Origin: an uncultured Gemmatimonadales bacterium
Lineage (GTDB): Bacteria > Gemmatimonadota > Gemmatimonadetes > Longimicrobiales > RSA9
Assembly: GCA_963798845.1 (NCBI GenBank)
Contig: CAWCUS010000005.1
Coordinates: 128,001-192,000, forward strand
DNA: 64,000 bases
Reading direction: 5' to 3'
The notes below the pieces were generated by a model. It did not search any database. It saw only the letters and a program-made list of their open reading frames with translations, and was not told where the DNA came from. The position numbers were made by a program, and so were the translations under genes. Each line of letters begins with the position of its first letter. The first letter of the stretch is position 1. Of this stretch, positions 1 through 64,000 are shown in pieces.

Positions 1-320
<320 letters not shown>

Positions 321-491
321 CGAAACGCGTGGCGGCGGCGGGCGGGGCGCCGGTAGCTTCCGGCCCCCCCGACGTCAGGCCGAGCCGCGGAGGCGTGAAG
401 AGGTCGCCTCTCCAGGAACGCCGGGCCGCTCGACGACTGCCGAGAGGACCCGCGGTTCCGCGGCGCCCGTCTCCGCGGGAGCGGGCGGGCG

Positions 492-1487
492 TTACCCGCC
501 GATCTGGGAGAGGGCGAGGAGACCGCCCGAACCCTGGTCGCTGCCCTGGACCAGGTGGTGCCGCTCGGGCTTGATGTGAAGGGCCTTCCGGATCAGCGGC
601 TCCAGCGGCTCGCCCCCGCGCAGGGGGTCGCGGAGCGGGACGTGGAGGTCGCCGAAGAGGCAGGGCCGGAGCTGACCGTCGGCGGTCAGTCGCATGCGGT
701 TGCAGGTGTCGCAGTAATTGTGGCTCATGGGCGTGATCACGCCCACCGAGCCCGCGCCGCCGGGGAAGCGGAAGTAGGCGGCCGGTCCGTTCCCGTGAGG
801 GCCGATCCCGGGCTGGAGGTCGCCCACGCCGCGGACCCGCTGGAGGATCTCGGGGGCCGGCACGTACTCGTGCGCCGAGACGTCCAGATTCTCGCCCACG
901 GGCATGACCTCAATGAAGCGCACGTGCAGCGGCCGGTCGAGGGTGAGGCGCGCGAAATCGGCGATCTCGTCGTCGTTGCGTCCGCGCATGACCACGACGT
1001 TCACCTTGATCGGGTGGAACCCCACGCGCTCGGCCGCGGCCAGGCCCCGCATGATCTGGAGGAATGAGCCGGGGCGCCGGGCGATCGCGTCCACCCGCTC
1101 GGGCCGCAGCGAGTCGAGAGATATGTTGACGCGCCGAAGCCCGGCGTCATGGAGCTCGTCGGCCATGTCTCCCAGGAGCACGGCGTTCGTGGACAGGGCC
1201 ACGTCGTCGATCCCCGGCACGCCCGCCAGCATGGCGACCAGGCGTGTGACGTCGCGGCGGACGAGGGGCTCGCCGCCCGTGATCCGGACTCGCCGGAGCC
1301 CCATCGGGGCCATGGTGGCGACGATCTCGCGGATCTCCTCGTAGGAGAGCAGATCCGATCGCTTCAGCCACGGCAGCCCGTGCAGGGGCATGCAGTAGAC
1401 ACAGCGCAGGTTGCACTTGTCCGTGACCGAGATGCGGAGGTACTCGATCCGCCGGCCGAACTGGTCGCGCATGTTCGCTTCACTCAC
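492..1487 (-). CDS. moaA: GTP 3',8-cyclase MoaA (radical SAM)
   Basis: YLRISVTDKCNLRCVYCMP, C-terminal CDTCNRMRL..PCL cluster, ends GG; start GTG 1487 or ATG 1472. Confidence 0.95.
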   Translation of the reverse strand: MSEANMRDQFGRRIEYLRISVTDKCNLRCVYCMPLHGLPWLKRSDLLSYEEIREIVATMAPMGLRRVRITGGEPLVRRDVTRLVAMLAGVPGIDDVALSTNAVLLGDMADELHDAGLRRVNISLDSLRPERVDAIARRPGSFLQIMRGLAAAERVGFHPIKVNVVVMRGRNDDEIADFARLTLDRPLHVRFIEVMPVGENLDVSAHEYVPAPEILQRVRGVGDLQPGIGPHGNGPAAYFRFPGGAGSVGVITPMSHNYCDTCNRMRLTADGQLRPCLFGDLHVPLRDPLRGGEPLEPLIRKALHIKPERHHLVQGSDQGSGGLLALSQIGG

Positions 1488-1926
1488 CGGCCACCTCCGC
1501 GTTCGGGGTGCTGCCTTCGAGCCACCGCGACTCGCCCTCCACGTAGTGCTCCCGCTTCCACACGGGCAACCGCTTCTTGATCTCCTCGATGACGTAGCGC
1601 ACCGCGTCGAAGGACTCGGCCCGGTGCGGACTGGACGCGGCGATGGCGACGCTGGCTTCCTCGATGCCGAGCTCGCCCACGCGGTGGACCACGGCGATGC
1701 GCTCGCTCCCCAGGCGCTCCGCCGCTTCGCCCGCGATGGCACGGAGCACGTTCTGCGCCATCCCCTCGTACGCGGAGTACGAGACGCCGCTCACCGGCCG
1801 ATCGTCGTTGTGATCCCGAACGGTGCCGACGAACAGGAGCGCGGCGCCATCGCTCGGCCCGCCCACTCGCCCGAGCACCTGCCCCGGATCGATGGGATCG
1901 GACGTCAGCCAGGCGAGGACGCTCAT
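1480..1926 (-). CDS. moaE: Molybdopterin synthase catalytic subunit
   Basis: FVGTVRDHND, HRVGEL, SSPHR, IKKRLPVWKRE motifs. Confidence 0.95.
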   Translation of the reverse strand: MSVLAWLTSDPIDPGQVLGRVGGPSDGAALLFVGTVRDHNDDRPVSGVSYSAYEGMAQNVLRAIAGEAAERLGSERIAVVHRVGELGIEEASVAIAASSPHRAESFDAVRYVIEEIKKRLPVWKREHYVEGESRWLEGSTPNAEVAGE

Positions 1927-2165
1927 CCGCCCGCCACCGGCGGAAGCAGCGCCACCTCGTCGCCGTCGGCCAGCGGTGCGGCGAGGGGAGCGTACGCCTG
2001 GTTCACGGCCACGACCGGCTCCGGAGGGAGTCGATGGAGCTCACCGGTGGCGCGGAGCCGACGGACCAGGTCGCCGGCCGTGGATCCGGGATCGAGCTCC
2101 AGCTCGAGCTCGTCGGTGCCGGCCAGGTCCCGGTAGGTGGCGAAGAAGAGTGTTCGGATGCGCAT
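1923..2165 (-). CDS. moaD: Molybdopterin synthase sulfur carrier
   Basis: 80 aa ubiquitin-like protein ending DGDEVALLPPVAGG; overlaps moaE by 4 nt. Confidence 0.95.
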   Translation of the reverse strand: MRIRTLFFATYRDLAGTDELELELDPGSTAGDLVRRLRATGELHRLPPEPVVAVNQAYAPLAAPLADGDEVALLPPVAGG

Positions 2166-2172
2166 GTCTGGA

Positions 2173-2202
2173 AAGATACCCGCGGTCGCGGGCGGGGTTC
2201 AA
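2173..2202 (-). promoter_or_regulatory. Sigma70-type promoter, leaderless moaD transcript
   Basis: TTGAAC-18bp-TATCTT, then 7 nt, then ATG, with no Shine-Dalgarno. Confidence 0.6.
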
Positions 2203-2260
2203 CGGGGCCTTGCGGCGTTCTGACGCCCGGAGGCGCGGCTCCCCCCGCGGCGGCGCTGGC

Positions 2261-2788
2261 TCAGGCGCTGGACGCGACGTCCGGGCCCGCGGCCGCGGCG
2301 TCGCCCGCGACTTCCGCGCGGATCTCACGGACCATCTGGATCGCGCGCTGGTTCACGAGGATGTCGCCCAGCAGCTTCCGGCGGGGCCTCAGCTCTGCGT
2401 TGCGCAGCGGAACGAAATGGGGCGCGGAATGGAGGTAGTCGGTGATCCGCTGGTTCGGGACGAGCAGCAGGCCCGCCGCGATCAGGTAGCCGCCTTCCAG
2501 CTCGACCTGGACCCGCCTCGACGTGGCGGCGGCGAGGGCGCTGGTGAGCGGGAGCGAGCCGTCCTCCGAAGAGGCCCACAGGATATGGTCCACCTTGAGC
2601 GCGAGATGGGGCACCGCCGCACCGGTCCCGATCCAGTCGACGGCAGTCAGGTTGAGGTAGCGGCTCCGGCTGGCGAGGTACGTGGCCAGGTACTGCCCGC
2701 GCGGAACGCGGGCGCTCGCGTCCAGCACGCGGTGGTCACGCAGGAAGATCCGCAGCCGTTGCGGAGCGTTGGTGTCGTTCGGATTCAC
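2261..2788 (-). CDS. Hypothetical protein with two tandem ~65-aa domains (DUF6812-like)
   Basis: 175-aa ORF with two similar halves (RLRIFLRDHRVL..YLATYLASRSRYLNL and RVQVELEGGYLI..RITDYLHSAPHFVPL); upstream TTGCCT-17-TAACAT. Confidence 0.7.
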   Translation of the reverse strand: MNPNDTNAPQRLRIFLRDHRVLDASARVPRGQYLATYLASRSRYLNLTAVDWIGTGAAVPHLALKVDHILWASSEDGSLPLTSALAAATSRRVQVELEGGYLIAAGLLLVPNQRITDYLHSAPHFVPLRNAELRPRRKLLGDILVNQRAIQMVREIRAEVAGDAAAAGPDVASSA

Positions 2789-2964
2789 TGCTGATCCTGA
2801 AGTGCGGGCGACCCTTCATAGAGTGAGCGAGCGGTCCGTCTTCTGCGCCCGGCACGAGTACCGTCGCGGGCTTTCTCCGGCGCGGAGCGAGCGGGTGAGG
2901 AGCGGCGCTCCATGTTAGGAGGCGCCGACCTGGAAGGCAAGGCGGAAAAGCGCTCGCGCGAGCG

Positions 2965-4461
2965 TCAACGCCAGCCCCGATCGCGCCAGCGCGAGCGGGT
3001 CTCTCCACCTTCGCCGCCAGGTTCCATGCGATGGACCGCCCGCCGCTCCCGCTCCTCTTCCGCCAGCAGCGCGGCCGCGAGCGCCGAGGCCCGGAGCGAC
3101 TCGCCGTCGGGGGTCCCGTTCAGCAGCTCGGGGTGTCGCTCGATGTAGCGGATGTCGATACGACCGGCCGCGAAGTCCGGCTCCATCAGCACGCGCTGAT
3201 GGAAGGGCGCGCTGGTCTCGATCCCGACCACGCGCAGCTCTCTCAACGCTCGCAGCATCCGTGCAATGGCGAGCCCCCGGTCGGGCGCGTGGACGATGAG
3301 CTTGGCGAGCATCGGGTCGTAGAAGAGGGAGACCTCGTCGCCTTCCTGAACGCCGCCGTCCCAGCGCACCCCGGGCCCGGTGGGCAGGTCGAGACGCTCG
3401 ATCCGGCCGCTCGAAGGGAGGAAGCCGTTGGACGGGTCCTCGCTCGTGATCCGGCACTCGATGGCGTGCCCGTCCAGGCGCACGTCCACCTGCCCGAAGG
3501 AAAGCGGCTCCCCCGAGGCCACCCGGATCTGCCACTGGACCAGGTCCACGCCGGTGACCAGCTCCGTCACCGGATGCTCCACCTGGATGCGGGTGTTCAT
3601 CTCCAGGAAGTAGTATTCACCACCCCGGAAGAGGAATTCGACGGTGCCCGCGTTCCGGTAGCCCACCGCGCGCGCCGCCGCCACCGCCGCGGCCCCCATG
3701 GCGCCGCGGACCTCCGGGGTGATGGCCACCGAGGGGCACTCCTCGATCATCTTCTGGTGGCGCCGCTGGATCGAGCACTCACGCTCGCCCAGGTGCACCA
3801 CGTGGCCGTGGCCGTCCGCCAGCACCTGGATCTCGATGTGCCGGGGCCCGTCCAGGAACTTCTCCATGTACACGCTGTCGTCCCCGAACGACGCCCTCGC
3901 CTCACGCGACGCCGCGCCGAACGCCGCGCTCATCTCCCCTGCTCCCCGGACCGCCCGCATCCCCTTCCCGCCCCCACCGGCCGCCGCCTTGAGCATGACC
4001 GGGTAGCCGATCTCCGCAGCCACCGCCTCGGCGTGGCCCGCGTCGCGGAGCGCCTCGGTCGTGCCCGGGACCACGGGGACGCCGGCACCCTGCATGGCCT
4101 GGCGCGCCCGCGTCTTGTCGCCCATGGCCTCGATGGCGCTGGCCGGCGGCCCGATGAAGGCGAGCCCCGCCTCCTCCACGGCGCGGGCGAAGGGGGCGCG
4201 CTCGGAGAGGAAGCCGTAGCCCGGGTGGACGGCGTCACAGCCGCGCTCCAGCGCGACCTCGACCAGGCGTTCGGTCAGCAGGTAGCTCTCGGACGCCTGG
4301 GGCGGCCCGATCCGGATGGCCTGGTCGGCGGCGAGGACGTGGGGCGCGAGACGGTCGGCGTCGGAGTAGACGGCGACGCTCTCCACTCCCAGCTCCCGGC
4401 ACGCCCGGATCACCCGCAGCGCGATCTCGCCGCGGTTCGCGACCAGCACCCGCCTGATCAC
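2965..4461 (-). CDS. accC: Acyl-CoA carboxylase biotin carboxylase subunit
   Basis: [53 protein letters not shown]; no biotinyl domain. Confidence 0.93.
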
Positions 4462-6008
4462 AGGGGGATGTTCCCGTGCTTCTTCCAGGGGTTCTCGTCC
4501 CTCTTGTCGCGCAGCATGTCGAGCGCGCTGATCAGGCGGGGCCGTGTCTCGCGAGGGTCGATCACGTCGTCCACATAGCCGCGCGCGGCCGCGATGTATG
4601 GGTGGGCGAACCGCTCCCGGTACTCGGCCTCCTTGGCCACGGTTTCCGCCTCCGGGTCCTTCGCCTCCGCGATCTGCTTCCGGAACAGGATCTCCACCGC
4701 CCCCTTCGGTCCCATGACGGCGATCTCGGCCGTGGGCCAGGCGAGATTGATGTCCCCCCGGATGTGCTTGGAGTTCATGACGTCGTACGCGCCGCCGTAC
4801 GCCTTGCGCGTGATCACCGTGACCTTGGGCACCGTCGCTTCCGAGAATGCGAAGAGAAGCTTGGCGCCGTGGCGGATGATGCCACCGTGCTCCTGCGCCA
4901 CGCCCGGGAGGAAGCCGGGCACATCCTCGAAGACCACCAGCGGTATGTTGAACGCGTCGCAGAAGCGGACGAACCGCGCACCCTTGTCGGAGCTGTTGAT
5001 GTCCAGCACGCCGGCGAGCACCGCGGGCTGGTTCGCAATGATCCCGATGCTGCGGCCGCCCAGGTGCGCGAAGCCGACCACGATGTTCTGGGCGTACTCC
5101 GCGTGGACTTCGTAGAAATCGCCTTCGTCCACCACGCGCCGGATGACTTCGTGGATGTCGTACGGCTTCGTGGGCTCGTCGGGAACCACGTCCAGGAGCT
5201 CCTCGTCCTGGCGATCGAACGGGTCGTCGCTCGACCGCACCGGCGGGTCCTCGCGGTTGTTCTGGGGCAGGTATCTGAAGAGCCGCCGCACCGCTTCCAG
5301 CGCCTCCATCTCGGAGTCGTGGACGAAATGGGCCACCCCGGACGTGCCGGCGTGCACGTCCGCCCCGCCCAGCCCTTCCATGTCGACGTCCTCATGGGTC
5401 ACCGTCTTCACCACGTTCGGCCCGGTCACGAACATGTAGCTCGTGCCGCGCACCATGTAGACGAAGTCGGTGATCGCCGGCGAGTACACGGCGCCGCCGG
5501 CGCACGGCCCCAGGACCACGCTGACCTGCGGCACGACGCCCGAGGCCAGCGTGTTGCGGAGGAAGATGTCCGCATAACCGCCCAGGCTGACCACCCCTTC
5601 CTGGATGCGCGCGCCGCCGCTGTCGTTCAGCCCCACCAGCGGAGCTCCGTTCTTGAGCGCCAGCTCCTGGATCTTCACGATCTTCTCGGCGTGCGCTTCC
5701 GAGAGGGAGCCGCCGAAAACGGTGAAGTCCTGGCTGAACACGTAGACCAGCCGACCGTGGATGGTGCCGTAGCCGGTGACGACGCCGTCACCCAGGTACT
5801 TCTGGTCCTCCAGCCCGAAGCCGGCGGTGCGGTGGGTCACGAACCGGTCCAGCTCCACGAAGCTGTCCTCGTCGAGGAGCAGGTCCAGCCGCTCGCGCGC
5901 GGACAGCTTCCCCCGGTCGTGCTGCGCCTTCAGGCGACGCTCCCCGCCGCCGAGCCTGGCCTGGCGGCGCCGCTCCTCCAGCTCCTTCACCTTGTCGCGC
6001 ATGCTCAT
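4458..6008 (-). CDS. pccB: Acyl-CoA (propionyl-CoA-type) carboxylase carboxyltransferase beta subunit
   Basis: [49 protein letters not shown]. Confidence 0.92.
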
Positions 6009-7564
6009 CGCCGCAAGCCCCCGACGCTGTCGGCACTCGCGGCCCCGGCGGGCGTCGCGAATTCCCAGGGCACCGGCGCCGGCTGGAGCGACCCGCTGCG
6101 GATCACCACCAGGAACGGCGTATGAACCACCTGACCGCCGCGCACCGAGAGCACGCCGGTCGCCCCCTGCACACCCGCGAGGAAGCCGAAGCCGCGCGCC
6201 GTGGCCGCCGGCGAGACGTCCCGGTTCGGCAGCGCCTGGAGGAGCAGGTGCGCGGCGTCGTAGCCGAGGGCCGGGAGCTGGTTGCTCAGGGTGTGCCGGT
6301 ACTCGCCCTCGTACAGGTGCACGAACCCCGGAGTGGCCAGGCCGTCCGCCTGCCCGGGCGGCAGGTGAGAGATGGCGACCACGCCCTCGAGGTCGCGATC
6401 GGGCACGAGCCTGCGCACGGGCGCCACCGTCCAGCTGTCGCCTCCGAACACCTGCACTCCTGCCGAGTCCAGACCGTAGAACGACACCTGTGGCGCGATC
6501 TGGGGCACGTCGCGCTGCGGCGCGGCGACGAACAGGGCGAACGACCGTTCCCCGGGCGCGGCGTGCACCGCGGCAAGGATCCCCTCGAGGTGATCGCCGA
6601 ACGTGGTGGTGCCGGAGTCGTACGGGACCGTGGCCATCACGCGTCCGCCCCTGCCGCCGAACGAGCTCGCGAACGCGCTCGCCTGCCGCTGGTATTCGGG
6701 CGAGTTCAGGTACAGGATCGCCGCCCGTCCCCGCACCAGATCGGCCGCATAGCGGCCAAGCTCTTCCGCTCCCTGGACATCGCCCCCGCTCACGGTGTAC
6801 GCCCGCCGCAGCCCCTGCGGGAGATCGGGGACGGTCGGGCTCACCAGCATCAGCTGGTCGTCCCGCCGCGCGGCGGCGGCTTCCAGCATCTGCTGTGGGA
6901 GGAGCGGACCCACCACCGCCGCCACGCCCCGTCGCTCCAGCTCCGCGATCGCGTCCCGCGTGCGCACGCCGCCGCCGTCATCCGCCACGACCAGCTCGAT
7001 CCGGCGACCTTGCGTACGCTCCGCTTCCTGCACCGCCAGCCGGATCCCCTCCAGCACCCAGTCGGCATACCGCACCAGGATCCGCGAACCCGTCCGCGGG
7101 AGCACCGCGCCCACCAGCGCCGGCCCCGCGGGCGCCTTCATCGCGTCGGCCGCCAGCGCCGCCAGCGTTCTCGCCGAGTCCGTCGCGGCCGGGCTCAGCT
7201 CCGGTGACGCCGCAACGCGGGAAGCGAAAGTGCTCGCGTCCTCGTACCGGCCGAGCGCGTACGCGGATCGGGCTGCCAGCCAGCGGGCGTCCGGCGCCGC
7301 TGCGCTCGCCGGGTACGCGGCGGCTACCCGTCCCGCCAGCTCCAGTGCCGAGTCCAGCGCCGTCGCCTCGTAGGCCGCCCGGGCCCGCTCCAGCAGCTCC
7401 GCCGCCGCCTCACCGTCGCCCGGCCTCGGCGCCTCCACCGCCGCCGCCGTACGGTCGCCGGCGCTGTCCGCACCCGCCCCCGGCCCCGGCCGGCCCGCCG
7501 CAGGTGGCTCCCCCACCGAGCACGCCAGCGCGGCCACCACCACTGCGGTGGCCAGCATCTTCAT
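6005..7564 (-). CDS. Lipoprotein, LppC/LpoA-like penicillin-binding protein activator with a periplasmic-binding-protein fold and TPR-like N-terminus
   Basis: Signal [15 protein letters not shown] (lipobox-like Cys); [30 protein letters not shown] motifs. Confidence 0.7.
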
Positions 7565-7639
7565 TCGATTCAAGCCTCTCCTCGATCCGCTGCGTCCACG
7601 CTCCGTCGATCGCGGGAAACTACCCGTGCGACGCCGACG

Positions 7640-7676
7640 AAAAAAGGGAGGCGGGCCGCCGGCGGCCCGCCTCCCC
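7640..7676 (-). terminator. Intrinsic terminator after rpsA
   Basis: GGGAGGCGGGCCGCCGGCGGCCCGCCTCCC hairpin followed by a T run on the minus strand. Confidence 0.85.
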
Positions 7677-7700
7677 TCGTGCCTGGGCTCTCCCGGGAGC

Positions 7701-9872
<2,172 letters not shown>

Positions 9873-9928
9873 GTCCTGGATGCCCTCGTGCGCCGCTGGA
9901 CCGCGAAGGGCCCCCGACGGTTCGCGTG

Positions 9929-9956
9929 AAAAAAAGGGGCGCGCCTCCCGCGCCCC
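9929..9956 (-). terminator. Intrinsic terminator-like hairpin inside the rpsA 5' UTR
   Basis: GGGGCGCG-GGAGG-CGCGCCCC-TTTTTTT on the minus strand, between the promoter and the ATG. Confidence 0.65.
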
Positions 9957-9993
9957 GCACCCGCCCCCTTCCTGCAGGGCTGGTTAGCCTTTC

Positions 9994-10022
9994 AACCTAC
10001 GGGGCGAAGGGCAAGAGGTCAA
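9994..10022 (-). promoter_or_regulatory. Sigma70-type promoter of rpsA
   Basis: TTGACC-17bp-TAGGTT. Confidence 0.7.
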
Positions 10023-10146
10023 CCGGCGCGCCCCCGCCCCGCGGCAGGCCCGCGCTCATCCCCGACGGCCGTTCCGAACCCGTCGAGTTCCGCTCTCGCC
10101 GCGCAGCCGCGCGCACGCCGCTGGCTCACGGGACGGACCTTTCCTC

Positions 10147-10197
10147 TTGACTATCTGGAGAAGGGGGTCCATCCTTCCTTTAGACCATCTGTAGGAA
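10147..10197 (+). promoter_or_regulatory. PadR promoter and candidate palindromic operator
   Basis: TTGACT-17bp-CATCCT followed by the imperfect palindrome TTCCT-TT-AGA-CCA-TCT-GT-AGGAA (10175-10197). Confidence 0.5.
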
Positions 10198-10219
10198 CCC
10201 GCTCGGAGCACCCTGACCC

Positions 10220-10561
10220 ATGGCCGAATCCGCCGACCTCCTCCAGGGCACCCTGGAGCTGCTGGCCCTGAAAACGCTTTCGCTGGCCCCCATGCACGGG
10301 TGGGGCATTGCGCAGCGGATCGAGCAGATGTCGAAGGAGGTGTTCCGGGTGAACCAGGGTTCGCTGTATCCGGCGCTGCAGCGGATGAAGCGGAGGGGGT
10401 GGATCCGGAGCGAGTGGCGGGTGACGGAGAACAACCGGCGAGCCCGGTACTACATGCTGACGGCGTCCGGGGAGAAGCAGCTGGAGCGGGAGCGAGAGAC
10501 GTGGCGGCGTGCGTCGGGCGCGGTGAACGCCGTGCTGGCGTGGGTTGGAGGGCCGGCATGA
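10220..10561 (+). CDS. PadR family transcriptional regulator (acidobacterial type)
   Basis: DLLQGTLELLALKTL, HGWGIAQRIEQ, QGSLYPALQR, ENNRRARYY. Confidence 0.93.
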   Translation: MAESADLLQGTLELLALKTLSLAPMHGWGIAQRIEQMSKEVFRVNQGSLYPALQRMKRRGWIRSEWRVTENNRRARYYMLTASGEKQLERERETWRRASGAVNAVLAWVGGPA

Positions 10562-13215
10562 GGTGGCTGCGGGAGGTGCTCGAGCGGGTGCGGTCGCTGG
10601 TGTTCCGAGGTCGCGAGGAGCGGGATCTGGAGGAGGAGCTGCGCTTCCACGTGGAGCGGGCGACGGAGTCGTTCGTCGCGCTGGGCATGACTCCGGAGGA
10701 GGCGCGGCGGCGTGCGCTGGTGCAGCTGGGCGGCGTGGAGCGGACGAAGGAGGAGGTGCGGGATGCGCGCGGCGTTCGACCGCTGGAGGACCTGGCAAGG
10801 GACGTCCGATTCGCGTTCCGGACGCTGGGACGGAATCCGGGCTTCACGGTGGCGGCGGTTCTCGTGCTCGCGCTGGGCATCGGTGCGAACACTGCCATCT
10901 TCTCCGCGGTGAACGCGGTGGTGCTGCGGCCGCTGCCGTTCCGGGATCCGGGTCGGCTGTTCATGCTGTGGGAGTCGAACCCGGAGAAGGGCTGGACGCG
11001 GGAAGTGGCGGCGCCGGCGAACATGTACAGCTGGCGGGAGCGGGTGTCAGCGTTCGAGGACGTGGGGGCGACGACGGAGGGCGCGTCGTCGATGGTGCTG
11101 TTGCGGAACGGCGAGCCGGAGCTGCTCCAGGCGGTGGACGTGACGGGCAACTTCTTCTCGGTCCTGGGGGTCGAGCCGGAGCTGGGGCGGACGTTCCGGG
11201 ATGAGGAGACGTGGCGTACGTCGGAGCCTGTGGCGCTGCTGAGCGACGAGGCGTGGCACACGCGGTTCGGCGCGGACCCGTCGATGGTGGGCAGGCTGCT
11301 GGAGCTGGACGGCCAGGCGTACCGCGTGGTGGGGGTCAATCCGCCGGGGCTCGGGATTCCCCACGAGGGCGTGGATGTCTGGATCACCGTGCGCTGGGAT
11401 CCGGCCAGTCGCGACGCCGTGTACTTCCGCCGGGCGCACTGGATCCGCCCGGTCGCGCGGCTGCGGCCGGGGGTCAGCGCGGACCAGGCGAACGCGGAGC
11501 TGCAGACGGTGGTGAAACAGCTCCAGGTGGAGTACCCGGAGACGAACCGCCTGATGGGCGCCGGGATGACGCCGCTGCACCCGTTCCTGCTTGGAGAAAC
11601 CCGCACGCCGCTGCTGGTGCTCCTGGGCGCCGTCGGTCTGCTGTTGCTCATCGCGTGCGCGAACGTCGGCAACCTCATGCTGGTGCGCGCGTGGGAGCGC
11701 CGGCGGGAGAACGCGGTGCGTTCGGCGCTCGGAGCGGCGCGAGGACGACTGATCCGGCAGGTGCTGACGGAGAGCCTCGTCCTCTCGGTCGCGGGCGGCG
11801 CGCTGGGGCTCGGGCTCGGCTATGCCGGGACGAGGCTGCTGGAGCGACTTCAGCCCGAAGGTCTGCTGCGCGTATCGCATTTCGCCATCGATCCGCGCGT
11901 GGTTCTGTTCGTCGTGGCCGCCACCACGTTGGCGGGGGTGCTGTTCGGGGCCATCCCGGCGGGCTTCGCCGCGCACGCGGGCCCCGGGGAGGCGCTGCGC
12001 GAGGGCGCACGCGGTGGCGGCCCCGGTCGCCGCACGCGGCGGGTCGTGGGCGGGCTCGTCGTCGCCGAGATCGCGCTGGCCCTCCTGCTGGTGGTCGGCG
12101 GCGGATTGCTGGTCCGGAGCTTCATGCGTCTGCGCGCCGTGGACCCGGGTTTCGATCCGACCGGTGTGCTGACGGTGGGTCTCTACCTCCCCTCGACGCG
12201 GTACGACACCCGCGCGCAGGTGGTCTCGTTCTATCGAACGCTCCTGGAGCGGGTGCGGTCGATACCGGGCGTGGAGTCGGCCGGGGCCACGTCCAACCTG
12301 CCACTGGCGGCTCGGGGCTACAGCAGCGACTTCCTGGTGGCCGGGCGGGCACCGGACGAGTACGGCAGCGAGGTGGTCCACCGGCGGGTGCTGCCGGGGT
12401 ATTTCTCTACCATGGGGGTGCCGCTCCTGGCCGGCCGGGTGATCGAGGACTCGGACGGTGGCGATTCCGAACCCGTGGTGGTGATCAACCAGGCGCTCGC
12501 CGGCGATCAGTTCCCGGGCGAGGATCCGGTGGGTCGGCGAATCGCGTTCGACAGGGTCCCCGACTCCACGTCCACCTGGTGGACCATCGTGGGAGTGGTG
12601 GGGAGCGAGCGTCAGAACGGGCTGGCACTGGCGCCGCAGATCGAGGTCTACGAGCCGCTGGCGCAGGAGGTCACGTCGGGGATGTCGCTGGTGCTGCGGG
12701 CGTCGGGTGATCCGGAGTCGCTCACATCCGCGGTACGGGCCATCGTCCGCGAGATGGACCCGCGTCTCCCGCTTCTCGAAGTGCGGACCATGGACGGGAT
12801 CCGGCAGGAAGCGCTGGCCCGGGAGCGATTCCTCATGACGCTCCTGCTGGCGTTCGCCGGCGTCGCCCTGCTGCTGGCGCTGGTCGGGGTGTACGGGGTG
12901 ACCGCTCAGGCGGCCAGGCAGCGGACCCGGGAGATCGGGATCCGGATCGCCCTTGGGGCGGGCGGGCAGCAGGTGGTCAGGCTGGCCCTGCGCCAGGGCC
13001 TGGGCCTCATCGCCGTCGGCCTGGCGATCGGCATCGCCGGCGCGCTCCTGGCGACCCGGCTCATGACCGCGCTGCTGTTCCAGATCGATCCCGGAGACCC
13101 TCTGACGTTCGGCACCGTTGCCGCGCTCCTGGCCGCCGCAGGGCTCCTGGCCTCGTGGCTGCCCGCGCGCCGGGCGAGCCGCGTCGATCCGGCCGAGGTG
13201 CTCAGGGCCGAGTGA
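10558..13215 (+). CDS. ADOP-type duplicated ABC permease (MacB_PCD/FtsX x2, with permease prefix domain)
   Basis: ERDLEEELRFH prefix, LALGIGANTAIFS, LLIACANV, RTREIGIRIALGA, PARRASRVDP; ATGA overlap with padR. Confidence 0.92.
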   Translation: MRWLREVLERVRSLVFRGREERDLEEELRFHVERATESFVALGMTPEEARRRALVQLGGVERTKEEVRDARGVRPLEDLARDVRFAFRTLGRNPGFTVAAVLVLALGIGANTAIFSAVNAVVLRPLPFRDPGRLFMLWESNPEKGWTREVAAPANMYSWRERVSAFEDVGATTEGASSMVLLRNGEPELLQAVDVTGNFFSVLGVEPELGRTFRDEETWRTSEPVALLSDEAWHTRFGADPSMVGRLLELDGQAYRVVGVNPPGLGIPHEGVDVWITVRWDPASRDAVYFRRAHWIRPVARLRPGVSADQANAELQTVVKQLQVEYPETNRLMGAGMTPLHPFLLGETRTPLLVLLGAVGLLLLIACANVGNLMLVRAWERRRENAVRSALGAARGRLIRQVLTESLVLSVAGGALGLGLGYAGTRLLERLQPEGLLRVSHFAIDPRVVLFVVAATTLAGVLFGAIPAGFAAHAGPGEALREGARGGGPGRRTRRVVGGLVVAEIALALLLVVGGGLLVRSFMRLRAVDPGFDPTGVLTVGLYLPSTRYDTRAQVVSFYRTLLERVRSIPGVESAGATSNLPLAARGYSSDFLVAGRAPDEYGSEVVHRRVLPGYFSTMGVPLLAGRVIEDSDGGDSEPVVVINQALAGDQFPGEDPVGRRIAFDRVPDSTSTWWTIVGVVGSERQNGLALAPQIEVYEPLAQEVTSGMSLVLRASGDPESLTSAVRAIVREMDPRLPLLEVRTMDGIRQEALARERFLMTLLLAFAGVALLLALVGVYGVTAQAARQRTREIGIRIALGAGGQQVVRLALRQGLGLIAVGLAIGIAGALLATRLMTALLFQIDPGDPLTFGTVAALLAAAGLLASWLPARRASRVDPAEVLRAE

Positions 13216-13223
13216 GCCGACGC

Positions 13224-13913
13224 TCAGCCGGTGGTCGGGGCGAGATCCGCGCCCCTGCCGCGGGCCAGCTCGAGGATCGCACCGACCTGTTCCTCGAAGG
13301 TGAGCGCGGTGGTGTCCACCCGCACCGCGTCCTCGGCCGCCCTGAGCGGCGCCACCGCGCGCTGACTGTCCTGGCGGTCCCGCTCCCTCAGCCGTTCGAT
13401 CTCATCGAGGAGCGCATCCCGATCGGGGGTGTCCCGGCCACTTTCCTTCAGCCGTCGCTCGGCCCGCACTTCCGCGGATGCCAGCAGGTACACCTTCAGC
13501 TCGGCGTCCGGAAACACCACGGTCCCGATGTCGCGTCCATCCACCACCACGTCCTCCGTTCCCGCCAGCTCCCGCAGGCGCCCGAGGAGCCACTCCCGCA
13601 CCACGGGTATGCGGGCCACGTGAGACACGTGGGCGTTGATCTCGGCGGTGCGCAGCTCGGCATCCAGTGGACGGTCGGCTGCGCTCAGACGGAGCCGGCC
13701 GCCCTCGCGGCTGGCTTCCACCCGGAGAGCATCCAGCTGGTCCGGGGTGATCCCGTCCCACGCCGACTCCGGGGTTCCGCGGGCGAGCAGCGCGTGCGTC
13801 AGCGCGCGGTAGAACGCGCCCGAGTCGACGTGCAGCATCCCCAGGCGATGCGCCACTTCACGTGCGGTGGTGCTCTTCCCCGATCCGGCCGGACCGTCTA
13901 TCGCTACGATCAA
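13224..13913 (-). CDS. cmk: Cytidylate kinase
   Basis: IVAIDGPAGSGKST, DSGAFYRA, DGRDIGTVVFPDA; TTG start at 13913 preceded by GGAGG. Confidence 0.95.
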   Translation of the reverse strand: MIVAIDGPAGSGKSTTAREVAHRLGMLHVDSGAFYRALTHALLARGTPESAWDGITPDQLDALRVEASREGGRLRLSAADRPLDAELRTAEINAHVSHVARIPVVREWLLGRLRELAGTEDVVVDGRDIGTVVFPDAELKVYLLASAEVRAERRLKESGRDTPDRDALLDEIERLRERDRQDSQRAVAPLRAAEDAVRVDTTALTFEEQVGAILELARGRGADLAPTTG

Positions 13914-15286
13914 TGCGCCTCCAATTGCCTTCTCACGCGCTCCAGCGCGCGCCAGAATCCCGGATAGCTGATGGACACCGAGTCCGCGCCCGAGACGGTG
14001 ATGTCGTTTCCGCGCGCGGCGCCCAGTATGCCGAAGGCCATGGCGATGCGGTGGTCGCCCCGCGCCTCCACCTCGCCGATCAGCCTCGCCCCCGGCCGCC
14101 CGATCACCGTGAACGCGTCCTCCTCCTCCTCCGCTTCCACCCCCAGCGCGCGCAGGTTGCCGCACAGGGCCGCCACCCGGTCCGACTCCTTCACCCGCAG
14201 CTCCGCCACCCCTTCGAAGCGCGTCGCCCCCTCCGCCCGAGCGGCCACCACGGCGAGCACCGGCACCTCGTCGATGAGCGACGGGATCCGGTCCGGGGCG
14301 ACGCGAACCCCCCTCAGGCCATCGCCGGGGGCCGCCTCCACGTCTCCCACGGGCTCACCGGCGCTGACCCGCGTCTGGGTCGCCTCGATGCGGGCGCCCA
14401 TGGCACGCAGCACCTCGAGCACCCCGATCCGCCCCGGGTTCAGCCCCACGCCCGTGATGCGTACCGGCCGTCCCGCGAGTGCGGCCAGGCCGAGGAAGAA
14501 GGCTGCCGCGGAGATGTCGCCGGGGACGGTCAGGTCCACGGGCGACAGCAGATCGACCGGCGCGCTCGCCACCCGTTCTCCGGCGGCTTCCCGCACCCCG
14601 TGCGCCCGGCCCGCCTTTCCGCCGCCCGGGTGTCCGGCCTCCTCCAGGGTCCCGGCGTGCGAGCGCCACGTTTCCACGGTTGCGCCCATGGCGAGGAGCA
14701 TCCGCTCGGTGTGGTCCCGCGAGGGGAGCGGCGAAGTGACGTCCACGCGAGCATGCCCGGTCAGGCCGGCCAGCAGCAGCGCCGACTTCACCTGCGCGCT
14801 GGAGCGTGGATTCGCCGCGCGGATCGGCGCGAGCGGCGAGCGTCCCCGGACTCCGATGGGGAGCCGGCCCGACTCGCCCAGCTCATCATAGCGAGCGCCG
14901 GCGTCCGCGAGCGGCTCCGTCACCCGTCGCATCGGGCGGCGCCGCAGCGAGGCATCCCCCGTGAGGACGGCCTCCGCGTCGCACCCCGCGAGCAGGCCGA
15001 GCAGGAGTCGGGCCGTGGTGCCGCTGTTTGCGCAGTCGATCTCCAGGCCGCGTGGCCGGATTCCATCGAGCCCGGCACCGCGCACTCGGATCTCGCCCGT
15101 GAGCTCGGCGGGGACGGCGAAGCCGAGGTCCCGGAGCGCCGCAGCCGTGGCCCGGGTGTCGGCGGCGTCGAGGAGGCCGGAGATCCGGCTTTCGCCCGTG
15201 GCCAGCGCCGCCAGGAGCAGCGCGCGGTGGCTGATGGACTTGTCGCCCGGGACGGTGATGTCCACGGGCCGCGCCGAAGAGCCCAC
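13910..15286 (-). CDS. aroA: 3-phosphoshikimate 1-carboxyvinyltransferase (class II EPSP synthase)
   Basis: VPGDKSISHRA, NSGTTARL, SAQVKSA, RDHTERM, ELRVKESDR, DHRIAMA; start uncertain (GTG 15286 or 15265). Confidence 0.95.
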   Translation of the reverse strand: MGSSARPVDITVPGDKSISHRALLLAALATGESRISGLLDAADTRATAAALRDLGFAVPAELTGEIRVRGAGLDGIRPRGLEIDCANSGTTARLLLGLLAGCDAEAVLTGDASLRRRPMRRVTEPLADAGARYDELGESGRLPIGVRGRSPLAPIRAANPRSSAQVKSALLLAGLTGHARVDVTSPLPSRDHTERMLLAMGATVETWRSHAGTLEEAGHPGGGKAGRAHGVREAAGERVASAPVDLLSPVDLTVPGDISAAAFFLGLAALAGRPVRITGVGLNPGRIGVLEVLRAMGARIEATQTRVSAGEPVGDVEAAPGDGLRGVRVAPDRIPSLIDEVPVLAVVAARAEGATRFEGVAELRVKESDRVAALCGNLRALGVEAEEEEDAFTVIGRPGARLIGEVEARGDHRIAMAFGILGAARGNDITVSGADSVSISYPGFWRALERVRRQLEAH

Positions 15287-15287
15287 G

Positions 15288-16214
15288 TCAGGCGTCCGCC
15301 CCCGCGTCACGGTAGGGGACGTCGATCTCCATCCCGTCGCGCGCCACTTCGGTGTGCGGGAAGACCGCCCTCGCTTCCCGCTCGAGCACCGTCGGATCCT
15401 GGCCATAGCGCGGGGACAGGTGGGTCAGAACGAGGTCGAGCACACCGGCGTCCCTGGCCATGCGCGCCGCTTCGCGGGCGGTCGAGTGCTCGGTCTCGCG
15501 GGCGCGGGCTGCCTCTTCCTGGGCGAACGTCGCCTCGTGAATCAGCAGGTCGGCGTCCTGCGCGTGCTTCACGGTGCTCCGCGTCGGGCGGGTGTCGCCG
15601 GTGTAGACCAACCGGCGCCCCGACCGGGGCGGACCCACCACCTCGCCGGGCGTGACCACGCGGCCCTCCACTTCCACCGCCTCACCGTGGTGGAGCCGTC
15701 CAAACAGAGGCCCCTCCGGGACGCCCAGCTCGCGGGCACGCTCCGGGTCGAAACGGCCCAGACGCGGGTGCTCGACCAGCACGTAGCCGAGCGACGATCG
15801 GCCATGACGCGTGCGGTACGCGACAATGTCGTAGCCGTTGCGCTCGACGCGCTGCTCCGGCTCCAGCTCGTGGATGTTGACCTCGAAGGGCACCCGCTCG
15901 ACCCCCAGATGAACCGCTTCGTTCACCGTCTTCCCCTCTCCCCGGCTGCAGTACAGGCGCATCGGCTCCTCGCGCCCCTGGAGCCCCATGGTCCGGAGCA
16001 GCCCCGGCAGCCCGAGCAGGTGGTCGGCGTGCATGTGCGTGAAGAAGATGTCGTGCACGGCGAAACCGGTGCCGTACCGCATCATCTGTCGCTGAGTCCC
16101 TTCCCCGCAGTCGAACAGCAGCGTCTCGCCCAGGCGGTGGACGAGGACCGCGCTCACGTTGCGGGCGACCGTCGGGCGGCTCGCGGCCGTCCCCAGGAAG
16201 ACGACCCGGATCAC
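15288..16214 (-). CDS. rnz: Ribonuclease Z
   Basis: FLGT..PTVARN, FDCGEGTQRQ, THMHADH, YTGDTRP, HEATF. Confidence 0.95.
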   Translation of the reverse strand: MIRVVFLGTAASRPTVARNVSAVLVHRLGETLLFDCGEGTQRQMMRYGTGFAVHDIFFTHMHADHLLGLPGLLRTMGLQGREEPMRLYCSRGEGKTVNEAVHLGVERVPFEVNIHELEPEQRVERNGYDIVAYRTRHGRSSLGYVLVEHPRLGRFDPERARELGVPEGPLFGRLHHGEAVEVEGRVVTPGEVVGPPRSGRRLVYTGDTRPTRSTVKHAQDADLLIHEATFAQEEAARARETEHSTAREAARMARDAGVLDLVLTHLSPRYGQDPTVLEREARAVFPHTEVARDGMEIDVPYRDAGADA

Positions 16215-16600
16215 CGGCGACCTCCCACCCGCGGTCCGCGGCTGCCGCGCCCATCACGATCACGCGTCGACCGCAACCGCCTCGCCAGCGGCAGCGCCCA
16301 TAGCCCGGCGCTCGCCGCATAGAAGGGCCGGGCCCAGGGCGTGAACGACGGGACCACCAGGAGCGCGGCCCACCCGGCCGCCTGCGCGGCCGCCCCAGCA
16401 CGGCCTCGCCTGGCCTCGCGACCCTCGCGCCGAGTCTCCTGGAGTGCGGTCAGGTCGCCGCGCCGGGCCTGCATCCGAGCCATCTCGTCCGTCCATATGC
16501 TGGTAGCCTCATGACGCAGGAATCGGAACGCCGCCCGAACGAGCTGCCAGGCGACGGCCGCGATCCCCGCGACGGCGAGGAAGTCCAGAGCCGTTTCCAC
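16211..16600 (-). CDS. Hypothetical membrane protein
   Basis: Hydrophobic segments; GTGA overlap with rnz; leaderless-type promoter TTGCCG-18-TAGGTT-6nt-GTG. Confidence 0.65.
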   Translation of the reverse strand: METALDFLAVAGIAAVAWQLVRAAFRFLRHEATSIWTDEMARMQARRGDLTALQETRREGREARRGRAGAAAQAAGWAALLVVPSFTPWARPFYAASAGLWALPLARRLRSTRDRDGRGSRGPRVGGRR

Positions 16601-16721
16601 GGGGGCAACCTACCCGCGGCCGCCGCGCCGCGGCAAGCGCGGGCAACGCTCGAGACACCCCGCGGCATCCAACGTTCGAGCGGCCGGAAACGGTTGCGAT
16701 ACCAGCGATCCCAGCAGGAGC

Positions 16722-17642
16722 GTGAACATGAAGATTGCTTCCATCCGTGCGGCGGCGCGTGCCATCCCGTTGGCATTGGGTGCGGCCGCCGTCACCGCCA
16801 CGATCGCGAGCGCCCAGGTGGTCGACACGGTGCGCGAGCGCCAGACCTGCATCTGTGCTCCGGGCGCTATGCCCGCTCCTGGCGCGCCGGGCGCCCACGG
16901 GCTCATCGCACCGCGCGCCATGTCGTTCAGCATGCTCGGTAACCACGGCCGCCTCGGCATTCTGCTGGGCGATGAGGTGGACATCGACGGAGGGGCCGGC
17001 GTGCGGGTCGCGGACGTGGTGAAGGGGGGCCCCGCCGAGCGCGCCGGGCTGCGGACCGGCGACGTCATCACGGCGCTCGACGGTCAGCCCCTCGGCGATG
17101 ACCCCGCCCGGGGCATCATGGACCGCATGGCCGACGTCGAGCCCGGAGACACCGTCTCCGTCTCCTATCAGCGCGACGATCGAGCCTTGCAGGCGCGCGT
17201 CGTGACCGGACGCGACCCCGTCCGTGAGCTGATCGTTTCCGGAGCCCCCGGCGCCACCCGCTTCCGTGTAGCCCCCGCCGCCCCCGCACGGCCGGGTCAG
17301 CCCGGCAACGTCTGGGAGATCGGCGGCAATCGGTCCGACAGGCCCATGATGTGGCAGATGCAGGGGGCACCCGGCGGGGTGGAGCTCGTCGACATGAACG
17401 AGGGGCTCGGCGACTACTTCGGCACCGACGACGGGGCCCTCGTCACCGCGGTCCGCGATGACGACCTCGGCCTCCGGGCCGGCGACGTGATCCTGTCCAT
17501 CGGCGACCGCGAGGTGAAGAACGCCGCCCACGCCCGCGAGATCATCGCCTCCTACCGCCACGACGAGACGATCCGTTTCAACATCGTCCGCGAGAAGAAG
17601 CGCATGACGGTCAGCGGCCACAGCGAGTCTCCCGGCGAGTAG
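16722..17642 (+). CDS. Secreted protein with two PDZ domains
   Basis: Signal peptide (..ATIASA-Q), GRLGI..VVKGGPAERAGLRTGDVI, second GLRAGDVILSI; no protease domain. Confidence 0.85.
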   Translation: MNMKIASIRAAARAIPLALGAAAVTATIASAQVVDTVRERQTCICAPGAMPAPGAPGAHGLIAPRAMSFSMLGNHGRLGILLGDEVDIDGGAGVRVADVVKGGPAERAGLRTGDVITALDGQPLGDDPARGIMDRMADVEPGDTVSVSYQRDDRALQARVVTGRDPVRELIVSGAPGATRFRVAPAAPARPGQPGNVWEIGGNRSDRPMMWQMQGAPGGVELVDMNEGLGDYFGTDDGALVTAVRDDDLGLRAGDVILSIGDREVKNAAHAREIIASYRHDETIRFNIVREKKRMTVSGHSESPGE

Positions 17643-17674
17643 CCCCCCGAGGGGCCTGCGGGCGCCCATGTTTG

Positions 17675-17707
17675 AGAAAGGGCCGCAACGCGCGTTGCGA
17701 CCCTTTC
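17675..17707. terminator. Hairpin between the convergent PDZ gene and tRNA-Leu
   Basis: GAAAGGGCCGCAACG-CG-CGTTGCGACCCTTTC inverted repeat. Confidence 0.6.
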
Positions 17708-17710
17708 CTA

Positions 17711-17793
17711 TGCCGGGGGCGGGGTTCGAACCCGCACGGGCCGAAGCCCAGGGGATTTTAAGTCCCCCGCGTCTACCATTTCGCCACCCCGGC
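17711..17793 (-). tRNA. tRNA-Leu (anticodon TAA)
   Basis: GCCGGGGTGGCGAAATGGTAGACGCGGGGGACTTAAAATCCCC..GGTTCGAACCCCGCCCCCGGCA; long variable arm; CCA not encoded. Confidence 0.95.
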
Positions 17794-17933
17794 GGGGCTC
17801 GTAGGATGGTGGCCTCGCGGCGCCGCCGCCAGACCCCTGTGCGGTTCCCCACCTCATCCGGTTCCTCGCTCCCGCGGATTCGGCTACGTTTGCTTGCGGC
17901 CGATGCCGGCCGCGCGTCACCACCGGAGGGCTC

Positions 17934-18407
17934 TTGAAGGCATCGAAGCGCACGCTCACCGTTCTCGCTGCCACGATCTGGTACGGCGGTGGGATCGCGC
18001 TCCTCCTGAAGGGGAGCAGCTACGTCGTCGCGGCCGCCGGCCTCCACGCTCACGAGCTCATCCCCTGGGCCATGGCCGCCGTGGGACTCCTGGTAGGCGG
18101 CGTGCGCGGACGCGCGGCCTTCGCCCGTGGCTGCCGGAAGAACCTCGCCCGCATTCACGCCCTGGACGACCCCCGCCTCTGGCAGTTCTTCCGCCCCGGC
18201 TTCTTCTTCGCGCTCATCCCCATGGTGGGCGCCGGAATCCTCCTCCGCACCCTTGCCGACGCCGGCGGCTTCTGGGCGGAGACCACCGTCGGCTCTCTCG
18301 AGCTCATGATCGCCCTCGCCCTCCTCATGAGCGGCGTCGAGTTCTGGGTCTGGCGTCGAAACGCCTCCGGCAGCCAACCCGTAAGCGCTAGCGGACCAGT
18401 CATTTAA
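17934..18407 (+). CDS. Hypothetical membrane protein (about 4 TM)
   Basis: TTG start after GGAGG; four hydrophobic segments; KNLARI..WQFF loop. Confidence 0.7.
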   Translation: MKASKRTLTVLAATIWYGGGIALLLKGSSYVVAAAGLHAHELIPWAMAAVGLLVGGVRGRAAFARGCRKNLARIHALDDPRLWQFFRPGFFFALIPMVGAGILLRTLADAGGFWAETTVGSLELMIALALLMSGVEFWVWRRNASGSQPVSASGPVI

Positions 18408-18476
18408 GCTGTACGGCCTGAGAAATCAGGTGAATAGTCGCCGCCGCGAGGCGCGCGGGGCGGCAGCGGCCCCGCG

Positions 18477-19928
18477 TCAGCCGCCGAGGTAGGTGAGGAT
18501 CTCCGTCGCCTGCTGCGGAGCCTTTTCGAAACAGGCGTTCATGCTGATCCCGTAGAAGGAGCTGCCGGCCACCCAGACGCCGGGGCGCTCGCGGAGGCGG
18601 CCATGGATCCGGTCGAGGCGGCCCTGATGCCCTACGGTGTACTGGCCGATACCGAGCGGCCAGCGGTAGATGCGTGTGAGGGCGGGCTCGATGTCGGGCG
18701 CAATGCCCATCGTCATTTCCAGGTCGTGGCGGACCTGCCGCCTCAGCGACTCGTCGGGTGCGCGGACGGCCTCCGGATCGTGCGCTCCGCCGATCATGCA
18801 GCGCAGGAGGACCTCTCCCTCCGGTGCGCGACCGTGGAAGACGCTCGAGTCCCAGAGGCAGCCGAGGATGCGGGGGCCGGTGCTCCGCGGGACGAGGAAA
18901 CCGAAGCCCTCCAGGTCGATCCCCGGGAGGTCCCGCTCGCGGAACCCCATGGCGACGACGGCCAGACCGGCCGTGCGGATCTCGCCCACGGTGGCCGCGA
19001 GCTCGGCGTCCACATCCTCCAGGAGCGGCGCGGCCACCGGTGCGGGGGTGGTGACGACGACGGCATCGGCTTCCATCGTGTCGCCGGACTCGAGTTCGAC
19101 CGCCCAGCGACTTCCGTCGGCGGCGCGGACGGTGCGCACCGGCGCGCCTGTGCGGAGGCTGTCTCCGACGGCGTCGGTGAGCCCCGACACCAGGGTGTCC
19201 AGCCCGTCCTGGAAGGACGTGAGCGTCCCGCCCGGGCCGGCGGGCCCGCCGGGAGCGGTCAGCTCGGCCACGTCCTCCCCGCGGGCGCGCCGGGCTTCGG
19301 CTTCCTTCTTCGCAGCGCGGCGCTTCCTCATGCCGGCGACCATGGCCTTGACCAGCCCCCCGTGCTCCGCTTCCATCCTGGCCATCTTGGGGAAGCTGCT
19401 CTGCAGGCTGAGCTCTCTGACGTTGCCGGCGAACACGCCGGAAACCATGGCGTCCACCAGCACGCCCGCGGACTCCGGGCCGATGCGGCGGGCTGCGAAA
19501 TCGAACACGCTCTCGTCGGTGTCCGGGCGCGAGCGAGCGAACGGCTCCCCGAAGACGCGCAGCCGGCCGGGGAGGCTGAGCACGCCGCTGCGGAGGAAGT
19601 CGATCGGGCCGGTGGGTACTTCGTGCAGTGTGCCGGCGCGATAGATGAAGCGGCGCGCGGCGTTCCGGTTCGCCCGCTGCAGGCGGCCGGTGAGGCCGAT
19701 CCGCTCCACGAGCGCCAGCGTGGTCGGGGCGTTGTCGAGGAACCCGTTCGGACCCATCTCCACGCGGAATCCGTTCGGCCGGTCTGTGCGGACGTTGCCG
19801 CCCGGCTGGTCCCGGCCCTCGAGGACCACCACTTCGAGGCCGCCCGGAACAGCGCCCGCCCCATCCCGGAGATGGACGGCGGTGGCCAGCCCCGTGATCC
19901 CGCCGCCGATCATGACGACGCGCTTCAT
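18477..19928 (-). CDS. hemY: Protoporphyrinogen oxidase (HemY/PgoX family)
   Basis: IGGGITGL FAD motif, EMGPNGFL, GFGFLVP, QYTVGH. Confidence 0.92.
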   Translation of the reverse strand: MKRVVMIGGGITGLATAVHLRDGAGAVPGGLEVVVLEGRDQPGGNVRTDRPNGFRVEMGPNGFLDNAPTTLALVERIGLTGRLQRANRNAARRFIYRAGTLHEVPTGPIDFLRSGVLSLPGRLRVFGEPFARSRPDTDESVFDFAARRIGPESAGVLVDAMVSGVFAGNVRELSLQSSFPKMARMEAEHGGLVKAMVAGMRKRRAAKKEAEARRARGEDVAELTAPGGPAGPGGTLTSFQDGLDTLVSGLTDAVGDSLRTGAPVRTVRAADGSRWAVELESGDTMEADAVVVTTPAPVAAPLLEDVDAELAATVGEIRTAGLAVVAMGFRERDLPGIDLEGFGFLVPRSTGPRILGCLWDSSVFHGRAPEGEVLLRCMIGGAHDPEAVRAPDESLRRQVRHDLEMTMGIAPDIEPALTRIYRWPLGIGQYTVGHQGRLDRIHGRLRERPGVWVAGSSFYGISMNACFEKAPQQATEILTYLGG

Positions 19929-19938
19929 GCCGGGGCCC

Positions 19939-21333
19939 TCAGACGGTACGCGAGAAGACCGGCTTCTCCGCCGCCTTCTCCTTCTCGAGCTGGTAGCGGT
20001 CGAAAGCCATGCAGACGTTCCGGACGAAGAGCCGCCCTTCCGGCGTCACCCGCAGCGCCTCGGGCCCGATCTCGACGAAGCCGGCCTCCCGAACCTCGTC
20101 CAGCCGCGCCAGGGAATCGCCGAGGTAGTCGTCGAAGTCCACCCCGAAGCGCTCCTTCACGTCCGCCTTCCGCACGCGGAAGTTGCACATGATCTGCTGG
20201 ATCACGTGCTGGCGGATGCGGTCGTCCTCGTCGAGGAGGTAGCCGCGGGCCACGGGGAGCCGGCCGGCGTCGAGGGCTTCGTAGTAGGTGCTGAGCTTCT
20301 TCTCGTTCTGGAAGAAGCCGTGTTGCACTTCGCCGATGCCGCTGATTCCCACACCGATCATGTCGGAAGCCGGCATGACGGTGTAGCCCATGAAGTTGCG
20401 GTGCAGCCGCCCCTCGTGCGCTGCCACGCTCAGCTCGTCCTGCGGAAGCGCGAAATGGTCCATGCCGATCGGCTGGTAGCCGGCGGCCAGGAAGCGCTCC
20501 ATGGCCATGATGTACAGCTCCAGCTTCACTTCCGGGCTGGGCAGCTGCTCCTTCTCGAGCTTCTTCTGGTGTCCCCGGATCCAGGGGACGTAGGCGAACG
20601 AGTAGACCGCCACGCGGTCGGGTCGCATGCCGATGACCTGGTCCAGGTTCTTCCCGAAGCTCTCCGGCTCCTGCTTCGGCAGACCGTAGATCAGGTCAAT
20701 GTTGATGCCCTCGTTGAAGCCCAGCTCACGAGCGGTCTCCACCAGTCGGGCGGTCTGCTCGTAGGTCTGGTTCCGATCGATGGCCACCTGAACCTCGGGC
20801 GTGAGGTCCTGCACGCCCAGGCTCAACCGGTTGAATCCGAGCTCCGCCAGCGTCACGAGGTGATCGCGGCTGGTCACGCGCGGGTCCACCTCCAGGGCGC
20901 GCTCGGCGCCGTCCACGAAGCGAAAGTACTTCTGGAAATGCCCGAACAGGTCGGCGAGCTGCGCCGGCGAGTAGTACGTGGGGGTGCCGCCGCCCCAGTG
21001 CATCTGGACGACGCTCCGCCGATCCGGGAGGTGCTCTGCGAGCAGATCGATCTCCCTCTTCAGGTACGCCATGTACTTCTCGGCGACCGGCATGTGCGGC
21101 GTGATGACCACGTGGCAGCCGCAGAAGAGGCAGCGGTGCTCGCAGAACGGCAGGTGCGCATAGAGGCTGAGCGGTGCACCCGCCTTCGCGTTCGCCTCTG
21201 CCAGCTTCGCACGGTACGCGTCCACCCCCACCTCGTCCGTGAACTCCACGGCCGTGGGGTAGGAGGTGTAGCGGGGTCCGGGCCTGTCGAACCGCTTCAC
21301 TGTTTCGAAGTCCACGTGGACCGAGTGCTCCAT
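19939..21333 (-). CDS. hemN: Oxygen-independent coproporphyrinogen III oxidase
   Basis: GPRYTSYPTA, HLPFCEHRCLFCGC, HWGGGTPT, IGMDHFA, RNFMGYT. Confidence 0.95.
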   Translation of the reverse strand: MEHSVHVDFETVKRFDRPGPRYTSYPTAVEFTDEVGVDAYRAKLAEANAKAGAPLSLYAHLPFCEHRCLFCGCHVVITPHMPVAEKYMAYLKREIDLLAEHLPDRRSVVQMHWGGGTPTYYSPAQLADLFGHFQKYFRFVDGAERALEVDPRVTSRDHLVTLAELGFNRLSLGVQDLTPEVQVAIDRNQTYEQTARLVETARELGFNEGINIDLIYGLPKQEPESFGKNLDQVIGMRPDRVAVYSFAYVPWIRGHQKKLEKEQLPSPEVKLELYIMAMERFLAAGYQPIGMDHFALPQDELSVAAHEGRLHRNFMGYTVMPASDMIGVGISGIGEVQHGFFQNEKKLSTYYEALDAGRLPVARGYLLDEDDRIRQHVIQQIMCNFRVRKADVKERFGVDFDDYLGDSLARLDEVREAGFVEIGPEALRVTPEGRLFVRNVCMAFDRYQLEKEKAAEKPVFSRTV

Positions 21334-21341
21334 GACTGCCT

Positions 21342-22424
21342 CTATCGCAACGTCTGCTCGTGGACCCGGTCGACCAGGAACGCCACCGCATCCGGCTCGG
21401 TGGTCCGCTCGATCCCGTGGCCCAGGTTGAAGATGTGTCCCGGCGCCGGCCCCGCGGATTCCAGCACCCGGTCGATCTGCCGCGCCAGCTCCGCTCGCGG
21501 GGCGAACAGCGCCGCCGGGTCCAGATTACCCTGCACCGCCAGCTGCGGTCCGAGGATCGCCCGGGCATCCGCCAGCGGGAGGCGCCAGTCGATCCCGATG
21601 ACGTCGGCGCCCGACTCGGCGGCCGCCGCGAGCAGCGTCGCCCCCTGGTGCGGGAAGTAGAGCAGCGGGACGTCGTGCTCCTTCAGCGCCGCGACCACCC
21701 GCTGCACGGCCGGCAGCGCGAACCTCCGGTACTCGTGCGGGGCCAGGATCCCCGCCCACGAGTCGAAGATCATGAGTGCCTGTGCCCCCGCTTCCGCCTG
21801 CGCGCCGAGGTAGCGCGCCGTGGTGTCCGCCAGCTTGTCCAGCAGCATTCTCGCCGTTTCGGGCTCGCTGAACAGAAAGGCTTTCGCCTCGTGGAACGTC
21901 TTCGAGCCCTTCCCCTGCACCGCATAGCAGAACGTCGTGAACGGCGCGCCCCCGAAGCCGATGAGCGGGGCGCTGGACGGCAGCTCGCGACGCAGGATCC
22001 GGATCGTCTCCAGGACGAACGGCGTCGTCTCCTCGGGATCCGCCACGCGCAGCGCATGCACGTCGGCGGCGGAGCGGATCGGCGCCCGGATCACGGGCCC
22101 CGGATCGAAGTCCAGATCGATGCCCATCCCCTCGATGGGCGTCATGATGTCGCTGAACAGGATGGCCGCGTCCATGTCGTAGCGGCGGATCGGCTGAAGC
22201 GTGACCTCGGCCGCCAGCTCCGGCGTCTTGGTCAGCGTCAGGAAGTCGACCTTGGCCCGCACCGCGCGGTACTCCGGCAGGTATCGTCCCGCCTGGCGCA
22301 TGATCCACACCGGCGTGCGCTCGACCGGCTCGCAGCGACAGGCGCGCAGGAACACCGGCTCCTGAACGGCGTCGGCCCCGGCCCGCCGCGCGTCCGGCGA
22401 CGGCTGCCCCGTTGCGCCGCTCAC
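21342..22424 (-). CDS. hemE: Uroporphyrinogen decarboxylase
   Basis: PVWIMRQAGRYLPEY, AAILFSDI, QGNLDP, HIFNLGHG; GTG start overlapping the hemL stop. Confidence 0.95.
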   Translation of the reverse strand: MSGATGQPSPDARRAGADAVQEPVFLRACRCEPVERTPVWIMRQAGRYLPEYRAVRAKVDFLTLTKTPELAAEVTLQPIRRYDMDAAILFSDIMTPIEGMGIDLDFDPGPVIRAPIRSAADVHALRVADPEETTPFVLETIRILRRELPSSAPLIGFGGAPFTTFCYAVQGKGSKTFHEAKAFLFSEPETARMLLDKLADTTARYLGAQAEAGAQALMIFDSWAGILAPHEYRRFALPAVQRVVAALKEHDVPLLYFPHQGATLLAAAAESGADVIGIDWRLPLADARAILGPQLAVQGNLDPAALFAPRAELARQIDRVLESAGPAPGHIFNLGHGIERTTEPDAVAFLVDRVHEQTLR

Positions 22425-23758
22425 CCGAGTACCTCTCCGAGGACCTCGGCTGCCGCCGCCACGGTGTCGTCCACGTCCACGTGGGTGTGGGCGGCCGAAA
22501 GGAAAAGCGCCTCGAAGGGGCTGGGCGGCAGGTAGAACCCGCGCTCTAGCATGCCGTGGAAGTACCGCGCGAATGCGCTCCGGTCCTGGACCTTGGCGGT
22601 GTCCCAACCCTGAACGGGGCCGGCCGCGAAGAAGAGCGTGGCCATGGCGCCCACCCGGTTCCACGACAGCCGATCCGCGTGCTCGGCGACGATCTGCCGC
22701 ATCCCCGCCTCCAGCCTCGACCCCAGCGACTCGAGCCGGTCGTACAGCTCCGGGTGCGCACGCAGGTGCCTGAGCGTGGCCAGACCTCCGGCCACGGCCA
22801 GCGGGTTGCCCGACAGCGTGCCGGCCTGGTAGACGGGGCCGTCCGGCGCGATCCTGCGCATCAGGTCCTCGCGACCACCGAACGCGCCTACCGGCAGTCC
22901 TCCGCCGATCACCTTTCCCATCGTGGTGAGGTCGGGACGGACCCCGAAGCGCCCCTGTGCCCCCCCCGCCGCCACCCGGAAGCCGGTCATGACCTCGTCG
23001 AAGATCAGGAGCGCGCCGTGCTCGTCGCATAGCGCGCGCAGCCCTTCCAGGAAGCCCGGCAGCGGCGGCACGCAGCCCATGTTCCCGGCCACCGGCTCCA
23101 CGATCAACGCCGCCACTTCGCCGGGCCGCTCCTCCATGAGCGCCCGGACCGAGTCCAGGTCGTTGTATTCGGCCACCAGCGTGTCCCTCGCCGCGCCCTC
23201 AGTCACGCCGGGGCTCGACGGCACGCCCAGCGTCGCTGCACCGGAGCCCGCCTCCACCAGGAATGCGTCCGCGTGCCCGTGGTAGCCGCCGCGGAACTTG
23301 ATGAGGCCCGCGCGTCGGGTGGCCGCCCGCGCGAGCCGGAGCGCGCTCATGGTCGCCTCGGTCCCGCTGTTCACGAAGCGGACCACGTCCACCGACGGGA
23401 CCATGTCCACCACCAGCTCGGCCAGGTCCACCTCGCCGGGCGACGGGGCCCCGAACGACGTCCCGCGCTCCAGCGCCGCCGCCAGCGCCGCGCGCACTTC
23501 GGGGTGGTCGTGCCCCAGGATCATGGGTCCCCACGATCCCACGTAGTCGACGTACTCGTTGCCGTCGGCATCGGTCATGCGCGCGCCGGACGCGCTGGAG
23601 ATGAACCGGGGCGTGCCGCCCACCGAGCCGAAGGCACGCACGGGGCTGTTCACCCCGCCCGGGATCACCGCCTTCGCCGCCTCGAACAGACGCTCGCTTT
23701 CGGTCGTCCTCATTCCCACCGCGGTACGGGTCCCCGTTTCCGTCCGTCCCTGGGCCAC
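22421..23758 (-). CDS. hemL: Glutamate-1-semialdehyde 2,1-aminomutase
   Basis: IPGGVNSPVRAF, NSGTEATMSA, FDEVMTGFR, GKVIGGG, YQAGTLSGNP; start GTG 23758 or ATG 23713. Confidence 0.96.
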   Translation of the reverse strand: MAQGRTETGTRTAVGMRTTESERLFEAAKAVIPGGVNSPVRAFGSVGGTPRFISSASGARMTDADGNEYVDYVGSWGPMILGHDHPEVRAALAAALERGTSFGAPSPGEVDLAELVVDMVPSVDVVRFVNSGTEATMSALRLARAATRRAGLIKFRGGYHGHADAFLVEAGSGAATLGVPSSPGVTEGAARDTLVAEYNDLDSVRALMEERPGEVAALIVEPVAGNMGCVPPLPGFLEGLRALCDEHGALLIFDEVMTGFRVAAGGAQGRFGVRPDLTTMGKVIGGGLPVGAFGGREDLMRRIAPDGPVYQAGTLSGNPLAVAGGLATLRHLRAHPELYDRLESLGSRLEAGMRQIVAEHADRLSWNRVGAMATLFFAAGPVQGWDTAKVQDRSAFARYFHGMLERGFYLPPSPFEALFLSAAHTHVDVDDTVAAAAEVLGEVLG

Positions 23759-23760
23759 GT

Positions 23761-24753
23761 TCAGGCGTTCTCCCGGCGCAGCGCCCGCGCCACGTCCTTC
23801 GCGAAATACGTCAGGATCAGGTCGGCGCCAGCACGCTTCAGCCCCAGCAGGCTCTCCATCGCGATCCGCGCCTCGTCCACCCACCCCTTCTCCGCGGCGG
23901 CCTTGATGAGCGCGTATTCCCCGGACACCTGGTAGGCGGCGGTGGGCATGCGGAACGTCTCCTTCACGCGGTAGAGGATGTCCATGTACGGGCCCGCGGG
24001 CTTCACCATGACGATGTCCGCGCCCTCCATGATGTCGAGCTCCACCTCCCGCAGCGCTTCCTCCGCGTTGGCCGGGTCCATCTGGTAGCCGCGGCGGTCG
24101 CCGAACGCCGGCGCGGAGTGGGCGGCGTCGCGGAAGGGCCCGTAGTACGCCGAAGCGTACTTCGCCGCGTATGCGACGATCGGGACGTGGCTCAGCCCGG
24201 CCTCGTCCAGCTCGTCCCGGATGGCCGCGACGCGTCCGTCCATCATGTCGCTGGGCGCCACCGCGTCCGCGCCCGCCTCCGCATAGACCCGCGCCGCTCG
24301 CGCCAGCAGCATCAGCGTCGGGTCGTTGTCCACCTCGCCGTCGTCGTTGAGCAGGCCACAGTGGCCGTGAGACGTGTATTCACACATGCACACGTCGGCC
24401 CACACAAGGAGATCCGGCACCTCCTTCTTGAGTGCCCGGAGGGCCCGCGGCACCAGCCCGTCCGGGTCGTACGCCCCCGTGCCCTCGGGGTCCTTCTCCT
24501 CGTCCGGCGGCACGCCGAACAGGATCACGCCCGGGATCCCCAGCGCCGCCACCTCGCGGCACTCCTTCACCAGCTCGTCCACCGAGAGGTTCTCCACCCC
24601 AGGCATGCTCTTCACCGGGATGCGCACGCCCTCACCTTCCACCACGAACATCGGGTAGATCAGGTCGTTCACCGTCAGCGCGGTCTCCCGCACCGCTCGC
24701 CGCCACGTCTCGCCCCGGCGCAGTCGCCGCGGCCTGTTCATCGGATAGCTCAT
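23761..24753 (-). CDS. hemB: Porphobilinogen synthase (Zn-type)
   Basis: [44 protein letters not shown]. Confidence 0.96.
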
Positions 24754-25547
24754 GTCGCTCCTCTGGCACCTCCACCGGCGAAGCGCCGCTCGACGGCGTC
24801 CGCCAATCCTTCGAACGAATGCTCCTCTGCCTCCACGACTTCCCGGACCCCGAGTCCGCGGAGCGCCGTGGTCGTGGTCGGGCCGATCGCGACGAACGGG
24901 AACGTCGTCGCCAGCTCCCTGAACAGCGCCTCCCCGAGCGCCGCGACCAGGTTCTCCGCCGACGACGGGCTCGTCACGGTGATCGCCGCCACGGCTTCCC
25001 TCTCCACCAGGCGCCGACACGCTTCGACGTCCAGCGAAACGGGGACGATCCGATAAGCGGTCACCCGATCCACAATCGCACCCGCGCGCTCCAGCCCCTC
25101 CGGCACCTGGTCGCGCGCCAGCTCGGAAGCGGGAAACAGGATCCGCGCCCCACGTCCCAGCCCGTCGCACTGGAACGCAGCCACCAGAGCCGCGCCGGTC
25201 TGGTCGCCCGGGATGAGGTCCACCCCCCAGCCCACCGCTTCGGCGGCTCCCGCGGTTCCCTCCCCGACCGCCGCCACGCGCACCCCGGCCGGGATCTCCG
25301 CGACCAGCGCCGCCACGGCATCGACGGCCCGACGGCTGGTGAGGACGATCCAGTCGTAGCGTCCGAGGTCCGCGAGCGCGGCCTGCAGCGGGGCCGGGTC
25401 CTGCGGTGGGGTCGCGGCGAGGACGGGCCAGTGGATCACGGCGGCCCCGCGCTCGCGCAGCGCGGCGCTGAGCGGTCCGTCCCCGTCCTCGTCCCGCGTC
25501 ACGACAACCCCCAGGCCGGACAGCGGCCGTTCAGTGCGTCCCGACAC
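24750..25547 (-). CDS. hemD: Uroporphyrinogen-III synthase
   Basis: [31 protein letters not shown]; located between hemC and hemB. Confidence 0.88.
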
Positions 25548-26484
25548 CGGACTCCAGGGCAGTACGGATCGCGTCCATTATGGCCCCGCCGCCACGCTTG
25601 AGGAGCGACCGGGCCAGGCGGCGTCCCAGCGCTTCTGCATCGGTCGGATCACCCGTGATCGACCCCTCCACGGTGCGGCTCCCATCCAGGGCGGCCAGGG
25701 CCGCCCGAAGCGTCAGCTCCTTCTCGTGGATGGTGGCATGGGCACCCAGCGGCACCTGGCACCCGCCCTCCACCTCGTGCAGGAGGGCGCGCTCGGCGAG
25801 CGTGCGGCGCCGCGTGTCTTCGTGGTCGAGCGGCATCAGCCACCGCCCCGCCCGCGGGTCGTCCGCCCTCGCCTCGATCCCGATCGCGCCCTGCGAGACG
25901 GCGGGCAGCAGGATGCCGGCGGGAAAATAGTCGGTGATGCGCTCGCTCAGCCCCAGCCGCTTCACGCCCGCCGCCGCCAGGACGATGCCGTCGTAGTCGC
26001 CGTCGTCGAGCCGGCGGATGCGCGTCGGCACGTTGCCGCGCAGATCGCTGAGCCGGAGATCGTCGCGCCAGGTGCGCAGGAAGGCGCGGCGTCGAAGGCT
26101 GCTCGTACCCACGCGAGCGCCCGCGGGCAGGGATTCCAGCCGGAGGCCGGGTCGGGCGATGAGCACGTCGCGCGGGTCTTCCCGCTCCAGGACCGCCACG
26201 AGCGCCAGGCCCTCGGGCATCGTGGTGGCCAGGTCCTTCAGCGAATGGACGGCCAGGTCCACGCGACCATCCAGGATCGCCTGCTCCAGCTCCTTGGTGA
26301 AGAACGCCTTGCCCGGCAACGCCGACAGCGCCACATCCTGGATCCGGTCCCCCTCGGTCTCGACATGGACCAGCTCCACGGCCGGCGCATCGGTCAGCCC
26401 CCGGATCCTCGCCGCGACGTGCTCGGCCTGCCAGAGCGCCAGCGCCGATGCCCGCGTCCCGATCCGCAGAATCCGCTGGCTCAC
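25531..26484 (-). CDS. hemC: Hydroxymethylbilane synthase
   Basis: RIGTRASALALWQA, AVHSLKD, GTSSLRR, LRGNVPTR, EGGCQVP. Confidence 0.96.
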   Translation of the reverse strand: MSQRILRIGTRASALALWQAEHVAARIRGLTDAPAVELVHVETEGDRIQDVALSALPGKAFFTKELEQAILDGRVDLAVHSLKDLATTMPEGLALVAVLEREDPRDVLIARPGLRLESLPAGARVGTSSLRRRAFLRTWRDDLRLSDLRGNVPTRIRRLDDGDYDGIVLAAAGVKRLGLSERITDYFPAGILLPAVSQGAIGIEARADDPRAGRWLMPLDHEDTRRRTLAERALLHEVEGGCQVPLGAHATIHEKELTLRAALAALDGSRTVEGSITGDPTDAEALGRRLARSLLKRGGGAIMDAIRTALESGVGTH

Positions 26485-27785
26485 TCCTCGCCCCCTTCGT
26501 CGTCGCCCGCGTCCCGATAGCGCTCCGGCTCCAGCTCGAACAGCTCCTGCACGGCAACCAGCTTGGTCAGCCCGTGGTACGTCGCCGAGTCCATGTTCCG
26601 GATCCGCGTCGTGGGCTGGTGAAGCAGCTTGTTGATCAGCGCGCGCGTGTACGCCTGCAGGACTTCCTCGTCCGCACGGCCGAAGCGTCGCCCATGCTTC
26701 GCCGCCTCCTCCCGCCCGATCTCGTGGAACCGGTCCCGGAGCGCCCGCAGCACGGGCACGACCTGGAGCGAGTCGTACCAGGCGAAGAACGCGTCCACTT
26801 CCTCATCCACGATCCTCTCCACCCGCGGGATCTCCTTCGACCGCCGCGAGCGGTTCTGATCGGCGATGCTCTCCAGCGCGTCCAGGTCGTACAGGAAGAT
26901 GCTGTCGATCTTTCCCACCGCCGGATCGATGTTGCGCGGGTTGGAAATGTCGATCAGCACCAGCGGAGAGCGGCCGCGTTTCTTCATCACCGCGTTCAGG
27001 TGGTCGCTCTGGAGCACCGGCTCCGGCGACGACGTGGCGGTCACCACCACACTCGCCTCCCGCAGCGCCTCCTCCAGCTGCTCGAACGGGCGCGCCTCGC
27101 CACCCAGCTCCCGGGCCAGCCGCTCCGCCCGCTCGAACGTCCGGTTCAGGACCACCAGCCGGCCCGGCTTCTGGTCCGCAAGGTGCCTCGCGGCCAGGGT
27201 TCCCGTCTCCCCGGCGCCCACCACCACGACCGTGTGCTTCTCGAGGCCGTCGAACACCTTCAGCGCCATTTCCACGGCGGCGTACGCTACCGAAACGGTT
27301 CCTTTCCCGATGTCCGTCTCCGTGCGGGCCCGTTTTCCGACGTGGACCGCGGAGTTGAACAGCCGCGTCAGGACCGCACCCGCCCCCCGGCTCTGGTCCG
27401 CCATCTTGTGCGCGTCTCGGACCTGACCGAGGATCTGCGGCTCGCCCACCATCAGCGACTCGATCCCCGCGGCCACCCGGAACAGGTGCTGCACCCCCTG
27501 GCGACCCTTCAGCAGGTAGGTGTAGCGACCGTTGCCCAGGTGCGGGACGCCCTTCTGAAGAGCCACGGCCTCGCGGATCAGTCCCTCGCCCACCGGCGGC
27601 TCCCTCACCAGCGAGTAGATCTCCGTCCGGTTGCACGTGGAGAGGACCGACACCTCGAGCACGTCCTCGCGCCGCCCGCGCAGACGGCCGCAGAACTGCT
27701 CCACGTCCATGGGGCTGAACTGGACCTGGTCCCGGATCTCCGCCGGTGCGGTATCGTGGCTCGTGCCGAGGACGATCAGGTCCAT
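26481..27785 (-). CDS. hemA: Glutamyl-tRNA reductase
   Basis: STCNRTE, HLFRVAAG, GEPQILGQV, GAGETG, PRNID. Confidence 0.96.
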   Translation of the reverse strand: MDLIVLGTSHDTAPAEIRDQVQFSPMDVEQFCGRLRGRREDVLEVSVLSTCNRTEIYSLVREPPVGEGLIREAVALQKGVPHLGNGRYTYLLKGRQGVQHLFRVAAGIESLMVGEPQILGQVRDAHKMADQSRGAGAVLTRLFNSAVHVGKRARTETDIGKGTVSVAYAAVEMALKVFDGLEKHTVVVVGAGETGTLAARHLADQKPGRLVVLNRTFERAERLARELGGEARPFEQLEEALREASVVVTATSSPEPVLQSDHLNAVMKKRGRSPLVLIDISNPRNIDPAVGKIDSIFLYDLDALESIADQNRSRRSKEIPRVERIVDEEVDAFFAWYDSLQVVPVLRALRDRFHEIGREEAAKHGRRFGRADEEVLQAYTRALINKLLHQPTTRIRNMDSATYHGLTKLVAVQELFELEPERYRDAGDDEGGEE

Positions 27786-27789
27786 GTTC

Positions 27790-28629
27790 TCATGTGAAGT
27801 CGTGGAACGACGGAATCAGCAGCGTCACGGTGAGCGACGACGCGACCATGAAGCCGAACGCGAACACCGTGACCGAGGCCAGGGTGCTCTTCGGCCACCG
27901 GAACAGCCAGAGCCCCAAGAGACAGGCGCCGTACACGAACCAGACGGCCGCGGTCAGAAGGAACTTGGGATCCACCAGCAGGTTCACGTCCAGCTGGCCC
28001 GTGTGTTCCAGCGTGAGCGCCCACACGGTCCCCGCCAGGATCGCCGCGGTGAGCGCCGACCACCCCAGTCCGAGCGCCCACACGTTGAGGCGCGACAGCG
28101 TCTCCAGGTTGGGCAGCCGCTGGAAGAGCAGGCCCACCTGCTTCCGCTTCAGCTGCCGGTACTGCAGCAGGTACATGACGCCGTACAGCGCGGACACCGC
28201 CAGCGAGACGTACCCGATCATAGCCGTGGTCACGTGGATACCGAACATCGGCGAGCGCAGGATCTCCGGCACCTCTCCGCTGTGCGTGATGAACGCCGTC
28301 GAGAGCATCTGGAGAAAGAGCACCCCCGCGAGCAGGAACGCCCCCGTCGCCCGGTCCCGCATCTGCCACTCCAGGACGAGGTACACGAGCGCCACCGCCC
28401 ACGCGATGAACGTCAGGCTCTCCCATGTATTCGCCAGGGGGATGTGCCGGTACGCGAGCCCGCTCAGCACCAGGTAGACCACGTGCACGGTCACCACCAC
28501 CCACGTGATCGCCGGCGCCGCCCACGCCACGCGCGCTTCCGGCTGCGCAAACACGAAAACGTACGCCAGCAGCGCCAGCAGGTACCCCACCGGGAGAAGC
28601 CCGTTCAGGACCGCGAGCGTGGTCAGCAT
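27790..28629 (-). CDS. CcsA/HemX-like cytochrome c assembly family membrane protein
   Basis: About 8 TM; conserved His (GIHV), RLPNLETL, DPK motif; directly upstream of hemA. Confidence 0.8.
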   Translation of the reverse strand: MLTTLAVLNGLLPVGYLLALLAYVFVFAQPEARVAWAAPAITWVVVTVHVVYLVLSGLAYRHIPLANTWESLTFIAWAVALVYLVLEWQMRDRATGAFLLAGVLFLQMLSTAFITHSGEVPEILRSPMFGIHVTTAMIGYVSLAVSALYGVMYLLQYRQLKRKQVGLLFQRLPNLETLSRLNVWALGLGWSALTAAILAGTVWALTLEHTGQLDVNLLVDPKFLLTAAVWFVYGACLLGLWLFRWPKSTLASVTVFAFGFMVASSLTVTLLIPSFHDFT

Positions 28630-28633
28630 GGGC

Positions 28634-29746
28634 TCACACCTTCACGGGCGTCCGTTCGAACGGAGCCACGGGGTTCAGGATGTTGCGGCACTCGGGGTTC
28701 GTGCACCCGGGGCAGCGCAGACCGTACTGCCGCGAACACGCCTCTCCGGCGCGCATGTGCTCCAGCACGATGTCCGCCAGCGCCTCCTGGAACTCCGGGT
28801 CCGCGTTCAGAGAGGGCGCGCGGCGGAAGTTCTCTATCCCCACCTCGTGCGCCAGCTCGCCGTACTCGATGTCGATCTCCGAAAGCGTCTCGATGTGGTC
28901 GCTCGTGAAGGCGATTCCCACCACCAGGACGTCCCTCTGTCCCTTCGCCCCCAGGTCCTTGATCACCTGTTCCGTGCTCGGACCCTGCCAGCGCACCGGG
29001 CCTACCTCCGACTGGTACGAAAGCAGGTACCGATTCGCGAAACCGCCCGCCTTCATCACCTCGTGCACGCTCGCACCCACCTCCTGCGGGTACGGGTCGC
29101 CTCGGTCGATGATCGACAGCGGCAGAGAGTGCGCGCTGAACAGCAGCAGAACGTCGTCCCGCGCCTCCGCCGCCCACGTCTCCAGTCCTTCCCTGACCTT
29201 TTTCGCCATCGCCGCCACGAAGCCCCAATGCGTCGGCCAGCGGTCGATCACGCTCCAGCGGAACGCTTCCCGCATCCCGAGCCGCTCCGCCGCTCGCCAC
29301 AGCTCGTTCAGGCTCGACCCCGTCGTCGCACACGAGAACTGCTGGTACTGCGTGAATGCCACCGCGCGCTCCACACCGTCCGCCTTCATCGCCGCCAGCG
29401 CGTCCTCGCTCCGAGGGTGGATGTAGCGGAATGCCACGTAGAACCGGTGCGGCGCCGTTTCCGGCGACAGTCGGTCCAGACGCTCCACCATCCCGGCACC
29501 CTGCTCTCGCGTCCACTTCAGGATCGGCGACCCGCCACCGATCCCCCGGTACAGCTCCTGGACGCCCTTCGTCCGCCGGTTCGCGATGAACGGACCCAGC
29601 CAGTCCTGCAGAGGCAGCTGGATGATCTCTCGATCGGCAAACAGCTCCAGCAGGAACGGGCGCACGTCCTCCAGGGTCTCCGGACCCCCGAGGTTCAGCA
29701 TCACGATCCCTGTCCCTCCAGATTTCCCCTCCCCCTTCGTCCCCAT
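28634..29746 (-). CDS. hemH: Protoporphyrin ferrochelatase, mammalian-like with [2Fe-2S] ligands
   Basis: GIVMLNLGGPE, FSCATTGSS, FSAHSLP, RGDPYPQEV, FTSDHIETLSEIDIE, C-terminal CPGCTNPEC; ATG 29746. Confidence 0.95.
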   Translation of the reverse strand: MGTKGEGKSGGTGIVMLNLGGPETLEDVRPFLLELFADREIIQLPLQDWLGPFIANRRTKGVQELYRGIGGGSPILKWTREQGAGMVERLDRLSPETAPHRFYVAFRYIHPRSEDALAAMKADGVERAVAFTQYQQFSCATTGSSLNELWRAAERLGMREAFRWSVIDRWPTHWGFVAAMAKKVREGLETWAAEARDDVLLLFSAHSLPLSIIDRGDPYPQEVGASVHEVMKAGGFANRYLLSYQSEVGPVRWQGPSTEQVIKDLGAKGQRDVLVVGIAFTSDHIETLSEIDIEYGELAHEVGIENFRRAPSLNADPEFQEALADIVLEHMRAGEACSRQYGLRCPGCTNPECRNILNPVAPFERTPVKV

Positions 29747-30150
29747 CTCTTTCCCGTTTGCGCCTGTTTCCGATTCGGCCCGACGGCCACCGTCGGCCGA
29801 AAGCTCGCACAAGCCCCGGAGCGCAACAAGACGCGCCATTCCTGCCCTGGCGCCCCGCCGCCGCCCTATCCGCGCGCAATTTCGCTCACCCGGCCACCGG
29901 GTACTACCCGGAGTTGCACCATTCTGCCGTCGGGACACCTCGGCGGGACGGTGTGGGAAGATCCCTTACGCGCGGGAGCGAGGATGCCGCACGCCGCGGC
30001 GGATACCCCTTGTCCGGGGTTTCCCCGCTCGCCTGCGCCCGCTCCTCATCGCGCGAAGCGCGCGCGCCCGCGTTCGCGCACGCCGAGGACGGGCGGGGCG
30101 CGTTCGCAGGAGCCAGCGACCCGCGCTGGCGGCGCGGGGCCGGGGCCCGA

Positions 30151-30816
30151 TCAGGCGGCAGCGGCGGTGCGGATGGCCTGGATGTTTTCGGCGATGGAGC
30201 CGGTTCCGCGGAAGACGGCGGCGCCGGCCACGAGGACGGTGGCGCCGGCGGCGACGACGTCGAGCGCGGTGTCGGGGGCGATTCCGCCGTCGACCTCGAT
30301 CTCGACGTCGTCGCGGCCGGCCTCGCGGAGGAGGGCGGCCACGCGTCGTATCTTGGCGGGGGTGGAGGTGATGAAGCGCTGGCCGCCGAACCCCGGGTTC
30401 ACGCTCATGACCAGGACCATGTCCAGGAATGGAGCGATGTCCTGGAGCAGGATGGCCGGAGAGCTCGGATTGAGCGAGACGCCCGCGCGCATGCCGTGGT
30501 GATGGATGGTTTCCAGCGTGCGGTGGAGGTGGACGGACGCTTCCTGGTGGACGGTGAGGAAGTCGGCGCCGGCGTCGGCGAACGCTTCCACGTATCGCTC
30601 CGGGGCCTCGATCATGAGATGGACGTCGAGGGGGAGCTCGGTGGTCTTGCGGATAGCCGCCACGACGGGCGGTCCGATGGTGATGTTGGGAACGAAGCGC
30701 CCGTCCATTACGTCCACGTGGATCCAGTCGGCGCCGCCGGCCTCGGCAGCGGCCACTCCGTCGGCGAGACGAGCGAAGTCGGCGGACAGGATCGAGGGTG
30801 CGATCTTCACGCTCAC
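30151..30816 (-). CDS. rpe: Ribulose-phosphate 3-epimerase
   Basis: IAPSILSADF, HVDVMDG, DVHLMI, MSVNPGFGGQ, EVDGG. Confidence 0.96.
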   Translation of the reverse strand: MSVKIAPSILSADFARLADGVAAAEAGGADWIHVDVMDGRFVPNITIGPPVVAAIRKTTELPLDVHLMIEAPERYVEAFADAGADFLTVHQEASVHLHRTLETIHHHGMRAGVSLNPSSPAILLQDIAPFLDMVLVMSVNPGFGGQRFITSTPAKIRRVAALLREAGRDDVEIEVDGGIAPDTALDVVAAGATVLVAGAAVFRGTGSIAENIQAIRTAAAA

Positions 30817-31511
30817 GGCGTGCCTCCACGCTGAAGCAGGCGAGTGCCTTCCGGTCCGCCGACCACGACGGTGTCGGCCATGTTGATGAAGAGCCCGGTC
30901 TCCACGACTCCCGTCAGGGATCGGATCTCCCGCTCGACGACAGGGCCGTCCAGGCCGGCGTCGAAGCGGCAGTCGAGGATGAAATGGCCGCCGTCGGTGC
31001 GGAAGGGCTGGCCGTCGTCGCGCTGGCGGAGCGTCGGGTCGGCGCCGATCTCGCGGATCTCGGGCAGCAGGGTACGCCAGCCGAAGGGCACCACTTCCAC
31101 CGGAAGCGGCGATCGGGATCCGAGCCGCTGCACCAGCTTGGAGTCGTCGACCACGATGACCAGACGATCGCTGGCGGACGCGACGATCTTCTCCCACAGG
31201 AGGGCGCCGCCGAGCCCCTTGATGAGGTCGAGGGCGGGGTCTACTTCATCGGCGCCGTCGAGGGTGAGGTCGAGGCGGGGCGTATCGTCCAGCGTGGAGA
31301 GCGGGATTCCGAGTTCCGCCGCCCTGGCCCGCGTGTCGCTCGATGTGGGCACGCCGACCACGTGCCGCAGCTCGCCGCCTTCGCGGCGGGCGGCGAGGGC
31401 TTCGAGAACGAGGCGCGCAGTGGAGCCGGTGCCGAGACCCAGCTTCATGCCGTCCTCCACCAGCGCTACCGCCCGTTCGGCTGCCTGTCGCTTGCGCTCG
31501 TCCTGACGCAT
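30813..31511 (-). CDS. rpiA: Ribose-5-phosphate isomerase A
   Basis: GLGTGST, DGADEVD, IKGLGGALLWEKIVA, GVVETGLF. Confidence 0.96.
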   Translation of the reverse strand: MRQDERKRQAAERAVALVEDGMKLGLGTGSTARLVLEALAARREGGELRHVVGVPTSSDTRARAAELGIPLSTLDDTPRLDLTLDGADEVDPALDLIKGLGGALLWEKIVASASDRLVIVVDDSKLVQRLGSRSPLPVEVVPFGWRTLLPEIREIGADPTLRQRDDGQPFRTDGGHFILDCRFDAGLDGPVVEREIRSLTGVVETGLFINMADTVVVGGPEGTRLLQRGGTP

Positions 31512-31595
31512 CGTCCTCCAGCGGGCGCATCGCGCTCTCGCGGCGCCGGGTTGCCTGCTCGTTCGGGTCGGGATCGGACGTCCCGGCGAACGGCC

Positions 31596-31624
31596 AATGT
31601 ACGGCTCCTGCAACCCGGGTGCAA
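31596..31624 (-). promoter_or_regulatory. Sigma70-type promoter of rpiA-rpe
   Basis: TTGCAC-17bp-TACATT. Confidence 0.6.
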
Positions 31625-31664
31625 AAGAGAAAACGCCCGATCGGCATGGCCGATCGGGCGTTTC
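31623..31664 (-). terminator. Terminator after the outer-membrane barrel gene
   Basis: AAACGCCCGATCGG-CATGG-CCGATCGGGCGTTT hairpin with a TTTCTCTTTT tail on the minus strand. Confidence 0.75.
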
Positions 31665-31687
31665 CCGTTGGTTCCCGGAAGCGGGTG

Positions 31688-33040
31688 CTAGCGGTCCTTC
31701 TTGCGGACCTGCTCCACCTGCCGCACGGTCTGGAAGACGCACCCGGTCGGGCGCAGCGGCACGTACAGGTACTGCGCGTCCTCGAGGGCATCACGCAGCT
31801 CCGGGGACTGCTTGATCATGGCGCTCAGGTCATTGTCCATCTGCTGACCGCGCAGCCCTTCCAGCTGGCCGCTCACGGCAGAGACGTCACCGCTGGAGGC
31901 GTAGACCGGCACGCCCCGAACGTTCCCCAGGTACGTGAGGTCGTTCTGGTCGATGATCCGCGCCGACTGCCAGGTGGTGTATTCCATGTCCACGTTCCGC
32001 GCCACGTTGATCGTCAGGGGCTGACCCTGGACGAACCAGTCCGCGTCGCTGGCCATGGTCACCGTCGGCAGCGTCGAGGCCAGAGGCTGACGCTGGCCGG
32101 TCACGTCCACCACCGTGTCGCGTGACTCCGGCAGGTAGATCGCGTTCACCGTGCGGATGCCGCTCGGTGCGCCCGGATCCACCACGCACACGCTCACGTT
32201 CTCCTCGGCGGGCTTCGGCGCCGGCTGCGGCGCAGGTGCCGGGGCAGGCGCAGGCGCCGGCGGGGCCGGGGCCACGGCCACGACCTCGGGCGCTTCGAGG
32301 CCCATGAGGAACTGCGCGCCGATCTGGCCGTAGATCATGTGCTGGATCTTCGCCACGTTGTCCTCGAAACTCGGACCGGCCACGATCGGCGGACGCGAGA
32401 CCCGGTCACCGAGCTCCAGGCGGACGCCGAAATGGTCCGCCAGCCGCAGGTCGGTGCCCAGCGCAGCCAGACCCATGAACTTCGGCTTCTCGAGGAGTGC
32501 CACCGTGCGGGTGCCACCCGTGCCCGGCACGTCGACCAGCTCACCCGTCTTCGCGTCGGTGGACGTCGGGTTCACGACCTTGTCGCCGGCCGGGTTGTAC
32601 CACATGGCACCCGCGCCGAGGGCGAGATACGGCCGTCCGATCGCGCTGTTCCCCGATGTGAGGCGGAACAGCAGATCGCCCGAGCCCGTCCAAAGGTTCA
32701 CGTCCTCGATGAGGTCGTTCGAGTCCGTGGTCGGGTCCAGCTCATCCCAGCTCCCCTTCACCAGCGGCCGTTCGGTGTAGGTCCCGTTCGCACGAATCCC
32801 CACGCGGTCCGTGGCCCACCACGTCAGCTGCGAGCCGACCAGCCAGCCGGACTCGAACTTCACGTTGTTGTTGTTGGTCTGGGCCGCATCCACGTCCAGG
32901 GCGTCCGTGTACCACGCGTACCCGCCGTTGACCCCGAAGTCGAGCCGGTAATCCGGCCGCTCCTGGGCGTTCGCCGGCGTCGCGGAGAACAACCCCACCA
33001 TGGCTACTGCTCCGGCAGCCAACAGTGTCTGCTTCATCAT
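31688..33040 (-). CDS. Outer-membrane beta-barrel protein (OmpA-like barrel, Pro/Ala linker, unknown C-terminal domain)
   Basis: Signal peptide (..ATPANA-Q), alternating beta strands (FGVNGGY, RPYLALGAG, GVRLELGD), APAPPAPAPAPAP linker. Confidence 0.8.
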   Translation of the reverse strand: MMKQTLLAAGAVAMVGLFSATPANAQERPDYRLDFGVNGGYAWYTDALDVDAAQTNNNNVKFESGWLVGSQLTWWATDRVGIRANGTYTERPLVKGSWDELDPTTDSNDLIEDVNLWTGSGDLLFRLTSGNSAIGRPYLALGAGAMWYNPAGDKVVNPTSTDAKTGELVDVPGTGGTRTVALLEKPKFMGLAALGTDLRLADHFGVRLELGDRVSRPPIVAGPSFEDNVAKIQHMIYGQIGAQFLMGLEAPEVVAVAPAPPAPAPAPAPAPQPAPKPAEENVSVCVVDPGAPSGIRTVNAIYLPESRDTVVDVTGQRQPLASTLPTVTMASDADWFVQGQPLTINVARNVDMEYTTWQSARIIDQNDLTYLGNVRGVPVYASSGDVSAVSGQLEGLRGQQMDNDLSAMIKQSPELRDALEDAQYLYVPLRPTGCVFQTVRQVEQVRKKDR

Positions 33041-33182
33041 CTGAGGTCTCCTCGATCGAAGGATTCCATCGGTTTCTTCTCTTCTCCTGCCCGGCGCCAT
33101 TCGTGACGGTCGGGTCGTGGACTCGTGCGGGATCGGAAGCACCGCGACCGCGGTGTTCGTCCCGCGTCCGGCGCAGGAAGTG

Positions 33183-33198
33183 TGCAATCCCGGTGCCA
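33183..33198 (-). promoter_or_regulatory. Sigma54 (RpoN) -24/-12 promoter
   Basis: TGGCAC-CGGGA-TTGCA, an exact match to TGGCAC-N5-TTGCW, about 140 nt upstream of the barrel gene. Confidence 0.75.
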
Positions 33199-33300
33199 CG
33201 ATACCGTCAGGCGCGGCAGGCACAAAGTGCCGGCTTCGCAGTGGATTGCGTTGTGCCGTCCGGGAAAAGTGCGTGCGCCGGTGGTGGCACACGCCCGGGA

Positions 33301-33966
33301 TCACTCGGGGTGGAGGGGTCCAGCAGTCTCGTGGTGTGCGGGCAGGCCCGCTCCTTCGCGGGCGGCGGCGAGGCCGGAGCCGTGGGCGGGAAGCACGTCA
33401 TCGGCGATCCGCGAGAGCGCGAGGTAATAGGTGACCTCGGCCACGGATTCCCGCACATCGAGCGCGTCGAGATACAGCTCCACGGCCTTGCGGTCTTCCA
33501 GCTCGTCGCCGAGGAAGTCGGCGAACTGGAGCGCGTTCTCCACGTGCGTGTGGATGAGCGCCACCTCGGTCCGGGCGGCGATCAGCTCGACGCGGTGCCG
33601 AAGGCCCTCGTTGACGCGCCCGCGCAGGCGCGCTCGGAGGTGGCCGAAAAGCGATCGTCCGTTCCCCTCCTCCGGCTCGGGTCCGGGGTCGGGGGGCTCC
33701 ACGATCTCGGCCCAGTCGTGACCGGATTCGGCCTTCTCGCCGAGGATGGCCAGGGCACGGCTGGACAGGTTGTGGGCTTCGTCCTCATCGAGCCGCAGGA
33801 GCCGGGAATAGATCTCGAGGGCATCGGTGAAGCTCACTTCCTCATTCACGAGCGCGATGAGGTCGAGGGCGTGCTCGACGTGGGTCGACAGGAGCTTCTC
33901 CTGCGCCACTGCGACGGCAAGCTCGACGCGCTTCCGCGCCCGTTCCGAAAGGCCCTTCGAGAACAC
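33301..33966 (-). CDS. Hypothetical protein with an internal duplication of a helical domain
   Basis: GTG start after GGAG; two copies of RVEL......THVE(H/N)AL......ExY. Confidence 0.7.
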   Translation of the reverse strand: MFSKGLSERARKRVELAVAVAQEKLLSTHVEHALDLIALVNEEVSFTDALEIYSRLLRLDEDEAHNLSSRALAILGEKAESGHDWAEIVEPPDPGPEPEEGNGRSLFGHLRARLRGRVNEGLRHRVELIAARTEVALIHTHVENALQFADFLGDELEDRKAVELYLDALDVRESVAEVTYYLALSRIADDVLPAHGSGLAAAREGAGLPAHHETAGPLHPE

Positions 33967-34011
33967 GGCGATACTCCGGTTCGTTGGCGAGGTGGGGCGA
34001 AGCCAGCCCCT

Positions 34012-34039
34012 TTGGACAGTCGCGAGCGGGCGCAAGTTC
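34012..34039 (-). promoter_or_regulatory. ECF (RpoE-like) promoter candidate
   Basis: GAACTT-16bp-GTCCAA upstream of the duplicated-domain gene. Confidence 0.5.
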
Positions 34040-34125
34040 TGTTCCCTGCGGCGGGCCGACACCGCTCCCGCCGCCGCGCGCCAAGGCGGGTTCCGCTCGG
34101 GGTCCGCGGCAGCTATCTTGGCGCC

Positions 34126-34596
34126 ATGCTCGACGAGATCATCGCCAAGCTGGAATCGGAAGTCGCGCACCTGCAGCACGAGCTGCAGGTGGAGCTGCCA
34201 CAGCGGATCAAGACCGCCGTGGAGCATGGCGACCTGCGGGAGAACGCGGACTACAAGTCGGCGCTGGAGCGCCAGCAGTTCGTCCAGGCCCGCCTGGGTC
34301 AGCTCACCAATCGGCTGCGCGAGCTTTCGAACATCGACGTGACCGGGATCCCTCGGGACCGGGCGGGGTTCGGCAGCTGGCTGCGAGTGCGCGACGGCTC
34401 CGGCGACGAATACGAGTACACCATCGTCGCCGGCGACTTCATGGATCTGGACGCGGGGCACATCTCCATGGCCTCGCCCCTGGCGCGCGGCCTCATGGGA
34501 GCGAAGCAGGGCGAGACTGTGGTCGTCCAGCTGCCGGCCGGCGAACGGTCGTTCGAGATCATGGAGCTCAGGACGCTCCCTGAGACGCTCGACTAA
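34126..34596 (+). CDS. greA: Transcription elongation factor, GreA/GreB family
   Basis: EHGDLRENADY, ISMASPLARGL; ATG 34126 lies 6 nt after TATCTT (leaderless). Confidence 0.9.
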   Translation: MLDEIIAKLESEVAHLQHELQVELPQRIKTAVEHGDLRENADYKSALERQQFVQARLGQLTNRLRELSNIDVTGIPRDRAGFGSWLRVRDGSGDEYEYTIVAGDFMDLDAGHISMASPLARGLMGAKQGETVVVQLPAGERSFEIMELRTLPETLD

Positions 34597-34832
34597 CCCA
34601 CCATCTCCCGGTCGTTCGATGGGTACTTCGCCGCACTGTCATCGCCCCACTTGATGAGGGTGTGACCGAGCGGGGCCGTGGCCACGAGCTCGCCTTCCCC
34701 CCCGTTCTCGTCCGTGGTGAAGATCTCCACCACCCCCACCTCGGCGTGCAGCCGGACGTACACGTCCTGGTAGTCGTCCTGCTCCGACTCCAGCACCACC
34801 ACGCGCACCGCGCGCCCCGATTCTCTCACCAC
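34593..34832 (-). CDS. Small hypothetical protein
   Basis: 79-aa ORF with protein-like composition and an upstream GGGAGG Shine-Dalgarno. Confidence 0.6.
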   Translation of the reverse strand: MVRESGRAVRVVVLESEQDDYQDVYVRLHAEVGVVEIFTTDENGGEGELVATAPLGHTLIKWGDDSAAKYPSNDREMVG

Positions 34833-34946
34833 TGCCTCCCTCGCACCAGCGTCAGCGTTCCGAACCCGTCTGGCCCTTCCGCAAGATGGCTCTTATGGTG
34901 CCGGGCCGCGAGGGCACCGGCGGGCGCTCGCCCGGGTCGCAGGCCG

Positions 34947-34993
34947 AAAAACTGGGAAGGCCGGGTTCCCGCTGCGGGGATCCCGGCCTTCCT
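34947..34993 (-). terminator. Terminator after tRNA-Gly/Cys
   Basis: GGAAGGCCGGG..CCCGGCCTTCC hairpin followed by AGTTTTT on the minus strand. Confidence 0.7.
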
Positions 34994-34998
34994 TCCAG

Positions 34999-35069
34999 AG
35001 GGCCCGGCCGGATTCGAACCGGCGTTCAAGGATTTGCAGTCCTCTGCCTAACCACTTGGCTACGGGCCC
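34999..35069 (-). tRNA. tRNA-Cys (GCA)
   Basis: GGGCCCGTAGCCAAGTGGTTAGGCAGAGGACTGCAAATCCTTGAACGCCGGTTCGAATCCGGCCGGGCCCT. Confidence 0.95.
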
Positions 35070-35105
35070 GAACAAACGGCCCCGGCACGAACCGGGGCCG
35101 TCGAG

Positions 35106-35178
35106 AGCGGGACACCGGACTCGAACCGGCGACCTTCTGCATGGCAAGCAGACGCTCTACCAACTGAGCTAGTCCCGC
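35106..35178 (-). tRNA. tRNA-Gly (GCC)
   Basis: GCGGGACTAGCTCAGTTGGTAGAGCGTCTGCTTGCCATGCAGAAGGTCGCCGGTTCGAGTCCGGTGTCCCGCT. Confidence 0.95.
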
Positions 35179-35204
35179 GAAAATTCCTGACGTTTCCGAG
35201 CAGG

Positions 35205-35233
35205 AGTCTATGCCAAGGGGTGCCGCGCGTCAA
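35205..35233 (-). promoter_or_regulatory. Sigma70-type promoter of the tRNA-Gly-Cys unit
   Basis: TTGACG-17bp-TAGACT. Confidence 0.7.
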
Positions 35234-35249
35234 CCGTTCGGGCGGCCTT

Positions 35250-36911
35250 TCAGCCCGCTTGCAGCAGCTCCCTGGCGTGGTCGAGGCTCGTGACGCTTTC
35301 CGGGTCTCCGCCGAGCATGCGGGCCAGCTCCCGGACCCTGGAATCGCCCTGCAGCTCATCCAGCATCGTGCGAGTGGTCCCGCCCGCTTCCGCTTTGCGC
35401 ACGAGAAGGTGGTGGTCGGCGCGGGACGCGATCTGGGCAAGGTGGGTGATGGCGAAAACCTGGTGCTCCCGAGCCACCTCTGCGAGCTGGGCCCCCACCT
35501 GGGCCGCCACCTTCCCGCCGATGCCCACGTCGATCTCGTCGAACACGAGCGTGGCAACGGCGTCCACCCGGGCGAGGATCGTCTTGAGCGCAAGCATGAT
35601 CCGCGAGAGCTCGCCGCCCGACGCGACCCGAGCCAGCGGTTGCGGCTCGAAGCCGACGTTGACCGTGACCAGGAACTCGACGCGCTCCGCCCCGTGGCGG
35701 CCCGGCTCGGGGAGCGTGATCAGCCGCACCTCGAAGCGCGCCCCTTCGAGGCCCAGCCCGGGAAGCTCAGCCTCCACTTCCGCCGCCAGACGGGCGCCGG
35801 CGCGGCGCCGCGCCCGGGTCAGCCCGGTGGTCAGCTCACGGAAGCGCTCGTCGGCTTCGGCCACGCGACGCTCGAGCGCCGCCTGCTCGAACGACGCGCC
35901 CTCGAGCAGGTCCAGCTCATCGCGGGCCGCCCGCCCCGCGTCCACCACGTCCTCGAGCGTGGGGCCGTATCTCGCTTTCAAGCGGTAGAGCAGATCCTGC
36001 CTGCGTTGGATGGCGTCGAGCCGGGACGGGTCGTGCTCCACGGTACTGGCGTAGTCGCCCATCCTCCGCCCGAGCTCCTCCACGTTGTAGTACGCCGTTT
36101 CGAGGAGCTCGCGCGCCGCCTCCTGGCCGCCGTCGATCCGGATCAGCTGGTCGAGCGTGCGCCGGAGGCCTCCGAGCACGTCCGCCACAGAGCGCTCGCC
36201 TTCGTAGAGCGCGTCCCGCAACAACTCCGAAAGATGGGCCAGCTCCTCCGCGTTCTCGAGCCGACGGCTCTCTTCGTCCAGCCGCACCTCGTCGCCCGGA
36301 TCCACGCCGGCGCTCTCGATCTCGTCAGCCTGGACGCGGAGGAAGTCGGCGCGCTGCTCCACTTCCCGGCGGCGCGCCTCCAGCGAGGCCAGCGCCTCAC
36401 GGGCGTCCTGCAGCTCCTCGTATGCGGCGCCTACCTGCTCCGCCCGTCCCTCTTCGCCGGCGAACGCGTCCAGGATGTCCCGCTGCGGCTCGGTGCTCAG
36501 CAGTGCCTGGTGCTCGTGCTGGCCGTGGAGGTCGACCAGTCGACCTCCCAGACTGCCGACCAGGGAAGCCGTGCTGGCCGCGCCATTCACCCACGCCCGG
36601 TTCCGCCCCTCCGCGGCCACCTCGCGCCGGAGGATGAGCAGCCCGTCCTCCGCCTCGAGCCCCTGCCTCTCGAGGAGCGCCGCGATGTCCTTGCGTCCGG
36701 CCACGTCGAACACCCCTTCCACGACCGCGCGCTCGGCACCGGCGCGCACCGTCTCCACCGAAGCGCGCTCGCCCAGCAGGAGCGAGAGCGCGCCGACGAT
36801 GATGGACTTCCCCGCCCCGGTCTCACCCGTGAGGACGGTCAGGCCCGGCTTCAAGGGGACGGAGAGGCGTTCGATGACCGCGAAATTCTCGATCCGGAGC
36901 TCGATGAGCAT
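35250..36911 (-). CDS. recN: DNA repair protein RecN
   Basis: LTGETGAGKS, DLHGQHEHQ, ASGGELSR, FDEIDVGIGG, ITHLAQIA. Confidence 0.96.
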   Translation of the reverse strand: MLIELRIENFAVIERLSVPLKPGLTVLTGETGAGKSIIVGALSLLLGERASVETVRAGAERAVVEGVFDVAGRKDIAALLERQGLEAEDGLLILRREVAAEGRNRAWVNGAASTASLVGSLGGRLVDLHGQHEHQALLSTEPQRDILDAFAGEEGRAEQVGAAYEELQDAREALASLEARRREVEQRADFLRVQADEIESAGVDPGDEVRLDEESRRLENAEELAHLSELLRDALYEGERSVADVLGGLRRTLDQLIRIDGGQEAARELLETAYYNVEELGRRMGDYASTVEHDPSRLDAIQRRQDLLYRLKARYGPTLEDVVDAGRAARDELDLLEGASFEQAALERRVAEADERFRELTTGLTRARRRAGARLAAEVEAELPGLGLEGARFEVRLITLPEPGRHGAERVEFLVTVNVGFEPQPLARVASGGELSRIMLALKTILARVDAVATLVFDEIDVGIGGKVAAQVGAQLAEVAREHQVFAITHLAQIASRADHHLLVRKAEAGGTTRTMLDELQGDSRVRELARMLGGDPESVTSLDHARELLQAG

Positions 36912-36962
36912 GGGCGATGATAGGCGGCCGGGCCGGGGCAGATCAATGGCTCGGCCGGACGG

Positions 36963-37883
36963 TCATCCCTCTTCGTCGTCCCACGGTTCGTCCGACGCTC
37001 CGTTCCCACGGCCGGCTCCGGCGCCCCAGTGGAGCTTGCGCCGGAGCGTGGAGAAGAAGCTCTGCCCTGCGAACCGCACGAGGGGAACCGTGGCCCTGCC
37101 CCGCTGGACGACCAGCCGATCGCCGTTCACCAGCGCTTCGCCCGCCTGGCCGTCGATGGTCAGCACCACCTCGGCGTTCGGGTCCCGGATCTCCACCTCC
37201 ACGCGCGTGTCCGCCGGGAGCACGAGCGGGCGCACCGCGAGCGTGTGCGGCGAGATGGGTGTGGCGAGCAGGCACTCCATGGACGGTGCGACAATGGCTC
37301 CCCCGGCCGACAGTGAGTAGGCGGTCGATCCCGTCGGCGTGGCGACGATGATCCCGTCGGCCGCGTATTCGCCGACCTCCTCCCGCTCCTCTCCCACGTA
37401 CACGCCGAGCTGGATCACACGTGCGAAGCCACCCTTGTGCAGCACGGCGTCATTGAGCGCCATGTACTCCGTGCCCGCGCTCCCGTCCCTTCCAATGACC
37501 CTGGCCTGGAGGGTGAACCGGACGTCCAGCCAGTAGTCGCCGCGCGCCAGGTCGTCCAGCGCCTGCTCCACTTCCTCCGCCCGGATGGAGGTGAGGAAAC
37601 CGAGATGACCCATGTTGATGCCCAGGACCGGTGTGTGGTGCACCGCCACCAGCCGGGCGCCCCGGAGCAGCGTTCCGTCACCGCCGAGGCTCACGAGGAG
37701 GTCCATGCGCCCGGGCACGAAGTCACCCGCGGACGAGAACAGGTCGCGGAGCTCGGGCTCGGGGCACAGCTCGAGCCCCAGTGCCGTCCCGTGTTCGTCC
37801 AGCGCGTGCGCCACGCGCTCCAGCCCGGGATCCCGCGTCTGCCCGACGATGCCGATCCGATGGAAGCCCCGAGAGGACCCCAT
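36963..37883 (-). CDS. nadK: NAD(+) kinase
   Basis: LGGDGTLL, GHLGFL, ALND, DGIIVATPTGSTAYSLSAGG. Confidence 0.96.
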   Translation of the reverse strand: MGSSRGFHRIGIVGQTRDPGLERVAHALDEHGTALGLELCPEPELRDLFSSAGDFVPGRMDLLVSLGGDGTLLRGARLVAVHHTPVLGINMGHLGFLTSIRAEEVEQALDDLARGDYWLDVRFTLQARVIGRDGSAGTEYMALNDAVLHKGGFARVIQLGVYVGEEREEVGEYAADGIIVATPTGSTAYSLSAGGAIVAPSMECLLATPISPHTLAVRPLVLPADTRVEVEIRDPNAEVVLTIDGQAGEALVNGDRLVVQRGRATVPLVRFAGQSFFSTLRRKLHWGAGAGRGNGASDEPWDDEEG

Positions 37884-39784
37884 CACGCCGACTCGCGCAC
37901 GCCGGCCAGGCCCATGCGGACCATGTCCCTGGCCGCTTCCGCGATGCCGTTCGGCGTGAGGCCGACCTCCTCGAGCTGCTGGGACCGCGCGGCGTGGTCG
38001 ATGAGCCGGTCCGGGACGCCCATCACCCGGACGCGCGGGCGGGGTGCATCTCGGGACGCCACCCTGGCCGCGACAGCGGCCCCGAAGCCGTTCACCAGCG
38101 CACCCTCCTCCACCGTGACGACCGCCCGGTGGGAGCGGATCGCCCATTCCAGCGTGTCCTCGTCCATCGGCTTCAGGAACCGGCAGTTGACCACGGACGC
38201 GGCGATTCCCTGCTCCGCGAGCGACTCCGCGGCCGCGGCGGCCGGAAGTACCATCGTCCCGGTTGCCAGCAGGGCGACGTCCGTTCCGCGACGCAGGATC
38301 TCCCACGTCCCGAACGGCACGTCCGGGATGTCAGACAGCGCCGGGACGTCGGCGGGTACGGAGTCGCGCGGATAGCGGAGCGCGAATGGGCCGTCGGTCC
38401 AGGAGACGGCCAGGCGCAGGAGCGCCAGCAGCTCGGCGCCATCTTTGGGTGCCGTGACCACCGTGTTGGGCACGGTCAGCAGGTACGCGATGTCGTACAG
38501 CCCCATGTGCGTGGGGCCGTCGTTCCCCACGAGCCCTGCCCGGTCCATGGCCAGCACGATGGGGAGCTTCTGGATCGCGGCATCGTGAACGATGGAATCG
38601 TACGCCCGCTGCAGGAAGGTCGAGTAGATCGCAGCCACCGGCTTGAGCCCTTCGGCGGCGAGCCCTGCGGCGAAGGTGACCCCGTGCCCTTCTGCGATCC
38701 CCACGTCGAAGAAGCGATCCGGATACGCATCGGCGAAGGCGGTGGTGCCGGTGCCGTCCGGCATGGCGGCCGTGATGACGACCAGCTCCGGGACCGTGGC
38801 CCCGAGCTCCACCAGCCCGCGCCCGAATACCTTCGTATAGGCGGGGAGCCCCGCCTTCTTCGTCATCTCGCCGCTGATCTTGTCGAACGGCTTCGCTCCG
38901 TGCCACACCACCGGGTCGCGCTCAGCCCGCTCGAATCCCTTCCCCTTCTGCGTCAGGACGTGCACGACGCGCGGCCCCTGCATGTTCCGGACGTTGCGGA
39001 ACGTGTCGACGAGCTCACCGAGGTCGTGGCCGTTCACGGGTCCCACGTACCGGAAGCCCATCTCCTCGAACAGCATCCCGGCCACGAACATGTTCTTCAG
39101 GCTGTCGTCGAGTCGCACGGCCGCCTGCTCCATCCGCTCGGGGAGGAGGTGGATGAACGCCTTCAGGTCCTCCCGCATTCGATTGTACAGCGGGTTGCTG
39201 CGGATCTTGGTCAGGTACTTGTTCATCGCGCCCACGTTCGGCGCGATGGACATGGCATTGTCGTTCAGGACCACGATGAGGTCGCGATCCGTGTGCCCGG
39301 CGTTGTTGAGCGCCTCGTACGCCATTCCGCTCGTGAGCGCCCCGTCACCGATGACCGCCACCACCTTGTGGTGCTCGCCCTTGAGGTCCCGGGCCGTGGC
39401 CATGCCGAACGCCGCCGAAATGGATGTGGCCGCGTGGCCCGCGCCGAACGTGTCGTAGGGAGACTCGCCCCGCTTCAGGAACCCGGACAGGCCGCCCCTC
39501 TGGCGGATGGTCGAGAAACGCTCGTTCCGCCCCGTCAGGATCTTGTGCGGGTATCCCTGATGGCCGACATCCCAGACCAGCCGGTCGGTCGGGGTGTCGA
39601 ACACGTAGTGCAGGGCGATGGTCAGCTCGACGACGCCGAGCCCGGGCGCGAAGTGGCCACCCAGGCGACTGATGACGTCCACGAGCCGCTGGCGCACTTC
39701 CGCGGCCAGCGGCACGAGGTCTGACGGTTGGAGCCGGCGGATGTCCTCCGGCGTCCGGATCTGCTCCAGCAGCGACACACCCAC
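37883..39784 (-). CDS. dxs: 1-deoxy-D-xylulose-5-phosphate synthase
   Basis: WDVGHQGYPHKILTGR, IGDGA..GMAYEALN, DVGIAE, IYSTFLQRAYD, DRAG. Confidence 0.96.
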   Translation of the reverse strand: MGVSLLEQIRTPEDIRRLQPSDLVPLAAEVRQRLVDVISRLGGHFAPGLGVVELTIALHYVFDTPTDRLVWDVGHQGYPHKILTGRNERFSTIRQRGGLSGFLKRGESPYDTFGAGHAATSISAAFGMATARDLKGEHHKVVAVIGDGALTSGMAYEALNNAGHTDRDLIVVLNDNAMSIAPNVGAMNKYLTKIRSNPLYNRMREDLKAFIHLLPERMEQAAVRLDDSLKNMFVAGMLFEEMGFRYVGPVNGHDLGELVDTFRNVRNMQGPRVVHVLTQKGKGFERAERDPVVWHGAKPFDKISGEMTKKAGLPAYTKVFGRGLVELGATVPELVVITAAMPDGTGTTAFADAYPDRFFDVGIAEGHGVTFAAGLAAEGLKPVAAIYSTFLQRAYDSIVHDAAIQKLPIVLAMDRAGLVGNDGPTHMGLYDIAYLLTVPNTVVTAPKDGAELLALLRLAVSWTDGPFALRYPRDSVPADVPALSDIPDVPFGTWEILRRGTDVALLATGTMVLPAAAAAESLAEQGIAASVVNCRFLKPMDEDTLEWAIRSHRAVVTVEEGALVNGFGAAVAARVASRDAPRPRVRVMGVPDRLIDHAARSQQLEEVGLTPNGIAEAARDMVRMGLAGVRESA

Positions 39785-39792
39785 CTCCCCGC

Positions 39793-40689
39793 TCAGCGAT
39801 CCCGTTCCACGGCGTAGCGCGCCAGCGCGGCCAGCTCGTCGGATCGGAGCCCAACCGCCTCCAGCGCCGCCGCCGCGGCAGCCGACTGCTCCGCCGCCAT
39901 CGACCGCGCCCGGTCGAGCCCCACGAGCGCCGGGAAGGTGGCTTTGTCCAGCGCCGAGTCCCGGCCGGCCGTCTTGCCCAGCGTCGCAGTGTCCCCGGTC
40001 ACGTCCAGAATATCATCCGCGATCTGGAACGCCAGCCCGACGGCCTGCCCATACACGGCCAGCGCATCCAGCACCACCGGTGCGGCGCCTGCCGTGCGAC
40101 CGCCGATGGTCGGGGCGGCCGAGAGCAGCGCGCCCGTCTTCAGGCGATGGATCGTCGTCAGGGCTTCCACGTCCACGGGGCGCCCTTCCGCTGCCAGGTC
40201 CAGAAGCTGACCGCCGATCATTCCGCCGCCCCCAGCCGCCTCACACAGCAGTCGCACGACATCGGAGCGGCCAGCATCATCGAGGCCGAGCTGCCCGGTG
40301 GCGCGCTCCGCCACGTTCACCGCGAGCGGGATGAGCGCCGCGCCCGCCAGCGTCGCGGCGGGAACGCCGTGCAGGACGTGCGTGGCAGCCCGGCCTCGCC
40401 GGACCGGGTCGTCGTCCATGGCGGGCAGGTCGTCGTGAACGAGCGAGTAGGTGTGGACCAGCTCCAGCGCGGCCGCCAGCGTGTAGACAGCCGGGGGGAC
40501 CTCCGGGCACACGGCGCGATAGGCCGCCACACACAGGATCGGCCGGAGCCGCTTTCCTTCCGACGACACGGCGTAGCGGATCGCTTCTCCCACCGCCCCG
40601 GACGCTGCCGCCACCATCGGGATGGCGGCAATCGCCTCGTCGACCCGGTCGCGCTCTGCCGCGAGAAACGAGTCGAGCGAGAACCTCAC
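39793..40689 (-). CDS. ispA: Farnesyl/geranylgeranyl diphosphate synthase
   Basis: GKRLRP, SLVHDDLPAMDDD, KTGAL, FQIADDILD. Confidence 0.92.
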   Translation of the reverse strand: MRFSLDSFLAAERDRVDEAIAAIPMVAAASGAVGEAIRYAVSSEGKRLRPILCVAAYRAVCPEVPPAVYTLAAALELVHTYSLVHDDLPAMDDDPVRRGRAATHVLHGVPAATLAGAALIPLAVNVAERATGQLGLDDAGRSDVVRLLCEAAGGGGMIGGQLLDLAAEGRPVDVEALTTIHRLKTGALLSAAPTIGGRTAGAAPVVLDALAVYGQAVGLAFQIADDILDVTGDTATLGKTAGRDSALDKATFPALVGLDRARSMAAEQSAAAAAALEAVGLRSDELAALARYAVERDR

Positions 40690-40925
40690 TCCTCGGCCGG
40701 CTCCGCTTCCACCGCCACAGTCCCGTCCATGTCCACGACCAGGGTCTCCACCCGGAGCCGCGTGCGCTCCATGACGGCGTACGCCTCGCGCACGTGGGTC
40801 ACCCCTTCCTCGAAGAGGTCAAGCGCCTCCTGGAGCTCGAGATCGTCCTGCTCCAGCCGATCGACGATGACCTCCAGCCTCCGAAGCCGGGACTCGACGC
40901 CTTCCGCTCGCTCTTCCTCACTCAT
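40686..40925 (-). CDS. xseB: Exodeoxyribonuclease VII small subunit
   Basis: RLEVIVDRLE..LQEALDLFEEG; between xseA and ispA. Confidence 0.93.
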   Translation of the reverse strand: MSEEERAEGVESRLRRLEVIVDRLEQDDLELQEALDLFEEGVTHVREAYAVMERTRLRVETLVVDMDGTVAVEAEPAEE

Positions 40926-42129
40926 TCGTCACCCTCTCCGCCACGCAGTCCACGCGCCCGTCCGCCACCCGCAGCCGGAATCGCCCCCCCACCTCGAAGT
41001 CGGAAGCCCGCCGGAGAACGCGCCCGTCCTCGCCCTGGGCCACGGCGTAGCCGCGCTTCAGGGCCGAGAGCGGCGACAGCGCCTCCAGCTTGTCGGCGCA
41101 GCGGGCGAGGGCGGCCGCGCGCCGCACCAGCAGCATCTCCACGCTGGCGGTCATGGCGTGCGCCAGGTCCTGCACGTCCGAGGCCCGCCCGACGACCAGC
41201 CGTCGCAGCGCCCCCGCCAGGCGCACCCGCGCCGTGGCCACCTGTCGCCGCAGGTCGGCGCCGTCCAGGACCACCCGCTCCGCCGCCGCTGACGGCGTGG
41301 CCGCGCGAGCATCTGCCACCAGGTCGGCGATGGTCACGTCCACCTCGTGTCCGATCGCGCTCACGACCGGCACCGGGCACCGTACGATGGCGCGCGCGAC
41401 CTCTTCCCGGTTGAACGCCCACAGGTCCTCCACCGAGCCCCCGCCACGTCCCACGATGATGACGTCGACGCGGCCGTACTCCGCCAGGCGGTCCAGCGCG
41501 GCCGCGATCTCCGCCTCGGCGCCGTCGCCCTGGACCCGGGCAGGGCTCAGCACCACCGTCGTCCACGGCGCCCGCTGCTCGATCACGCGCAGCACGTCGT
41601 GGATCGCCGCTCCGACCGGAGAAGTCACCACGCCCACCCGCGCCGGGCTGCGCGGCAACGGCCGCTTCCGCTCGGGGGCGAGCAGCCCTTCCCCTTCCAG
41701 CTTGTCACGGAGCCTCTCGAACGCCAGCCGCCACAGCCCGCCGGCGTCGCGGGCTTCCAACTCCCGCACCACCAGCTGATAGTCGCCTCTGGCCTCGTAC
41801 AGCGTCACGGTGCCGAACGCCCGGACGCGCATCCCCTCCTCCGGCTCCGCGGGGAGGCGCCTTGCGTCCCCGCTGAAGAGGACGCAGCGCACCTGAGCTT
41901 CCGCATCGCGCAGCGAGAAATAGCAATGACCCCGAGAGGAGCGCTTCCAGTTCGACACTTCGCCGCTCACCCACAGCGGCGGCAGCGAGGTGTCCAGCAG
42001 CTCCCGGATGAGTCGGTTCAGGCCACTGACGGTGTAGGCGACGCGGGGCTCGCCTGCCCCCGCGTCGCCCGGCGGCCGGGTCTGGCGCTCGGCCTCGGCG
42101 GCCGCGAACAGGTCCAGCGTGCCGCTCAC
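40918..42129 (-). CDS. xseA: Exodeoxyribonuclease VII large subunit
   Basis: GEVSN, GHCYFSL, VGRGGGSVEDLWAFN, AIGHEVD, TPSAAAE. Confidence 0.95.
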   Translation of the reverse strand: MSGTLDLFAAAEAERQTRPPGDAGAGEPRVAYTVSGLNRLIRELLDTSLPPLWVSGEVSNWKRSSRGHCYFSLRDAEAQVRCVLFSGDARRLPAEPEEGMRVRAFGTVTLYEARGDYQLVVRELEARDAGGLWRLAFERLRDKLEGEGLLAPERKRPLPRSPARVGVVTSPVGAAIHDVLRVIEQRAPWTTVVLSPARVQGDGAEAEIAAALDRLAEYGRVDVIIVGRGGGSVEDLWAFNREEVARAIVRCPVPVVSAIGHEVDVTIADLVADARAATPSAAAERVVLDGADLRRQVATARVRLAGALRRLVVGRASDVQDLAHAMTASVEMLLVRRAAALARCADKLEALSPLSALKRGYAVAQGEDGRVLRRASDFEVGGRFRLRVADGRVDCVAERVTNE

Positions 42130-43043
42130 GTCGCGCCCGCACCCTCCGGCACGCGGCCTGCCGCCGCGGACCGCCTGGCCGCTTCCAGTGTGTTCTTGAG
42201 CAGCATCGTGATCGTCATGGGCCCGACGCCGCCGGGAACCGGCGTGATCGCTTCGGCCACCTCTGCCACGGCATCGTAATCCACGTCGCCGATCCAGCGG
42301 TAGCCGCGCTCGTCGCTCGCGTCGTCGATGCGGTTCGAGCCCACGTCGATGACCACGACACCGGGCCTCACCATGTCCCGCGTCACCGTGTTCGGCCGAC
42401 CTACCGCCGCGACGATGATGTCCGCCCGGCGAGTCATCGCGGCCAGGTCGGCGGTCCGGCTGTGGGCCACCGTGACGGTGGCGTCACCGCCCCGGCCCTT
42501 CCGGAGCAGGAGCAGCGCGAGCGGCTTGCCCACGATGTTGGAGCGGCCGACCACCACCACGTTCTTCCCCTTCGGGTCGTAGCCGTTCCGCACCAGCATC
42601 TCGACGATCCCGGCGGGCGTGCAGGGGGCCAGCACGTTCGGATCGCCGACGGCGAGGCGCCCCACGTTCACCGGGTGGAAGCCGTCCACGTCCTTGGCCG
42701 GATCGATGGCCTCGATGATGGCGTCCTCATCGATCTGCGGCGGCAGCGGGAGCTGCACCAGGATTCCGTGGATCTCCGGGTCCGCGTTCAGCCCTTCCAC
42801 GAGGCCCAGCAGCTCGTCGTGGGGCGTGTCTCCGGGGAGCGTGATCTGTCGCGAGTAGAAGCTCGCCGCGTCGGCGGCTTTCCCCTTCATGCGGACGTAC
42901 TGGTGGCTGGCCGGGTCGTCCCCCACCAGCACCGTGGCCAGCCCGGGCTTCACGCCGGTCCTGGCCGTGAACGCCTCCGCATCCTGGCGGATCTCCTCGC
43001 GCATCTCCTTCGCGAGGGCCCGCCCATCTATGATCTTCGCCAT
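42126..43043 (-). CDS. folD: Bifunctional methylene-THF dehydrogenase/cyclohydrolase
   Basis: HGILVQLPLP, KDVDGFHP, PCTP, GRSNIVGKP, TPVPGGVGPMT. Confidence 0.96.
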   Translation of the reverse strand: MAKIIDGRALAKEMREEIRQDAEAFTARTGVKPGLATVLVGDDPASHQYVRMKGKAADAASFYSRQITLPGDTPHDELLGLVEGLNADPEIHGILVQLPLPPQIDEDAIIEAIDPAKDVDGFHPVNVGRLAVGDPNVLAPCTPAGIVEMLVRNGYDPKGKNVVVVGRSNIVGKPLALLLLRKGRGGDATVTVAHSRTADLAAMTRRADIIVAAVGRPNTVTRDMVRPGVVVIDVGSNRIDDASDERGYRWIGDVDYDAVAEVAEAITPVPGGVGPMTITMLLKNTLEAARRSAAAGRVPEGAGAT

Positions 43044-43065
43044 GAATCGTCGGTTTCGGGTTGTG

Positions 43066-44622
43066 TCAGCGCGCGAAGTCCACCGCGCGCGTCTCCCGGA
43101 TCACCACCACCTTGATCTGACCCGGGTACTGAAGCTCTTCCTCGAGCTTGCGAGCGATCTTCTCGCTAAGCTGTGCCATTTCCTCATCGCGCGCCTGCTC
43201 CGGGTCCACCATCACCCGGATCTCCCGACCCGCCTGGATCGCGAAGCAGCGCTCCACGCCATCGAAACCCTGCGCGATCTCCTCGAGCTTCTCCAGCCGC
43301 TTCACGTACGTCTCGAACATCTCTCGCCGGGCGCCCGGTCGGGCGCCGCTGATGGCGTCCGCGGCCGTGACCAGGAACGTTTCCGGGTACCGGTGCGGCT
43401 CCTCGTCATGGTGCGCCCTGATGGCGTTCAGCACCTGGTCCGGCTCGCCGTGCCGGCGGCACAGTTCCCAGCCCAGCTCCACGTGCGTCCCCTCGTGCTC
43501 GTGCGTCAGCCCTTTCCCGACGTCGTGCAGAAGCCCCATGCGTTTCGCCATGGTGGCGTCCAACCCCATCTCGAGGGCCATGTTCCCCGCCAGCACGGCC
43601 ACCTCCTTCGAGTGCAGCAGCTGGTTCTGCCCGTATGAGGTGCGGAACTTGAGGCGCCCGAGCACCTTGATGATCTCCGGGGCCACCCCGTGGACGCCGA
43701 GGTCGTAGAGCGTCTCCTCAGCGGCGAGGATCATCGCCTCCTCGACCTCCTTCTGGCTCTTCTCCACCACCTCCTCGATCCGGCCGGGGTGGATCCGGCC
43801 ATCGGCCACCAGCTTTTCCAGCGCGATCCTCGCCGTCTCCCGTCGCACCGGATCGAAGCCGGACAGGATCACCGCCTCCGGTGTGTCGTCGATGATCACA
43901 TCGATGCCGGTCGCCTGCTCGAACGCCCGGATGTTCCGCCCCTCACGCCCGATGATCCGCCCCTTCATTTCGTCGGACGGCAGGCTGACCACGCTCACCA
44001 CGCTCTCCGCCGTATGGTCGGCGGCGATCCGCTGGATGGCCAGCCCGATGATGTTCTTCGCCTCCCGCTCCGCGTCCCGCTTCGCCACTTCCCGGATTTC
44101 GCGCAGCGTGTTCGCTGCCTCTGCCCTCGCCTCGTCCTCGAGCGCGGCGACCAGCTGCTTCTTCGCCTCCGCGGCCGACATTCCCGCAAGCGCCTCCAGC
44201 TTCGCCCGCGCCTCGCGCTCCCGCTGGCGCAGCTCCTCGTCGGCCTGCTCCAGCGTCTTCGCCTGCGCCGCGACGCCCCGCTCCCGTTGCTCGAGCGCCC
44301 GCTCCTTCTCCTCCAGCGCGTCGAACTTCCGGTCCAGGCTGGTGCGACGCGCGTCCACTCGACTCTCCGCCCGCTCCAGCTCCTCGCGGCGACGACCCTC
44401 CTCGCGCTCCCACGCCTCCCGCGTCTGCACCGCCGCCTCACGCCCCTCGATCTCCGCCGCCTTTCGGGTGCGCTCGGCATCCTCTGCGGCCGTGCGACGG
44501 ATCCGCTCCGCCTCTTCCTCGGCACCGGCCCGGGCGCTGCGCAGACGCATGCGCTCGCCGAGCCAGCCGATCAGCAGGCCAACGGCGGCGGCCACGACCG
44601 CCACCAGGAACAGGTTGTTCAT
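43066..44622 (-). CDS. rny: Ribonuclease Y
   Basis: N-terminal TM, coiled coil, KH domain (KGRIIGREGRNIR), HD domain (LLHDVGK); ATG 44622. Confidence 0.96.
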   Translation of the reverse strand: MNNLFLVAVVAAAVGLLIGWLGERMRLRSARAGAEEEAERIRRTAAEDAERTRKAAEIEGREAAVQTREAWEREEGRRREELERAESRVDARRTSLDRKFDALEEKERALEQRERGVAAQAKTLEQADEELRQREREARAKLEALAGMSAAEAKKQLVAALEDEARAEAANTLREIREVAKRDAEREAKNIIGLAIQRIAADHTAESVVSVVSLPSDEMKGRIIGREGRNIRAFEQATGIDVIIDDTPEAVILSGFDPVRRETARIALEKLVADGRIHPGRIEEVVEKSQKEVEEAMILAAEETLYDLGVHGVAPEIIKVLGRLKFRTSYGQNQLLHSKEVAVLAGNMALEMGLDATMAKRMGLLHDVGKGLTHEHEGTHVELGWELCRRHGEPDQVLNAIRAHHDEEPHRYPETFLVTAADAISGARPGARREMFETYVKRLEKLEEIAQGFDGVERCFAIQAGREIRVMVDPEQARDEEMAQLSEKIARKLEEELQYPGQIKVVVIRETRAVDFAR

Positions 44623-44740
44623 ATGGACGACTCCAGGAAAGGCGCCATGACGCGCCTCGGAAGGCAATCACTCGGTGTCCCCGGCGACGCAGCCGGCGAC
44701 CCGACAGACCCACTGCCGCAGGGTGAAAAGCTAGGACGTC

Positions 44741-45055
44741 TCAGTCGGCGGATGCAACCCCGGACGCGGGCGCTCGGCGCTCGATCTCTTCCAGCAGACG
44801 CGCTGATTTTCGGCTCAGCGCCTCCTCCAGCACCTCCACACCTCGCCTGGCCTGGAGCAGCTGGTCCGCCAGCGCGAGCGCCGCCAGGATCGCCGCCTTG
44901 TGCACCTCGACCAGGCTCCCCTGCGACATGATCTCCGCCAGCGTCTCGTTCACGCACCGTGCGCACTCGCGCGTGTACTCCTGACTCGCGTGGGACCGGA
45001 TCGTGTACTCCTCGCCCGCGATCTCCACGGTGGTGACCGTCCGCTCGCCCGTCAC
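44741..45055 (-). CDS. zapA: Cell division protein ZapA
   Basis: VEIAGEEYTIR, KAAILAALALAD; pheT-zapB-zapA-rny context. Confidence 0.88.
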   Translation of the reverse strand: MTGERTVTTVEIAGEEYTIRSHASQEYTRECARCVNETLAEIMSQGSLVEVHKAAILAALALADQLLQARRGVEVLEEALSRKSARLLEEIERRAPASGVASAD

Positions 45056-45369
45056 AGCTCCTCCCGAAGGAAATCGAAGCGCGCCACCAGCCGACGGATC
45101 CGCTCCTGCGCCTTCCCGATGCGCCGCCGGAGATCACGGTTCTCCTCTTCCAGCAGGCGCACCGTCTCCTTCAGCTTCAGCGGATCCAGCCCGCCTTCGT
45201 GGATATTCCGGAGCGTCTGCTCCAGCTCGCCCGCGCGCGCCTCCGCCACCTGTGCGCGTGCCCGGTACCCGGCGACGTCGTCCAGCAGCCGCCGCACCGC
45301 GCGCTCCAGGCGCTCGTACTCCGCCGGAAGCGCGTCGGCCGCCTTCGTGTCAACCGCGTCGTTCGACAC
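45052..45369 (-). CDS. Coiled-coil protein, ZapB-like
   Basis: Heptad pattern; directly upstream of zapA. Confidence 0.65.
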   Translation of the reverse strand: MSNDAVDTKAADALPAEYERLERAVRRLLDDVAGYRARAQVAEARAGELEQTLRNIHEGGLDPLKLKETVRLLEEENRDLRRRIGKAQERIRRLVARFDFLREEL

Positions 45370-47791
45370 CGTGGACTTCCCTCAAGCGGTTCAGGACGCG
45401 TTCGATCGCCCGATCGACCTCCTCGTCCTTCAAGGTACGCTCCGCGTGACGGAAAACCAGCCGGTATGCGATGCTCCTGACCCCCTCCGGCACCCCGCGC
45501 CCACGGTAAACGTCGAACACCTCCACCGCCTCCAGCAGCCCGCCGGCCGCCTCTCGCACCGTCGCTTCCACTTCCGCGGCCGGGAGAGAGTCCGGCACCA
45601 GGAGCGCAAGATCGCGGTCGCTCGACGGCTGCGTGGCGAGCGGCGCCAGCGCCGGTCGGCTCCGGCGCGCCATGTCCTCGGTCAGCCGGATCTCCAGCGC
45701 GAACGCCGGCGCCGCCCACGTGGGTGCGTCCAGCGCCTTTCCGGCCACCTCGCCCCCGATGCCGACCACGCCCGCGGGCGTGCGGAGCGCCAGCACGGTG
45801 CCCGGGCGGAAGAGATCGCGGCGGGCCAGGTCGCCGGTCTCCTCGTCGCCGAGCGGGCCCACATGCGCTCGCCCGGGGCCGAGGACCCGGCCGAGCTGCT
45901 CGAGGAGGCCACGTGCGTCCCAGAGGTCGTGGTCGTCGGCACTGCCCGACCAGTGCGGCGGCTCGCGGCGGCCGCTCAGGACCACGGCCACCCGGCGGTC
46001 CTCAGCGGGGCGCCCGCCGGGACCGCCCGCGTGGAAGGTGGTGCCGATCTCGAAGAGCCGGACGTCGCGCACCCCGCGGGCGAAGTTGAGCTCGAGGGCG
46101 CGCAGGAGCCCGTGCGCCACGGTCGAGCGCAGCACGCTCTCCTCGCTGGAGAGCGGGCGGAGGAGTGGGACCTCCCCTGCCGACTGTGCCACCATGGGAA
46201 CGCTCCGGGCCTCGAGCAGGCCCGCCCCGACCATGAACTCCCGCACCCGGTCCTCGAGGCGGAGCGCCGGGGAGTCGGCGATGGTGGTGGCGCGGAACGG
46301 GCGGGGGCTGGCGTCCAGCCGGTCGTACCCGTAGCGGCGGGCCACCTCTTCGATGAGGTCGATCTCCCGCGTGACATCGTGGCGCCGGAACCCGGGCACC
46401 GCGAACGCGAGGATGTCGTCGTCGCGGCTCCGGAGCTCGAACCCGAGCGTCTGCAGGATGTCCCGGATCTGCTCGGCAGGAATGGGCGTCCCGAGCACGG
46501 CCTCCACGCGGGAGGGCCGTAGCGGGACCACCGGGGCCTCCTGCGGTGCCGGGAAGACGTCCAGCGCCGCTTCCGTTCGGCCGCCGGCCACCGCCGCGAT
46601 CAGCTCCACGGCGCGCAGCAGCGCCCGCTCCATCCCCTCCATGTCGACGCCGCGCTCGAAACGATAGCTCGCATCCGTGGAGAGCCCCAGCGCTCTCGCC
46701 GTGCTCCGGATCGAGCGCGGGTCGAAGTACGCGCACTCCAGCAGGACGCGCGTGGTGACGGCCGTCACTTCGCTGGTTGAGCCCCCCATGACCCCTGCCA
46801 CCGCGACCGGCGCCGCCGCGTCGGCGATCACCAGCATGTCCGCGGTCAGCCGACGCTCCGCGTCGTCCAGCGTCGTGATGCGCTCTCCCGGGCGCGCGCG
46901 CCGGACGCGGATCTCGGGGCCGTCCAGGCGCTCGAGGTCGAACGCGTGCAGCGGCTGACCCAGCTCATGCAGCACGTAGTTGGTCGCATCCACCACGTTG
47001 TTGATCGGCCGCTGCCCGATCGAACGGAGCCGGCTCGCGAGCCACGGCGGCGATGGCGCGACTGTGACATCCTCGATCACGGCGGCCATGTAGCGCGGGC
47101 AGGCGGCCGCGTCCTCGATGCAGAGGCGCACACCCGAGGCCCGGCCTTCCGTTCGCTCGCGCCGGATCGAGGGTGCGGGAGCGTCGCCCCGGACCCCCTC
47201 CCCATCATCGGGAAACGGCTGCAGGTGAACGCCGTGGTGTCCCTCGGGCGCCAGCTCGCGCGCCACGCCCACGTGAGACAGGAGGTCCGACCGGTTCGGC
47301 GTGACCTCCAGCGTCAGGCGGGCGTCGTCGAGCCCGAGCGCTTCGACGAGCGGCGACCCGACGGTGTGAGCGTCGGCGAGGCGCATGATCCCCGACCCGT
47401 CGCGGCCAAGCCCCAGCTCGCGCTCGCTGCACAGCATGCCGTTGCTGTATTCGCCCCGGATCTTCGCCCGCCGCAACTCCACGCCACCCGGGAGGGAAGA
47501 CCCCGCGGGCGCGAACGGATACAGCGCCCCCTCCTCGACGTTGGGGGCGCCGCAGACCACCTGCACCGGCTCTCCGCCGCCGGCGTCCACGTCGCAGAGG
47601 GTGAGGCGATCGGCGTTGGGGTGCGGCCTCGAGCGGAGCACGCGGGCCACGACGACCTCGCCGAGCCCGGCGCCCGGCCGCGCCAGCTCCTCCACCGGCG
47701 CGCCCAGCATTCCGAGGCGAGCGGCCAGCGCTTCCGGCTCATCCTGGATCTCCGGCGCCAGCTCCCGGAGCCACCGGTAGCTGATGTTCAT
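45350..47791 (-). CDS. pheT: Phenylalanine-tRNA ligase beta subunit
   Basis: MNISYRWL, HPNADRL, VVCGAPN, TPNRSDLLS, INNVVDATNY, DLIEEVAR, FDVYRG. Confidence 0.96.
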   Translation of the reverse strand: MNISYRWLRELAPEIQDEPEALAARLGMLGAPVEELARPGAGLGEVVVARVLRSRPHPNADRLTLCDVDAGGGEPVQVVCGAPNVEEGALYPFAPAGSSLPGGVELRRAKIRGEYSNGMLCSERELGLGRDGSGIMRLADAHTVGSPLVEALGLDDARLTLEVTPNRSDLLSHVGVARELAPEGHHGVHLQPFPDDGEGVRGDAPAPSIRRERTEGRASGVRLCIEDAAACPRYMAAVIEDVTVAPSPPWLASRLRSIGQRPINNVVDATNYVLHELGQPLHAFDLERLDGPEIRVRRARPGERITTLDDAERRLTADMLVIADAAAPVAVAGVMGGSTSEVTAVTTRVLLECAYFDPRSIRSTARALGLSTDASYRFERGVDMEGMERALLRAVELIAAVAGGRTEAALDVFPAPQEAPVVPLRPSRVEAVLGTPIPAEQIRDILQTLGFELRSRDDDILAFAVPGFRRHDVTREIDLIEEVARRYGYDRLDASPRPFRATTIADSPALRLEDRVREFMVGAGLLEARSVPMVAQSAGEVPLLRPLSSEESVLRSTVAHGLLRALELNFARGVRDVRLFEIGTTFHAGGPGGRPAEDRRVAVVLSGRREPPHWSGSADDHDLWDARGLLEQLGRVLGPGRAHVGPLGDEETGDLARRDLFRPGTVLALRTPAGVVGIGGEVAGKALDAPTWAAPAFALEIRLTEDMARRSRPALAPLATQPSSDRDLALLVPDSLPAAEVEATVREAAGGLLEAVEVFDVYRGRGVPEGVRSIAYRLVFRHAERTLKDEEVDRAIERVLNRLREVHGVERRG

Positions 47792-48813
47792 GAGAACTGC
47801 TCCAGGAAACGGGTGTCGCCCTCGTACCACATGCGGATGTCCGGGACGCCGTACACCAGGATGGCGATGCGGCCGGGGCCCATGCCGAACGCGAACCCCG
47901 TGTACCGCTCGGGGTCGTAGCCCACGTTCTCGAACACGGCGGGATCCACCATGCCCGCTCCCATGATCTCCAGCCACCCCGTCCCCTTGCAGGTGCTGCA
48001 GCCCTTCCCGCCGCAGATCGCGCACGTCACGTCCACCTCGGCGCTCGGCTCCGTGAACGGGAAGAAGGAGGGCCGGAAGCGCGTGCGCGTGCCACTCCCG
48101 AAGAGCTTGCGGGCGAACTCGCTCAGCGTCGCCTTCAGGTCCACCAGCGTGATCCCCTCGTCCACCACGAGCCCTTCGATCTGCTCGAACGCGGGCGCGT
48201 GCGACGGGTCCCATGGATCGCGCCGGTAGACCAGCCCCGGCGCCAGGATGCGGATCGGGGGCTCGTGCGCCAGCATGGTCCGCACCTGCACGGGCGAGGT
48301 GTGGCTTCGCAGGAGAACGCCGTCGCCCAGGTAGAACGTGTCGCCCGGTGCCGCGGCCGGGTGGTCGAGCGGCGTGTTCAGAGCCTCGAAGTTGTGCCAG
48401 TCCGTCTCGGCCTCGGGGCCCGTGGCCCGGACGAAGCCCATGTCGCGGAAAATGCCATGGATCTCGTCCATCACCTGCGTCACGGGGTGCCTCGCCCCCC
48501 GCCAGTGGCGCCGGCCCGGGAGCGTGAGGTCCAGCGACGGACCGGCAGCGGTGGCGCCGGCCAGCTCCGCTTCCCTCGCCTCCAGCAGCGCTGTCACCAC
48601 GGCCTTGACCTCGTTCGCCCGCTTCCCCACCGCGGGTCGCTCCTCGGGCGGCATCTCGCCAAGCCGCCGCAGGATGGCCGTGAGGCGCCCGTCCTTGCGC
48701 CCCAGCAGCTCCACCCGCAGCCCTTCGAGGGCCGCCGCGTCGGCGGCTTCGGCCACCTGGCCGCGGGCCGTCCTCTCCAGCGCGTCCAGCGCTTCGATCA
48801 ACTCGCTCGCCAT
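47788..48813 (-). CDS. pheS: Phenylalanine-tRNA ligase alpha subunit
   Basis: LRSHTSPVQ, FRPSFFPFTEPSAE, CxxC..CxxC insert, GFAFGMG. Confidence 0.96.
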   Translation of the reverse strand: MASELIEALDALERTARGQVAEAADAAALEGLRVELLGRKDGRLTAILRRLGEMPPEERPAVGKRANEVKAVVTALLEAREAELAGATAAGPSLDLTLPGRRHWRGARHPVTQVMDEIHGIFRDMGFVRATGPEAETDWHNFEALNTPLDHPAAAPGDTFYLGDGVLLRSHTSPVQVRTMLAHEPPIRILAPGLVYRRDPWDPSHAPAFEQIEGLVVDEGITLVDLKATLSEFARKLFGSGTRTRFRPSFFPFTEPSAEVDVTCAICGGKGCSTCKGTGWLEIMGAGMVDPAVFENVGYDPERYTGFAFGMGPGRIAILVYGVPDIRMWYEGDTRFLEQFS

Positions 48814-48896
48814 TCCACGTCCCCGAAATCGAATCGCCCCCCGGCCCGTTGCTCGAGCCGAGGGGCGAAGGTGCTGTTCCGAAACAGCAATCGCAA

Positions 48897-49253
48897 CTAG
48901 TCGAGCTGAGCCTTGGCCTGCGTCACCAGCTCTCCGAAGGCTTCCGGCTCGCGCACCGCGAGGTCCGCCAGGACTTTCCGGTTCACCTCGATCCCCGCCC
49001 GCTTCAGGCCGTTCATGAACCGGCTGTAGCTGAGGTCGTGCTGGCGCGCCGCGGCGTTTATCCGCGAGATCCACAGGCGGCGGAACTCGCGCTTCTTGTT
49101 CTTCCGGTCACGGTACGAGTACTGCCAGCCGCGCTCCACCGCGTTCTTTGCGATGCGCCATAGCTTCGACCGCCCGCCGAAATAACCGCGGGCCGCCCGG
49201 AAATACTTCTTCTTCTTGCGGTGTCTCGACACCGCGTTCGTTGATCTCGGCAT
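48897..49253 (-). CDS. rplT: 50S ribosomal protein L20
   Basis: YRDRKNKKREFRRLWISRINAA, NRKVLADLA. Confidence 0.97.
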   Translation of the reverse strand: MPRSTNAVSRHRKKKKYFRAARGYFGGRSKLWRIAKNAVERGWQYSYRDRKNKKREFRRLWISRINAAARQHDLSYSRFMNGLKRAGIEVNRKVLADLAVREPEAFGELVTQAKAQLD

Positions 49254-49257
49254 TCCA

Positions 49258-49452
49258 CTACCCCTGCAGCAGGCGCTTCATGCGCTTCTCGTCCGCCTTC
49301 GACACGAGCGTGGGCGCACGCAGATGGCGCTTCCGCTTCCGATCCTTCTTGGTAAGGATGTGCCGGCGGTTCTGCTTCCCACGCTTCAGCCGACCGCTCG
49401 CCGTACGCTTCAGACGCTTCGCCGCGCCCTTGTTCGTCTTCATCTTCGGCAT
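49258..49452 (-). CDS. rpmI: 50S ribosomal protein L35
   Basis: [21 protein letters not shown]. Confidence 0.97.
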
Positions 49453-49469
49453 TGCCTACCTCCCTCGCT

Positions 49470-49985
<516 letters not shown>

Positions 49986-50009
49986 CGCTTTGCTCTCCTG
50001 TGACGGACG

Positions 50010-50184
50010 AAAAAAAGGACCCGCTCTCACGGGTCCACGGCTGCACCCTGCCCGGGTGGGCAAGGCGGCCTGTGAACCCGGCGGTACCGCGGAGCGGACC
50101 GAAAGGTGGAGGGGCGGCCAAGCTGCACCCTCGCTTCCTCAGTTTTCCGGGGCGAAGTATAGGGCCTGCGGCCCGGGGGGTCAA
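50010..50184 (-). promoter_or_regulatory. infC promoter plus structured leader with intrinsic terminator (L20-leader-like attenuator)
   Basis: TTGACC-17-TATACT (50156-50184); terminator GGACCCG-TGAGAG-CGGGTCC-T7 (50010-50036) before the infC RBS. Confidence 0.7.
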
Positions 50185-50238
50185 CGGCCCCCTCCACGCG
50201 AGGCCCGGGACGCGCGAGGATCGCAGGCGCGGCGTCTC

Positions 50239-52176
50239 CTACAACGCCTTGGACCCGATCTCGTCGCGCAGCTGTCCCAGGAAGTCTTCGCGACCGAGCA
50301 CGTCCTGCTTCTTCCCCGCGCCGTGCTTGCGCACGGCGACGGTCCCGGCCTCCACCTCTCGCTGCCCGACCACCGCAAGGTACGGCACCTTCTGCGTCTC
50401 GCCGTCGCGGATCTTGTAGCTCAGCGTCTCGGAGCGGTCGTCCAGAGTCGCCCGGACGCCGGCGTCCCGCAGCCGGTCGGCGAACGCGCGGGCATCGTCG
50501 GCCTGGTCATCCGTGATCGGGAGGACGCGCACCTGCTCGGGCGCCAGCCAGAGCGGGAAAGCGCCCGCGAAGTGCTCGATCAGGATGGCGATGAAGCGCT
50601 CGAGGGAGCCGAAGATCGCCCGGTGTATCACCACCGGCCGGTGCGGGTGGTTGTCCTCCCCCGTGTACTCCAGCTCGAAGCGTTCGGGCGCGGCGTAGTC
50701 GAGCTGGATCGTGCCCAGCTGCCAGCTCCGGCCTATTGCGTCCACCACGTCGAAGTCGATCTTGGGGCCGTAGAACGCGCCATCGCCCTCCTTGAGGTCG
50801 TACTCCAGGCCCAGCCCCTCCAGGGCATTGCGCAGCCCCGCCTCCGCCCGGTCCCACATCTCGTCGGTGCCGATGCGCTGCTCCGGGCGCGTGGCGAATT
50901 TCTTCGTATAGCTCAACCCCAGCGTCCCGTAGAAGTAGTCGATGAGCTCCACAAGCCGACGGACCTCATCGGCGATCTGCTCTTCCGTGATGAAGATGTG
51001 GGCATCGTCCTGCTGGAACTGGCGCACGCGCGTGAGCCCCGAGAGCGCGCCCGTGATCTCGTTCCGGTGCAGCACGTCCTGCGTGGCGAAGCGGAGCGGC
51101 AGCTCGCGGTAGGAGTGCGCGCGCGACTTGTAGAGAAGGTAATGGGACGGGCAGTTCATCGGCTTCATGCCGAAGTCGTGCTCGCCCGACTCCCTGTCGA
51201 GCACCAGGAACATGTTGTCCTGGTACTTGCCCCAGTGCCCCGAGAGCTCCCACAGCGCCTTGTTGTACAGCAGCGGCGTCTTGACCTGCTGGTAGCCGTT
51301 CTCCGCCAGGACGTCCCGCATCCACTCCACCAGGGCGTGGTAGATGGTCGTGCCGCGATCCGTCCAGAACGGAGCGCCGGGTGCCCATGGATGGAACATG
51401 AAGAGGTCCAGCTCGCGTCCCAGCTTCCGATGGTCCCGCCGCTTCGCCTCCTCCAACCGGACCAGGTACTCCTGGAGGTCCGCCTCCGTGAACCAGGCGG
51501 TGCCGTAGATGCGCTGGAGCATCTGCCGCTTCTCGTCCCCGCGCCAGTACGCCCCGGCCGTGGACAGCAGCTTGAAATGCGCAACCTCTCCCGTCGCGGG
51601 CACGTGCGGACCGCGGCACAGGTCGAGGAACGGTCCGTTCCGGTAAATCGTGATGACCTCGTCGTCGCCGAGCTCCTCGAGCCGCTCCAGCTTGAGCGGG
51701 TCGTCCGCGAACAGCGCCCTGGCCTCTGCCTTCCCGACCACGCGCCGCTCGAACGGAGAGTCCTCGCCGGCGACCTCTCGCATCGCCGTCTCGATCTGCG
51801 CCAGTTCCTCCGGGGTGAACGGCTCGTCCACCTCGAAGTCGTAGTAGAAGCCGTTCTCAATGGCGGGGCCGAACCCGATGCCGGCGCCCGGGCGAACTTT
51901 CCGGACCGCCGTGGCCAGCACGTGCGCGGCCGAGTGGCGCAGCACCTCGAGCGCCTCCGGGCTGCGCCGCGTGATGATCTCCAGCGCTGCGTCCCGCTCC
52001 AGCGGGCGCCCGAGGTCCACGACCTCGCCGTCCACCTTCGCCGCCAGCGCGGCGCGGGCCAGCCCTGGACCGATCCGTTCGGCAACGTCCCGGGCCGTCG
52101 CCCCACGCGGGACCTCCAGCGCCTTGCCGTCCGGCAGTCGGACGCGGATCACACCCTCTTCCGTTCCCTTCATCAC
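50239..52176 (-). CDS. thrS: Threonine-tRNA ligase
   Basis: TGS domain, RHSAAH, DLCRGPH, RDHRKLG, KPMNCP, GAFYGPKID, IHRAIFGS; start GTG 52176 or ATG 52173. Confidence 0.97.
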   Translation of the reverse strand: MMKGTEEGVIRVRLPDGKALEVPRGATARDVAERIGPGLARAALAAKVDGEVVDLGRPLERDAALEIITRRSPEALEVLRHSAAHVLATAVRKVRPGAGIGFGPAIENGFYYDFEVDEPFTPEELAQIETAMREVAGEDSPFERRVVGKAEARALFADDPLKLERLEELGDDEVITIYRNGPFLDLCRGPHVPATGEVAHFKLLSTAGAYWRGDEKRQMLQRIYGTAWFTEADLQEYLVRLEEAKRRDHRKLGRELDLFMFHPWAPGAPFWTDRGTTIYHALVEWMRDVLAENGYQQVKTPLLYNKALWELSGHWGKYQDNMFLVLDRESGEHDFGMKPMNCPSHYLLYKSRAHSYRELPLRFATQDVLHRNEITGALSGLTRVRQFQQDDAHIFITEEQIADEVRRLVELIDYFYGTLGLSYTKKFATRPEQRIGTDEMWDRAEAGLRNALEGLGLEYDLKEGDGAFYGPKIDFDVVDAIGRSWQLGTIQLDYAAPERFELEYTGEDNHPHRPVVIHRAIFGSLERFIAILIEHFAGAFPLWLAPEQVRVLPITDDQADDARAFADRLRDAGVRATLDDRSETLSYKIRDGETQKVPYLAVVGQREVEAGTVAVRKHGAGKKQDVLGREDFLGQLRDEIGSKAL

Positions 52177-52300
52177 TCGCTCCGCTCTCTTTCAGGCACC
52201 CGCCCACGCCAATCCAGCCGACCTGCCAACGACGCCGCCCGTCCACGCCGCTCCCGGCGGCCGGCCGCGACCGGCTTCCACCGCCATCCGACAGCGCCGG

Positions 52301-52337
52301 AAATGGAAACGGCCCCTCCGCGCGCCGGAGAGGCCGT
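52301..52337 (-). terminator. Attenuator terminator hairpin upstream of thrS
   Basis: ACGGCCTCTCCG-GCGCG-CGGAGGGGCCGT-TTCCATTT: 12-bp stem with an interrupted U tract. Confidence 0.7.
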
Positions 52338-52357
52338 CCGTCGGACGCGGGCGCCGG

Positions 52358-52444
52358 TTACGCCCGCAACGGGACAGACCTCCCCCGCGCTCCCGTGGCG
52401 CGCGAGGTGGTGGTCTCGGTGGAGACAGGCGTCGTTTCCCGCAT
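52358..52444 (-). CDS. Thr-rich leader peptide (28 aa) of thrS
   Basis: ATG..TAA ORF MRETTPVSTETTTSRATGARGRSVPLRA with 7 Thr codons in the first 17; not in the ORF track. Confidence 0.75.
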   Translation of the reverse strand: MRETTPVSTETTTSRATGARGRSVPLRA

Positions 52445-52450
52445 GCGGAT

Positions 52451-52480
52451 ACCATAGCCCCGCTGCCGCGGTGGCGTCAA
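52451..52480 (-). promoter_or_regulatory. Sigma70-type promoter giving a leaderless leader-peptide transcript
   Basis: TTGACG-18bp-TATGGT, then 6 nt, then the ATG of the leader peptide. Confidence 0.7.
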
Positions 52481-52625
52481 TGCGCGCCGCCGTCCGGCAT
52501 GTCCATTGCCTCGCGTCGACACGCGAATGCCACGCCGACGGCTTTTCGCCGCGCTCCCGTGGCTCTAGCTTTGGGAGTTCTCTTGCACAACCGCACTACC
52601 CCGGACAGAGGCTGACCCGTTGACG

Positions 52626-54689
52626 ATGACGTTGTTCGAACGCCTGCAGGATCTCGCCTACAACCTGCGGTGGGACTGGCACCGTCCCACACGTCGGCTC
52701 TTCTGTGAGCTCGACCCCGAGCTGTGGGAGCGCACGAGCCACAATCCCGTGGCGCTCCTGCGCCGTCTCGATCCGGCCGCGCCGCCGCCCGTGGACCGCC
52801 TGGAAGAGCGCGTCGACGACCTGTGGCGGGACCTCCACGACTATCTGGGCGCGCGCGACACATGGTATGGTCCCCCCGAAGAGCCAATGGACCGCCCCCT
52901 CGTCGCATATTTCTCGGCCGAGTACGGCCTGACGGAGTGCCTCCGGATCTACTCCGGCGGGCTCGGCATCCTCGCGGGCGACCACCTGAAGGCCGCCAGC
53001 GACCTGGGCCTCCCCCTCGTTGCCGTCGGGCTCCTCTATCGGGAGGGCTATTTCACCCAGCACGTGGATGCCGGTGGCCGCCAGCACGAGACCTTCCCGG
53101 CCGCGGACTTCGACGACCTCCCCCTGCACCCTGTGCACCGCAGGGACGGCTCGCGAATGCGAATCACCGTGCCGTTCCCGGGCCGGCCGCTCACGGCGGC
53201 GGTGTGGCGCGCGGACGTCGGTCGTGTCGCGCTCTACCTGCTCGACACCGACCTCCCCGAGAACGCTCCGGCCGACCGGGGGATCACCTCCCGGCTCTAT
53301 GGCGGAGACCAGGAGCTGCGGATCGCCCAGGAGATCATGCTGGGGATCGGCGGATACCGCGCCCTCTCGGCCATGCGGGTGAAGCCCCGCTCGTTCCACA
53401 TGAACGAGGGTCACTCCGCCTTCCTCGCCATCGAGCTCGTGCGCGACCTCATGATGGCCGAAGGTCTGGGCTTTGCCGCCGCTGTCGAAACGGCGCGAGA
53501 GCGCAACATCTTCACCACGCACACACCCGTTCCGGCAGGTCACGACCGCTTCGCACCGGCTCTCATGGAGCAGCACTTCGGTGCGATCGCTGCGGCGATG
53601 GGGATTTCCGTGACGGATCTCCTCGGCCTCGGCCGCGTGGATCCCGGTGACGAGGCGGAGCCGTTCACCATGACGGTGCTGGCGCTGCGCCTGGCCGCGC
53701 AGGCCAACGGCGTGAGCGCCGTCCACGGGCAGGTGTCGCGCGAGATGTGGCGGCCGCTCTGGCCCGACCGCGGCGTCGACCGCGTCCCGATCGGACACAT
53801 CACGAACGGCGTCCACCTCCCCAGCTGGGTCCACCCCGACATAGCCGCGACCTGGGGCAATGTCGCGCCGGCCCAGCTCGGCGTGGACGAGCGCGCCCCC
53901 AGCCTCGATCCGGCCACGCTCTGGGCCGCCCACCAGCAGAGGCGGCACCGGCTCGTCCACTACGTCAGGGAGCGCACGGGCGTGGAGCTCAGCCCGGAGG
54001 CGCTCACCATCGGCTTCGCGCGGCGCTTCGCCACCTACAAGCGCGCCACCCTCCTCTTCCAGGACCCGGACCGGCTCGCCCGTCTCCTGTCCGATCCCGA
54101 GCGTCCGGTCCAGCTCATCTTCGGGGGCAAGGCCCATCCGAAGGACCAGGGCGGGAAGGCGCTCATCCGACGGATCCTGGAAGCATCCCAGGAGGAACGC
54201 TTCCGCAACCGGATCGTCTTCCTCCCCGGCTACGGGATCGACCTGGCGCGCGTCCTGGTGCAGGGCGCCGACGTCTGGCTGAACAACCCACGCCGTCCGC
54301 TGGAGGCCAGCGGGACCAGCGGGATGAAGGCCGCGGCCAACGGGGTGCTGAACGTCAGCATCCTGGACGGGTGGTGGGACGAGGCATGGAGCGCCAGCGA
54401 GGGGCAGGACACCAGGCCGGGCTGGGCCATCGCCAGCGATGACGCCGCAGGCTCACCCGAGGCGGTGGACGAGCTCGACTACCAGGCTCTCTTCGCGCTG
54501 CTCGAGGAGGAGGTCGTACCCGCCTTCTACCACCGCGACGAGAGCGGCGCTCCGGCGGAATGGACGGCGCGAATGGTGGCGAGCGTCGCGACGATCGCGC
54601 CCGTCTTCAACACGAACCGGATGGTCCGCCAGTACGCAGAGCGCTACCGCCAGGCCGCCGAGCTCGCTGCCGTCGGCCGCGATCGCTGA
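52626..54689 (+). CDS. glgP: Alpha-glucan (glycogen/maltodextrin) phosphorylase
   Basis: YFSAEYGL, YSGGLGILAGDHLK, NEGH, FTTHTPVPAGHD, GFARRFATYKR, EASGTSGMK (PLP Lys). Confidence 0.94.
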   Translation: MTLFERLQDLAYNLRWDWHRPTRRLFCELDPELWERTSHNPVALLRRLDPAAPPPVDRLEERVDDLWRDLHDYLGARDTWYGPPEEPMDRPLVAYFSAEYGLTECLRIYSGGLGILAGDHLKAASDLGLPLVAVGLLYREGYFTQHVDAGGRQHETFPAADFDDLPLHPVHRRDGSRMRITVPFPGRPLTAAVWRADVGRVALYLLDTDLPENAPADRGITSRLYGGDQELRIAQEIMLGIGGYRALSAMRVKPRSFHMNEGHSAFLAIELVRDLMMAEGLGFAAAVETARERNIFTTHTPVPAGHDRFAPALMEQHFGAIAAAMGISVTDLLGLGRVDPGDEAEPFTMTVLALRLAAQANGVSAVHGQVSREMWRPLWPDRGVDRVPIGHITNGVHLPSWVHPDIAATWGNVAPAQLGVDERAPSLDPATLWAAHQQRRHRLVHYVRERTGVELSPEALTIGFARRFATYKRATLLFQDPDRLARLLSDPERPVQLIFGGKAHPKDQGGKALIRRILEASQEERFRNRIVFLPGYGIDLARVLVQGADVWLNNPRRPLEASGTSGMKAAANGVLNVSILDGWWDEAWSASEGQDTRPGWAIASDDAAGSPEAVDELDYQALFALLEEEVVPAFYHRDESGAPAEWTARMVASVATIAPVFNTNRMVRQYAERYRQAAELAAVGRDR

Positions 54690-54738
54690 CGCCGCCGCGC
54701 GCACGACCGCCCGCCTCCGGCCTCCTCCCACGAACGAG

Positions 54739-54776
54739 ATCGGGCCCCTCCCGCGGCGTCGCGGGAGGGGCCCGAT
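54739..54776. terminator. Hairpin between the convergent glgP and groL genes
   Basis: ATCGGGCCCCTCCCGCG-GCGT-CGCGGGAGGGGCCCGAT, a 17-bp inverted repeat. Confidence 0.75.
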
Positions 54777-54800
54777 TCCGTACTGCCGTGCAGCGGGCGA

Positions 54801-56450
<1,650 letters not shown>

Positions 56451-56497
56451 TTACCCTATCTCTGGTTAGCCTTCTGTTCCCGAAATGCCCGGGCCGC

Positions 56498-56803
56498 TCA
56501 GCCGATCACCGCCAACACGTCCGACTCCCGCAGGATCAGGAACTGCTCCCCGCCCACGGTCACTTCCGTGCCGCTGTACTTCCCGTACAGCACCTTGTCG
56601 CCCTTGCTGAGCTCCATCTTGATCTGCTTCCCCTCGTCGCTCACGCGACCAGGGCCCACCGCCACGATCTCCCCCTGCTGGGGCTTCTCCTTCGCTGTGT
56701 CCGGGATGTACAGCCCGCCCCGCATCTCTTCGCTCTCATCGAGCGGCCTCACGACCACACGGTCCGCCAGCGGCTTGATGTTCACCGCGGAAGCAGTGGG
56801 CAT
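56498..56803 (-). CDS. groS: Co-chaperonin GroES
   Basis: [36 protein letters not shown] 56803 after GGAG. Confidence 0.97.
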
Positions 56804-56849
56804 GGATCTCCTCCGTTCGTGGTTCGATGATTCGCTCCGGCGTCTTCTG

Positions 56850-56876
56850 CTAGCACTCGCATGCATCGAGTGCTAA
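56850..56876 (-). promoter_or_regulatory. CIRCE element (HrcA operator)
   Basis: TTAGCACTC-gatgcatgc-GAGTGCTAG, matching TTAGCACTC-N9-GAGTGCTAA. Confidence 0.93.
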
Positions 56877-56887
56877 CAAACGCGCCA

Positions 56888-56916
56888 AGAGTAGGCGGGC
56901 GCTCGACCCGCGTCAA
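56888..56916 (-). promoter_or_regulatory. Sigma70-type promoter of groESL
   Basis: TTGACG-17bp-TACTCT just upstream of CIRCE. Confidence 0.75.
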
Positions 56917-57032
56917 GGCCCGCTCACGGACGCACTCCCCGTGCAGAGCTCATGCCCCGCCGGACTGTCAGGTTGGCGGCGCCGGCCCGTCGAAGTGACA
57001 GGAGGAGAGCCGATGCCCCTGGCCGGGAGCCG

Positions 57033-57812
57033 TCAGGGGGTGCCGGTGGCCTTCATCTCCTGCCACGCGATGCGGAGACCGTGCAGGGTGAGAAAGGGCT
57101 CGACGCGGTCGATGGTGCGGCAATGGGGTGCGAGAAGAGGGGCGAGGCCGCCGGTGGCGACGACGAGGGGGTGGTTTCCCCATTCCTCGGTGATGCGGCG
57201 GACGATGCCGTCGATGGACTCGACAGCGCCGAAGAAGATGCCGCTGCGGAGGGCGGTGTCGGTGCGGCGTCCGATGACGCGGGCGGGTGGCTCGAGGTCG
57301 ACGCGGGGGAGCCGTGCAGTGCGACGAGTGAGGGTTTCGGCACCCGTCTGGATGCCGGGGGCGATGACGCCGCCGATGAAGACGCCGTCGCCGGAGATGC
57401 AGTCGAAGGTGGTGGCGGTTCCCAGGTCGACGACAATGGTGTCGGTGTGGAAGAGGCGTGCGGCGGCCAGGGTATTGGCGATGCGGTCGGCGCCGACACT
57501 GAGGGGCTCGTCCACGTCGAGACGGATGGGCAGGTCGGAGGCGGGGTCGATGACGAGGGTGCCGCAGGCGAGGTGCCGCTCGCAGGCGCCGAGCGCGGCG
57601 GGCGTGACCGGCGGGACCACGGAGGCGATGGTGGCGCCGCGGATGTCGCCGGGCTCGATGGCCGCTTCTCGCAGGATCGCCCGGAGGAGGAGCCCGTACT
57701 CGTCGACGGTGCGCTCGGCGTGGGTGGAGACGCGCCAGTGGCTGACGAGCTCGGAGTCGCGGAAGATGCCGAGAACGGTTTCGGTGTTGCCGATGTCGAG
57801 CGTCAGGATCAT
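57033..57812 (-). CDS. coaX: Type III pantothenate kinase
   Basis: LDIGNT, ASVVP, VGADR, VDLGTATTFD, VATGG. Confidence 0.95.
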   Translation of the reverse strand: MILTLDIGNTETVLGIFRDSELVSHWRVSTHAERTVDEYGLLLRAILREAAIEPGDIRGATIASVVPPVTPAALGACERHLACGTLVIDPASDLPIRLDVDEPLSVGADRIANTLAAARLFHTDTIVVDLGTATTFDCISGDGVFIGGVIAPGIQTGAETLTRRTARLPRVDLEPPARVIGRRTDTALRSGIFFGAVESIDGIVRRITEEWGNHPLVVATGGLAPLLAPHCRTIDRVEPFLTLHGLRIAWQEMKATGTP

Positions 57813-58606
57813 GGGTTCGCCGGCTCGTCGGTGGTGCGTACGGTTCCGGAAAGTACGGTGCGGAAATGGCTCCCGACACGGGCGAGAAGGGCGCCCTCGG
57901 GAGAAACGCCGGCCGCGATGCCGGCGGGGACGTCGTCGACGGTGATGGCGTTTCCGAGGAGGGCGTCCCTGCGCGCGAAAGCGGCGAGCTCGTCGGGCGC
58001 CAGCCGTGCGGGATCGAGGGTGGCGGCGTGGCGCCAGGCGCGGACAACGGCGCCGGCGATCCGGGGGGTGGCCACGGCGGCGCCGGCGGCGGCGAGGGAG
58101 ATGGCGCTGCCGGCGAGCGCGGTTGGCCAGGCGTCGTCGGGCTGCGTCAGGTTGAGCCCGATCCCCGCGACAATGGAGAACCCCTCGCCCTCCTGGTACG
58201 CCCCTTCGCAGAGGATTCCGCCGAGCTTCCGCTCTCTCACGAGAAGGTCGTTGGGCCATTTGATCAGGACGGTGAGGGCGGCGGCGCGCTCGACGGCGGC
58301 GGCCGCCGCGAGCCCGAGGCGGAGCGTGAGCACGCCGGGCGAGTGCACATCCTGGTAGCGGAAGAGCATGGACAGGAGCAGGCTGTGGCCGGGGTGATCG
58401 GTCCAGCCTCGCCCGCGCCGGCCGCGCCCGGCGCTCTGGTGGTCCGCGATGATCGTGGTGCCCGCGGGGGCACCGGAGCCGGCGCGCTCCCGCAGCGCGT
58501 CGTTGGTGGAGGGGATCGCGGCGTGGATCTCGAGGCGCGGAACGCCCCAGGCGCGGCGCCACTCGGCGGCGGGGCGGCCATGCCAATCCACGGGCGGTGC
58601 GCTCAC
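57809..58606 (-). CDS. birA: Biotin-protein ligase (no N-terminal HTH)
   Basis: STND, QSAGRGRRGRGW, KWPND, KLGGIL, GIGLN. Confidence 0.92.
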   Translation of the reverse strand: MSAPPVDWHGRPAAEWRRAWGVPRLEIHAAIPSTNDALRERAGSGAPAGTTIIADHQSAGRGRRGRGWTDHPGHSLLLSMLFRYQDVHSPGVLTLRLGLAAAAAVERAAALTVLIKWPNDLLVRERKLGGILCEGAYQEGEGFSIVAGIGLNLTQPDDAWPTALAGSAISLAAAGAAVATPRIAGAVVRAWRHAATLDPARLAPDELAAFARRDALLGNAITVDDVPAGIAAGVSPEGALLARVGSHFRTVLSGTVRTTDEPANP

Positions 58607-58655
58607 GCCTCGGCCCTGCCGCGGCCGGCGGGGGCGGTGTGGGCGGACGCAGGGC

Positions 58656-59786
58656 TCACTCGTTCAGCACCCGCTCGTAGTAGGCCTCGTATCGAGGCAC
58701 GATCTTGTCCGCGGAGAAGAGGGTGGCGCGCTGGAGGGCGGCCTGGCTCGCTTCGGCCCACCGCTCCGGGCCGAGCAGCTCGAGCGACGCCGCCGCCATG
58801 GCGTCCACGTCTCCGACCGGCTCGAGGATGCCGGCGGGCGGCGCGACGACTTCGGGAAGCCCGCCGACGCGGCTTCCCACCACGGGCACGCCGCACGCCA
58901 TCGCCTCGAGCGCCACCAGTCCGAACGCCTCGCTCTCGCTGGGGAGCAGGAAGAGATCCGAGCACGCCAGGATCTCGGTCACGGACTCCTGCTTGCCCAT
59001 GTAGACGACACGGTCCGCCACACCTTCGTCGGCGGCGACCTGCTGCGTGTGCCCGCGCTCCGGACCGTCGCCGACGAAGACGAGCCGGGCGGGGATGGCG
59101 CGCGCCACGCGGGCGAAGATCCGGACCACGTCCGTCACGCGCTTGACGGAGCGAAAGTTGGAGATGTGGACGATCACCTTCTCGTCGTCATCGGCGAATT
59201 GGCTGCGGTGGCATGGCTCGAGGTCGCGACGATAGACCGAGAGGTCGACGAAATTCGGAATGACCTCGACCCGCTCGGCCGGGACGTCGAACCGCTCGAC
59301 GGTCTCGCGCTTCAGGTATTCGGAAACGGCGGTGAGCCCGTCCGACTTGCCTATCGAGAAGCGGGTGATCGCGTGGTAGGAAGGGTCCCGACCGACGAGC
59401 GTGATATCGGTGCCGTGCAGCGTGGTCACGACGCGCGGCCCGCGTCCGTCGAGGAGCTGCTTGGCCAGCCACGCCGAAGTGGCGTGAGGCACTGCGTAGT
59501 GGACGTGCAGGAGATCGAGGCCGTGGCGTTCGGCGGCGTTCTGCATGGCCACGGACAGAGCCAGCGAGTACGGGGGATACTCGAACAGCGGATAGATCGG
59601 GACCTCCACTTCGTGGTAGTAGACGTTCTCCACGAAGCGGGAGAGCCTGAACGGTTGCGCGTAGGTGATGAAGTGGACTTCGTGCCCGCGCTTGGCCAGC
59701 TCCAGCCCCAGCTCGGTCGCGACGACGCCCGAGCCACCGTACACGGGATAGCCCGTTATCCCGATCTTCAGCTTGCGCTCTCCCAT
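58656..59786 (-). CDS. bshA: N-acetyl-alpha-D-glucosaminyl L-malate synthase (bacillithiol biosynthesis)
   Basis: [68 protein letters not shown]. Confidence 0.9.
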
Positions 59787-60703
59787 CGCCCCCTCACCTC
59801 CTCCACCAGTTCGCGTCTCGGTCGCGTCCCGTCGAGCCAGACCGCTCCAGGCGGCAGCTGGTTGCGAAACCAGGTGAGCTGACGCCGGGCGTAAGCGCGC
59901 GTGGCGCGGCGGATGCGGTCCGCCGCCTCTTCCAGCGTACACTCCCCCGCCAGGTGCGCCATGGCCTCTGGATACCCCGTTGCGCTGAGTCCCGGTTCCT
60001 CCGGGCTCCGTCCAGCGTCGAGGAAGCGACGCGCTTCCTCCAGCAGTCCCGCCGCCAGCATGACATCCACGCGGCGGTTGATCCGGTCGTACAGCTGGTC
60101 GCGCGGCAGGTCGAGCACGAACACCAGCGGCGACAGGCCCGCTTCGGCGGCGGGGCGTCGGGCGTGCCACCACGATAGCGGGCGTCCGGTGAGGAGCGCG
60201 ATCTCGAGCGCCCGGAGCACGCGCTGCCGCCCACCTCCGCGCTCCAGCCGACGCGCGATCGCGGGATCGAGCTCCTCGAGCCAGCGGCGAAGCTCCGGCG
60301 CCGGCTTGCCCGCGAGGTGGTCCCGCAGACGCGCGCGTCGCGCGCCCTCCATGGGCGGCTCCTCGAACAGGGGATCGGTGAGCGCGCGCAGGAAGAAGCC
60401 GGTTCCCCCGACGAACAGGGCGATGCGTCGCCGCTGGCGGATGCCGTCCAGCCATCGGCGGGCGTCCCGGCTGAAGCGGCCGGCGCTGTAGCGCTCGCCC
60501 GGCTCGACGACGTCCAGCCCGTGGTGCGGGATCCGGGCACGGTCCGCGGGCGACGGCTTGGCCGTTCCCACGTCCATTCCCCGATACACCTGCCGCGAGT
60601 CCATGGAGACGATCTCGGCAGCCGTGGCCGCGGCGAGATCCAGCGCGAGGGCGCTCTTCCCCGCGGCCGTCGGGCCGGTGAGGACGAGGACGTCCCTATC
60701 CAT
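59768..60703 (-). CDS. miaA: tRNA dimethylallyltransferase
   Basis: GPTAAGKS, DSRQVYRGMDVGTAKP, VGGTG, YARRQLTWF. Confidence 0.96.
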   Translation of the reverse strand: MDRDVLVLTGPTAAGKSALALDLAAATAAEIVSMDSRQVYRGMDVGTAKPSPADRARIPHHGLDVVEPGERYSAGRFSRDARRWLDGIRQRRRIALFVGGTGFFLRALTDPLFEEPPMEGARRARLRDHLAGKPAPELRRWLEELDPAIARRLERGGGRQRVLRALEIALLTGRPLSWWHARRPAAEAGLSPLVFVLDLPRDQLYDRINRRVDVMLAAGLLEEARRFLDAGRSPEEPGLSATGYPEAMAHLAGECTLEEAADRIRRATRAYARRQLTWFRNQLPPGAVWLDGTRPRRELVEEVRGRWESAS

Positions 60704-62501
60704 GCCGCCCGAAACGGCGCTCCAGCTCGTCCAGGGAGAGGCGGATCACGGTGGGGCGGCCGTGCACGTCGTGGTACGGCAGCTCCGTGCAGAACAGCTC
60801 GTCGAACAGCCGCTGCATCTCCTGGACCGAAAGCCTCTGTCCCGCCTTGATGGCGCCCTTGCACGCGAACGTCTTGGCAAGGCGCTCGTACTGGTTGCGG
60901 GCCGATCGGGTCAGCTCGCTCCCCTCGGCGAGCTCCGCCAGCATGTCGCGCAGGCACCGTTCTGCGTCGAACCATGGGTGCGGGTTCGGCGCCGCGTGCA
61001 CGATGACCGTGCGCCCACCGAACGGCTCCGCCTCGAAGCCCGCGCGCGCCAGCAGCGTTCGGGTGTCCTCCACGACCGCGTATTCGGCCGGGGAGAGGCG
61101 CAGCGTGACCGGGAACAGCAGCCGCTGGCTCGGCCGCCCGCCCGCGTCGAAGTCGCGCATGAGCGCCTCGAACAGGATCCGCTCGTGCGCCGAGTGCTGG
61201 TCGATGATGAGCAGCCCCGTACGCGTCTCGGCCAGGATGTAGCTGTCGTGGATCTGCCAGAGCGAGCTGCGACGGCCGGCGTCCACACCCGCGGCGTCGG
61301 CGGCGTCGAACGGCCCGGCCTCCCCCGCCCCGCCCTCCTCCCCCGCAGGTCCGGTCACGGGCGCGCTCCGCGGCGAGGCAGGGACGAAGAACGCCAGCTG
61401 CCCCGCGTCGACGGCGCCGGCCCGAATCGCATCCTCGGAGCCGGGGCGCGGCTCGAAGCGTGGACCGCGGATCTGCGGCGGCGCCGGCCGTGCGTCGAGA
61501 GTGGCCGCGCTCGAGACGGTAGCGAGAGCGTCGCGCACGGCCGCCTCGACGGACTCCTCCACCTCGCCGCGTGCGTGGAAGCGCACCTCCGCCTTTGCCG
61601 GGTGGACGTTCACGTCCACCTTGCCGGGCGGCACCTCGATGTAGAGCAGGAGCGATGGCCTGGCTCCGTGCGGTATCGTCGTGCGGTACCCCCGCTCGGC
61701 CGCCGCCACCAGCGCGCGGTCGCGAAATGGCCGGCCGGCGACGAAGAGCTGCACACGCCTGGGCCCGCTCACCGCGGCGTCGGGTCTCTCCACCAACCCG
61801 GCGACGGTGGTTTCCGGGTCGCCGCCCGCAACGGCGACGAGTCGCCCGGCGAAATCGTCGCCCCAGAGCCCGGCAGCACGTCCAGCGAGGTCGCGTACGG
61901 GAGCCAGCTCCATGAGCGTGCGCCCGTTCGATTCGAGGCGGAACCCCGCGGACAGGTTGGCGAGGGCCAGCCCCGTGAGCACGTCGGCAATGGCGCGCGT
62001 TTCCACGGCCGCGGTCTTCAGGAACTTCGACCTCGCCGGGACGTTGAAGAAGAGGTTGCGGACGGTCACGGTGGTGCCCGGCTGCCGGGCGCAGTCCTCG
62101 GCCCCGAGCACCCGGCCCGCGGATACCCTGACCCGGGTGCCCACACCCCGGGACTCCGCCGTCTCCAGGGTGACCCGCGCCACCGAGGCGATGGAGGGCA
62201 GCGCTTCGCCCCTGAAGCCGAAGGTGCGCACCGCCCGCAGGTCGTCCTCGCTGGCGATCTTGCTCGTGGCGTGTCGGTCGAGCGAGAGCAGCGCGTCCTC
62301 GCGGCTCATCCCGTGGCCGTCGTCCGACACGCGAATCTCCGTCTTCCCGCCGTTGCGGATGACCACGTCGACGCGCGTGGCCGCGGCGTCCAACGCGTTT
62401 TCCACCAGTTCCTTGACCACGGACGCGGGGCGCTCCACCACCTCGCCCGCGGCGATCTGGTTGGCCAGCGCGTCGGGGAGAATCCGGATCCGTCGGGCCA
62501 T
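60696..62501 (-). CDS. mutL: DNA mismatch repair endonuclease MutL
   Basis: NQIAAGEVVERPASVVKELVEN, GFRGEALPSI, DVNVHPAK, DQHSAHERILFE, ACKGAIK. Confidence 0.96.
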   Translation of the reverse strand: MARRIRILPDALANQIAAGEVVERPASVVKELVENALDAAATRVDVVIRNGGKTEIRVSDDGHGMSREDALLSLDRHATSKIASEDDLRAVRTFGFRGEALPSIASVARVTLETAESRGVGTRVRVSAGRVLGAEDCARQPGTTVTVRNLFFNVPARSKFLKTAAVETRAIADVLTGLALANLSAGFRLESNGRTLMELAPVRDLAGRAAGLWGDDFAGRLVAVAGGDPETTVAGLVERPDAAVSGPRRVQLFVAGRPFRDRALVAAAERGYRTTIPHGARPSLLLYIEVPPGKVDVNVHPAKAEVRFHARGEVEESVEAAVRDALATVSSAATLDARPAPPQIRGPRFEPRPGSEDAIRAGAVDAGQLAFFVPASPRSAPVTGPAGEEGGAGEAGPFDAADAAGVDAGRRSSLWQIHDSYILAETRTGLLIIDQHSAHERILFEALMRDFDAGGRPSQRLLFPVTLRLSPAEYAVVEDTRTLLARAGFEAEPFGGRTVIVHAAPNPHPWFDAERCLRDMLAELAEGSELTRSARNQYERLAKTFACKGAIKAGQRLSVQEMQRLFDELFCTELPYHDVHGRPTVIRLSLDELERRFGRHG

Positions 62502-63769
62502 CAGAGCACGATCGCCTTGAGCGCCAGGAACAGGATGGCCCCCACCGCTGCGGCGGCCGGAACGGTGGCGAGCCAGGAGTTCACGATATTGCGTATGACA
62601 CGCACGTTCAGCGCGCCCAATCCCTGTGCGAAGCCCACGCCGATGACGGCGCCCACCAGCGTGTGGGTGGTGGAGATCGGCAGCCCCAGCCGACTCGCCA
62701 CCAGAACGGTGGTCGCCGTGCCGAACTCGGCGCTGAACCCGCGCGTGGGGGTGATCTCCGTGATCTCCTTTCCCACCGTGGCGATCACGCGATAACCGAA
62801 CGTGCCCAGTCCGATCACGATGCCGGCACCGCCGCCCACCAGGATCCAGCGCGGTACAGGCACGCTCGTGGCCAGCTCGGTGAACCCGTTCTGCGCCAGA
62901 TTCACGACGGCCGCAACGGGGCCGATGGCGTTGGCCACGTCGTTGGCACCGTGGGCGAACGCCACGTAGCACGCGGTGATGATCTGCAGGCTGGCGAAGG
63001 TGCGCTCGACGTAAGCGTAGGGGTCCCCGGCCGAAGGCACCGGGCGACGCCGCACGCCGAACAGCGTGAGCGCCCCGGCCAGGAAGCCGCACCCCAGCGC
63101 GATCGCGAGCGCGAGCAGGACCGGTGGCCGGGAGAGCACATTCTTGAGGACCTCGTAGATGAACGAGAGGACGATGAGCGTGATCACCGTCCCCACCATG
63201 TACGGTGCAATCTCGCGCGTCGCCTTGATGGGCGTAGCGCTTCGCAGCACCCGGCTTCGCACTACCATGAACGTGATGTAGGCGAGGATCCCTCCGAGAA
63301 GCGGCGACACGACCCAGCTGACGACGATTCGCCCCAGCATCCCCCAGTGCACGCCGCCCAGCCCGAACGTCACCAGCCCCATGCCGATGAGCGCCCCGAC
63401 GATGGAATGCGTGGTCGAAACGGGGAGCGACAGGAGCGTGGCGAGGTGGAGCCAGATCCCGGCGGCGAGCAGCGCCGAGAGCATCCCGAGCGCGAGGATG
63501 AGCGGCCCGTTCGCGCCGAGTGGACCGGCGGCCCCGAACGCCGCCACGTCCACGATCCTGCCACGGATGGTGGCTGTGACATGGGAGCCGACCAGGACCG
63601 CTCCCAGAAACTCGAACGTGCCGGCCAGCACGACGGCCCGGGCGAGCGTGAGGGCGCCCGACCCCACCAATGTCCCCATGGCGTTGGCGACATCGTTGGC
63701 ACCGATGTTCCACGCCATGTACGCCCCTGCCGCGATCGCGGCCAGGAGCAGCGCTGTCGCCGTGGTCAT
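62501..63769 (-). CDS. pit: Inorganic phosphate transporter (PiT family)
   Basis: Two GANDVANA motifs, PVSTTHSIVG, PISTTH; many TM segments. Confidence 0.93.
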   Translation of the reverse strand: MTTATALLLAAIAAGAYMAWNIGANDVANAMGTLVGSGALTLARAVVLAGTFEFLGAVLVGSHVTATIRGRIVDVAAFGAAGPLGANGPLILALGMLSALLAAGIWLHLATLLSLPVSTTHSIVGALIGMGLVTFGLGGVHWGMLGRIVVSWVVSPLLGGILAYITFMVVRSRVLRSATPIKATREIAPYMVGTVITLIVLSFIYEVLKNVLSRPPVLLALAIALGCGFLAGALTLFGVRRRPVPSAGDPYAYVERTFASLQIITACYVAFAHGANDVANAIGPVAAVVNLAQNGFTELATSVPVPRWILVGGGAGIVIGLGTFGYRVIATVGKEITEITPTRGFSAEFGTATTVLVASRLGLPISTTHTLVGAVIGVGFAQGLGALNVRVIRNIVNSWLATVPAAAAVGAILFLALKAIVL

Positions 63770-64000
63770 CGGCGCGCGAGCATCAGGCGCAGCAGGTCCG
63801 CCGTATTCTCCGCGTGGTTGGCGATGCGGCCCAAGGCCTGGAGGATCTGCATCCAGATCACCACAGAGACGGCCCCGATCTCCTTTTCCGTCTCGAACAG
63901 CGACCTCGAGCTGGACCATTGCATCTGGTCCGCCTGCCACTCCATGTCCGCGATCTGGTTCACCTGGTTGAGCGTCTTCTCCACTTCGGGCCCTGCGAAC
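63766..64000 (-). CDS. DUF47/PhoU-like Pit accessory protein, 3' part
   Basis: ..MEWQAD..LF..LGRIANHAENTADLLRLMLARR; ATGA overlap with pit; truncated by the window edge. Confidence 0.8.
   Translation of the reverse strand, partial: FAGPEVEKTLNQVNQIADMEWQADQMQWSSSRSLFETEKEIGAVSVVIWMQILQALGRIANHAENTADLLRLMLARR

Follow-up and report, generated by a model that had tools for sequence, protein, structure and literature searches.

The thrS gene of the window (the whole 64,000-nt stretch of DNA analysed here) is preceded on the minus strand by a leader that is likely to be a ribosome-mediated transcription attenuator, sensing charged tRNAThr and controlling thrS. An earlier note, made from the letters of this DNA, had read the leader in the same way, and this reading was supported by the conservation of the element in 30 genomes, by the covariation of its terminator, by a simulation of ribosome stalling, and by the match between regulatory codons and downstream genes in related leaders. 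The genes infC, rpmI, rplT and pheS come after thrS on the same strand and are probably also under the control of the attenuator. A Phe-rich leader before pheS was sought in the window and none was found. Leader-peptide attenuation has been studied mostly in Proteobacteria and Actinomycetota, and we know of almost no regulatory biology on record for the Gemmatimonadota, a soil phylum.

The thrS gene of the window was the only full match to threonyl-tRNA synthetase (ThrRS) in the source genome, which has a GC content of 70.5%. The encoded ThrRS was closest to records named Longimicrobiales or Longimicrobiaceae, Gemmatimonadota (70-75% identity), a similarity that points to the order Longimicrobiales for the source. 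The leader is surrounded by the following features:

50239..52176, minus strand: thrS, threonine--tRNA ligase (TIGR00418, 677.8 bits), 125 nt past the leader
52177..52300, minus strand: spacer between terminator and thrS, GC-rich and structured, 124 nt (-77 kcal/mol, z -2.64)
52620..54689, plus strand: alpha-glucan-phosphorylase-like gene, the divergent neighbour (PF00343 and PF11897)

Because the neighbour at 52620 is divergent and lies on the plus strand, the leader falls inside a 443-nt divergent intergenic region (52177-52619). A minus-strand ORF at 52596-54137 was considered as the upstream gene and rejected as spurious, since it matched no family and the true neighbour is on the plus strand. 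At the other end of the region, thrS has a GGAG box 6 nt ahead of its ATG at 52173.

The upstream part of the leader consists of a promoter and a short upstream open reading frame (uORF):

52451..52480, minus strand: sigma-70-like promoter, with a -35 box TTGACG (52480-52475), an 18-nt spacer and a -10 box TATGGT (52456-52451)
52358..52444, minus strand: leader uORF of 28 sense codons plus a TAA stop (52360-52358), its ATG (52444-52442) 6 nt past the -10 box
52406..52435, minus strand: regulatory Thr codons 4, 5, 9, 11, 12 and 13; the seventh Thr, codon 17, is at 52396-52394

The promoter, the ATG and the 28-codon peptide had been described in the earlier note, and the minus-strand read-out agreed with that description exactly, coordinates included. 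The count of seven Thr within the first 17 of the 28 codons was equally correct, and six of these seven fall inside a 10-codon stretch. The ATG had also been said to lack a Shine-Dalgarno sequence; indeed, the 6 nt preceding it are too short for a GGAG-like box. Since only 6 nt separate the -10 box from the ATG, the mRNA is probably leaderless, and this spacing would place the transcription start on the A of the ATG or beside it. In a promoter scan of 51900-52900, the promoter before the uORF was the only sigma-70-like site (mean of 0.0 in shuffles).

Downstream of and overlapping the Thr codons are the pairing elements of a four-segment switch:

52377..52416, minus strand: 1:2 hairpin (anti-antiterminator), -22.4 kcal/mol, its 5' strand overlapping Thr codons 11-13
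52345..52369, minus strand: inner hairpin, -17.1 kcal/mol by folding, its loop containing the stop codon of the uORF
52322..52390, minus strand: antiterminator 2:3, formed by segment 2 (52390-52370) and segment 3 (52343-52322) and enclosing the inner hairpin
52301..52337, minus strand: terminator, a 12-bp hairpin (52337-52309, -24.4 kcal/mol) followed by an interrupted U-tract (52308-52301)

Folding reproduced all four of the pairing segments proposed before. The 1:2 hairpin was the first to appear in prefix folds of 62-112 nt. When segment 1 was masked, the 2:3 antiterminator folded with a total of -52.1 kcal/mol, the inner hairpin included. The antiterminator was thus present as claimed, with a helix (52390-52322) longer than the 13 bp first given for it.

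These elements suggest the following course of events. Transcription would begin at or near the A of the uORF ATG, and a ribosome would read the 28-codon uORF while the polymerase advances. When Thr-tRNA is plentiful, the ribosome would continue to the stop codon, where it would occlude segment 2; the 3:4 terminator would form, and most transcripts would end before thrS. When Thr-tRNA is scarce, a stall at Thr codons 4-13 would cover segment 1 and free segment 2. The freed segment 2 would then pair with segment 3, so that the terminator would be blocked and read-through into thrS would follow. If no ribosome is present, the 1:2 hairpin would form first and termination would again be favoured, a branch that would depend on kinetics. 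In the truncated window RNA folded without a ribosome, the 5' arm of the terminator was already 0.91 paired upstream at equilibrium, with 2:3 formed; the 1:2 hairpin would therefore matter only kinetically.

The 3' end of the leader is the element for which the window gave a mixed result. The terminator hairpin was found with the 12 bp first described, and its tail turned out to be interrupted, with three U, CCA and three U. Furthermore, a consensus terminator scan of 51900-52900 called none, the thrS leader hairpin included. We kept the window hairpin as a predicted terminator despite this blank scan because of the hairpin data and the covariation over 14 leaders given below. In most relatives, the T-run of the terminator is far more continuous than in the window. 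The weak U-tract of the window would fit factor-assisted termination, and with it a different reading of the leader, namely a translation-coupled attenuator of general translation capacity, or Rho-dependent polarity, in which the Thr codons are only an ACG/ACC pairing strand. The free fold of some relatives (L098) speaks for this as well, the run of Thr codons pairing there with a downstream complementary run. We consider such a reading improbable against Thr-specific attenuation, in view of the codon content of the thrS leaders and of their sister leaders, described below.

The conservation of the leader was examined in a first set that comprised the thrS loci from 41 same-order genomes, the window's included, for which 30 loci were returned, and a further 12 named Gemmatimonadota loci. 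Thr-containing uORFs were present 120-270 nt upstream of thrS in 13 relatives. In all 14 leaders, those of the window and of the 13 relatives, the uORF stop lay 19-31 nt before the terminator hairpin. A promoter pattern stood ahead of the uORF in 13 of the 14; this pattern (TTGMHN / 16-19 nt / TANNNT) has a background of 0.032 per kb per strand in the source genome. Among the 12 named loci, no such element was seen upstream of thrS in those of Gemmatimonadales type.

Covariation of the helices, put forward in the earlier note as a check on the switch, was borne out for the terminator and was weak for the antiterminator. Over the 14 leaders, 89.0% of the terminator cells were paired, compared with 79.6% in shuffles, and none of 500 shuffles reached the observed value. 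Slid controls were 46-57% paired, and 19 cells were changed on both sides. This showed that the terminator covaries. The antiterminator, projected from the window on a structure-blind alignment, had 61.3% of its cells paired against 57.5% in shuffles (7/500 reached the observed value), and a slide of -2 also gave 57.5%. Covariation by alignment is thus weak for this helix; since its register differs from one genus to the next, the helix is less amenable to testing. A duplex swap test gave 497/20,000, and in a shuffle test the own duplex was better than its shuffles at 0.05 in 5/14 loci, with one locus worse than its own shuffles (0.92). Both tests were dropped because they are sensitive to the assumed ribosome footprint, and a pairing-probability test was used instead.

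The pairing test is alignment-free and was fixed in advance. The transcript was folded to the terminator loop and masked to 12 nt past the A-site codon, and the measure was how much of the terminator 5' arm was base-paired with sequence upstream of it. For an A-site placed at the middle Thr codon, pairing of the 5' arm had a mean of 0.852, compared with 0.645 (sd 0.051) for dinucleotide shuffles of the intervening sequence. Pairing was above the own shuffled mean in 14/14 loci, and none of 10,000 resampled means was as high. The result was replicated in 16 loci outside the test design (0.837 vs 0.649, sd 0.044; 16/16 loci). When the ribosome was placed at the stop codon in this replication set, pairing of the 5' arm was 0.293.

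For the window itself, the stalled configuration gave a 5' arm pairing of 0.92 against 0.60 in shuffles (3/100 as high). Codon by codon, the 5' arm was 0.92-0.95 paired upstream with the A-site at codons 1-15, and ~0.4-0.58 from codon 17 to the stop. Since pairing falls from codon 17 onwards, a stall at Thr 17 would not antiterminate. The leaders examined behaved alike, in that pairing was high across the Thr run and fell one to four codons past it.

The element was also compared with the rest of the source genome. A scan of the 4.26 Mb yielded 1611 terminator-like sites and covered ATG-started ORFs of 8-45 codons ending 5-45 nt before one of them. Across the whole genome and all 1611 sites, the thrS leader was the only such ORF with at least 5 Thr per 10 codons. 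A genome-wide search by terminator-like sites for other leader peptides (His, Trp, Phe, Leu and others) yielded no convincing candidate. A covariance model was then built from the 14 leaders, from the ATG to the terminator tail, with no thrS sequence included. In the source genome, this model gave the thrS leader a score of 93.4 bits, and the runner-up reached 21.6 bits (E 0.37), so that no second copy of the leader was detectable by the model.

The covariance model was run over 151 genomes of the order, with a match defined as E up to 0.01. This gave matches in 75/151 genomes, distributed as 40/50 in family f1, 10/50 in f2 and 24/50 in f3; the other 76/151 were without a model match. Among the best 30 loci of this search, thrS was directly downstream in 29, and the thirtieth precedes an aspartate kinase gene. 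This adjacency to thrS was not selected, because the model holds no thrS sequence. One more thrS-adjacent match (L146) was a secondary match in genome G041. With L146 included, the tally set contained 30 thrS-adjacent leaders from 30 genomes. The genomes flagged as unpublished were G017 and G148, which are in the counts, and G020, which is among the genomes without a thrS leader.

In this set, a Thr-rich uORF, a promoter, a terminator and a segment capable of forming an antiterminator were recovered from the thrS upstream regions of 30 genomes, the comparison that the earlier note had called for; related genomes are not independent, and the statistics given here therefore overstate. The promoter pattern was present upstream of the uORF in 27/30 leaders, and the gap from uORF stop to terminator was 18-31 nt in all 30. 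At least 4 Thr per 10 codons were found in 26/30, at least 5 in 21/30 and at least 6 in 15/30, a richness that is partly selected, since the Thr codons lie within the stretch covered by the model. In 10/30 leaders the geometry is the leaderless one, with exactly 6 nt between the end of the -10 box and the ATG. In most of the rest the 5' UTR is longer, and several of these leaders have a GGAG(G) box 4-11 nt ahead of the start codon. The -10 spacing and the GGAG(G) boxes support the view that the uORF would be translated.

The four remaining leaders (G011, G073, G114 and G041) are Thr-poor, with at most 3 Thr in any 10 codons, as might be expected if the leader reported on general translation capacity rather than on threonine. 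Against this, the Thr enrichment is similarly placed in 26/30 leaders despite their differing nucleotide sequences, which favours Thr-specific attenuation. Many genomes of the order gave no such element upstream of thrS, among them G012, G005 and G020, whose ThrRS is 76-77% identical.

The same data bear on whether the leader could be a chance ORF with chance hairpins in 70.5% GC intergenic DNA. GC-rich DNA does yield many ORFs and stable folds, the fold of the whole window leader has a z-score of only -2.51, and the shuffled controls of the pairing test already reached 0.6-0.7 pairing of the terminator arm. However, a geometry kept fixed in 30 genomes, a covarying terminator and an element unique in its source genome make coincidence scarcely credible as an explanation, and we retain the attenuator reading.

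We also considered that the terminated leader RNA or the 28-residue peptide might be the main product, acting in trans, with control of thrS being secondary. Such a role has a precedent in the attenuator-derived small RNA and peptide of Sinorhizobium, rnTrpL and peTrpL, which act in trans according to the portions of the two reports available to us (PMC6614838, PMC7298713). In the thrS leaders, however, conservation of the peptide across the 30 leaders is confined to the Thr codons and a GC-driven tail of Arg, Gly and Ala, and 29 of the best 30 loci have the element next to thrS. A product acting mainly in trans therefore seems highly improbable, and any such activity would in any case be compatible with attenuation, which remains our preferred reading.

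Two other modes of thrS control are established, the T-box of Bacillota and the translational ThrRS operator of E. coli, both of which work by direct binding of tRNA or ThrRS and without a uORF; the E. coli operator has mimics of the tRNAThr anticodon arm beside the ribosome-binding site of thrS. The window leader resembles them in that thrS expression would be tied to the state of tRNAThr or ThrRS, and differs from them in being uORF-based and in lacking a T-box match. Their existence raises the possibility that the leader serves as a binding site for a protein or a tRNA, in the manner of the E. coli operator or of a T-box, and that the uORF is incidental. The structured 124-nt spacer between the terminator and the start of thrS could be taken as a site for such binding. 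This spacer is not conserved even within the genus, the distance from the end of the terminator to thrS being ~55 nt in a same-genus relative vs ~132 nt in the window, whereas the uORF, antiterminator and terminator are conserved. Furthermore, an Rfam scan of the window at gathering score returned three tRNAs only and left the leader without any match; at E up to 10, there was again no match in 52100-52650, the Thr_leader (RF00506) and the T-box included. We thus regard direct binding as very unlikely. Ribosome-mediated attenuation would add to the T-box and the ThrRS operator a third, well-supported mode of control for thrS, an essential gene.

The mechanism proposed for the thrS leader has well-known counterparts. 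In enterobacteria, thrL encodes a Thr-rich leader peptide that also contains Ile codons, and it controls thrABC in response to Thr-tRNA by means of alternative hairpins and an intrinsic terminator. The window leader shares with thrL a leader peptide rich in Thr codons, alternative hairpins and a predicted terminator, and differs from it in preceding thrS and in having no match to RF00506. The functional counterparts of thrL in the relatives are instead the Thr/Met/Ile leaders before aspartate kinase and thrB, described below. In E. coli, the pheST genes are controlled by transcription attenuation through the Phe codons of the pheM leader peptide, in a thrS-infC-rpmI-rplT-pheST neighbourhood. 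Like pheM-pheST, the window has a leader-peptide transcription attenuator, as predicted here, before an aminoacyl-tRNA synthetase gene with cognate regulatory codons; unlike pheM-pheST, it has Thr codons and thrS as the target, no Phe-rich leader before pheS, and no Rfam match. Attenuators of amino-acid and aminoacyl-tRNA synthetase operons are said to have been surveyed comparatively in 2010 (Lopatovskaya et al., Mol Biol 44:128, cited in PMC4833913). Our literature search found no paper uniting Gemmatimonadota, leader peptide and attenuation, and none that treats thrS together with classical attenuation or threonine codons; the 2010 survey may hold earlier predictions of thrS attenuators in some phyla.

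Attenuators before synthetase genes are also on record in high-GC bacteria. In the part of PMC1262725 available to us, pheST is named as a gamma-proteobacterial example of an attenuator, Streptomyces trpS and leuS are given as classical attenuators before aminoacyl-tRNA synthetase genes, and no conserved structure is reported for the threonine genes of Actinobacteria. The thrS leader resembles trpS and leuS of Streptomyces in being a putative classical attenuator of a synthetase gene in a high-GC lineage, although the amino acids and the phylum are different. A further case is a leaderless thrL upstream of thrS in Streptomyces lividans TK24, with 18 codons and two Thr, which the authors list as an attenuator in the sections available to us (PMC8079986). 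Its hairpin lacks a U-rich tract, and in the same sections the authors call termination unclear (PMC8079986). The likeness to the window, a leaderless short Thr uORF directly upstream of thrS, is functional and was drawn by comparing descriptions. Unlike thrL of S. lividans, which belongs to the Actinomycetota, the window leader has seven Thr codons and a defined 1:2 / 2:3 / 3:4 switch, and it is conserved in 30 genomes. Since thrL of S. lividans before thrS is on record, the target gene is not new, and what is new would be only the lineage and the RNA family. The mechanism would be the textbook one, which the thrS leader leaves unchanged.

The newer element, compared with the mechanism at thrS itself, would be a common scaffold that has been re-coded and in which leaderless and Shine-Dalgarno-led starts interchange. 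Among the weaker matches of the model in the order, His-rich leaders stand before hisG or hisD in seven cases. Aspartate kinase has a Thr/Met/Ile-rich leader in three cases and a Thr-rich one in a fourth; a single Thr/Met leader lies ahead of thrB, and one Cys/Met-containing leader ahead of a gene for an SfnG-like monooxygenase. The model was also run over a phylum sample of 151 genomes at E up to 0.001. Here, 12/151 genomes matched, nine of them outside the order, and none of these nine matches was before thrS. Eight of the nine were scanned for the downstream gene. Three were His leaders, located before hisD, hisG or hisC; two were Ile-rich and located before citramalate synthase; another two lay ahead of citramalate synthase and leuC, and the last was followed by a frame of no family.

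The source genome was searched with the downstream frames of the relatives (tblastn, E 1e-30, raised word threshold), and only an aspartate kinase homologue was found. A leader-like uORF was absent from the 900 nt upstream of this homologue. In the same search (tblastn, E 1e-30, raised word threshold), hisG, hisD and thrB were not found in the source genome, a blank that is not interpretable.

When the order and phylum samples were taken together, His leaders were paired with his genes (hisG, hisD or hisC) in 10/10 cases. One scaffold carrying His codons ahead of his genes and Ile codons ahead of citramalate synthase is difficult to account for unless the sensing is specific to the amino acid, and this argues against a sensor of general translation capacity. 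These sister leaders provide the strongest independent support for amino-acid-specific sensing. Together with the thrS leaders, they also suggest that classical leader-peptide attenuation may be in wide use in the Gemmatimonadota.

The chances appear evenly balanced that one scaffold, with the thrS leader among its copies, was duplicated in the Gemmatimonadota and re-coded by swaps of the regulatory codons, forming a phylum-wide attenuation regulon. Under this proposal, Thr codons would serve thrS, and Thr/Met/Ile codons aspartate kinase and thrB; Ile codons might serve citramalate synthase, and Cys/Met codons might serve the SfnG-like sulfur enzyme. The uORF start would have flipped between leaderless and Shine-Dalgarno-led from genus to genus with the switch unchanged. 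A scaffold with swappable regulatory codons and start modes would be a natural test set for the evolution of such switches. It could also seed an RNA family for genome annotation, because Rfam has no matching one. The proposal has partial support: a single covariance model finds the leaders of thrS, aspartate kinase, thrB, his genes and citramalate synthase (cimA). In an alignment of thrS leaders from four genomes with the aspartate-kinase and thrB leaders, the mean column identity was 67% and 35 columns were invariant, showing that the scaffold is shared and that the regulatory codons differ.

The scaffold of the thrS leader was also found with leader peptides of other composition in related genomes. 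His-rich peptides with 5-7 His codons each shared the terminator design of the thrS leader, and hisG, hisD or hisC lay behind them in all 10 cases, a count that includes L143 and L147, both from genomes flagged as unpublished. The remaining sister leaders encoded Thr/Met/Ile-rich, Ile-rich or Cys/Met-containing peptides, and the genes behind them belonged to the threonine pathway, the isoleucine pathway and sulfur assimilation. The core of some thrS leaders was near-identical to the core of these non-His sister leaders.

Sister leaders in relatives (L numbers denote individual leader loci, mostly matches of a covariance model built from 14 thrS leaders)
L143, L144, L147, L155, L156, L158, L160: His-rich leaders within the order Longimicrobiales
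L167, L171, L173: His-rich leaders in other families of the class
L141, L145, L149, L140: leaders ahead of aspartate kinase
L148: leader ahead of thrB
L168, L170: leaders ahead of citramalate synthase
L153: leader ahead of an SfnG-like gene

In some relatives (L123 in genome G108, L129 in genome G124, and matches in the genus g28), the threonyl-tRNA synthetase (ThrRS) match begins only at query residue 66-100, and from sequence these short forms appear to be missing the N-terminal TGS-like part. The Thr leader is still present ahead of them.

Within the window, the surroundings of the leader include the following features.

52177-52300, minus strand: GC-rich spacer of 124 nt, from terminator to thrS
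52620-54689, plus strand: glucan-phosphorylase-like gene (PF00343, PF11897)

The spacer folds strongly (-77 kcal/mol, z -2.64), with none of 200 shuffles equally stable. The distance from the terminator end to thrS is ~132 nt here, whereas it is only ~55 nt in a same-genus relative. A 513-codon minus-strand ORF (52596-54137) matched no family in the family search and was rejected as a real gene, being a GC-rich shadow ORF that overlaps the glucan-phosphorylase-like gene. Downstream of thrS, rplT is separated from the likely pheS start by ~83 nt (48813-48897, minus strand), and no Phe-rich leader like that of E. coli pheM was found there.

Across the whole genome holding the window, a tblastn search with relatives' frames and a raised word threshold matched only an aspartate kinase homologue (C6:1017279-1018493), upstream of which no leader-like uORF was found; hisG, hisD and thrB gave no match at E 1e-30, a blank that may be technical. 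On the same contig but outside the window, at C6:359840-359965 (plus strand), an ORF of 41 codons that includes three Trp codons in a row stops 22 nt ahead of a terminator-like site.
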